Origin: Dicyema japonicum
Lineage: Eukaryota > Animalia > Dicyemida
DNA length: 40,712 nucleotides
Reading direction: 5' to 3'
Assembly: GCA_011109175.1 (NCBI GenBank)
Contig: RDEW01000081.1
Coordinates: 108,019-148,730 of the forward strand
This document shows positions 1 through 40,712 of this stretch, piece by piece. The position numbers and the translations under genes were made by a program. Under the pieces are notes generated by a model. It worked only from the letters and a program-made list of their open reading frames with translations, searched no databases and had not been told where the DNA came from. How positions within the stretch are numbered: position 1 is the first letter of the stretch; every line of letters begins with the position of its first letter.

Positions 1-47
1 GTTGGGGGGTCAGGAAAACAAAGTTTGTCCAGACTTGCAGATTTTGT

Positions 48-450
48 GAACCCCGACTTTAATTATGAACTAGTAAAGTCAAAATCCCTTGCCGCTGCTG
101 GAATTTGTGCTTGGGTCATCAACAATCCAAAGCAAGATCTCTTCCCTAGAGGCTGCCTTGGCAAAACTAACCTCCCAGTTTAAAGAAGCGACAGCAGCCA
201 AGATTAAATGTCAAAATGAAGCTGACCTTCAAGTGGGATTGTGTTGCTTTACCCCCAGAACTATAGATTGGTTGGAGGACTGGCTTCTGAGAATATTAGG
301 TGGGCACAAGCCGTTGGAAATTTCGAGTTGCAGAAAAAGACACTGCCAGGTGATATTCTCCTAGTGACTGCATTTATCTCTTACTTGGGGTCATTCTCTG
401 AAAACTATCGTTACTGCTGTACGAAAAATGGGCTAAATACCTCATATTTC
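48..450 (+). pseudogene. Axonemal outer-arm dynein beta-type heavy chain fragment (DNAH9/11/17-like stalk region), internally deleted
   Basis: Reads NPDFNYELVKSKSLAAAGICAWVIN / IQSKISSLEAALAKLTSQFKEATAAKIKCQNEAD / RLVGGLASENIRWAQAVGNFELQKKTLPGDILLVTAFISYLGSF, matching the DNAH9-type stalk. About 35 aa are missing after WVIN, there are frameshifts, a 26-nt GT-AG intron is retained (~233-258), and homology stops near 450. Confidence 0.85.
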
Positions 451-775
451 CACCCTCAAGCATATCGTTCACAGTGAACTTATCCAATGATTCCTAATAT
501 TAGTGTAAGATAGTTCACATTGGACACCTGACATTCTATTGAGACAAACTTCTCAGTTCTTTGCTCACATGAGAACAGTCCTATGGAATAATTAAACATG
601 TCATACCAATGATACTATCGTGTTTAAAATTTCCCCATAAAATATTTTCTTTACATTGTTCTATATTAAACATAATATATTACTAAATAATAATTTAAAA
701 TATAATAAATAAAATATTTAGCAAAAAAATTTTTTTTTTCACAAAGACATATTTATTTATAACAATAAAATCGTT

Positions 776-811
776 CTAGAAAACATGCCTACACTAGAAA
801 ACATGCCTACA
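776..811. repeat. Tandem duplication, 18-bp unit x2
   Basis: ctagaaaacatgcctaca is repeated exactly. Confidence 0.9.
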
Positions 812-1920
812 CTCTACTAGCTAACTTCTGTCAAACAAACAACCTATTTTTATGCAATACAGCTTTCATGCATCCAGCCAGAGGTGCGGAAGAAGTGGAA
901 GTACGTTTTTCTTGCAAAGAACTTGGGATAATGCATTGCCGCCAAGTCAATATTATAACATTTTGATGACATGCGATTGTATCGTGACTAAATTTTACAG
1001 GGGTTATTGAAGCATTTAATGATTATTATATAATAAATTTTTTTCAAAACTTAAGTGGATAAATAAGTTATTAATTTATAAATTTAAATGAGAGTTAAAT
1101 AACTCATAGAGATGATAATTTTAGATGGGATATGAAATTTCAAAAAGGACGGCGGGAAAATTGGTTGAAAAACAATGTGATATTTTTGAATATCAATGGT
1201 TCTTTATATAAATTGACGAGAGTGTATACGGAGTTATTTATGACAATTTTTTAAAGGGAAAACAATTAATTACAAAAAATTTAAATAATCGTCAAAAGTT
1301 TTTAAAAAAGCAAAAATTCTCTTTTTAATCTATTTTGTAAACTGAATACATTATTTATTTACCCTCAGAATTTTCAATGATTGAAACTGGTGGCTATTTC
1401 TAAAGAGAAGATCAAAAAGAACTATTCACTCCACCAAAAGACAATTCCTATTCCAGCCTTGTTCTCACCTATCAAAAATATGTTCTCATACCGACATATG
1501 GAAAAAATCTGATTTTAGTCTTCCAAATAAAGTCAAACAAAAATTAGTCAATCTACCCGCTTTTCTAGTAGAACATGATTTACACCAGCTTGAATCGTCA
1601 AACCCACTATCAACCACTTTATCAACCAATTTAATAGTTGAAACTTTAGAAGTCTTCGACTCATCGGGGACACAACTTGTGTTTTTGGTAGTGGAAGTGT
1701 GATGGATGAACTGGCCATTCTATATAACTGTGCGATGACCGCCACAGTCAAACTTTAGTGTTTTATGAGATTGTTTGGCATTGAGGACTCGACTGTGTTT
1801 GTAACGAATCAATGTCTTCAAAAGCATAATGATTAATAGACAGAAGAACATAACCTCTGCACGACTTAAATTCCTGTGATGTTTCAAGAAACGAAAATTA
1901 TCTAATATTCTATTACGAAA

Positions 1921-1979
1921 ATGTATATATTTAATCTGATCGTCCACATGTATGATATATATTTAATCTGATCGTCCAC
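1921..1979. repeat. Tandem duplication, ~27-32-bp unit x2
   Basis: atatatttaatctgatcgtccac occurs twice in tandem. Confidence 0.9.
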
Positions 1980-2468
1980 ACGCGTCCTAAAATCCTTGTT
2001 TATAGCTATAAAATGTATTATTTCAGCTTTATTGACAATCTAGTTATTGTTGCACGTAGTTCTGCAGCGAGCACAGCTGATATTTGAAAAGGAGGAAGTA
2101 CCACGGCATCGTGACTGATTCTTTTTTCCTGCCTATCACTGTTTATACAACTGGCGTTATTAAACCCGAACATGTCTGGGTTTATCAGGTAAATCGGACT
2201 GTTTACAGGGAAGAGAAAAAATGAACCTAGAATGGCGCAGTGGATTTTCCAGAACATTGGGATTGCGATTATGATAGGTAACTACCTCCGAAGTATGTGA
2301 ATATTTGTGCTTCAACTGTGCACTGCTTCTCATAACCTGTTCTACTAGCTATCTCTATGTAACTTTCCTCCACACACTTCTCCACAGTTTATCGGCTCGT
2401 AAGCGTGGTAGAATTTAATTAAATGTATTCACACCGAAATCAAGATAAAGAGGATAAGAGATATCGTA

Positions 2469-2520
2469 TAATTAAGTGATCCCGATCTGGTTGCGGGATA
2501 GGGAGTTTGCGACTCTTTTC
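2469..2520 (-). mobile_element. Very short 3' stub of the I/Jockey-like LINE family (second stub at 3281-3315)
   Basis: aattaagtgatccc at 2470 and 3281 matches the ORF end (GIT*/EIT*) of the LINE ending at 11783-11797 (taattaagtgatctc). Confidence 0.4.
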
Positions 2521-3499
2521 CAAAACTTCAAGTGAGGGATGTCACACGGCATAAAATTCAAAACTTTTCAAGCGGGAAAGAATAAACAGAATGAAACTAT
2601 AACAAGGACACAGACACGTCAAATTTTGACTGATTTAAATTAATTTAATACATATTTATTATTAAAATAATTTTTCAATATGGCGAACCTATAATTATAT
2701 TAATATATTATTTGGCATGTGGTTGCCACTTTCTTGTGGTTGGCTGTTTGTTTACTTTGGTGTGTTTTTCTACTGTGTTGTCACATTATATTATTGGATT
2801 AATCAAATAGTGATGAAGGTTGTTATCAAAATGTCTAATATATATTCTATATTTTGTTAACCTATAAATATGGATTATTTTTCACTATTTGAGTTGTCTC
2901 TATTGATATTCTTTTGCTATTTCTCTTTCATATTATTTGTTTCTCAGATTGTTATGTCGCTACTTAGTGATTATACATTGTTTCAATGAATATGATTATT
3001 AATGTTTCCAAGTAAGCAGAAGCTGCGTCGAGTGCCACTTCTTTTCGATATTTGTATTTAAATGTAACCAAAATTTGATTTTCTACTCCGCAAATGTAGC
3101 CAATCAGATTTTCTTCCTATTTCACTGAACCTATACGCCCTCGTGTTTTTCCACTTTATGATAATTTCAATGCAGAAATACGCTCATTGATATAGCCGGC
3201 CATTAAATATTACATTTAAATTCATTGAACATTTATTTTAAATTTCCAATAGAACCAAGAAAGAAGGTATTAATTTGCTGAATTAAGTGATCCCAGCCTC
3301 CGACTTCTCTCGTTTTCCTTTCGAATTTATTGAACCAGAAAACACCGCTATACATAGAATAGAAACAAATCTGATGATCCTGGCCTTCTTCAGCAGACTT
3401 CGCATGCTCGGACTTGAAGGGAGTGCCGTCCAGGAGGAGCTCCTTTGGATGGTTTAGATTATTGAATTAAACTTGGTTGAATTAACGATTATTTATAAT

Positions 3500-4216
3500 T
3501 CTAAGGAGAATACTTTAGCTTCTACTAAAAATGAATCAAATATTGTTACGGGTATCTGACCATCTCCAACATAAATTTTGCCAAAGATAAACTTGAGAAT
3601 GAAGAACTTAAGGTGAATGTTATTATGATCAAAGAATGGGTCTATGGACCTGGAAAAAACATTCAGTGGCATCTATAATGACGTAGTTGTGAAGTTTTGA
3701 TTCGAGAGTATGAGGGAGACAGAAGACAACTTCATAATCTTGTACAGGAATTAAAGGTGTTGATTGTTGTTAATTTTAGGGAAATATTCAAGTTTATTGT
3801 AGAATCGGTCCTCTCCTACCGGGAGACGTATCACCTATCGAATATATAGATAGTAAACACATCTCTATTAACAGTAGACCTATTCTGAATGAGGTATATT
3901 CATATTTACAATTAAGGCAAATAAAGATACATCAAAACTAGAGTTTGCGTTTGACTAGGTGTTCGACCACAATAGTGACCAGTTGTCTATATTTAGTGAA
4001 GTAAAGGATATTATTCAGGTAATTTAGGTGATAAATCCTAAGAGTGCAGTGGATGGTTATAATGTCTGTATTTTCGCATATGGACAAACTGGGTCGGGAA
4101 AGACATTCTCTATGGAGGGAAGTAATAGTGATAGTTCTCTCATTGGAATAATTCCCCGTTCTTTTGGCTATATTATTGATTCAATAGAAAGTTCAGTACC
4201 TTCAGTAGGGTATTAG
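3500..4216 (+). pseudogene. Kinesin-14 (KIFC1/Ncd/Kar3-like) neck and N-terminal half of the motor domain, truncated
   Basis: Removing the 23/23/24-nt introns (3757-3779, 3894-3916, 4019-4042) gives RRQLHNLVQELKGNIQVYCRIGP...FAFD*VFDH...[26 protein letters not shown]...GIIPRS. There is an in-frame TAG at 3956, the conserved neck Arg residues are substituted, and the motor C-terminal half is absent. Confidence 0.88.
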
Positions 4217-4559
4217 GTTTTAAAATAAGCCAATTTGACTTTTTATTCATATTTATGGGATGTAAGTATCCACAGGAAGCAATTCCGGAGGATTTGTCGA
4301 ATTTTCTGTCTTATGAAGTGGATGAAGCAAGGGATGAGGCACGAATATATACCAAAGTAGCAGCAACTAAAGATGATTGAAAGAAAGTGGAGAAACGACG
4401 AAGAAACTTTAAAAATTGGTGACAAGGTCCATAAAAGAGGAGATCATCGCGAAAATCCAGCTCATTGTACATTGGCACTGTACGAATTTGTATTCTGCAG
4501 AATTTTTAATATCAGAAGTAAACTTATTGGGTATATGTGCACATGTATTATTTGCCCAT

Positions 4560-4900
4560 GTAAATGTTCCATGGTACGGGAACCTCAGATAAAGAAGCAC
4601 TCGCTTGGGCTCATATACGAATACAAAGAGATATCTCTGGAAGTTGACAAGGTACCACTTGTCATGATTCTACCGAGAGAAACCACATGAACAACATCAA
4701 AGTAATATGAACAAACTAACCTGTTATTTCGGTGACGTAGCTATGAGATGAGTCACTTCGAATGTGTAGCTAAACGTTTAAGCTTATTGTTATGGAGATT
4801 GAGATCTCAGACTCTGTCAAAATTTCACTTGCGGAATTAAAAAAGGCAGAGAGATAAGCATTGCAGGTTAATAACCTCCAATTACAAGGAATTCCGAAAT
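4560..4900 (+). mobile_element. Degenerate Ty3/Gypsy RNase H remnant
   Basis: KEALAWAHIRIQRDISG and LGLIYEYKEISLEVDKVPLVMIL, in adjacent frames, resemble EKEALAxxWAxxxF..YLxGxxFxxxTDHKPL. Confidence 0.4.
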
Positions 4901-4989
4901 TGAAAGCTTATAACAAAGAAATACAATGCGTTTAATACCTCTGTGTAAGTGGTGCAGTTGAGCTTTACTGTGTAAAAGTAACGTGTGTT

Positions 4990-5200
4990 GTGTCACCTGG
5001 CTGTATACCATAAATTGTGGGATCCTATTCGGTAGAAATTTAGTGTAGGAATCGAGTTCCTACTGATGGAAAGGTTGTAAATTCTGGTGAAGGCCAAGAT
5101 GGTGTAGGGGCCAATCTTAAGTACAATATAGGGAATTCCATCTAGACTACTTGCGTAAGACGATTTTTGGTTTTGAATAGCTTTCCACACTACGTCCATT
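4990..5200 (-). mobile_element. I/Jockey-like LINE RT N-terminal fragment
   Basis: VWKAIQNQKSSYASSLDGIPYIVLK...FTRIYNLSISRNSIP matches the 'AIxxLKxxKAPGPDGIP...IFNxSL...IP' pattern. Confidence 0.7.
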
Positions 5201-5499
5201 GAAAGGCTGTTCTAGGTTGCCTCGCGTTTTGGTTGCTATCACGTCGAATAATGTTGTAACCTGGGAAAACAGGGGAGGGAGTGGAGAAAGATTGTCTTGT
5301 TTTTTTAAGTAGGCAATTGTCTGTGTCCTGCTTCAGAACTCTGAGCTCTTGCACCTTCCCTCTTATTAGTGTTATTATTTTTATTAAAAAAAACTCCATA
5401 TTGATAATTTAGCTTCGCTTTTATCAATTTCCTAATTAATAAATTATAAAAAAAGTAATTTTATTAAAATAAATAAAAATAAATTCAAGAAAATATAAA

Positions 5500-6250
5500 G
5501 CGGGCTGTATTCTTTGATGTGATTGCTGTGATGATCTTGGAAAGATTGAATATTTATCAAAAGAATTACCATTTAAAGAAATTGCATTGAAACTAAAAGT
5601 ACATCAAATTTTAATTATTTATAGGAATATTATCAAATTATAGAAGACTTGGATTCAGCTCTCCCAAGTAAACCTTTAGCACATTTACTTACCTATTGAC
5701 TTTTTTTCAATGTCTTCTTTTACAAGAATAAGATCTCTTTTCTTTAATCTTCTCTCAGAAGGCTTCCGTCTTACTGTTCCTCAATCTCCCTTTGTAGTTT
5801 AGTATACAAATGGGGTTCGATTCGATATTAACTCATAGAAATGCTTACATTTGTTTATCGGTAATATAAAGTGCCTTTATGAGGGAATGCGTTGATATCA
5901 TCATATGCGAGTTTTTGCATGTTTCTGAGTTTTTTTGTTATTTTTACAGAATGGATTTTACATTAAGATCGTAGATATAGTGTACACATTCGAAACTCCA
6001 AATGATTTTATTTTTGCTCTATTTCGTGGAGTAATCGATCTGAAATGGTTTTACATTTACTTTACCCATTTAGTAAGTTAAATTCTATTGTGAGCGAATA
6101 TTTGATAAATTCTCTTCCAGTCTCAGTTCTGACTCTATGACCATGAGCTTATTTTCGACCAGTTGCTTCTGTCGATGACATCCACATTTAAAGTTTTCTC
6201 ATTAACTTTACTTTAAGCTAACTAATGAGCACCACGACTTTTTAGTTGAA
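5500..6250. pseudogene. Unidentified decayed gene fragments (plus-strand piece 5500-5670 with a 26-nt intron; minus-strand coiled-coil piece 5690-6250)
   Basis: Plus strand: CDCCDDLGKIEYLSKELPFKEIALKLK|EYYQIIEDLDSALP across gtacatcaaattttaattatttatag. Minus strand: E/K/Q/L-rich frames (KQLVENKLMVIESELRLEENLSNIRSQ*, KLQREIEEQ*) broken by stops. Confidence 0.35.
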
Positions 6251-6439
6251 ATCCTTATAAGATCCCTCAACTCGATATGCTTTTCTTTACAAAATGTTCC
6301 CTATATGAATCAATCTTAGTACTGTAAGACTCTTATGCTTAAAGGCAATTCCCCTGATCTTTATATATTCCGTCAATGTATGTATAAAGATCAGCTATTT
6401 TAGTTTATAGTTTTAAATCTGATTGTATTAATCACAGTA

Positions 6440-6870
6440 AAGCCTGCATTGAAAGCGGGAATGAAACTCTATCAGAATGATGAAACCATAAGGATGGGTT
6501 TGACAGGTAGAAGTAGTGTATGATTATCGTAGATGAGATTTGTATTTTACATGATGACGAGTCGGTCAGATTAGAGATCATCAACTCTGTCAGAATTATT
6601 GACAAGTATTTTTTGTCTGTTTTATACTTAACAAGAGACTTTCTGATGAATGCCTAATGTTCTTTTTTTCTTCCGTTGATTGTCCTGAGAAGACTGCTGG
6701 GTCGTTATATGAGATTTTCAAGGGGAAGCTCAGACTTCGAAAACGTATTTGTTGTTACTAAAAGCGTCCTAGCTGGCATTATAAGGCGGAGTCGGAGTAT
6801 TATAAATATATGTTTGATGATTTTCAAGGATATTACGGACTATACGGATCCACTGACTCTATAAATTCCA
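6440..6870 (+). pseudogene. HEAT-repeat fragment, possibly PDS5-like
   Basis: Removing two micro-introns gives GLTDEICILHDDESVRLEIINSVRIIDKRDFLM, resembling PDS5 [27 protein letters not shown]. Stops and frameshifts follow. Confidence 0.35.
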
Positions 6871-6934
6871 AAATATCAACTCTAACTAGTTTTATTATTT
6901 TTAACTAAGAATATCTTTCAACCGGGTGTTTGAA

Positions 6935-7458
6935 AACTTTAACTTTTATTATTAAAAGCACTCCCGAGAAAAAATAAAGTTAATCAAGTCTCCCTTGTTC
7001 CGTATTTCTAATCATCCTTTCCGTCAGCCTCGACCATGATCTTCTGTTGAGCGCTAGTTCTTTTAGGTAGTTAAGGTCGTCCACCGGAGTTAGTCTTATA
7101 CCAACCACCGATAAGTCTTCATTAAAGATAGTCGGAAGTGTCGCTCTTGGTCTTCCACGGGATCCGGCTACTGCGTGTGAAAAGGAGTTGTCTATTGCGA
7201 CATTTGCGGGACCTGAGCATGGCATGAAGTGTTTGGTATCCCCAGAAACAAAGTCCAGATCGTCCGCATAAATTATCATGTCATACTTGTTTCCAACCAG
7301 GAAGCTGAACTCTCTTAGTGTAGTTTCAAAATAGACAACAAAAAAGACCGGAGATAGTGAGTCTCCCTGTGGAACTCCACGTGAAGTCGGAAATATGAGT
7401 GTTCTGCATGAGCAGGCGTATTATTTAACGTCGTCAGGGTGAAGAAAACTCTTTATTG
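6935..7458 (-). mobile_element. RTE-like LINE, 5'-truncated and internally deleted, with 3' UTR
   Basis: TSRGVPQGDSLSPVFFVVY, YADDLDFVS and C-terminal RGRPRATLPT...ELALNRRSW are present. The 3' UTR closely matches the copy at 33700-33830. Confidence 0.9.
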
Positions 7459-7991
7459 AGTCTCGTTCGTTATCGAAATTTATCAGACAGATCACTCCAC
7501 CAACCAACAACGGCCATGCACCACTACCCACAGTATCAAGAAAAAAGCTATCAGTCTGTCAATCCTTACTGTGTTCGGCCCAGGTGAGTTTTTTTTTGTT
7601 GAGTCAAATTGAGCCACAGGCTCCATTCCTGGTGATGTCCTTTTGTCAATTCCTTTAAGTTTCAACTTTGCAACCATACTTCCCCCAGAGCCCAAAGACT
7701 TTGGTTTCCCGGAAGCAACCCGCTAATTTACAAATACTTATTAGCGGGCACCGGATATCCCGGTGATCATCAAATTTATTTAGAGTCAACTAATTCTAAT
7801 AATTGCGCTTCGAGAAGCTGTACGCATGTATTAGCTCTAGATTTACAACAGTTATCCACCGTCGTTTGACATTATCAAGTAAGTTATGTCCGATTTAATG
7901 AGCCGTTCGCGGTCTCGTTCATTAGAGAGCATGAACTTACACTTGCATGGCTTAATCTGTAAGATAAGCATATGACTACTGGCAGGATCAA
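7459..7991 (-). rRNA. 18S rRNA: 18S rRNA pseudogene (5' ~290 nt joined to the ~1050-1330 region)
   Basis: The reverse complement contains TTGATCCTGCCAGTAGTCATATGCTT...AAGCCATGCAAGTGTAAG, GAAACTTAAAGGAATTGAC and GTGGTGCATGGCCGTT. The central ~700-800 nt and the 3' end are missing. Confidence 0.95.
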
Positions 7992-8212
7992 TTTGCTATC
8001 TTTTCACAGCAATAACCCACACTTACATGGGCAATACTGGGCAAGATGACGCCCGAATGACTCTCGCGATTGCGAAAGAGATGGGCTATATGAGCTTCCG
8101 CAATTTTGCTGAGTACAGCACACGTGGAAACCTTTTCTTAAAGTTACTCACCTCATATGAGGAGAGAGAACTTTAATACTAGACTATTTGTAGAAACCTA
8201 CAACCAGGTATN

Positions 8213-8264
8213 ATGGCTTAATCTGTAAGATAAGCATATGACTACTGGCAGGATCAACCAGCTA
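8213..8264 (-). rRNA. 18S rRNA: 18S rRNA 5' end, cut at an N (8212)
   Basis: TAGCTGGTTGATCCTGCCAGTAGTCATATGCTTATCTTACAGATTAAGCCAT on the minus strand, identical to the copy at 7946-7991. Confidence 0.92.
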
Positions 8265-8750
8265 TCTATTACCTCGACTAGAACGCCAAACAACGGACGT
8301 TCAAGTGCAATTCAACAAATACCAGCCTTTAGCTGTTCAAGTCCACATGCAGAACATAGGCACTCACCCCAACACTTGCACAATCCATAAAGCGCAATTC
8401 TGCAAGGGCCAAAATAAATCACCATCTGCAATAGGCACAATAAGAACAACCAGTGGCAACTCTGACTGTAAGAAAAAACTGCCCATCTCGTATACTCGTT
8501 CAGGCTTATTTTATTAACCAACCGTAACCCAGACACGTTCAAAGTTTCCACAGATCAACTATAGGTCATATAGAGTAACATAGTTGGCTGTGGACAAAAA
8601 ACATGAGAGACTAAATTTCAAAAAGCTGTTGACGGAACCCACGTTCGCTCAATTGCAACCAGAATAAGCTGGTAGCCTTCCAAATACAAGCCAAAATCCC
8701 GCTTGCAACCAATAACGTCCAGAAACCCTTTCAAATTTAACCTCCCCCCT
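8265..8750 (-). other. Putative 5' external transcribed spacer of rDNA
   Basis: Non-coding, moderate-GC sequence directly upstream of the 18S 5' end, ending at a TATATAGGG motif. Confidence 0.55.
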
Positions 8751-8835
8751 ATATAGTCAAAAAAAGTCGAAATTTGGTTTGCGGATTTTGCCATTTTTTC
8801 AAATTTTTTTTCTGGTGATTTTGCCATTTTTGTGC
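8740..8835 (-). promoter_or_regulatory. Putative RNA polymerase I promoter / initiation site
   Basis: Minus strand GACTATATAGGGGGAGG (TATATAGGG is the Pol I start motif known from plants). A duplicated AAAAATGGCAAAATC motif lies about 35 and 70 nt upstream. Confidence 0.4.
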
Positions 8836-9592
8836 CTACGATTGCTTGTGGAGTGATTTTATCGAAAGAAATGGCCTAAACTGGCTAGTTTTCATAGGTA
8901 AGCTGGTTTCTCGCAGGCCAAAATAAATAACCAGCTTTATCTGAAAAATATAATTAATTATTAATAGATTTATAAAAAAAATAATAAAGGGTAACTTATA
9001 TTCTTTTTTAACGCTGAATTCAGAAATGTTATCAGATTTGGGCTCAGACCTTCCTACTTCGAGATCTAGAAATTGGGCCCTTATCTCCACGTAGGAATGT
9101 CTAGCGTGAAAAAGAACTTGATTTTTGAGTTCGCCAGAAAATTTTAGCTAATATAGTTATATTTTATTACGACTTAATTCTGTAATATTTAAATTTAATT
9201 AGAATGATGTAACATGTTTTAGTGGGCACATGTGATAAAAAAAATTAATTTTAAACAAATCATAAAAAGAGAATTAGTCATTAAAAAATATATATAATTG
9301 TTAATCTTGACATTCTAAATTCATTTCTGTATTCAGAAATCTCATCAAACACTCCTAGATCGAGTTCCGAGATCGGCCCCCCACCTTCTTTAGGAAGGTC
9401 TGAGGAGAATCGAGTTCGGATCCAGCACTTGAGTCCCCGAGTGTAATATATCAAACCTCAAGTATAATACCTAATTAGATGAAATACATCAAAAAAACTA
9501 ACCGAAATGCGAGCCACATACGATTTTACGTCTAAAATAAAAGTGTTCTATTCGGGTCTAAAAGTGCGTCTTTATTTTCACCAAAAAAACGC

Positions 9593-10215
9593 GAGATCTC
9601 CACGTGTGTGCAACCAATCGACCTAATTTTTTCAGGAAAGCTGCCCCCCATGATGGTCGACTATATTAACTTGTTTAACGTCCTTCACACCCTTCGTCCA
9701 TGTCAAACTAAGGAATCATTGGCGTAGCTCAAGACGTGATATGAGACCAGCTATGCAAATGAGAAATACATAAATTAATAAATTTAAAAAATGGTTATAT
9801 ATCAATTTCGACGTCTATGAGCGTTTTTACAAGCAAAAATGGAGTCAGACGTTCTAGATCTTAGTATTTTAGTGGCTACTACAATAAAAGCTAAGACCTG
9901 TCCAAAGTATCCCCTACAAAAGACTGATTACCTACTTTATTGATAGAATCTCTAGAATACATTAACAAATTTCTCTACACATATTATAAATTAATATTGG
10001 GAATGGTTTAACAACTTTGAATCTGTTAACTAGCTAAGAGTGTACATATTTCATGCTCAAAATGCTTCTTTTAGTTTCCCCCAAACATTCCCGAGATCTC
10101 CACGTGTGCAGCCAATAGACCTGATTTTTTCAGACATGAGGTGCAAAATGATAGTAAATTGTATTAGCCTGTTCGACATCTTCTAGGTCCTTCGTCCCTT
10201 CCAAACGAAAGGCTT
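9593..10215. repeat. Two diverged ~110-120-bp direct repeats (9593-9720 and 10093-10215)
   Basis: Shared gagatctccacgtgtg..ca(a/g)ccaat(c/a)gacct(a/g)atttttcag ... tgat(g/a)gt ... ccttcgtcc ... caaac. Confidence 0.8.
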
Positions 10216-11539
10216 TTGACAAACATGAACATTCTTCAATGTCCTAATCAAGGAGATTTGCTCGAATCTGTATTTAAAATCGACTATTTAATTTAAAATC
10301 TACTTAATTGCCTTTGGTTTGAGCTATTAGTGTGTTTTTTCGACATCTTTATGTGCCTCCGATATGTGAGATCTCTTCGACGGACTATCCGATTGTTCTA
10401 AAATTTTAAAAACTAGCTAAAAGCCCGTTTTTACATAATTTTTTAAAAACTAAATGAAATCCTAGATAAAAGTGATCCGAACGAGTTGGCATCATAGAGT
10501 TTTTCTAACATTGGAGGCAGTTTGGTTGATAATACCGACGAAATTTTTAACAAATAAAAACAAATTGAAAATGTATTTAAAAAAACGAATAAATGTAATG
10601 TCAACAATCAGTAAAAATTAAAAAAAACATTAAAAAAAGTTCTTTTTTCCTCCCCCAGTTCGATCTTATTTTATCTTATATTTTCACTCTCAATTTTTCC
10701 TCGACCCATAGCTAACTCATTATCTTCACTTCTCAGAAATTTATTATCCTGGAAGTAGCCCGCCTTTTCTAATACATATACCCCTGAATATCGCAATAAA
10801 TGTTATATAATCTATATATAGCCCGTATTAACTGGTTCCGTCAAATTTTTTCCCTTACAACTATCCAGAGATTTTTTCGCAAGTCTGGTTTATTTCGAAC
10901 TTTAATTTCTTCGAACTTGTTCTCGATTATCCAACCATTTCTGGATTAATTGCCCTATAATAACGTTTGATAGACAAAAAATAAACTAGACTACACTCTC
11001 TGGCCCGTCTTAAATAATAGTAAAGGCGTCCGACAAGCGGACAAATTTTAGGCAAAGAGATGGACCTCAGTAGATCGCCACTATACGTGGCTTTCGTACG
11101 TACAGTTCCCATGCCAGTATATGTCGTTTGCATATAATTTAGCACAAAGCTCAGTCAAAATGCAAGTCAACCTGGTGTGACAACAGTTTCTAGGTGTTCT
11201 TTGATTGGCAATGGGACGAGCACCAAGCTACTGCTATTTACAAGAGACAAAATTAGTCATGAGACGGAGCTAATAATCAAACTTACTATAAATAATTACA
11301 CGTGATTGAGTTTTTCTTGCATCAAAGCAATAAGATTCTTAGAGAATAGAAAAAAGGTTTATCTTACTTTGATTCTTGTGGAGACGTCTGTGGTGCTTCA
11401 CCCCAGTAGTATGGAGATGATAAAACAATCAGACTACTTGCGAAACATGTAGTGAACCCAGATAGGCTATTCCAAAGCATTGGCCTTGCGATCGTAACTC
11501 TCAACTGCCTGTTAAAATTTTGTCCTTAAAAACTGAATA

Positions 11540-11720
11540 TTTCCACGGCCCTCAAAAAACCGAGAGTACAGGAAGCAGTTAATCAATTATAATCCGACAA
11601 ATCAATACAGGANGACCTGATCAATATCAAAAGAAATCTAAAAAATGCCGACGACCTGGACAACATGAGAACCTTGGCTAGGAACAGGAGAGCATGGAAA
11701 AGGATGACATCTAACCTTGT
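11540..11720 (+). mobile_element. RTE-like LINE 3' fragment
   Basis: FHGPQK...DLINIKRNLKNADDLDNMRTLARNRRAWKRMT has the same C-terminal pattern as the other RTE-like copies. Confidence 0.65.
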
Positions 11721-11782
11721 TTCTTTTGCTTCACATGCGGGGCTATAATTAGTATGGCTCTCGTGAAGTGCTTAAATAATAA

Positions 11783-13090
11783 TAATTAAGTGATCTCGAA
11801 GGCCTCAATCAGAATTTTCATTTTCTCCTCGTGCGCCTTCTGGGATCCAACACAACTTCTCTGTGGGTGAAGTGGTTTCGGGAATAGGAATTGGAGAGGG
11901 GTGATGTATACCCTTCTCATAAGACACGTCGTGACTGTGTATTGTTGAGAGTTGCACTGCTTGCACAGGGTAGCAAATCCCTTTCCATTTTGTCGGATTA
12001 GGTCTTCAAGTGATGAGGGTATTAGTTTTTCTAGTTTCCCGAGATTACTAATAGTAGTGGCTGTTAAGGCCTGAATGTTGAGGATGTTTTGTTCGTTCGT
12101 CCAGGACAGATTGATTCCCCATGACGTATAGGCATAGCTGACAGATGGCTCAATGAATTGTTTGTACAACAATTTCAAAACTGGGAAAGGGGTTTTAATG
12201 CCGAAAATAATTTTGATTATCCCTAGCTTTCTTGAGCAGCTCCCAGAGACAGCGTAGAAGTTAGATGAAAAAGACATGTTTGTGTCGAAGGTGATCCCAA
12301 AGATTTTCAGTTTCTTCGTGAAAGGTATTTGTCTGGTTGATAAATATATCCACTGTCATTTGTCCAAGTCGTTTGTCTGAGGTAAATAAGGAAGAAGATT
12401 TTTCAGTAGATATATCAAGCCGGTTGTAATTTAGCCAAATTTGAATCTTGTGAAGGTATTCTTGTAGTTTTTGATCGCGGGATCCGATTAATAAGTCATC
12501 AGCATATGATAGGATGAAATCGTCTTTATTATCGGGTTGTGGTAAATCGGACATAAGTTAAATAAGGCAGGTGATAAAGGGGAACCTTGTGGGATACCAT
12601 TGGGTAGTAATCTTGATTTGGTCCCATCCATGTATACCCGGGCCCTTCTTCCATTTATGAAATTAGCAAGCCAAAGTTTTATATTGAGGTTGACGGGGAG
12701 AACAAACAAATTCCGGGTTAGAATTTTCCTTGAGACAGACTCAAAGGCCTTTTGTAAATCGATCGAGCAAACGACTGTTTTGAAGTGACGAGGATTTGTG
12801 TTAAAGCCTCCAATGATAAATTGGTTGAGGGAAGTTAGGTGGGTAAAAGTTGAATGACCCCTTCTGAATCCATGTTGTGAGGACGAAAAAGGAAGGGACG
12901 GGGTTATAAAATTAAGAATCAATTTTTACAATAACTTTGATAAGATGTATAGTAAAGAAATTGATCGAAATGATGCAGGATTGTTTTTAGGCTTGTTAAC
13001 TCTCGCCTGGGAATTAGCGGTTGTAACTTGCGTCGATCGATTGCGTGTTGCAATTATAAAGATGAATTTTTTAAGACCCAAGACCACGGT
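11783..13090 (-). mobile_element. I/Jockey-like LINE, RT domain to 3' end, frameshifted
   Basis: SFRSISLLYILSKLL, QHGFRRGHST, SIDLQKAFESV, GIPQGSPLSPALFNL and SYADDLLI are present. The ORF ends EIT* and is followed by a (TAT)-rich tail. Confidence 0.92.
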
Positions 13091-13099
13091 AAAACCAAA

Positions 13100-13555
13100 A
13101 CTAACTATCACGTGATCCCGATGCGTTCCTTCCAAAATCCTCATTCTTGCCCGGTTCTCCTTCCTCGTACCCACACAAGCTCGTACTGGGCGGCTGACTG
13201 TATTTGCAGGGCCACCTTCCCGCATGCCGGAGTTTTGTTTTTCGGATCTTAGCTTCCATGAGTAGTGGGTCGACTGTTGATCCATTACGTGGGCAAAGCA
13301 TACTGATTGTTTTCTGGTGTATCGAGTTGACTCTTTGGACCATAGACTCCGATAGCGCGAATCTCCATGCAACGGAGGCATGCTCAACGGCAGGCGCGAT
13401 TGTTTGTTGGTAGAGGGTAGAAACGGAAAAGTCCATGTTCCTCGTGGTCCTCCGGACAAGGGCGCGTAAAACGTTAACTTTCTGGAGGCCCCTGGTAATC
13501 ATGTCTTTTGCGTGGGAGTTGAGTAGACTGTCGTACTTGAACATTTTGGATATCC
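13100..13555 (-). mobile_element. Second I/Jockey-like LINE fragment (post-RT region)
   Basis: YDSLLNSHAKDMITRGLQKVNVLRAL...LYQQTIAPAVEHASVAW matches the 'FxxHxxxxxxKAxxxxxxLxxL...LYKxxIxxxxEYAxxAW' pattern. Confidence 0.7.
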
Positions 13556-13640
13556 CGATAAATGAAATAAAATGAAACTTTATTAAATAAAAATAAAAAT
13601 ATAATAAATTTAAATGGAAACGGTTAGTCGTGGTGTGAAT

Positions 13641-15109
13641 ATGAATGAAAGAGATAAAATGTACAAACTGATAATAGGGTATAAAATATAATAAACATTT
13701 TAGCCAATTACTGTTTGATGGTCATCAAGAATTAGCCTTTCAGTTAAATTCTATAGTCCAATCAATGAGAATATTATCTCCATCGGATAGACTATCCCAT
13801 GTAATCTCAAAAGGACTTAAAGAGGAAGAAAAGATTGCCAGCAGTGACAGCCTTAAATTCAAAGAACTTTTCGACGAAGGAATTGACTTTGACAACACCC
13901 TTGAAAGTAATCTTCCTATAGTAATAGATCGTGTTTTGGGTTCATCATTTGAAAACTATGAGACATACTATGTGACCTCACATCGTGACTGTTGTCGAGC
14001 TGCTGCATTTGACTCTTCTGGTATTTTATAATGTGATTATAGGACAACACGTGGCAACTGCTTCAGGTGATTCATCAATAAAGGTTTTAAATGTTGCCAA
14101 AATGTTAAATCGAAATTCAACTGTAGGAGAAAATGAGTATAATCCGGTTGTTAGAAATTTGTACGACCACACTTCAGTATTATTAATTATTTATAGTAGG
14201 AAGTGACTTGTGTTAAATTTCACCCCGAGTACCCCATTTTCTTGCATCAGGAAGTCGTGACAATACTGTCAAGTTATTCGATTACAGCAAACCAATGGCA
14301 AGGAAAGCATTTCGCATGATTCAAGTAATATTTATTTGAACGTAAAGGAAGTGGTAGAAATTATGGATATTGACTTTAATCCTAATGGGGATTATTTAAT
14401 GGTTGCTACAAGTCATCCTACTTGTTTTATATTATTTTATGTTCTAGTAAGATTGTATGATGTTAATACTAATCAATGTTTTGTATCCTCCATTCCTTCT
14501 GATCAACATACTTCATCACTCACTGGGGTATACTTATTCCTTATATGCAGGTTAGTTGGAGTCAATGTGGAAAATATATTGCTACCTGTTCCGTTGATGG
14601 TAATATTGGATTGTGGGATGGAGTTAGTTGTAAACGATTTAATACCTTTAATAAGGCCCATTCGGGACATGTGTTAAATCAGTTGTATTTTCAAAGAATT
14701 CAAAAGTTATTTTATTATAATTGTAGTATGTTTTATCTTCCGGATGTGATGGTATTGTTAAATTATGGGATTTGTCATCATTTCGATGTCTTCAGGCATA
14801 CCGTGGTTTTGGACCTATCTCACCAATTCCATGTGGTGTAGTATTTAATCATAGTGAGGATTATGGTATTTTATAAATTAATGTAGTTTTGGGTATCAAT
14901 AATGAAATAAGATCAATATATTGTTGGGATACTCGTACTGCTCAATTAATTAACACTCAACCATATGGTATAATAATTATAATATTATAGGACATTCTGA
15001 TTCTGTTAGGTTTATTGCTCACTCTAATAAGATTGGGGCTTTTGTTACCTGCAGTGATGATCATCGCTCTAGATTTTGGTGTTCTGATGATTATGCTAAT
15101 TCTATTTAA
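13641..15109 (+). CDS. CSTF1: Cleavage stimulation factor 50-kDa subunit (WD40), 9 introns of 21-25 nt
   Basis: Spliced product [19 protein letters not shown]...[18 protein letters not shown]...[20 protein letters not shown]...[14 protein letters not shown]...WDGVS...FNHSEDY...[11 protein letters not shown] matches CstF-50 throughout. One base is missing near 14671-14675. Confidence 0.95.
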
Positions 15110-16464
15110 TACTTTTGTATTTCTAACTTTTCTAAGACACAAACTAATAAATTATAAGTCTTTCGATAAAATCTTTTATTAATCACACGGAAAATATTTT
15201 TGTGCCATTTAAAAATGTTCTGACATTTCGTTTTCAGGATAATAGGTTGCCAAGGATTATTTTTGAGTTAAACTCTTAACCTTCTATCTCAAGTCAATAT
15301 TGTGATTTGACCAAGACAACGATAGCATATTGGCAAATAAGATATTTTATATTATTTATTTTATAAATTTTTATTAAGTGAAAATTATGAATTCGGTTAT
15401 TTAAGTTATTGTAATTTATTTAATGCACAAGTATAAACAACATAAAATAGAAAGTTCATGTTAATCTAACCAATATTAATTTTTATGAAAAACGTCTAAC
15501 CTTGTCTTTGGGATGTCACATTCAATGATTTGCCAATGAGAATGTGTGCGCCATTTATTTGACAAATTTATATCCGCCGTCGTGCCTTGCGGGATGGTCA
15601 TTTTTTGAAGGCTGAGGCCTTTCTTTTCTCAGTTTAGAAAAATTTCATATTTTGTTACATAACCTCACAAATTAAATTTATTATAAGCAAAAAAGATAAT
15701 TAATTAACACGGCCATCCACCAAAAGTGGACCCCCGACATTATCGAAGTTGCGTTGCCTCTCACGATTGCAACAGAGATCAACTGGAGAAGTCACCGGTC
15801 TCATTGTTAAAATTAAATTTGATAAAGTTTTTAACAAAATTCACAGTTATCAGAACCCGATACAATCAAAGTTTTATTTACATCAACGAAATGACCAAAT
15901 TATTAAATCTTAATATGGTTAAATAGCCCCTTAATACATTCCTCAGGTTCTCAATTGTCACTGATTGTCTCCCAACACGCTTTTTTAGCTTTTTGAATAT
16001 TAGTTGTACTTTATTTTTAATCTTTCTTTAATTTATAAATCCATATAATCGATAAAGTTAATATTTTTAAGAACAAATTTTTTTAATTTTATAATTTTCT
16101 ATATTTTCAAAAATAACTGTGGACGGATAGAATTAATAATTTTTGTAACTGTAAAGAAATAATTATTTTATGAAAAGTGCTGCTTTTGGTTTTTACTTAT
16201 TAAATATCGGTTTCCCGAGGGAATAATAAATTTATGGAAACCAAGTAATATTTCACGTACAAACGTGTTCAAAGTCATTAAAGAAAACAATAAAATATTT
16301 GACATTATTTATTTAAATAAAAAATGGATTAAATATAGTAATTTCATCAATAACAAAGTCGATTAGTGCATTATTTACAACACAAAACATCTTTTTGTTG
16401 AACATTAAGTCCGTATGAGTCAATATTATATATAATATAGAAATTATATAGTTACTACACTTTC

Positions 16465-19400
16465 ATGGAAAATAACCAATCTCCATTTAATTTATATACT
16501 GCTAATTCAAAGGGAAAATCAATCAAAAAAGCAGAATTCCTTAAAATTTTAAAGTCAGATAAAATTGATACTTCAAAAGTGCACGGAAATTGGACTTTTG
16601 TGTCGGAATTCGAACAACCAATTCCCAATTTTAGTCCCGAACTTATCCAAGATTCTGATTTGCCAAGAAAATTTGGGAAATTTCCTAATTCATTACTGCA
16701 TAAACCGATAGAAGAAATTGATCCTTTCATAGAAGATCATGTAACAATTATTACTAATCATTAAGACATTTTTGGTAATAAAAAATAAAGGAAATCAACA
16801 ATTTGTGATAAACAGGTATTCAGCTGCCAAATCATTATATATATTCGACGTATGCAATCCAATTCGTCAGTGGCTAATATACATAAGTACTAATCAGATT
16901 TTTGACATTTTAATAATCTTACTCATTATCGCCAATCTAATATTCCTGGCAATGACTAAATCATATGAAATTGCTGAGTAATTCAATATTTTGTATTTTA
17001 GATATTTTTTTGTTTCAGTTTATACAATTGAAATGATCATTTCCATATGTGTAAGAGGATTTGCGTTAGCTCCGTATACTTATCTCCGAAACCCTCAAAC
17101 AATTATTGATTTTTTAATAGTAGTCATAGCGTATTTTAATAATCAATACTTTTAGATTATTTGAATTAGTTGTACTGAAAATTATACTAAACAACACTGT
17201 CAACATAAATTTCATTAAGGCTCTAAGAGTCTTTAGAGTTTTGAAATTATTAAATTTACTTCCAGGTTATAATATGTAACATTTTAGGAGTGAAACAAAT
17301 ATTATCATCCATTAATAAAGCCCTCAAAATAGTAGGGACATTTTTATTTTATTTTTCATAACTCTATCAATTCTTTCCCTTATTTCATTTCAAATATTTG
17401 GAGGTACATTGAGACAAAAATGTGTCAAAGTTCCTATGTTTCATCTAAACACGTCTCAATGGACTAATTGGGTTCACAATATCAGTATGCTTATATTTAA
17501 CATTAAGGTAATTGGTTGAACATTTCCGGAAATTACTATGTTTGTGGTAATGTCTCAACATCTAAGTAAACTAAATAATTATATTAGAACCTGTCCATTA
17601 AATTACACTTGCCTTACTGTTGGATCAAACCCAAATTTTGGGTTCACATCATTCGATCAGTTTGGATGGTCTATTATCAGCAATTTCCAATTACTTACAT
17701 TAGATTATTGGGAAAATTTGAGTCACTTGGTAGAATATATTATTATTCATAGCTTCAAAGTACTAATGGATATTTCTCTTTCTTATACTGCTTCCCAGTA
17801 GTAATGATTGGTTCACTTTACCTCATTAATTTAATGTTGGCTGTTATTTCTATATCTTACAATGGAGTTGTCAACATTTCTGTTTGTTTTATTTTTATTT
17901 TAAGAAATCAAATTATAACAACAAATTTTGGAGTTATTCTCCTAAAAATGGGGTGATTTATTATAAAAAGAAATTGATTTATGATATTAAAAACCCACCA
18001 AAAATACTAGAAAATCAGAGTTCAGACAAATCCAAAGCAAAAGTAAGCAGTAAAAAACAAAAAACAAAAAATATTCAGTCTGACAACGTAGGAGTTGTTA
18101 GAAGAAAGTTTAAAAATTTAATAGAAAATTCTACTTTTGATATTATAATTGCAATCATAATATTTTTAAACACACTATCAATGGCTTTAGAACATTACCC
18201 AGAATCAGAAGATTTCTCAAAATATCAAAAATATTCTAACTACGTATAATTTAGCAAATTTAATTATTGATAGGTCTTCACGGGGTTATACACAATCGAA
18301 ATTATATTAAAAATATATGTTTACAGCCTAAAGTTTTTTATATCAAAATGGAATATTTTTGACTTATCAATAATTGTTGTGGGGTATGTTGAAATTTTAT
18401 TATTTACTGGAGGATCCACGACTCCCTTCAGATTATTAAAACTTGTATGTGTTAATTAAACATTATAGTTGAGAATATTTAAACTCACAAAATCATGGAC
18501 AACAATGCATATGCTTGTAACGACAATGACATCTTCCATCGGACAACTTACCAACATTATTTTAATTCTTTTGATTGTGCTATATACTTTTTCAGTATTT
18601 GGTCTTCACATCTTTCATTCACCGTATAATCATTTTTATGGGACAAGTTTACCACGGTTACTCTTTTTCAAATATCTTAGATGGAACTTTAGCGATTTTT
18701 TCCACTCCTTTATGCTTATATTCCGTATAATGTGCGGTGAATGGGTGGAACCGTTATGGGATTGTATGCAAGCATCTGGGTCCACGTGTATTGCAATAAT
18801 CATTCCTGCACAAATTTTATGCTCTTATATGGTTTGTATTTTACTTTAGTTAAAGATTTTAAATTTGTTCCTGGCATTACTGTTAAATCTATTTCACCAA
18901 AATCAACTCAAAAAAGAAGAAAAGTCTACGATTTTTTGGAATGACATTCGAAACGCCGTAAAATATGCATTTAATTTTAAAAAGAAAGTTATTATTCAAT
19001 TTCTTAATTTAAGATCAAACCACATGCTACGACATCGACTATCAACTCTACAAATTTAAAAATTTCGGACAATCAAATGTCAGATGATTTTGTGGAAAGT
19101 AGAGTTGTAACTTCAAACGCCAAATCTTCAACTTTAAAGAGTTCTGGCAATCAAAAACAAAATAAATCGCAAAATAGAATTTCCAAAATCAGCAATATTT
19201 CAGGAATTTCAATTAGTCCAGTTCCCCAAAATTTACTAAAGCCATGTTTTCCAAGTTTTTTTAGAAGGTATTTATAAAATTTAAAATTAGGATTGGATTT
19301 TGGGACAAAACGATTTCAAAAGTAGAATCAACAATATCAATGATGAAATTCAATAAATTAAGAACTAAAATTTTAGAATTTGTATCAAATAAATATTTTG

Positions 19401-21874
19401 AAGGGTTGATAATAATTCTCATTGGAATAAGCAGTATTCTTTTGGTAGTAATAAATTAATTTGTTGTAGACCTTAGAGGATAAGCATTTCAAACAAAGAC
19501 CAACATTGCAGTACGTTTCCAATATAATAAATGCAATTCTAACTGTTTTGTTTACTACTGAAATGTTTCTCAAAATTATTGCTTTTGGATTAACCAGCTA
19601 TTTTACAACATCATGGACGATATTAGACTTTTTTAATGTCGTGGTTAGGATTACATATAAATTATAGATTTCATGGATTACCTTTAACAATGTTGAGAAT
19701 GCGATATCTTCTTTGAAGTCGTTGAGATCTCTGAGAAGTCTTCGACCTCTTTGCATGATATCCAGATGGGAATCATTACAAGTAGTAAGGAATTTAAAAT
19801 TTTAGATTGTTGTGAACTCACTAATATATTCAATTCCATCAATTATTAATGTAATGGTTGTTTGTTCGATTATATGGATTATTTTTGCCATAATGGGGGT
19901 TCAACTTTTTGCAGGAAAATTTTACAAATGTACAATTGATGGAAACAAAATGAGTCACACATATTCAATAATTTTGAATGTGACCGACAAAAATTCTTGT
20001 CTGGGACTAACTCAACAATTTCTCACTCCACAACAAAGGTCAATAATAAACGGAGGAAATATCAGTTGGAAAAATTCTAAAATAAATTTTGACAACGTTA
20101 TCGAAGCTCTTTTATCCCTTTATCAAATAGTTATCAATATATTTATTGTAGGCGACAATCGAAGGTTGGATAGAAATAATGGAGGATGCAGTTGACTCAA
20201 CAGGGGTTTGAAAGATCAAATAATAATTAAGCATATATAGATTGAGAAACAACCACGCTATGAAGCCTATTTGTATTCATACATTTATTTTATTGTTTTT
20301 TTATTTATTGGGAGTTTCTTTTGTCTTAATCTGCTAATCAGTGTTATTATTGAACATTTTCTAACTTTAAAGAAAAAAGTACAATTTAACAAACTGTTTT
20401 TAGTTTGAACAAAGTCGACTTGTTAATGCAATTACCAATAAATATCAAAAATATTTTTTTCAAATAATAAACGAGTATTTTGAAAGAAAGCCTAAACAAT
20501 TTTACAAATATCCTAAAGTAATAATAATAATAATTTTAGAATAAAATCTCCAAAGTAGTGAGACATTTGGTTAAATCTAAAATTTATAATATTGGATGTT
20601 TAGTCATTATATTTTCTTTCATATTAAACGAATCATTCAGATCTTATGACATTGCATACAAATATAATGACTTTTCCACTTTCAAAGCATCAGTAATAAA
20701 CTATCTAAGAATTATTTTCGCTTTTATCTTTATATTAGAAACTAGTCTAAGAATTGTGGGTCAAGGAACTGGATATTTTCAAAATTATTATGAAATAATG
20801 GATTTTATTGTAATAATTATTAGCACATTGGGTAATTTATTTTATTAATAAATAGGACTTATTTTGAGATTTTACTTAAATCATAATGAGATTCTATCAC
20901 GTGTGTATATTGAATTAGGGTCACTGAGAATAATATTTTCAATCCATCGAACTCATTTATTAGACACCACTAAATTTGGAAGACAACTAAAAACACTGGT
21001 AACTCCATTAATTGTAAGTCTTCCTGAACTGATAAACGTGGCAATACTCTTGTTAACAATTATTTTCATATATTCGATCATTGGAATGATTTTATTTGAG
21101 GAGTTAGACCATGTTGGAAGTCTTAATGATGTCATCAATTTTGATACATTTCCTTCAAGCTTTTTCTTATTATTTGAATTGGGATCCTCTGCGTCTGGTT
21201 GGAATGAAATACTAAGTGCAGTTTTGGAGGGAAATGAAATATGTTCAATAAAATCAGGACATAGCTGTATTAGCAAAAGTTTTATTGTAATATATTTTGT
21301 ATCATTTGTATTTGTTACGAAAATTGTGATTATAAACACATATGTTGCCATTATTATTAATAATTTCGAACATTCATATGACCAACAAAATCTGATAGGA
21401 ATCAGTCATTCAACAATATCAAATTTCGATAGAACATGCAACAAATTTACATCGAAAGACAAATATCATCATATTGAATTAAAATACTTACCGAAAATAA
21501 TAAACAGTCTTTGTCATCCGTTTAGGATCCCACATCCAATGCCTTCAAAATAGCTTTAATGAAATTACCAATTTATGAAGGAGATTTAATTCACAGAATT
21601 GATTTGTTTGAAAAACTTGTACGCTGTCATTTCGATACGATTGGTACACATCATACAAATAGTAAAATTGAACGCATATTAACACGTCTTAGAAACAATA
21701 ACATTCCCACCACTAAACTTTTAAATGTTTTAAAAATTTTAATTTTAGGTTAAATCTGATACTCTCCGCAGAAGAAGAGAAGAAACAGCAGCTAAAATTC
21801 TTCAAAACTCATGGAGAAAGTTTCGCAATATACGATTACTCAAACAATTTGCATCTAAAAAATTAAAAAAATAA
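16465..21874 (+). CDS. Four-domain voltage-gated sodium-channel family alpha subunit, Nav2-type, ~1,600 aa, about 23 micro-introns
   Basis: Has PIEEIDPF, four S1-S6 repeats, pore loops TLDYWE / CGEWVE / TIEGWI / [25 protein letters not shown], and a C-terminal IQ motif [12 protein letters not shown]. Intron positions match those of animal SCN genes. Single-base deletions in homopolymers occur at ~17350 and ~21548. Confidence 0.95.
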
Positions 21875-22079
21875 ATTAACAACATTTTATTTTCATATAA
21901 TCTAATAAATATTTCAATCAAATAAAAATTTAAATTACATACAGTCAAACCTCACGAACCCGCTGCTTCTCGAATCCTCTTGATTAAACGAAAATTTAGA
22001 ATTTCGATCATGCAAATATTATTAATCAGTAACCCCGAATCACTAACTATTAGGAGGCCAACAGCTATTAAGTAGGACG

Positions 22080-22330
22080 GACGCAGGTTGCTCCCATAGA
22101 TGGGTCAGTCCTGGAATTATAGACTAACATTATCCTAATTCATGACATTCAAATAGGTGATTTGTTTTCAACACGTAGAGGTTACAAAAGAGACAGAGGA
22201 TATCGTACGTCGGTAGATAGGGTGGTACCCATATCGTAGACGAGCTAGGTTTACTCGGACGTCCCTCGAAAAAGAGAATTCTGATCGGTTTATTGGAGAA
22301 AGGGGCCGGTGTAGTATTTAATTATCTTCG
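22080..22330 (-). mobile_element. Degenerate I-clade LINE 3' fragment
   Basis: ARLRYGYHPIY resembles the RLRxGH motif near the C-terminus of I-group ORF2. Confidence 0.35.
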
Positions 22331-22468
22331 AGTCTTCGGATGCTTCTGGTAGAAACAAAATCGTGTATCTGTTTCAGACGACTCCGGTCATTCGAGACAG
22401 GTCACTGGTTGTCATAATATTTTCCTATTGTTTTGCGGCTTGCATAGAGTGACAGGGATGGTCTAGGC

Positions 22469-23260
22469 CAGGTGTAGGCAAAATCTGGCTCGCAAGTCTA
22501 AAGTAGGCTCTTTCATTTAGTTATATTTATACTCATTTATTTGTTTTTATATATGATTTTTTAAAATTATTTGAAAATTTACATATTTAATCGTAAATTT
22601 TGCTTATACATTATAACCTATCTCGGCTGTCGGCAAAAGGTGGCATTTTCATTTTTTAATTATTTTTTTAATAATCAAAAATTTTTACAAGTTTAACATT
22701 AAATTCTGGTTATACATTGATATATGCCCAACAATAAAAAAATTAATAATACAAGACATTTTCAATCTGAATGGACTGAATCTTTCGCACTCACTTTTAA
22801 CTCAAAGCAACTACCAAAATCCCCATTTGTCAGGAAACTCTGAACCAAAATAAAAAATCAACTTTGGAGAGGCATTTTAAAACAAAGCATGCGAATTTAG
22901 CAAAAATATCTTTGCGACTCACGAAAGAATGTTGGGGAAGAACTTTTTTATGTGTCTCGAGGCTTCCTTAGACAAGAACATTTGGCATTATTGCCTCTAA
23001 AAAGTCAAACTCGTGGTCAAGATATTGTCGACACAGTTGTAGAATATCTGGAAACGAATTTTATTCCACTTAATAGAATCGTATCAATTTCAACTGACGG
23101 TGCTGCAAGCATGCTAGGATCGAGAAAGGGATTTATCACACTAATTAAAAAGAAAATTGACCATGAAGTGATTACGCTACATTGTCCACCAAGAAACATT
23201 ATCTGCACATACATTTCCAAAAGAAATATTAAAACCGATGGAATTGATGATTACTAATTA
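22469..23260 (+). mobile_element. hAT (Charlie/SPIN/Buster-like) DNA transposon, left end plus deleted transposase
   Basis: TIR-like CAGGTGTAGGCAAAATCTGGCTCGC...GGCTCTTT is preceded by 8-bp GTCTAGGC (Charlie-type target). Transposase pieces NKKSTLERHFKTKH and LALLPLKSQTRGQDI...VSISTDGAASMLG...LHC follow. No right TIR was found. Confidence 0.85.
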
Positions 23261-23271
23261 TATCAAAGTAA

Positions 23272-23830
23272 TACAGTAAACTCTCTTAAATTTGCCATTT
23301 TTAAAGAAATATTCTAGTTTTAGTGGAAATTTGCCAATTCCGAAATTTGCAAATTAAAACAATAATACTTTATTCGAGTAGCATGCCTCGTTGTGATTCT
23401 AGTGGTCGATATACAAGACTCGCTATCGAAAAAAGTGCAAATGTTGCGTTATAAGGACGACAACAACTTATTATCATGCCAAAGAATTGCCGACAAATTT
23501 TCTTTTTTGTTTAAGTGAACATTTGCTGGAGGACAGTTAACACTATCTTAAACAGTCTTGACAATTCAAAACTAAAAATTCCTCAACAAAAACAGTCAAA
23601 AAGTTAAAGTTCCCGAAACTTGATGAAAAGCTTGTTGATGGATTCGGTGGAATCAAAAGGTATTCTTAATGTTTTTAAATTTTAAGGTGCATTTTTTTAA
23701 CGATGCATAGACGGAGGATACAAGAACTTCAAATATAGAGTATCTGTGATGTTATATTTGTGCATAAATTAAAGCCTTTTTACTGCCTTTTTACGAGAGC
23801 CATAGTATTTATAGCTTCGCATAGGCAGAC
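23272..23830 (+). mobile_element. pogo/Tigger-like remnant
   Basis: TA-CAGTAAACTCTC start and the CENP-B-type HTH piece KLKFPKLDEKLVDGF. Confidence 0.5.
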
Positions 23831-23883
23831 ACTTTATTTAAGTAAAGAACAGTTAATTTTAACTAATCGTAGAACCAAGGAAT

Positions 23884-24084
23884 GATCTTCTTTTTTTCTT
23901 TTTCTTGTGTGTGGGTCCTTTCTAGACAATCCAGTTCCGCAGTGAGTATCCAATGATGACGGCGTCACTCGTCAAACCCTTTTAGCATCGTAGATGCGTG
24001 GAACCTTCCACCAGGTGAACAGAAGCGAGAATCGAACCCGTAACCTAAGCCACTTTAGCCCGACACCTAACCACTATGCCACCC
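23884..24084 (-). mobile_element. tRNA-derived SINE
   Basis: Minus strand has A box TGGCATAGTGG and B box GGTTCGATTC but no acceptor-stem pairing, followed by a ~110-nt body and an A-rich tail (aagaaaagaaaaaaaagaag). Confidence 0.7.
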
Positions 24085-24239
24085 ACTATGACAATTAAAA
24101 CCTTTATTAATTGGAAAATCTAAAATGCCAAAGTGTTTCAAAAAATATGATTATCGGTGTTCGAGACCGCAAACAGACCTGTTATTGCTCACTTTCAAGT
24201 GTTTTAAACACTGATCCCTCTAAGTTGAACGACTAAAAA

Positions 24240-24700
24240 CAATCAGTGGAAAAAAATGATTGTAAGACAGAGGGATTTACGTCCCATAACCTGTATTCCG
24301 ACATTGTACAAAATTGTCACCAAATTTGTTAATTCTAAACTGTCTGATTTCGTGGACGCATTTGGTTTAATTTCAGATGATCAACTTGGGATGAGGAACA
24401 ATGTCAGGGTACCAAAGAGCAGGCCCTTATTAATCAATGCTCAAATAAGGAGTACAGAAATAGCCTTTACTCAGCTTGGATCAATGTGAAGAAAGCCTTT
24501 GACTCTTTTGATAAAGATTTGTTGTTCCACATATTGTATTGTTCTGGAATCTCACTTTGGATTGCTAACTTTGTGAAGAGCATAGTTAAGAAGTAGACAG
24601 TCAATCTTCATATTGATGGTAGAAGAATTGGGTCAGTAAGGCTAAGCCGTGGAATTTGCAGGGAGATTCATTATCTCCGCTACTATTTGTTATGGTAATC
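24240..24700 (+). mobile_element. R4/Dong-like non-LTR RT fragment
   Basis: LRPITCIPTLYKIVT, DQLGMR...GTKEQALI, WINVKKAFDS and QGDSLSPLLFVM, broken by frameshifts. Confidence 0.75.
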
Positions 24701-25149
24701 GCCCTCGACGTCCATCACATCCAAGAAACGCTCTAATCCAAACGAGAAATAATAAATTCTAAAGACAACCATTTGACGTAACTGAAAGGATATTTAAACT
24801 GAATAAAGAAATCATGCGGAACATCACAAAAAACAACAAATATCATTGGGAAGACGTCTCAGAAAAGATACTTCTTCCATTGTATTACCCCAGGATCACT
24901 GGGTCAGAGAAAAAATAAAAGTTATCACCTAAATGTTTCCAGTCAAGGGAGAGGACGATTCCAGCGGAGTCGAGAATCCTATACAGCTTTTCTCATTGGA
25001 CATGACATCAAATTTTTTACATGTTTATAGATATTTCGATGTGAAAAAGTTGGAATTCGGTAGACTGGCCGCTTTTAAGAATTTTGTAGTTTAATAAGAT
25101 TTTCAATGGATCTTGTGTTCAGGTCCAATCAACTTTACTGCAGTCTCCT

Positions 25150-25620
25150 GGAAATCACATAGTTTCAATGACGAGGAGTGTGAAATATGCATTACCCATG
25201 ATGGACCTGCATACGTTATCGTGGGTCGGATAAATTATTCATAAACTGTGTTGCAATGTGTCGAGTCTCCGCTTCGAGAGTCACAGTTCAAGCATTTGTT
25301 GGGCGAACTGAGTAACTGATTGAATGCTTCTGTCATTGGAAGCAAGAATAATGTCGTCGGTTCATTAAAGGTTTGTGGCATTTTGTTATGTAGAGGTTGA
25401 AGAGTTGTGATAACAGTGGGGAGCTTTGGGAAACTCCATTTGGAAGGCAGCGAGATCTTGATTTTATGTTGCTGTAGAGTACTTGTGCTCGTCTTCCATT
25501 TAGGAAATTTCCAAGTTAAAGCTTCAAGTTCATGTGGGTGTTCGTTACAAATATCTTCTTTGTAAGGAGTTTCCTGGAGAATGATTCAAATGCTTTTGTA
25601 ATGTCCACGATTATAAGTAC
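25150..25620 (-). mobile_element. I/Jockey-like LINE RT fragment (same family as 11783-13090)
   Basis: VDITKAFESFSRKLLTKKIF and LPNGVSQSSPLLSQLFNLY. Confidence 0.75.
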
Positions 25621-25669
25621 TGTCCTTTGATGTGATATTATTAAAAAGCACTTTCACAGAACCAAAGAA

Positions 25670-26140
25670 CGTTATATTAACTAAGGTCCCGTTTGTGCTA
25701 CACGTTTCAAAATCTGCTTCACTAGGCGTCTCCGTCGCCTTCTGCTTTGCGCATCTGTCCTTAGATCTTCTAGGTCTTCTGCAGATTTAAGTTTTCTTCC
25801 AATTCCATTAAGATCGTTAAGAGCCACTGGTAGAGTGACTCTAAGCCTTCCTCTGAACGATGGTCTGTTCTCATTGTTAAAGTAATTGTCCATTATTATA
25901 TTTGCAGAAGCGTTTATGTCCATTCTAAGCACGTGCCCAAACAGTCTCCATCTTGATTAATAATGTCGATGCTTATTGGCCTCGATTGTGCCACAGAGTA
26001 TAATTTCTTATTTTAAATCTTCTTGGGCTAACCTAAGCCCACTAAATTGAGTAATTGTTTTCGATGAAATATATCCATTTTTTGTGACCCCCCATGTACC
26101 CGAGTTGTACATAAGCACCGGCTTTATATATGAGTTGTAT
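25670..26140 (-). mobile_element. RTE-like LINE 3' fragment
   Basis: YNSYIKPVLMYNSGTWG, RWRLFGHVLRMD and FRGRLRVTLP...KLKSAEDLEDLR. Confidence 0.85.
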
Positions 26141-26189
26141 AGTCTTTTTCTTTGATTTCATTTTATTAGTTTTCGTAGACTCCATATCT

Positions 26190-28235
26190 TCTCTATTTTC
26201 TGATACATAGCAGAACTTTACATCATGTCCTCACTATCATTAAGTATTTGGCGGGTGAATGACAGGATCTGCGTAATACAGATCCGTCTAAACAACCAAT
26301 GTTCCCCTAAAAATACAATTATAAATGTATATGCACCACACTGTGGAAGAGTGGCGAAAAACCTGGATGAATTCTACTCAGCATTATCAAAGACGTATAA
26401 TGAATATGAGTCGTCCTCACTTATATTCATTGCTGGCAATCTAAATGCGAAAATTGAAAAAAAAGAACTCAGAAGATACCTTCATGGGAAGACACGGACG
26501 TGGGAAAAGAAACTTGCCTGGGACCATACTTGGCCATTTCTGCACGGCAAACAAACTGTTCTTGTGCAACACCGCATTCTCTCATCGTGCATGCCACATA
26601 ACCACTTGGATGGCGAACGAAGAAACCCAGAAGGAAGACTAGTCCCTATATACGACCAAATTGATTATATGCCTGATCAATGACAAACGCTCTCTTATAA
26701 ACGCACGCTCATACGAAGGTTCAACAACTGTCAGCGATCACAGAATGGTTATTGTCACCTTCAGCCTGGCGAAACATGGTATCAAACATAAGTAACATAA
26801 CAACTTTACAAACATAATATGAGAATACAAGAAATGGATACGGAAAACTGATCTCTCATCCAGATACAATAAAAAATTACAAAAAATACATCTGCTCTTA
26901 TGTGAAGGACCTAACAGTAGGAATTTCGTAGGATCGCACACAGTATATAATAAACGAAGCAGCGAGCCAGTACCTCGGCACGCGGGAGATGGCCAGTAAA
27001 GGTCGGACGATACATACAGAACTAGGAGTTATCAAAGGAGTTAAAAGAAATCATACAAAAACTAAACGAAAAAGACAAGAGAAAAGCCTTCAGGGGCAGA
27101 GGGACCAAATCCGTAGAAAAATCAGGAGATTGAACAAGACACTCCACCAAGAAGAACTGCTTTGCAAAATCAATCAATTATCCAAACTAAAGACAATTCA
27201 CAAATGTATATGACCGCTCATTTACTACGCACACAAACCGGAAGGAACGGATAATCATCAAAGACAAAAATGGCAGGACATTACTGAGTACTGAAGAGCA
27301 AGCGGAGGTAATTGCAACACATTTTGAGAAACTTTTCAATGTGACTACAGCAATCCCCCATTCAAAGGAAAGCCTAGACCCTTGAAAGAACCAACTACAG
27401 TTTTGGAAGTAAAAACAGCATGTCAAAAACTAAAAAATAACAGAAGCCCTGGACCAGATAGGATAAACCAAGAATTACTAAAATACGGCCTGACCCCTTT
27501 TTAAAAAAATCGCTACACTACTAAATGAAATGTTTTCAACTAACTCAACCTTGCCCCTGGGAACAGGATTACTAATACAAAAACCCAATAAACCCAAAGG
27601 ACCGGTTGAAAACTTACGACCTATTATATTATCAAATTCTCTATGGAAAGTCTCAGCTAACATTGTATTGGAACAAATAAAATGACCCGCCAATGACTAT
27701 CTACTCGAAAGTCAAAGTGGGTTCAGAGAAGGAAAATCAACAGCTGATGCAGTCTGGAGTCACAGATGGAGATGTGCAACACATTAAAAATATTGCAATG
27801 CCACCACATTCTGGGAATAGATCTATCAAAAGGAGTCTAAGAATGATCCAAATCCTTCTATCTAACACAGAACTCCTTGTGAGAGTTGGAAAAATCTACT
27901 CTAGAAAATTTGAAACAAACACACTCCCTCTCTCCGCTTCTATTCACAATATACTTGGAGGCCGCTATGAAAGAACTGAGACCATTATACCAAGGAAAAA
28001 TAGAAGTTTTTTATGCTGATGATGTCGACCTAATCTCTGAAGACAAAGAACTCCTGGAACATGTACTAGAAAAAGCACCAGATATACTTGGGAAATGGTT
28101 TTTCACCGTGAACAGAGAAAAAACAGAAGGGACAGAAATAAGACGAATGAATAACTCACTCGAAGAGAAATGGAGACACACAAAGAAACTTACATTCTCC
28201 CATGAGGTTGATATTGTGGCATCACCCACAAGTTG
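26190..28235 (+). mobile_element. RTE-like LINE ORF (APE endonuclease + RT), multiply deleted and frameshifted
   Basis: APE motifs INVYAPH, AGNLNAK, QIDY and SDHRMV; RT motifs SPGPDRI, LRPIILSN, QSGFREGKST, LSPLLFTIYLE and FYADDVDLI. Confidence 0.92.
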
Positions 28236-28239
28236 AATT

Positions 28240-29640
28240 CTCGGTTTATGTTCACATCACTGTCAACCGGGCCCTAAGTAGTCTCCCTGCTGAATTACGA
28301 TTTACACTAAAGCTGACTCCGTACGATAGCTGTACAAGTTGGCCAATTTCTGGCACTCCTATCGAGCAAATCTCTATAATACAGTCACTCTTAACGATTT
28401 GAAGGCATTCAATATATCAATCTTCAGAACTAGGCATTTGGTTGTTGTTCCCGCTGAAGTAACTCATCGTTGCGTGCACTGCTACCTCGCATCCACTGCC
28501 CACACCCATGCCAAGTTGAGTGAGTTCTTCGCCAATCCTAGGAGATAATTTAGCAGGACTCTTCGGAAGTGTGTACCGATCGCAATTGGGCGCACTCAAC
28601 CACATCCTTTTCGAAATGCCAATAGACGTCTTCAAAAATTATCTCCAGCAAATGTAGGAGAGAATCCATTAATTATTCTCTTGAAGTGGTTGGTGATAGA
28701 CATAATCAAAGCTCGGCCCACCTCAGCAGTAGCTTCTGAATTAAATCCCTTACATGGCTTGGTCGCAGTCCATCCAAACCTCCATTCGATAATCAAGCAG
28801 GGTTGTTTCTTCTCATTAACTCCAGAACTGCTGGACATGGTTTCACGGGTGTTTGGTCAAAGCACGAATGTCGTTTTCCATCAGTTTTCGGTTTAGGGTG
28901 CAAAGCTCAGTAATCATAACTAAGAGATCTGGTCATTGATACTGATGACTTAACGATTAGTGGCATGAGACATTCCGCAGCAGGAATACGAACGATTTTG
29001 GATATCCTTAGTTTAATCCGTCTAACTTTCCGACTCTCCGACAAAAGCCCTTTGTCAGTAGAAGATTGCATATGAAAATTATAGAGACAAATCATGGCTA
29101 AAAAAGTGAAAAAAGTCAGATAAGGTCAACACATTCCTATCATTTTGAAATGAATAACTACACTAAATTATATAATTGTTCCATAAACCGCAATTCAATT
29201 CCAATGTTATGGAAACATGCATACATCCAATCGACAAAGTTCATGATTGTCAAAATCTTGGAAAAGCTTCTTCTGTAAAAACAAATTCTTCCTAATAATC
29301 AGTTCCAGCATGAATTTAAAAACGGTCTATCAATCACGAGTCATCTTGGTAATTTCATTTGCTCTGGCTTCCCCCAAATTCCAGACATCAGAAGACCGTG
29401 TCATGTTCCATTGAAATTGCAAAGCTCTCTGCTCCGTTCCTAGAAGAATCTTTTTGAAAAATTTTTCGGACGGACATTCCTGGGAATTTAAAACTCTGAC
29501 TGGCTAACTTTTTTGCAACGGGAGAGGACGAGTCTGCCTTGGGGCTTTCGATCAGTCTCCCGGGTATTTTCTAGTGTAGCCCATAGTTCACTACTATTCC
29601 CACTCCTTGCAAGGAAAAGGTTGAACTAATTTTTCCTGAG
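28240..29640 (-). mobile_element. CRE-like (R2-group) non-LTR element, 5' region and RT, heavily deleted
   Basis: LLAFRKGCG*VRPIAIGTHFRR, VLKIDILNAF and QQGDYLGP match CRE-type LIALxKKDGGIRPIAVGxTxRR / KIDFxNAFN / QQGDPLGP. Confidence 0.7.
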
Positions 29641-29716
29641 GTGTTGCTGGATTAGGGAAAAGATGAAAGAGGTAAGAAAAACGATAATCCTACTCAAAAC
29701 GATAATAAAAATAAAA

Positions 29717-30082
29717 TTAATTAGAAAGCCAGTTATTAATATGATTGATAATGCCTTCTATTTGTTCTCCACTAAATCTATATTCAATCATTTCTATTAT
29801 GTTGTATAACTCAACTTCACTTCGAGGCATTAAATTGACTATCATCATAATTTCTGCTTTTGTTAACTCAAATTGATTGAGAGATTCAACAAATGACAAC
29901 AATTTATCAACGTGAATGGTATTGGGAGTTAGTTTCTTGACGTAATCCTTAGTGTTGTGAAGAATAGCTGATATATTCTTTTCTTCTTTAAGTATTTTCT
30001 TCTCAATACGGGAGATATTCTCCAAAATGGCCATAACTTCAGCGTTGGTTACAAAATTATCTTGTACTTTAATAATTTTCAT
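29717..30082 (-). CDS. CRCP: RNA polymerase III subunit RPC9/C17 (CGRP-RCP), intronless, 121 aa
   Basis: MKIIKVQDNFVTNAEV...LTKAEIMMIVNLMPRSEVELYNIIE...RFSGEQIE matches the Rpb4/RPC9 pattern (SNYEV; LTKAEKLQLLNHRP; EERLTEEQIE). The open frame is intact. Confidence 0.85.
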   Translation of the reverse strand: MKIIKVQDNFVTNAEVMAILENISRIEKKILKEEKNISAILHNTKDYVKKLTPNTIHVDKLLSFVESLNQFELTKAEIMMIVNLMPRSEVELYNIIEMIEYRFSGEQIEGIINHINNWLSN

Positions 30083-30148
30083 AACAACAATCAATCACGT
30101 ATTTTAAATAATAATTAAAAAATAAATTTATTACTTAGTAACTATAAT
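30083..30148. promoter_or_regulatory. 66-bp divergent (bidirectional) intergenic region between CRCP and IQCK
   Basis: Head-to-head ATGs at 30082 and 30149; contains TCACGT. Confidence 0.6.
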
Positions 30149-31013
30149 ATGTCTATATTAACAACTGTTCAGCCTGATTTATGGAATGAAATTTTTTATG
30201 GTCAATGGTTGTCTTACTTTAGAAATTGAGTCAGAGAAGCCTTGTGGAATAGGTGATATTTCACCAACTAAAATAATCAATTTTGACCAAAGTCGACACA
30301 GTCCAGTCTTTTACGGGTATTATTTCTCTCCAATAAACATCGATACACCCCTTTATAAATTCTCTTCTGCTGTCGGTCACCCAGCCATGTTGGGGTATTT
30401 TGTGGAAACAATCGAAAAGGAAGTTGAAATTCAACCCCAAAAGCCTCATATAAAAATTGTTTCACTTAGAATTGACTAAAGGCGACCATCTCACTTATTT
30501 AAAGTATTACGTCTACCCTACGTTGACAACTGCTTTAGAAGAGCTCCTTACATTAGCTAAAAAAGAAGGTTGTTTCAATGGAACAGTTTTTTGTATAAAA
30601 ATTTTAGCAAAGCAGACGAAGTAAACGTTTGATGAGGGCCACAGACATACTTGTGACTAACCTGTACAAGTTTATATTATTATTTACGACAGTAACAATA
30701 AAATACACAAAGATAGACCTCATTATGACTTTGAGGATATTCCATTTGTAAAATGCTTTCTGACAAAAAAGTAATTAATATTTGTGACAAAGTCCGCGAA
30801 AAGCAATACCAATGTCGGAATTATGGAGTGATGAGGAAGCAGCCATTATAATTCAATCACATTGGCGGGATATAAGGTTAACGTAAATAATAATTGCATA
30901 CTCGTAAAAACCCAGAAATAAATGAATTAATAATATGGCAGAGACAGTGGAGAGAGGAGAAATGCATTAACAAAGAAGTTGCTAATTTATGGAATGATGT
31001 TGTTAAAATATAA
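30149..31013 (+). CDS. IQCK: IQ-domain protein K-like, 6 micro-introns
   Basis: Spliced product DLWNEIF...KNCDHLTYLKYYVYPTLTTALEELLTLAKKEGCF...DFEDIPFV...PRKAIPMSELWSDEEAAIIIQSHWRGYKTRKNPEINELIIWQRQWREEK matches IQCK. It needs one extra A at ~30454, one extra G at ~30868, and an AT acceptor at 30898-30899. Confidence 0.82.
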
Positions 31014-31062
31014 ACTAATAAAATCAAACAAATTTAATTCAAAGGAAAGAGGGAGAGACAAA

Positions 31063-32005
31063 TTAATCACTATTTTTAATAGGAGAACCACCATTAGTTA
31101 TATCACTGGTCTTGTCTTGTCTCATTGAATCTCTATTAGACCCACTACGAGATCTGCTAATACTTGCCCTTTCCTTCGATGATTTACGACTCACTGAACG
31201 AGATGATGAACTACGAGAACGACGACGTTTGTTTCTCGATCTAATTGGTGTCCTACTACGAGAATATGAAGATCCAGAACGATCTCTAGAATCTCTATTG
31301 TCATCCTCCTTCACTCTAATATAAGCAGTGTCCCCCTAAAATCACAACACCACAAACCTTATGAGAACGAAACTTTGAGTCATTTAATTTTTTAACAGCA
31401 TGTGACATATCCTCCTTCCTAATAAAAGAGACGACACCTTTTCCTCCTCCAAATACATCAGCATAGGCAATATCCCCACATTCTCGGAAGTGGTCTTTCA
31501 AATCTTGCCAACTTCCAGTCGGTGGTAGTCCTACAAGTGGTAAAACAAAGATACCAGACACAAGAACAGAGTTCTTAGATCTTCTTGGTACAAAACCTGA
31601 TGACCTCTCAGAATATTTGTTGGTATATGATCCCTTAGGGAACTCCACCCGAATCCTGTAGCCGTCGAAGTAGTATCCATTCCTCCGTCGAACAGCATCA
31701 TCCGCAGCACTAGAATTGTCTCCGTAAAAGCAAAGTAAATATATTCCTCCAAGTAATCCTCACAGAAATGTCAGAATCCTGAAAGGACGTGAGTTTATAG
31801 CATAGCCAACAGCATGACAAAAACGCACTTACTGTCTATGGTCCATCTCTACAAAGGCGAATGGAAGACCACGCCCATTTCGAGGCTGCTTGATATCAAC
31901 GCTCACCACTCTTCCGTATTTTCTGAAAATATCCTCAATCTCGTATTCCTTAATGCTGGAGGGAAGATTTCCAACGTACAAACGGCAATCATTTCGGTAA
32001 GACAT
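31063..32005 (-). CDS. SRSF1: SR splicing factor SRSF1/SRSF9 (ASF/SF2)-like, 3 introns (123, 24, 22 nt)
   Basis: RRM1 LYVGNLP...FAFVE...DDAV...[14 protein letters not shown]2 with the diagnostic SWQDLKDH and [14 protein letters not shown]|GDTAYIRV, and a C-terminal RS domain. Intron positions match animal SRSF1. Confidence 0.93.
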
Positions 32006-32481
32006 AACAACAACGAAAGAGTTTTATATCACGTGATTAATTAAAATTTTATTTAATATATAATTTTTTTATTTATTATATTTTTAATTTACCATGTCTT
32101 TTATGAAAATCTAATAGTTGAAGTATTATATAATAGTTACACAATATAATTTATAGATTCAAAGACATGTGGAAGCGTCCATCATTATCTGCTCGAAGCC
32201 TGAGGACGGTCCGCCTCTTACAAGGTCGAGAGGTCGGGACTAATAACTAACAATATAATTTAATCGATAGTCATTTATTGATTGAATTAATTTGATAATC
32301 TTATAGTTTTATTCTTAGGTTGTCGTCGTTATTCAGATCGTCTCAATGATCCAAAGGGTCACAAGGATCACATGAGACTGGATGGCTTCGAGAGCGTATT
32401 TCGATAACTATCGTTAGAAGAAAACAGCATGGCCATTCAAGTTCCCTAACTTTTAATTTTTAAAAAAAAGTTAGCAATGGT

Positions 32482-33330
32482 CATATAGCGGCCACCTGAC
32501 TGCGTGGCTATATTCTCTCGTCGCTAATGGACCTGCAAACATCCTTGTCAAGAGGATTCTACACTCTCTTCCTGAATTCTCTATTGACGCCTGGAGCCGT
32601 ACTTATCAGCTTTCTCTACTTTCCACGTTCTCTCGGCGTGCCTGGACGATGCAGAATTCTTTTGAAAATCTGCTGTGTCATATTGTCAAAATCGTTTTCC
32701 TTCCAAGAGCGGTGCCGGGTTCAACACCATTCCCAATGCTGTTTTGAGTACCTTCTGGATGAATGAATGGGTCCGTATTGGGATCTCACTACGACTGGGA
32801 TTAAAAGTCTGTGTTCCACATCCGTGCCGATGTGGAGACCAGGTCGACTGTTTTGGCCTACAAACAGATCTCTCAGACACATGTGTTTGAACGAAGTCGT
32901 TAGGCGAGCTTTGGACGCCGCCGGACACACCTCCATGCTAGAAAACAGTCGGTCTTTCCAGGCATGACAGGAAACGACCAGATGGGATTACCATCTTCCT
33001 TTTTTGAAACCTGGAAACTTCTTGTCTGGGACGTCACCTGCACCGACACGTTTGCCCCTTTGCAATTTACTCTAGAGTGCCTCTGGTGCTTGTTCTTCCG
33101 CTAGAAAGCCGAGAGGTTGAAACGAGCAAATTATACGGTCCTACCAATGATTTTTTGTTCGTGCCACTTACCGTTAGAACGTTTGGTTCCCTTGCGCATG
33201 CAACGCTGAAATTCTTGAGTCATCTAGGGAATCGAATTTCTAAACGATCAGGAGACTCCCGGGAACTCAGGTGATTATTTGAGCGAATCTCGCTCTCCAC
33301 CCTGAGAGGGAATAGCCACGCAGTCAGGGA
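32482..33330 (+). mobile_element. CRE-like element 3' part (zinc-knuckle region + restriction-like endonuclease), flanked by inverted copies of its own 3' end
   Basis: VRIGISLRLG...HPCRCG, LNEVVRRAL, KRPDGIT, WDVTCTDTFAP, FVPLTVRTFG and RISLSTLRGNSHAV. A perfect 17-bp inverted repeat spans 32495-32511 / 33312-33328. Confidence 0.85.
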
Positions 33331-33389
33331 CGGTATTTATTTTATTAACCCCGGATACACCAAGAAAGAAGTTAAAGTAAACAACTAGT

Positions 33390-33830
33390 TAAGTGTAGTG
33401 GACCGTCTTGAATGTTTCCACAGAGCTCAGCTAAACTCTGATCAACTGGTCTATGAAGATCCCTAATGCAAACCTTTATACTAAATGCGAATCCGGCGTG
33501 CTGTCAGATGATATTTTCAAATCAAGATGGAGCTTCTTTGGCCACGTGTTATGTCTAAATGACCAGGTCACCAAATGTCGCAATGGAAAACTACTTCGCA
33601 TACACAGGAGTCGGATTCCGTGGAAGACCAAAAACAAAACTCCGACTATCTTGAATGAAGACCTATGGGCGGTTGGTGTGAGACTAACTTCGGCGGACGA
33701 CCTGGATGACCTAAGAGAACTAGCGAGCAACAGAGGATCATGGTCGTGGTTGACGGAGAGGATGATTAGGAATACGGCACAAGGGAGACTTAATTAACTT
33801 TATGTTTTCTCGGGAGAGCTTTTAATAATA
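33390..33830 (+). mobile_element. RTE-like LINE 3' end with UTR
   Basis: KIPNANLYTKC...SRWSFFGHVL...EDLWAVGVRLTSADDLDDLRELASNRGSW; same family as 6935-7280. Confidence 0.88.
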
Positions 33831-33942
33831 ATCAAGTTATTACATTATTTAAAGCTTACACTTTGACCTAAAAATAGGATTTGGATCAACCTTGAAATTT
33901 TCTTAAGAAAACAATTTATGACAAAAAAAGAAAGATTTAGAT

Positions 33943-34160
33943 CAGCGGTTCTTAACCTTTTTAAGCCAACGCCCCTTTTTGATGCAATTTTGGAGGATCA
34001 AAATTTCAACGCCCCTTAAGATTTAATTTTTTTCAATTGCGGCAATATTTTGTATGATACTAATAGGCCTTTTTCAAGCATTAATCATAAGACGATTTTC
34101 ATAATTATATTTCAGATTAGAAAAATAATTAACATCAAGTTTCTCAGGATGAAAAAACTT
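33943..34160 (+). mobile_element. hAT (Charlie/MER5-like) left end or MITE remnant
   Basis: CAGCGGTTCTTAACCTTTTT preceded by ATTTAGAT (NT(C/T)TAGAN-like target). Confidence 0.5.
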
Positions 34161-34168
34161 AAGATGAT

Positions 34169-36330
34169 TTAACATTCCATCCGTAGGACGTGTCCAAACA
34201 ATCTCCATCGGGCCTCCACCACATCCCAAGTCACAGGTCGCGTTGAGCACTTTCGGTACAGTGCCTCATTGTTGATCCGTGTCGGCCATTGTACCTCGCA
34301 TAGTATTCGTAATTGCCTTCGGTGGAAGGAGTTAAAATTTTTGGTTTCTGAGACCGAGATCCCCCAGCAGGAAAAGTTATATAGCAAGACCAGCTTCACG
34401 AAAGCATTATAGAGGCGCAAACGAAGCGCGATCGTATACCACAAACAGCAAAGGGGAAAGGGAGTCCCCCTGGGGGGTATCCACAGTCGTCGAAAAATTT
34501 CTGAACGACGTACTCTCAACTCGTACCGTCAGTTCTGTATTCGACAATAAAACTTCTATCATCCTGACAGAATCCCTATTAAGGAATCCCCGCAAAACAT
34601 CAAAGAGATTTCCTCGGTGAACTGTGTCGAAGGCTCTCGACATGTCGATATCCAAAATTGTAGTCGCACTCTCAAATCTTTGGTAAGTGGCACAACGCCA
34701 CTTATGCCCCAGACCACATCAGTAGTAGATCTGCCTGTCCTGAATCCACTGTGGCACGATGACAGGAATTCATTCACAGGCTTTTGCACAAGATCCAGCA
34801 CCACCAGAGCAAGGACCTTTCTTAGCGTATTTAGTAGGATGACTGAGTGCAGGTTTTCCACAGGGCCCGCCCTTTTATTCGGTTTTTGAATCGGCACCAG
34901 AATTCCTTTGCCCAACGGAAGAAAGTCGTTAGTTGCAAACATTTGGTTTAATACTTTGCCCACGATTTACACCTGGGTTTTGGGGTTGTACTTATGTAAC
35001 TCAGACGAGCGATTACACTTCAGTCTCTCTATTGCTTTCATAACTTCTCCCACCGTGATTTTATTTACAAGATTTCCTGCATTACCAGTGATTAGGTCCA
35101 CCTTTTCCCCGTCAACTTCAAAGAGTTTTTCAAAATGAGCAGCAATAAGTTCGGCTTGTTCCGTAGCGTCAAAAATCACATTCCCTGTTATCCTGAATTT
35201 TTAGTATGCCCTTTTGGTTCCTCCTCTTAAGCAGGCGCATTGCCAAAAACATCTGCCCACAATCCTTTAGATTCTCCACTTCCTTTAGCCTGGCATCCAA
35301 AACGTTCACTTTAATTTTCTGATTTTTCTCTGTATTCTAGTACGTTCCAACTGTAAAAAGCATTTCCTGTCTGTGTTCGTCATGTTTTCTAGCGATAGTC
35401 GAAGATCCTTCTGTTTTGCAGCTAGTGCGGGAACATCAGGGTGGCCCTGCTTGTACCTCGTACGTTGTGCGGCCGCCTCCCAATGTGTTTGTCTGCAACC
35501 ATGTGAATTCTTTCCATTGTATGCGTCCAAGTGACTCCCGGTGGAAGGCCTGATCTATTGCTTGTAGATGATGTTCCATAGATGATCAATAAATATTTCG
35601 ATGAAGTGTGAAAAACATAATCTCTCGACTAGGTATCCTCTCCGTATGACCTGAGATGGCTTTGTTCCTGATGTGCGTGCATAGCGACTTGTAATATCAA
35701 ACAGGGCCACGACGATCTTGTGGTCGCTTTCCACGACGGCCCCTCCGTATACCTCGAGTCCCGTAATAGTGTTCTATTATTATGTCGGCAAAAAATGTAA
35801 TCAATCTTATTGTAAATCATCACATGGCCCCCAGATTCATTTCTTCTGCAGCTCGTCCAGGTAGTCTTATGTCGTGCAACATGCGTAAACGCAGTGTTAC
35901 ACAGGAATAGATCACTGCCCGACAGAAATTTATCACCACAGCCCCTGGCAGGTTCCTGATCCTTCTTCCGTGTCTTCCGATAGTCGACTCATGCTCCCGA
36001 CATACTCATGCTTTAGCATTTAGTCCCGGCAATGAAGACTAGAAAATACGATTCCAATTCGGCATTTGTCCTCGACAGCTGCACGTAGAAAGCATCAAGT
36101 TCGTCCGAATCTTTGGCGACTCGTCCACTGTGAGGTGCATAAACATTTATAATTGAGAAGGGACCTCGAAGTGCGTTTGACCCCAACCAGTATTTGCAGT
36201 ATGCTGATTCTGTCGCTAACACTCCAACAACGACATATTCCACGAACAAGTTTCTTGTGCACGGCAAACCCCTGTCTATAATGTCTTGATGACGATGGTA
36301 TAACAGGTTTCTTTCCCACTCCCTCTTACA
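34169..36330 (-). mobile_element. RTE-like LINE (APE + RT + C-terminus) with internal deletions
   Basis: INVYAPHSGR, NKIDYIFC, SGFRTGRSTTD, DIDMSRAFDTVHR, PQGDSLSPLLFVVY, LYNAFVK and EARWRLFGHVLRM. Confidence 0.92.
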
Positions 36331-36529
36331 TTGAAAGATGTTATTTTAAGCTCCTCCAAGCCCTTTAAGTACGTTTCAGACATTTGTGCAATAGAGATGT
36401 CGTCACCACCTCAACCAATACTTTTTTTGTATTTAAATCAATGCAGAGGGAAAGAGTCGTCTCGCGTACCCTGTATCGTGCGGATGGTTCTAAAACCTCG
36501 GAACCGGCTGAAATAGCGAGCATCTTTGC

Positions 36530-37670
36530 AGGTAGCTTTGGAGCAGTCACTGCAGTTCGACCGGACAAATTCGTCGAAAGGTCTGCTCGCCAAAGTATTG
36601 AGGACGTCATCTTTACGGAGAGGCGCAAGCGAAGCCACTTTCGGGGGAATCTAATATGATGTATAACTGAGGAGGAGGTCCGGTCCGCAATTAGAAAATT
36701 GAAGAACAACGCACTGGGCCAGGACAAGATCCCCATGGCCCTTTTCAAGAAAGGGCCTGCAAGTCTTCTAGCGACCTTTGTAAGGTTGTACAAAGGTAGC
36801 TTCAGGTTGGGTTACGTTCCTAGGCATTGGAAGGAAGCAGAACTGGTTTTTGTAAAAAAAAAACCAGGAAATCCTCCTGAAGACCCTAGTAGCTACCGGC
36901 CTATAAGCCTGTTGTCTGCCGTTGCTAAAATCTTAGAGAGAGTGATATACCAGAGATTAACCCAGGAATGCATAATAAGAGACACCCTCTCGGACCTTCA
37001 GATGGGATTCCGTGAGGGGCGTTCCTGTGGGGACTGCTGTCTATGCGGACGACATAGTACTCTGGGATCACTCGTGGAAACCAGATGTGGCGTGTCGGAG
37101 GATTCAACTCGCTGTCGATGAAATCATACGCTGGTGTGGGAGCAGAGGACTCAGGCTGAGGCCCGAGAAATGCAGGTTATTAGTTTTTGGCCCCCCTAAG
37201 CGGTCTAATAATTTAATGCCTTGAGTGAACATCTATGGGGTACCTATAGAGGTCACTACCTTGGAGTGACGAGCTACCTTGGAGTGACGTTCAACTCCAA
37301 GTGTAGTTTCCAGGAGCACACCGCCCTCGTTAAGAGGCGGGCTGTGCAAAGACTAGGAGCGTTGAGGGCTTTTCAGCTGAGCCGCGATGCCTGGGCCAAA
37401 GTGTTCAACGCCATGGTGCTGCCTATGCTCACTTATGGTGCGCACTCCTGGTATCGCAGTGAGGAACGCGAAAAGTGCCTCACGAACCTTAGGAAGGTTC
37501 GGCGGCGGGCAATACGGTATTCTCTAGGAATGTCTTATAGAGCGCCGCTGCCGGAAAGAGGATAGCCTGATTTTAAGGACCCGGAGGAAGTTATCAAAAA
37601 GATTGAAATTAGACTAAAGAAGGAGGCACGAAGAAGACAACAGAGATGGCACGAAAACGCTAGGGGATGA
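36530..37670 (+). mobile_element. I/Jockey-like LINE RT to 3' end, GC-richer family, RT core partly deleted
   Basis: ITEEEVRSAIRKLK, SYRPISLLSAVAKILER, QMGFREGRS joined directly to AVYADDI, YLGVTF and LPMLTYGAHSW. There is an 18-bp tandem duplication at ~37255-37290. Confidence 0.92.
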
Positions 37671-37747
37671 AAGGGCCCTTAAAAAGTTCTTGCCTAATTA
37701 CTTACTATTATTTCTTGCCTAATAAAAAGTTTTATCGTATCGTTATT

Positions 37748-37779
37748 GTCATATAGCGGCTGCCATGACTGCGTGACTA
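37748..37779 (-). mobile_element. CRE-like 3' stub (~30 bp)
   Basis: gtcatatagcggctgccatgactgcgtgacta matches 32480-32511 and 38168-38200. Confidence 0.7.
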
Positions 37780-38167
37780 ACATTAAATTATTATAAAAAA
37801 TATTTATCAATATTAAAGTTAGTATTTTTACGTCGATGTTATTAGTCGTAGCAAAAAGTGTAAATTATATAAATTTAATGCCAAAGGGAAGAAGACTGTA
37901 TTTTTATGATGCACATGGAAAATACAATACCTAAAAGAGGAAATCTTCGTTTTTTATTTCAACAATGTTTTTCCTTTAAATTCAGAATGAAAATCATAAA
38001 ATCTCAATACAGGATCCTTTTAACACCACCATGGAAACTGCATGAGAATAGCAATGAGCTCATATGTTCAAGAATTCGAAATAATTGCAGAATTACAATG
38101 CCAAAAAGCGTATTAAATTTTTTATTACAAATAAAATTTTATTAAGGAAAGAAAAGAGAGTAAACAG

Positions 38168-38330
38168 TTATATAGCGGCTGCCCTGACTGCATGGCTATT
38201 CCCTCTCAGGATGGTGAGCGAGACTCGCTCAAATAACCAGCAGCGCTCACGGGGTCTCCTGTTCGTGCAGAAGGGGGTTCAAGAATTTTGTGACGAGTGG
38301 AATAGAATGTCTGGAGGCAATTTTAGCATC
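38168..38330 (-). mobile_element. CRE-like 3' fragment
   Basis: Aligns with the reverse complement of 33240-33329 (ccctgactgc(a/g)tggctattccctctcagg...gagcgaga(c/t)tcgctcaaataa). Confidence 0.85.
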
Positions 38331-38799
38331 TGAAGACAAACCCGACAGCAACTGGTACTCCGCCGCACTTCTTATCGATTTTCTATTATATCGCAAGCGC
38401 TGAGTGATCCATCAATGTCAAAAATAATGTATTATATCAAAGTTAACAATTTTACAAAGTGCTAACTATTATTTCCAGTGGTTTTGATTTTTTAGTCGTT
38501 GTGAATAAACCACTCCCATCTTCCTATTCTTTCTTTTATATTACAAAGACTGCAAATTTACCATCTCAAAGTTAAACTGGAACTCATAATCTAATAAATA
38601 ATAAAAAACCTTTTGTATAAATGTCGAGATTTGGTACATCTTCCAATTCTTTTATATTAAAACTTTCTGGATTATCGTAAACATGATTCCACAAAAGTGT
38701 TGATTCCAGGAATACCACGATGCTCTTTGGTATCGGTCAGAGACATCTCTCCTATAAATAACATGTAATAAATATTATTTTTCCACACTTCATATAGGT

Positions 38800-39740
38800 A
38801 TACGAGATGCGCTGAAGAGAAACAGGACGCAGTCCAATAACTCCTATTATTCTATACGTTCACTGAAAACCAAATTATCTGAACTTAATAACAGACTCAA
38901 ATGGAGTCGTCTAGTTGGACGACTTTGTCACAAAAACTCTTGTGCCATATTTTGAAAAACGCTAAGAAAGATCAATAGCCTTACCAATGAGGAGGACTGC
39001 GGAATACCAGCAATGTTTCGGAACCCGCTCGCAAGCTTGCAAACAATATTATGAAGTACTACGTATCGATCAGCCATAAAGATTTTTTTCGCTCTCCACA
39101 CGTTGAACGGCGCGGGCCGCAACAAGAACCGTATTCCACCTTGTTCACCCCCGATGATGTTGACAAGGCTATTAAATTGCTACGTCCCACTATTTCTTGT
39201 AGTCCCGACAGTATTTGTACTATTCACCTCAAACACCTTGGACCTCAGGCACTGGCCATATTATCAAGACTGTACAACGACTCTATCAACTACCATACGC
39301 TACCTAATATATTGAAGAATTCTCTGATTACGCCAATTCTAAAGCCTGGAAAACTAAAAGACGTTCCTTCTTACCGCCCCGTCTCAATAACTTGTGTTTT
39401 ATAAAAAGTGCTGGACAAGCTTGTATTAATGCGTATCTCTCCTGTTCTACAACTACCAGAATTTCAACATGGTTTCAGACCAGACCGTTCTACAACGACT
39501 CATTTGGGTTCTATCTCCCAGTTTATTACTGACGGCTTCAACATGATAATTCACTTACGGACGGCCTTAGTATCCATCGATATACAGAAGGCCTTTGATT
39601 CTGTTCCGAGGAAAAGATTTTTAATTCGAACTTACATCCGAACATAAAGCTATGGTTGAAAATTTTCTGGGCGACGCGGAAGGGTCCGGATTGACAAAAT
39701 AAATTAGCCCACAAGGGTTCCGCGAGCACCTTAAGGTTGG
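38800..39740 (+). mobile_element. I/Jockey-like LINE, EN-RT linker and RT N-terminal half
   Basis: KWSRLVGRL...KTLRKI, FTPDDVDKAIK, ITPILKPGK..SYRPVSI, QHGFRPDRST and SIDIQKAFDSV. Confidence 0.88.
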
Positions 39741-40176
39741 GAACCATTGAATTAGAGAATGAATATGACGGTATTTCCAATGAAATGGAAATAATGATAT
39801 TGAAAGTATTGATTTAATAAATTCGTAAACATTTTTGTATTCGATTATTTTTTTGCATTACAATTTTGTTATGGGCTTATTTTTGAAAAATTTAACATAA
39901 ATTTCATTTTCAGGTAGTTTTCCATACGTCATTACTCATTCGAATAAAAATTTTGTACAATTCTAATCTTTTTACTATTTTTTCACAACAACGGTTTACG
40001 TAAACATGCTCTTCCGAATAGAAAATTAAGTAATTCCCAATTGTCTTTCTACAGACACGCTTGCCAGTAAAATGTTTTATTCAATTTCTCAAAGTGTCCC
40101 AAGAATTTTTAGATTTTTAGATCGCACTAATAAGATTTAATAGAACTTCAATGTCTGTTTTTAAAGCTTTAAAGCT

Positions 40177-40205
40177 TTATAGGGTGTCCGGAACCAGGAA
40201 GTTTA
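40177..40205 (+). mobile_element. Possible Tc1/mariner TIR remnant
   Basis: TATAGGGTGTCCGGAA resembles TA-(C/T)AGGGTGTCC mariner ends. No transposase was seen. Confidence 0.25.
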
Positions 40206-40436
40206 TTAGTGGTTCGATGTTTTTTGAATTTTCTAAGAAAATTTCCGATTGTCGATTTGGAATTTTTAAATATTCTGCGATATCTTTTATCGTCCATTTT
40301 TACCACGAAAGAGCAAGGATATTAACATCTGCTTATTAAACACAAAAAATAAGAACTAAATATTATTATTATTATAAGCAACTACATAGAATCATATAAA
40401 CTATAATTCTATTCGTGCCGCGTCTGAACAATCCTC

Positions 40437-40712
40437 TTAATTAGCCTTTCCCATCCCCTCCTGTCCGATGCCACTACTAAGGTCTTCACCGTCCTTTAGT
40501 TGTCTGGTTACTGATCTCAGGTCACCATTAAGGAATTCCGGAAAAGTTATTCTTGGACGACCTCTGAACTTCTCCCCTGACGTATCGAAGTATTCTTCCA
40601 TGACGACGTTTGCTGGCGTGTCTTGTTCCAATCTGAGAATATGGCCAAACAATCTCCAGCGAGCCTTCATGATCATGGTGCTCAGAGGTCCGGAACCGCA
40701 TCTTCTATATAA
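40437..40712 (-). mobile_element. RTE-like LINE 3' part (continues past the window edge)
   Basis: ARWRLFGHILRLEQDTPANVVMEEYF...FRGRPRITFP. Confidence 0.9.

Follow-up and report, generated by a model that had tools for sequence, protein, structure and literature searches.

The gene examined here occupies positions 16465-21874 on the forward strand of a stretch of Dicyema japonicum DNA that was analyzed as a whole and is referred to below as the window (40,712 nt). A gene model based on the DNA and its translation in three frames runs from an ATG codon at 16465 to a TAA stop codon at 21872-21874, and comprises 23 exons separated by 22 GT-AG introns, all of which retain these ends and compatible phases. 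The conceptual product is a four-domain channel of approximately 1627 amino acids, wherein an X marks each of two places where the reading frame is broken. Intron lengths range from 18 to 35 nt (median 23.5, n=22). From the DNA alone, the splice choice is ambiguous for intron 8 (17882-17904), which has longer alternatives, and for the 18-nt intron 11 (18832-18849). The features of the gene are collected in the table.

Features of the channel gene, with positions counted from the first nucleotide of the window
Feature	Position	Strand	Details
Exons 1-6	16465-16740, 16766-16977, 17002-17130, 17156-17265, 17288-17484, 17508-17565	+	
Exons 7-12	17588-17729, 17753-17881, 17905-18243, 18274-18444, 18469-18831, 18850-18987	+	
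Exons 13-18	19014-19267, 19291-19444, 19470-19643, 19668-19784, 19806-20129, 20152-20205	+	
Exons 19-23	20241-20378, 20404-20517, 20540-20831, 20856-21726, 21749-21874	+	
DI S4	17214-17255	+	4 of 4 charges present (K-R-R-K)
Frame break 1	17335-17338	+	DI S4-S5 linker/S5 (…KALKIV|DIFILFF…); one base short in GTAGGGACA
DI pore loop	17685-17720	+	TLDYWE at 17697-17714; filter Asp D367, codon 17703-17705
DII S4	18427-18495	+	5 of 5 charges present; intron 18445-18468 lies inside
DII pore loop	18721-18768	+	CGEWVE at 18733-18750; filter Glu E679, codon 18739-18741
DIII S4	19713-19766	+	K-R-R-R present; Cys at the fifth position
DIII pore loop	20152-20196	+	TIEGWI at 20155-20172; filter Glu E1100, codon 20161-20163; directly preceded by intron 20130-20151
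III-IV linker	20367-20545	+	two introns inside; N-A-I at the latch position (20425-20433)
DIV S4	20924-20983	+	1 of 5 core Arg present (the first); F, H, H and D in the remaining positions
DIV pore loop	21161-21214	+	GSSASGWNE at 21182-21208
Frame break 2	21536-21538	+	C-terminal domain (…FRIPH|NAFKIAL…); one base short in CATCCAATG
Putative IQ-like calmodulin-binding motif	21788-21841	+	in the last exon
AATAAA	21870-21875	+	overlaps the TAA stop; may be a polyadenylation signal

Several properties of this stretch speak to its origin. Introns of less than 30 bp have been described in D. japonicum and in myxobolid myxozoans (PMC13644364), two groups of nerveless animals, and introns as short as those found here have been reported for Dicyema and myxobolids only (PMC13644364, PMC6543705). 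The GC content of the window is approximately 36%, and that of the D. japonicum genome is 36.7%, compared with 29% for the genome of the myxozoan Henneguya (PMC13644364). No myxozoan protein appeared among the named best hits, and word searches with the DIV exon and with a neighboring Rpb4-family gene returned no match. Contamination from the cephalopod host was ruled out because every intron measures 18-35 nt. A weak bilaterian signal in the trees also fits a dicyemid, the most likely source judged by the sequence; a myxobolid source, which would turn the gene into a cnidarian Nav2 paralogue, is considered unlikely.

The coding DNA of the gene is 71% A+T, and the other two frames of the coding sequence contain 119 and 31 stop codons over the same ~1627 codons. 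We discounted a chance open frame on the basis of these off-frame stops together with the match of the DII exon to solved structures of Nav channels (E=1.6e-33; 4e-9 for Cav channels). Database and fold searches were conducted with single exons as queries, and the joined conceptual protein was used for local blastp, MAFFT and IQ-TREE analyses. Matches to the Pfam Ion_trans family fall on exons of all four domains, which lie in Nav order in one chain, and local blastp against fetched homologues covers residues ~48-1627 of the model. When the DIV exon is compared with solved structures, the best value is for Nav1.6 (1.9e-34), followed by Cav1.2 (9e-29), Nax (1e-19) and NALCN (1e-10). Vertebrate Nav1 chains are the best solved-structure matches, among which there is no channel labeled Nav2. 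The closest relatives share approximately 30-38% identity, and an exhaustive search of representative sequences yielded nothing above ~39%.

Judged by its sequence, the gene is a member of the Nav family rather than a Cav or NALCN channel. Cav channels were rejected because they carry an EEEE or EEDD filter ring, whereas in this protein the DI residue is D and the DIV residue is small. NALCN was likewise rejected, given a ring of D/E/E/(A or S) rather than EEKE or EKEE, and a match of 1e-10 compared to 1e-34 for Nav.

The four pore motifs lie on one reading path at the places reported by the first-pass annotation, except that GSSASGWNE begins one base later than the position given there (21181). 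The filter ring reads D367 / E679 / E1100 / A1408 or S1409, and neither DII nor DIII contributes a Lys. The earlier claim that the DIII filter position is occupied by Glu, where Nav1 channels have Lys, is borne out by the alignments, which also place Glu and no Lys at the DII position, where cnidarian Nav1 channels carry theirs; the searches, along with the tree described below, uphold the accompanying assignment to the Nav family. Other pore-loop residues follow the same pattern. The DI loop carries the Nav2 or ancestral states FQL and TLD (FRL and TQD in Nav1), and the DII loop carries EPLW as in Nav2 (E(S/T)MW in Nav1). All four pore loops exhibit Nav2-type ancestral states, and seven of the eight pore-loop positions that distinguish Nav2 from Nav1 are in the Nav2 state. 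The pore tryptophans are kept along with the filter D/E/E. Natural Nav2 filters are already accepted to include the variants DEES, DEEG and DEET (PMC6259924).

The DIV voltage sensor and the III-IV linker depart from those of relatives. The S4 charges of DIV are retained in all 23 other Nav/Cav channels aligned, and the hydrophobic latch, which is IFM or MFM in Nav1 and MFL in Nav2, is replaced by NAI in this gene. The putative IQ-like motif of the C-terminus lines up with the corresponding IQ regions in homologues, and the last exon gives a weak match to Pfam IQ_SCN5A_C (E=0.0015, below the cut-off). The II-III linker is short and divergent, and its exons give no match to Na_trans_assoc (PF06512), even at E<=1.

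Two single-nucleotide frame breaks interrupt the otherwise open coding sequence; the first-pass annotation mentions neither these, nor the decharged DIV S4, nor the lack of a Na_trans_assoc domain. At the first, the upstream frame aligns with the S4-S5 linker and the downstream frame (17337-17483) matches DI S5 of Nav1.4 (E=3.9e-6), with a space between them that is too small for an intron. At the second, the DIV open reading frame aligns up to residue 1738 of a homologue (P0003) and the post-shift piece aligns from residue 1739 onward. By local blastp this piece aligns to 55 homologue C-termini; used alone, it has no match among solved structures. We consider both breaks most likely to be assembly errors. 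This explanation seems likelier than decay because the adjacent CstF-50 gene also carries a 1-nt shift, which falls inside a WD repeat.

Nevertheless, if both breaks were real 1-nt deletions, the protein would be truncated in DI and the gene would be decaying or recently dead. The breaks are, after all, present in the assembly. The unusual pore loop and decharged S4 of DIV, together with the loss of the latch, would then represent damage accumulated under relaxed constraint in a channel that is no longer needed. Indeed, a degenerate DIV sensor and a longer filter loop could equally mark decay, the DIV S4 and III-IV linker differ from those of all 23 relatives compared, and relaxed constraint could also be reflected in the very long branch and skewed composition of the protein. 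Against this stands the preservation of nearly everything else: the frame stays open across its ~1627 codons save for the two shifts, despite the A+T richness of the DNA and the 31-119 stops of the other frames; splice-site ends and phases are intact in 22 of 22 introns; and the pore has kept its tryptophans and filter D/E/E, as DI-DIII have their S4 ladders. Moreover, CstF-50 is a conserved gene that is expected to be essential, and it exhibits a shift of the same kind. We therefore regard decay as unlikely, while still according it real weight. Our preferred reading, to which we assign a probability of roughly 0.6 from the sequence, is that the gene is genuine and has probably retained its function, and that its product is a highly divergent Nav-family channel with four domains and an ancestral grade of the DEEA (‘Nav2’) type.

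An unusual feature of this putative channel lies in DIV, where the filter loop (S1406-S1407-A1408-S1409-G1410) exceeds the T-S-A-G of relatives by one residue. When the protein is aligned with 85 or with 23 other four-domain channels, none of them has a full counterpart to SSASGW, each showing a gap at one of its residues, and so we accept the extra residue as real in the assembly. Alignment programs pair A1408 with the usual Ala, leaving S1409 (21194-21196) as the insert. The first-pass annotation had proposed that either a Ser occupies the filter position or the loop is lengthened. We compared helix boundaries in paired AlphaFold models: DSSP ends the P1 helix of this protein at G1405 and begins the P2 helix at W1411, with a five-residue loop between them, while four residues separate the two helices in the model of a control Nav2 channel. 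These predicted structures favor the lengthened loop (five residues versus four).

Because indel errors are present elsewhere in this assembly, one could suppose that the additional serine is also an artefact and that the true loop is of an ordinary SSAGW or TSAGW type. We consider this very improbable. The errors seen elsewhere are single-base deletions, whereas an artefact at this site would have to be a clean, in-frame and non-repetitive insertion of 3 nt (TCT between GCG and GGT).

Phylogenetic analysis places the gene inside a Nav clade that is separated from Cav channels at a support of 100, and outside a Nav1 clade whose support is also 100. In the best tree it forms a long branch that is sister to all bilaterian Nav channels, and this placement with bilaterian Nav channels, obtained in site-heterogeneous trees, has an SH-aLRT value of 97 and the best constrained tree in the AU test (p=0.815, PMSF C20). 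Its terminal branch measures 1.8-2.0 substitutions per site, which is very long, and its amino-acid composition is skewed. Alternative placements were compared by AU tests on a 24-row set, by using fast searches and the LG+F+G4 and PMSF-C20 models. For this long branch, grouping with core Nav2 channels gives p=0.127 (PMSF) and 0.036 (LG+G), and grouping with spiralian Nav2 channels gives p=0.062 (PMSF) and 0.0096 (LG+G). A sister relationship with the channel of the orthonectid Intoshia linei is rejected (p=0.010 and 0.0054), and grouping with two cnidarian channels is only marginally rejected (p=0.053 and 0.046). Unless the result is dominated by long-branch artefacts, the rejection or near-rejection of a spiralian Nav2 or orthonectid grouping (p=0.0054-0.06) would be strange in a parasite of spiralian descent.

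The description of this gene as Nav2-type, which was made by the first-pass annotation, holds for its pore states and for its position outside Nav1, but the best tree leaves it outside the Nav2 clade of bilaterians. Grouping with Nav1, which had been held incompatible with that description, is rejected by the AU test under both models (p=0.0019 with LG+F+G4, p=0.0185 with PMSF C20). Membership in Nav1 was rejected on the basis of this result, the Glu in place of Lys in DIII and the presence of NAI rather than an IFM latch. A Nav1 (DEKA) channel that secondarily exchanged K for E would fit the top solved-structure matches, which are vertebrate Nav1 chains with none labeled Nav2, but this scenario is scarcely credible in the face of the AU rejections and the Nav2 state at seven of eight discriminating positions.

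Known Nav2 channels, including Drosophila DSC1 (Na channel 60E), Blattella BSC1, honeybee CaV4 and Nematostella NvNav2.1-2.4, have in common with this gene the four-domain Nav architecture and a filter ring of D-E-E plus a small residue. They also share the FQL/TLD, EPLW, EGW(I/M)E and GWN(D/E) pore motifs, the lack of IFM, a putative IQ-like C-terminal motif and a division into many short-linker exons. Approximately 20 conserved intron positions have been described for Nav genes (PMC6259924), and 22 introns are found here. Unlike Nav2 channels, however, this protein has the extra DIV loop residue, which is unique among the ~85 channels compared, a DIV S4 that lacks four of five core arginines, a latch of NAI rather than MFL, and an undetectable Na_trans_assoc domain, and its identity to them is only ~30-38%.

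The sodium channel of I. linei (OAF68518.1; P0009) likewise comes from a ‘mesozoan’ parasite, and also exhibits D-E-E-A and GWNE in DIV. In contrast to the dicyemid gene, it has full S4 ladders, an ordinary four-residue DIV loop, longer linkers and a length of 1932 aa, and it takes a normal place among spiralian Nav2 channels. Nav1 channels, including the solved structures of NavPaS and human Nav1.x, are the closest matches in sequence and fold among solved structures and have the same domain order and C-terminal domain; the gene differs from them by its DIII Glu in place of Lys, its lack of an IFM latch and its position outside their clade. Human Nax (SCN7A) and NALCN are four-domain relatives with reduced voltage-sensor charges and atypical gating, and provide an analogy for the decharged DIV S4. 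These proteins have other filter rings and give much weaker matches, and the loss of charge in the dicyemid protein is confined to DIV.

If the gene is functional, depolarization would be expected to move voltage sensors I-III and open a pore whose ring has no lysine. Like BSC1 of the cockroach, DSC1 of the fly, CaV4 of the honeybee and Nav2.1 of Nematostella, the channel would then presumably conduct Ca2+ in addition to Na+ and K+. Ca2+ conduction has been demonstrated for DEEA and DEET channels (PMC3809514, PMC6259924), and the Ca2+ permeability of the dicyemid channel is predicted by analogy with these and other Nav2 channels. Fast inactivation would likely be slow or absent, since both sensor IV and the latch are eroded, and on its DIV side the filter is expected to be wider or altered in shape owing to the extra Ser. 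Ciliated or larval cells of dicyemids could thereby gain a voltage-gated route for Ca2+ entry; a ciliary or epithelial role, as the first-pass annotation suggested, is likewise proposed by analogy with other Nav2 channels.

The most complete version of this proposal, an intact and expressed dicyemid gene for a voltage-gated, Ca2+-permeable channel whose DIV filter loop has expanded to five residues and whose sensor IV does not respond to voltage, is offered tentatively, with the odds somewhat against it as a whole. If it is correct, this pore and gating layout would be undescribed in any four-domain channel, and electrical excitability could operate in an animal that has no neurons or muscle, for example to regulate how cilia beat or how infusoriform larvae behave. 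The gene would add a predicted depolarization-activated cation channel to the proposal that dicyemids, although neuron-less, are electrically excitable. It would also offer biophysicists a natural experiment, wherein a DEEA-type ring with a DIV insert is combined with an eroded sensor IV and latch and with preserved sensors I-III.

A 2019 survey of dicyemids reported voltage-gated channels for Ca2+ and K+ and no sodium-channel signature (PMC6543705). We found no other relevant paper on dicyemid voltage-gated channels, and the supplements of the dicyemid genome papers contain no channel tables. The survey's negative result rested on the absence of Na_trans_assoc, and may be explained by the lack of a detectable domain of this kind in this gene. 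A Nav gene in a dicyemid would correct that account, and would indicate that divergent Nav genes are poorly recognized by means of the Pfam linker domain. Finally, the occurrence of such a channel in a nerveless animal, which the first-pass annotation had emphasized, is less surprising than was implied, because channels of the Nav2 type had previously been described in nerveless animals and in protists (PMC6259924).

Three-frame translation shows that the channel region is not a single ORF but consists of consecutive short open segments that alternate between frames. Joining these segments through GT-AG introns yields 23 exons and 22 introns, the latter 18-35 nt in length (median 23.5 nt), and a conceptual protein of approximately 1627 residues in which exons of all four channel repeats match Pfam Ion_trans. 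The coding sequence has a G+C content of 29%, and its two alternative frames contain 119 and 31 stops, so the long open path is maintained rather than accidental. All four pore motifs recognized in the first-pass annotation are present on this spliced path, with unchanged positions. An AATAAA sequence at 21870-21875 overlaps the TAA stop of the gene, which suggests that the 3′ UTR is very short.

Features of the window and their coordinates
Feature	Position	Strand	Remarks
CstF-50 (CSTF1) gene	13614-15100	+	tiny introns
Channel gene	16465-21874	+	
Frame break 1	17335-17338	+	GTAGGGACA; DI S4-S5 linker to S5
DI filter D codon	17703-17705	+	channel reading path
DII filter E codon	18739-18741	+	channel reading path
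DIII filter E codon	20161-20163	+	channel reading path
DIV GSSASGWNE	21182-21208	+	channel reading path
Frame break 2	21536-21538	+	CATCCAATG; C-terminal to DIV
118-aa ORF	22901-23254	+	contains ISTDGAASMLGSRKGF
Single-exon ORF	29720-30094	-	Pfam RNA_pol_Rpb4, E=2.7e-21
SR-protein gene	31066-31759	-	RRM_1 domain, Arg/Ser-rich tail
Reverse-transcriptase/LINE-like ORF fragments	11789-13721	-	
Reverse-transcriptase/LINE-like ORF fragments	24229-28233	+	
Reverse-transcriptase/LINE-like ORF fragments	34172-37562	both	
RVT_1	36660-37118		
Reverse-transcriptase/LINE-like ORF fragments	38991-40712		

The reading path requires a one-base correction at two sites, and no intron fits to explain either break. 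At the first, the upstream frame encodes the DI S4-S5 linker, aligned to PGLKTIV… of relatives, and the shifted frame downstream encodes DI S5 in a piece matching Nav1.4 residues 295-338. At the second, the alignment of the DIV ORF to the Ptychodera homologue runs to residue 1738, and the shifted frame resumes at residue 1739 and matches the C-termini of 55 homologues. Each break thus looks like the absence of a single base. The adjoining gene, identified as a CstF-50 orthologue by its CSTF1_dimer domain and by WD repeats matching PDB 6b3x, carries a 1-nt shift near 14240 (TTCTTGCATC) that splits a WD-repeat peptide over two frames; a second shift, near 14670 (GGACATGTGTT), was judged by eye. 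The CstF-50 breaks suggest that single-base deletion errors are general across this assembly. Because this neighboring gene has a similar 1-nt break, we consider assembly error the likelier origin of the channel breaks (roughly 65-70%), and decay of the channel gene less likely, at about one chance in four. Individual exons served as queries for the databases and for folding, and the joined protein, with X at both breaks, was used for local analyses only.

When separate exons were searched against solved structures, the DIV exon matched Nav1.6 (1.9e-34), Cav1.2 (9e-29) and NALCN (1e-10), and the DII exon matched Nav (1.6e-33) and Cav (4e-9), with no NALCN match at E<=1e-5. With the DIV exon as query, exhaustive HMMER screening of 1.84 billion representatives returned only distant relatives (identity up to about 39%), which comprised Nav2/'60E-like' and Nav1 proteins as well as sequences from cnidarians and placozoans. 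Alignments of the model were built with 85 full-length four-domain channels and, more carefully, with a smaller set of 23. Eight pore-loop positions distinguish Nav2 from Nav1, and the gene has the Nav2/ancestral state at seven of them: FQL and TLD in DI, EPLW in DII, E and W-I-E in DIII, and GWNE in DIV. The glutamate originally read in DIII, in place of the Nav1 lysine, is upheld by this alignment. These character states support a Nav2-grade channel.

In a 43-row PMSF (LG+C20) tree, the channel falls among bilaterian Nav channels (SH-aLRT 97) but not in the Nav1 clade, which has full support; its terminal branch measures 1.8 substitutions per site, and its composition is flagged as skewed. 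With 24 rows and 1256 columns, a plain LG+F+G4 tree draws the channel rootward, and in the best PMSF tree it is the sister group of the bilaterian Nav channels as a whole. AU tests of constrained groupings (LG+F+G4, then PMSF) reject grouping with Nav1 (0.0019; 0.0185), and 'not Nav1' is robust. Values for the other groupings are 0.52 and 0.815 with all bilaterian Nav, 0.036 and 0.127 with core Nav2, 0.0096 and 0.062 with spiralian Nav2, 0.010 and 0.0054 as sister to the channel of the orthonectid Intoshia, and 0.053 and 0.046 with cnidarians. The Nav2-type assignment stands for the pore; strict orthology to bilaterian Nav2 is possible, its signal in the trees being probably obscured by long-branch effects.

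The DIV filter loop also contains the one extra residue that had been noticed at the outset. HMMER and MAFFT alignments set S-S-A opposite T-S-A and leave a gap opposite S1409 (second Ser), to which no residue corresponds in any of the other ~85 four-domain channels aligned. In the AlphaFold model of the DIV exon (40-row alignment, pLDDT 82), the P1 helix stops at the Gly preceding SSASG, the filter loop spans five residues, and P2 begins at the Trp. A control fold of Ptychodera Nav2 DIV under the same protocol (pLDDT 87) has a P1 of equal length, but its loop, TSAG, spans only four residues; P2 again begins at the Trp. Of the two options initially offered, the folds, compared by their helix boundaries, favor a lengthened loop over a Ser at the filter position. 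A DEES ring is an accepted Nav2 variant (PMC6259924), and it is the insertion, not a possible DEES ring, that is the unusual part of this filter. The extra Ser is unlikely to be a clean 3-nt artefact, given that the errors observed in this assembly are deletions of one base.

S4 charges are kept in DI (K-R-R-K), DII (R-K-R-K-K) and DIII (K-R-R-R-C-R). In contrast, the five core positions of DIV S4 read R-F-H-H-D, where all 23 other aligned channels, Cav included, keep arginines. The III-IV linker has NAI where the Nav2 MFL or Nav1 IFM-type latch sits, an IQ-like motif scores under the Pfam cut-off, and Pfam detects no Na_trans_assoc domain in the short II-III linker. On depolarization, sensors I-III would respond and the lysine-free pore would open. 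Ca2+ would then pass along with monovalent cations, as reported for the lysine-free pores of BSC1, DSC1, honeybee CaV4 and NvNav2.1/2.2 (PMC3809514; PMC6259924; PMC10983803). Because sensor IV and the latch are eroded, the channel is expected either to inactivate slowly or to lack fast inactivation.

Neither dicyemids nor myxobolid myxozoans have a nervous system. Nav2-type channels are known in choanoflagellates, placozoans, sponges and non-neural vertebrate tissues (PMC6259924), so that finding such a gene in an animal without nerves is unsurprising by itself. Three aspects are new. First, this would be a Nav-family gene in a group for which the one paper on voltage-gated channels found in our literature search, using PF06512 as marker, reported no sodium-channel signature (PMC6543705). 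Second, there is an insertion within the DIV filter loop. Third, this insertion is paired with a decharged sensor IV. The channel of the orthonectid Intoshia linei (OAF68518.1) carries the annotation 'sodium channel type 4 alpha B'; its filter ring is D-E-E-A, and it clusters with spiralian Nav2. We also observed DEEA or DEES 60E-like channels in the flatworm Macrostomum lignano (P0006) and in the chelicerates Limulus, Nymphon and Ornithodoros (P0037, P0022 and P0016), two groups listed in a 2018 review as without Nav2 (PMC6259924).

The G+C content of the window (~36%) is close to that of D. japonicum (36.7%). Together with the abundance of retroelements and the bilaterian position in the trees of better fit, this points to a dicyemid host, a myxobolid being the less likely candidate (about 15%). 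Introns shorter than 30 bp have been reported as the norm only for Dicyema and myxobolid myxozoans (PMC6543705; PMC13644364), with medians of 27 bp in Dicyema sp. (PMC6543705) and 22-27 bp in myxobolids, and D. japonicum is the sole non-myxozoan animal with introns so short (PMC13644364).

Elsewhere in the window, a word search of protein collections found no relative of the Rpb4-family ORF at E<=1e-5, and thus this ORF is very divergent. Searches of these collections recovered no entry identical to it or to the channel. The 118-aa ORF, which we take to resemble hAT-type transposase-derived proteins, has no Pfam match at E<=0.001. The window is rich in retroelements, with numerous reverse-transcriptase or LINE-like fragments flanking the channel gene, and G+C content is 38-45% in these flanks versus 25-29% within the gene.

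Follow-up and report, generated by a model that had tools for sequence, protein, structure and literature searches.

Why should an SR protein gene retain a long first intron in an animal known for introns of only a few tens of nucleotides? The shortest introns known among animals are those of dicyemids and of myxobolid myxozoans (PMC13644364). The mean intron length in Dicyema japonicum is 38 bp (PMC6736024), and the median in Dicyema sp. is 27 bp, with approximately two thirds of the introns falling below 30 bp (PMC6543705). Moreover, across the D. japonicum genome the splice-site logos show no more than GTa and AG (PMC13644364). Self-limitation of SR proteins by unproductive splicing is among the most widespread post-transcriptional circuits, yet it requires intron space. 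We analysed a stretch of 40,712 nucleotides from D. japonicum (contig RDEW01000081.1, positions 108,019 to 148,730, hereafter called the window), in which a sequence-only reading had proposed an autoregulatory splicing switch within a 123-nt intron of an SRSF1-type gene. Self-regulation of an SR gene would in itself be no surprise to a specialist. Rather, the locus bears on the question of why some introns resist extreme shrinkage.

The SRSF1-type gene is located on the minus strand, where its coding sequence (32005-31063) comprises four exons and three introns of 123, 24 and 22 nt. The product of 257 codons plus a stop codon has the domain order RRM1, linker, pseudo-RRM and RS tail. The parts of the gene are as follows.

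31833 to 32005, minus strand: exon 1, 173 nt, starting at its ATG (32005) and ending after CA, in phase 2
31710 to 31832, minus strand: intron 1, 123 nt, GTAAGT...CTAG, 38% GC
31555 to 31709, minus strand: exon 2, 155 nt
31531 to 31554, minus strand: intron 2, a micro-intron of 24 nt, a multiple of three without an in-frame stop
31358 to 31530, minus strand: exon 3, 173 nt, encoding the pseudo-RRM with SWQDLKD
31336 to 31357, minus strand: intron 3, a micro-intron of 22 nt
31063 to 31335, minus strand: coding part of exon 4, encoding the RS tail, with the stop codon TAA at 31065-31063

The naming of this gene as SRSF1 in the sequence-only reading is borne out by several lines of evidence. Pfam RRM_1 matches both exon 1 (1.4e-12, the N-terminal canonical RRM) and exon 3 (1.6e-11). 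In translation, the N-terminal RRM contains the RNP-like sequences LYVGNL and PFAFVEM, exon 3 carries GSWQDLKDH, which includes the intact SWQDLKD signature helix of SRSF1-type pseudo-RRMs, and exon 4 is rich in RS and SR dipeptides, as befits a C-terminal Arg/Ser-rich domain. Protein searches, which were run exon by exon, identified SRSF1/1A/1B of arthropods, nemerteans and others as the best named relatives, at about 50-55% identity. A word search with the longest stop-free frame as the query (147 aa, candidates of 81-257 aa) and an exhaustive representative search both led to SRSF1 orthologues at approximately 54% identity and to nothing else, and the short matches seen at 60-75% identity are RRM2 fragments of other organisms. 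Exact look-up of the exon-1 ORF and of one neighbouring ORF in protein records returned no identical entry, and the protein collections searched held no dicyemid orthologue or transcript-derived protein of this gene. Likewise, a scan of metagenome contigs with exon 3 recovered distant SRSF1 genes (best match 75% identity) and no dicyemid. Because the two RRM_1 matches, the SWQDLKD helix, the Arg/Ser tail and the nearest named relatives all point in the same direction, the gene is identified by its sequence as encoding an SR protein of the SRSF1/9 subfamily, with every defining feature that was examined present.

As a separate observation on this gene model, retention of intron 2 (31531-31554, minus strand) would add eight residues (IFVLPLVG) to the inter-RRM linker without truncating the protein, unlike introns 1 and 3, each of which would bring in a stop codon or a frameshift if retained.

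The productive splice of intron 1 can be read from the conserved protein sequence on either side of it. Joining exon 1 to exon 2 after removal of 123 nt yields VEMDHR-H-AADDAV, which corresponds to conserved RRM1 and is collinear with FAFVEF-xxxR-DAEDAV. For comparison, SRSF1-type loci were gathered from metagenomes and other assemblies; 37 of these are readable at the region, and 16 carry an intron there, representing 13 distinct introns. An insertion at this point is found in none of the 37 readable loci, and intron 1 includes no other internal AG or GT that would preserve the frame. The collinear and insertion-free join across these 37 relatives indicates that all 123 nt are removed in the productive splice. 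Thus, the coordinates proposed for the intron at the outset (31832-31710, 123 nt, with a GTAAGT donor and a length about five times the norm) are all confirmed.

The length of intron 1 is exceptional in its surroundings. The 30 curated micro-introns of the window range from 21 to 30 nt with a median of 23, making intron 1 5.3 times as long as the local norm, and none of the 30 has the GTAAGT donor that is present in intron 1. In the Nav-channel gene of the window, removal of micro-introns alone leaves breaks of less than 50 nt at most, and a gene at 13.7-15.2 kb falls into a few large open frames, with its junctions placed in part. Intron 1 is the sole long intron among the approximately 35 that were reconstructed in the window. 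The description of it as the only long intron holds for these introns and fails for the genome, where the published mean of 38 bp exceeds the medians of 23-27 bp and so points to a number of longer introns (PMC6736024, PMC6543705).

Comparison with other organisms places this length in a different light. In each of the 16 other SRSF1-type loci that are still split at this point, the intron interrupts the same codon in the same phase, namely after the second base of the codon preceding D-A-[ED]-D-A, and its length elsewhere varies from 56 to 883 nt. The shared codon and phase argue that intron 1 was kept and not inserted, and by this comparison its position is ancient. Judged against its homologues, 123 nt is an ordinary length, and the oddity is that intron 1 did not shrink while introns 2 and 3 did. 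ORFs of other organisms also meet introns directly after RSHE and, in one case, directly before GLPPTG. From these readings, all three intron positions of the dicyemid SRSF1 gene look ancestral.

The signals of intron 1 are of the classical animal type (GTAAGT; cctttCAG), and a second set of splice-site-like elements is located in its interior. The relevant features, in the direction of transcription, are as follows.

31827 to 31832, minus strand: donor GTAAGT of intron 1, with an in-frame TAA at 31831-31829; the exon-1 ORF ends here, in DHRQ and a stop
31779 to 31793, minus strand: internal 3' splice-site-like element, with CTCAC (branch-like A at 31790), a pyrimidine tract and a CAG ending at 31779
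31745 to 31787, minus strand: predicted hairpin of 43 nt, in which the internal pyrimidine tract and AG pair with the GGA-rich strand
31764 to 31778, minus strand: candidate micro-exon of 15 nt, in frame and without a stop, which would put QILTFL in place of H
31758 to 31763, minus strand: internal donor-like GTGAGG, containing an in-frame TGA at 31762-31760
31745 to 31759, minus strand: GGA-rich stretch of 15 nt with three GGA triplets, at a distance of 20-35 nt past the internal acceptor
31710 to 31728, minus strand: real 3' end of intron 1, with TTTAC (branch-like A at 31725), a weak tract (6/14) and a TAG ending at 31710

Position-weight matrices derived from the micro-introns were uninformative, as they mostly reflect AT-richness and assign low scores even to the real sites of intron 1, and classical criteria were used instead. 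By these criteria, the internal acceptor (AG at 31780-31779; 11 pyrimidines among 14 positions, CAG) appears better than the real one (6 of 14, TAG). Indeed, the internal tract equals the best of the 30 micro-introns, whereas that of the real acceptor is the worst seen. Reading of the sequence also upholds the reading frames proposed for these elements. Splicing to the internal acceptor would lengthen the message by 69 nt, translated as Q-I-L-T-F-L up to the TGA at 31762-31760, and the GTGAGG beginning at 31763 would define an in-frame micro-exon of 15 nt flanked by two intron halves of 54 nt each. The predicted GGA-rich motifs are likewise present in the part that would be retained, given that intron 1 contains five GGA triplets (2.07 expected) and four of these are found at 31779-31745. 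Each donor holds an in-frame stop (TAA in GTAAGT, TGA in GTGAGG), such that read-through would end translation at once. In silico, more than 200 nt separate both the TGA at 31762-31760 and the TAA at 31831-31829 from the downstream junctions of introns 2 and 3, as compared with a criterion of more than approximately 50 nt.

The chance of encountering such an arrangement was estimated with tests that were framed after the sequence had been seen and whose thresholds were fitted to the observed sites, and all of the following values are consequently nominal. When only an internal pyrimidine-rich YAG is required, 15-23% of controls qualify; 0.5-0.6% do so with a GTRAG donor within 60 nt, and 0.12-0.16% with a GTRAG donor and an open in-frame micro-exon as well. 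On the same nominal terms, the presence of five GGA triplets amounts to a mild enrichment (P=0.008 against shuffles, P=0.045 against random 123-mers of the window). Among the 13 homologous introns from elsewhere (about 4.7 kb in total), the combination of acceptor and donor is found once, or approximately 0.03 times per 123 nt, which is about the shuffle expectation. Because this single occurrence is at chance level, the unit is not common to this intron position, and a poison exon shared across organisms at the position was rejected.

The predicted hairpin encloses both the candidate micro-exon and the internal donor. Its predicted folding energy is -14.8 kcal/mol (z -2.1), with 7 of 200 shuffles scoring as good, and it is retained in the MFE and centroid structures of a 203-nt context as well as when the intron is folded alone. 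The fold of intron 1 as a whole is unremarkable (z -0.77).

The space available downstream of the gene is also relevant. An ATTAAA at 31038 is located 27 nt past the SRSF1 stop codon, and a convergent gene follows close behind. The position of this signal suggests that the 3' UTR is very short, at about 30-60 nt. With the signal and the neighbouring gene so near, there would be no room for 3'-UTR introns of the human type.

These features can be combined into a model wherein the decoy in intron 1 provides splicing-level control of SRSF1 dosage, a reading that we advance tentatively and to which we give slightly less than an even chance. Its steps (decoy use, NMD, SRSF1 binding and feedback) are what we infer from the gene structure and elements described above. 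To make the functional mRNA, intron 1 would be removed whole, from the strong GTAAGT donor to the weak distal acceptor and past the stronger-looking proximal one. Use of the decoy acceptor (31779) would lead instead into the in-frame TGA at 31762-31760, and simple retention of intron 1 would have the same outcome by way of the in-frame TAA at 31831-31829. Because both stops are far upstream of two later exon junctions, both messages would be unproductive and would probably be degraded by NMD. The GGA-rich stretch just past the decoy acceptor is a candidate binding site for SRSF1's own pseudo-RRM. The human SRSF1 pseudo-RRM binds GGA, and what is seen in the dicyemid protein is conservation of the SWQDLKD motif of this domain. 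The hairpin would mask the decoy acceptor while SRSF1 protein is scarce, and binding of the pseudo-RRM to the GGA strand would both free this acceptor and act as its enhancer.

Counted in favour of dosage control are an RRM1 splice that works only with removal of the 123 nt, the ancient position, the classical signals, the rare unit, the GGA motifs, the hairpin, the intact SWQDLKD helix and the short 3' UTR. Counted against it are the post hoc nature of the statistics, the whole-intron z of -0.77 and the lack of deep conservation of the unit, which is absent from the homologous introns elsewhere save for the one of 13 at chance level. In addition, the known autoregulation of SRSF1 sits in the 3' UTR and not in intron 1 (PMC9262138). 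Overall, autoregulation is a plausible reading of intron 1, and membership of the gene in the AS-NMD autoregulatory class is not established. For D. japonicum, stranded RNA-seq data and an assembled transcriptome have been publicly released (PRJNA496385; TSA GHAB00000000; PMC6736024).

The proposed circuit resembles several known systems and differs from each of them. Negative autoregulation of human SRSF1 concerns the orthologous gene, and excess protein has been proposed to drive its own pre-mRNA to unproductive forms (Sun et al. 2010, as cited in PMC9262138; Ding et al. 2022, PMC9262138). However, the regulated introns of the human gene are in the 3' UTR and its coding introns are constitutive (PMC9262138), whereas the dicyemid candidate switch is located in coding intron 1 within RRM1. 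SRSF5/B52 and its fungal orthologues offer a likeness of another kind, in that an in-frame stop enters the message of an SR gene when one intron that the gene has kept is retained or alternatively spliced (PMC4379411). Nearly all SR genes are subject to unproductive splicing, whose position within the gene shifts in the course of evolution, and fungi with short introns achieve it by simply retaining an intron that carries a stop (Lareau & Brenner 2015, PMC4379411). In these respects, the circuit proposed for intron 1 would match the known feedback logic of SR genes. The SRSF5/B52 case differs in the SR paralogue and in the intron position, and NMD dependence was demonstrated there with a Upf1 mutant of N. 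crassa (PMC4379411), whereas in the dicyemid case NMD is a predicted outcome.

The poison cassette exons of SR and SR-like genes such as SRSF3, SRSF7 and TRA2B are similar in that an exon-like intronic unit is combined with a stop and with self-binding motifs, the latter being candidates in the dicyemid gene (PMC11791180; Lareau 2007, as cited in PMC4379411). Those exons span tens to hundreds of nucleotides and are ultraconserved, whereas the dicyemid unit of 15 nt is open and would lead to a stop only if the internal donor were skipped. Among plants, the SF2/ASF-like genes SR30 and SR34, which belong to the SRSF1-type subfamily, reportedly use alternative 3' sites in their longest intron to produce a premature stop. 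These genes are from another kingdom, the intron is another one (in the second RRM region), and its conservation is said to be documented across plants. Yeast DBP2 and human DDX5 provide an example of a conserved autoregulatory intron that is a rare long one kept in the gene of an RNA-binding protein in an intron-poor or short-intron genome, although both the protein family and the mechanism are different.

A broader proposal would be that the few long introns left amid the collapse to approximately 23 nt are working splicing-based dosage sensors. For SRSF1, the feedback would have shifted from its mammalian location in the 3' UTR to coding intron 1, with a decoy 3' splice site that is masked by a hairpin and opened by the protein's own GGA-binding pseudo-RRM. 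We regard this fuller version as rather unlikely. If the circuit itself does survive in this dicyemid, the least sequence from which it can be built would be about 120 nt containing a single decoy acceptor and a handful of GGA motifs, and the escape of particular introns from shrinkage would have a functional explanation. Such a circuit would be notable for its place, in coding intron 1 and not in the 3' UTR, and for its setting in a micro-intron genome.

Intron 1 might instead be a plain constitutive intron, one of the minority that stayed long, with its internal acceptor, donor, GGA triplets and hairpin due to chance and of no regulatory use. We consider this the main rival, only a little less probable than dosage control. 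Longer introns are not rare in the genome, to judge from the mean of 38 bp against medians of 23-27 bp (PMC6736024, PMC6543705), 123 nt is ordinary for the homologous intron, and the fold of the whole intron is not unusual. In addition, a pyrimidine-rich YAG alone is present in 15-23% of controls under statistics that are post hoc, and the unit of acceptor and donor is not conserved at this position elsewhere. What such an explanation must accommodate is the rarity of the combined unit (in 0.5% of shuffles and, in homologous introns, about 0.03 times per 123 nt) and a decoy acceptor of apparently greater strength than the real one, hazardous to constitutive splicing unless masked or tolerated. 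It must also accept as coincidence that the unit resides in an SR gene, a class almost always self-regulating by splicing (PMC4379411). The same elements could alternatively define a real micro-exon of 15 nt between two introns of 54 nt, always or sometimes included, that substitutes QILTFL for H in the RRM1 loop preceding helix 2. Although the exon is in frame and open, and both halves are formally complete introns (each with a donor and an AG that is preceded by a branch-like yUnAy at a distance of 11-15 nt), the absence of any insertion at this point in 37 SRSF1-type sequences makes this quite improbable. Moreover, a hydrophobic insert would be placed in a loop at the surface, introns of 54 nt would remain twice as long as the local norm, and an exon of 15 nt would be hard to define with a donor as weak as this one (4/9 match to the U1 consensus).

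The remaining explanations attribute the length of intron 1 to something other than splicing. It is improbable, in our judgement, that the intron was kept long by some other functional content, such as a small RNA or a transcription element near the promoter of a compact gene. Being the first intron, 173 nt past the ATG, and containing CACGTC at 31791-31786, one base off CACGTG, intron 1 is compatible with such a role, but the exact CACGTG is absent from it. No Rfam family was detected in the intron (best E=3.3, for a bacterial sRNA model, far below the gathering score), and a snoRNA or other known RNA family was rejected on this result. No C/D or H/ACA box arrangement was seen on reading intron 1, and the z of -0.77 for its fold also speaks against a structured RNA. 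Finally, a transposable-element remnant or other recent insertion into a once-tiny intron was considered, given that LINE/RT remnants flank the gene and that about 49% of the genome consists of repeats (PMC6736024). However, contigs from three DNA runs cross intron 1 unbroken and colinear, with flat single-copy depth and no joints in the gene, and no second copy of the intron beyond matches of 17 nt or less is present in the 40-kb window. The GC content of 38% is similar to that of the exons (40-46%). Because of this depth, the missing second copy and the exon-like GC content, intron 1 is not a recent repeat remnant. The transposable-element origin, which had been named in the sequence-only reading as an outcome that would speak against a switch, was thus rejected, and we hold any recent insertion to be extremely improbable.

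The same read contigs provide information on the quality of the window around the gene. Within the SRSF1 gene, the contigs of the three DNA runs show zero differences from the window. The neighbouring gene on the plus strand, which extends from 30186 to about 31013 and includes an IQ motif at 30812-30883, is covered at full depth by all three runs, which differ from the window by T>A at 30194 and by single-base insertions following 30451 (A), 30866 (G) and 30877 (T). These differences look like assembly errors or strain differences, and because of them the frame of the IQ-motif neighbour may be falsely broken in the window. Upstream of SRSF1, the depth of the read contigs from one DNA run rises at 32358-32450 from about 400 to more than 33,000, and loose ends and alternative joints are numerous there. 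The region marks the border of a repeat of very high copy number, some 350 nt from the start codon.

Several additional features of the locus were noted. An exact CACGTG palindrome is located at 32030-32035, 25 nt upstream of the SRSF1 ATG, and the CACGTC of intron 1 (31791-31786), with its one mismatch, shares bases with CTCAC, the branch-like sequence preceding the internal acceptor. Adjoining the convergent neighbour of SRSF1, an intronless ORF of 125 residues (29717-30094, minus strand) matches Pfam RNA_pol_Rpb4 at 2.7e-21, which identifies it by sequence as a compact gene for an Rpb4-family polymerase subunit. Decayed ORFs of non-LTR retrotransposons, resembling endonucleases and reverse transcriptases, are present on both strands at 26000-29000 and 32500-37500. 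These remnants flank a small gene island that consists of the Rpb4-like, IQ-motif and SRSF1 genes.
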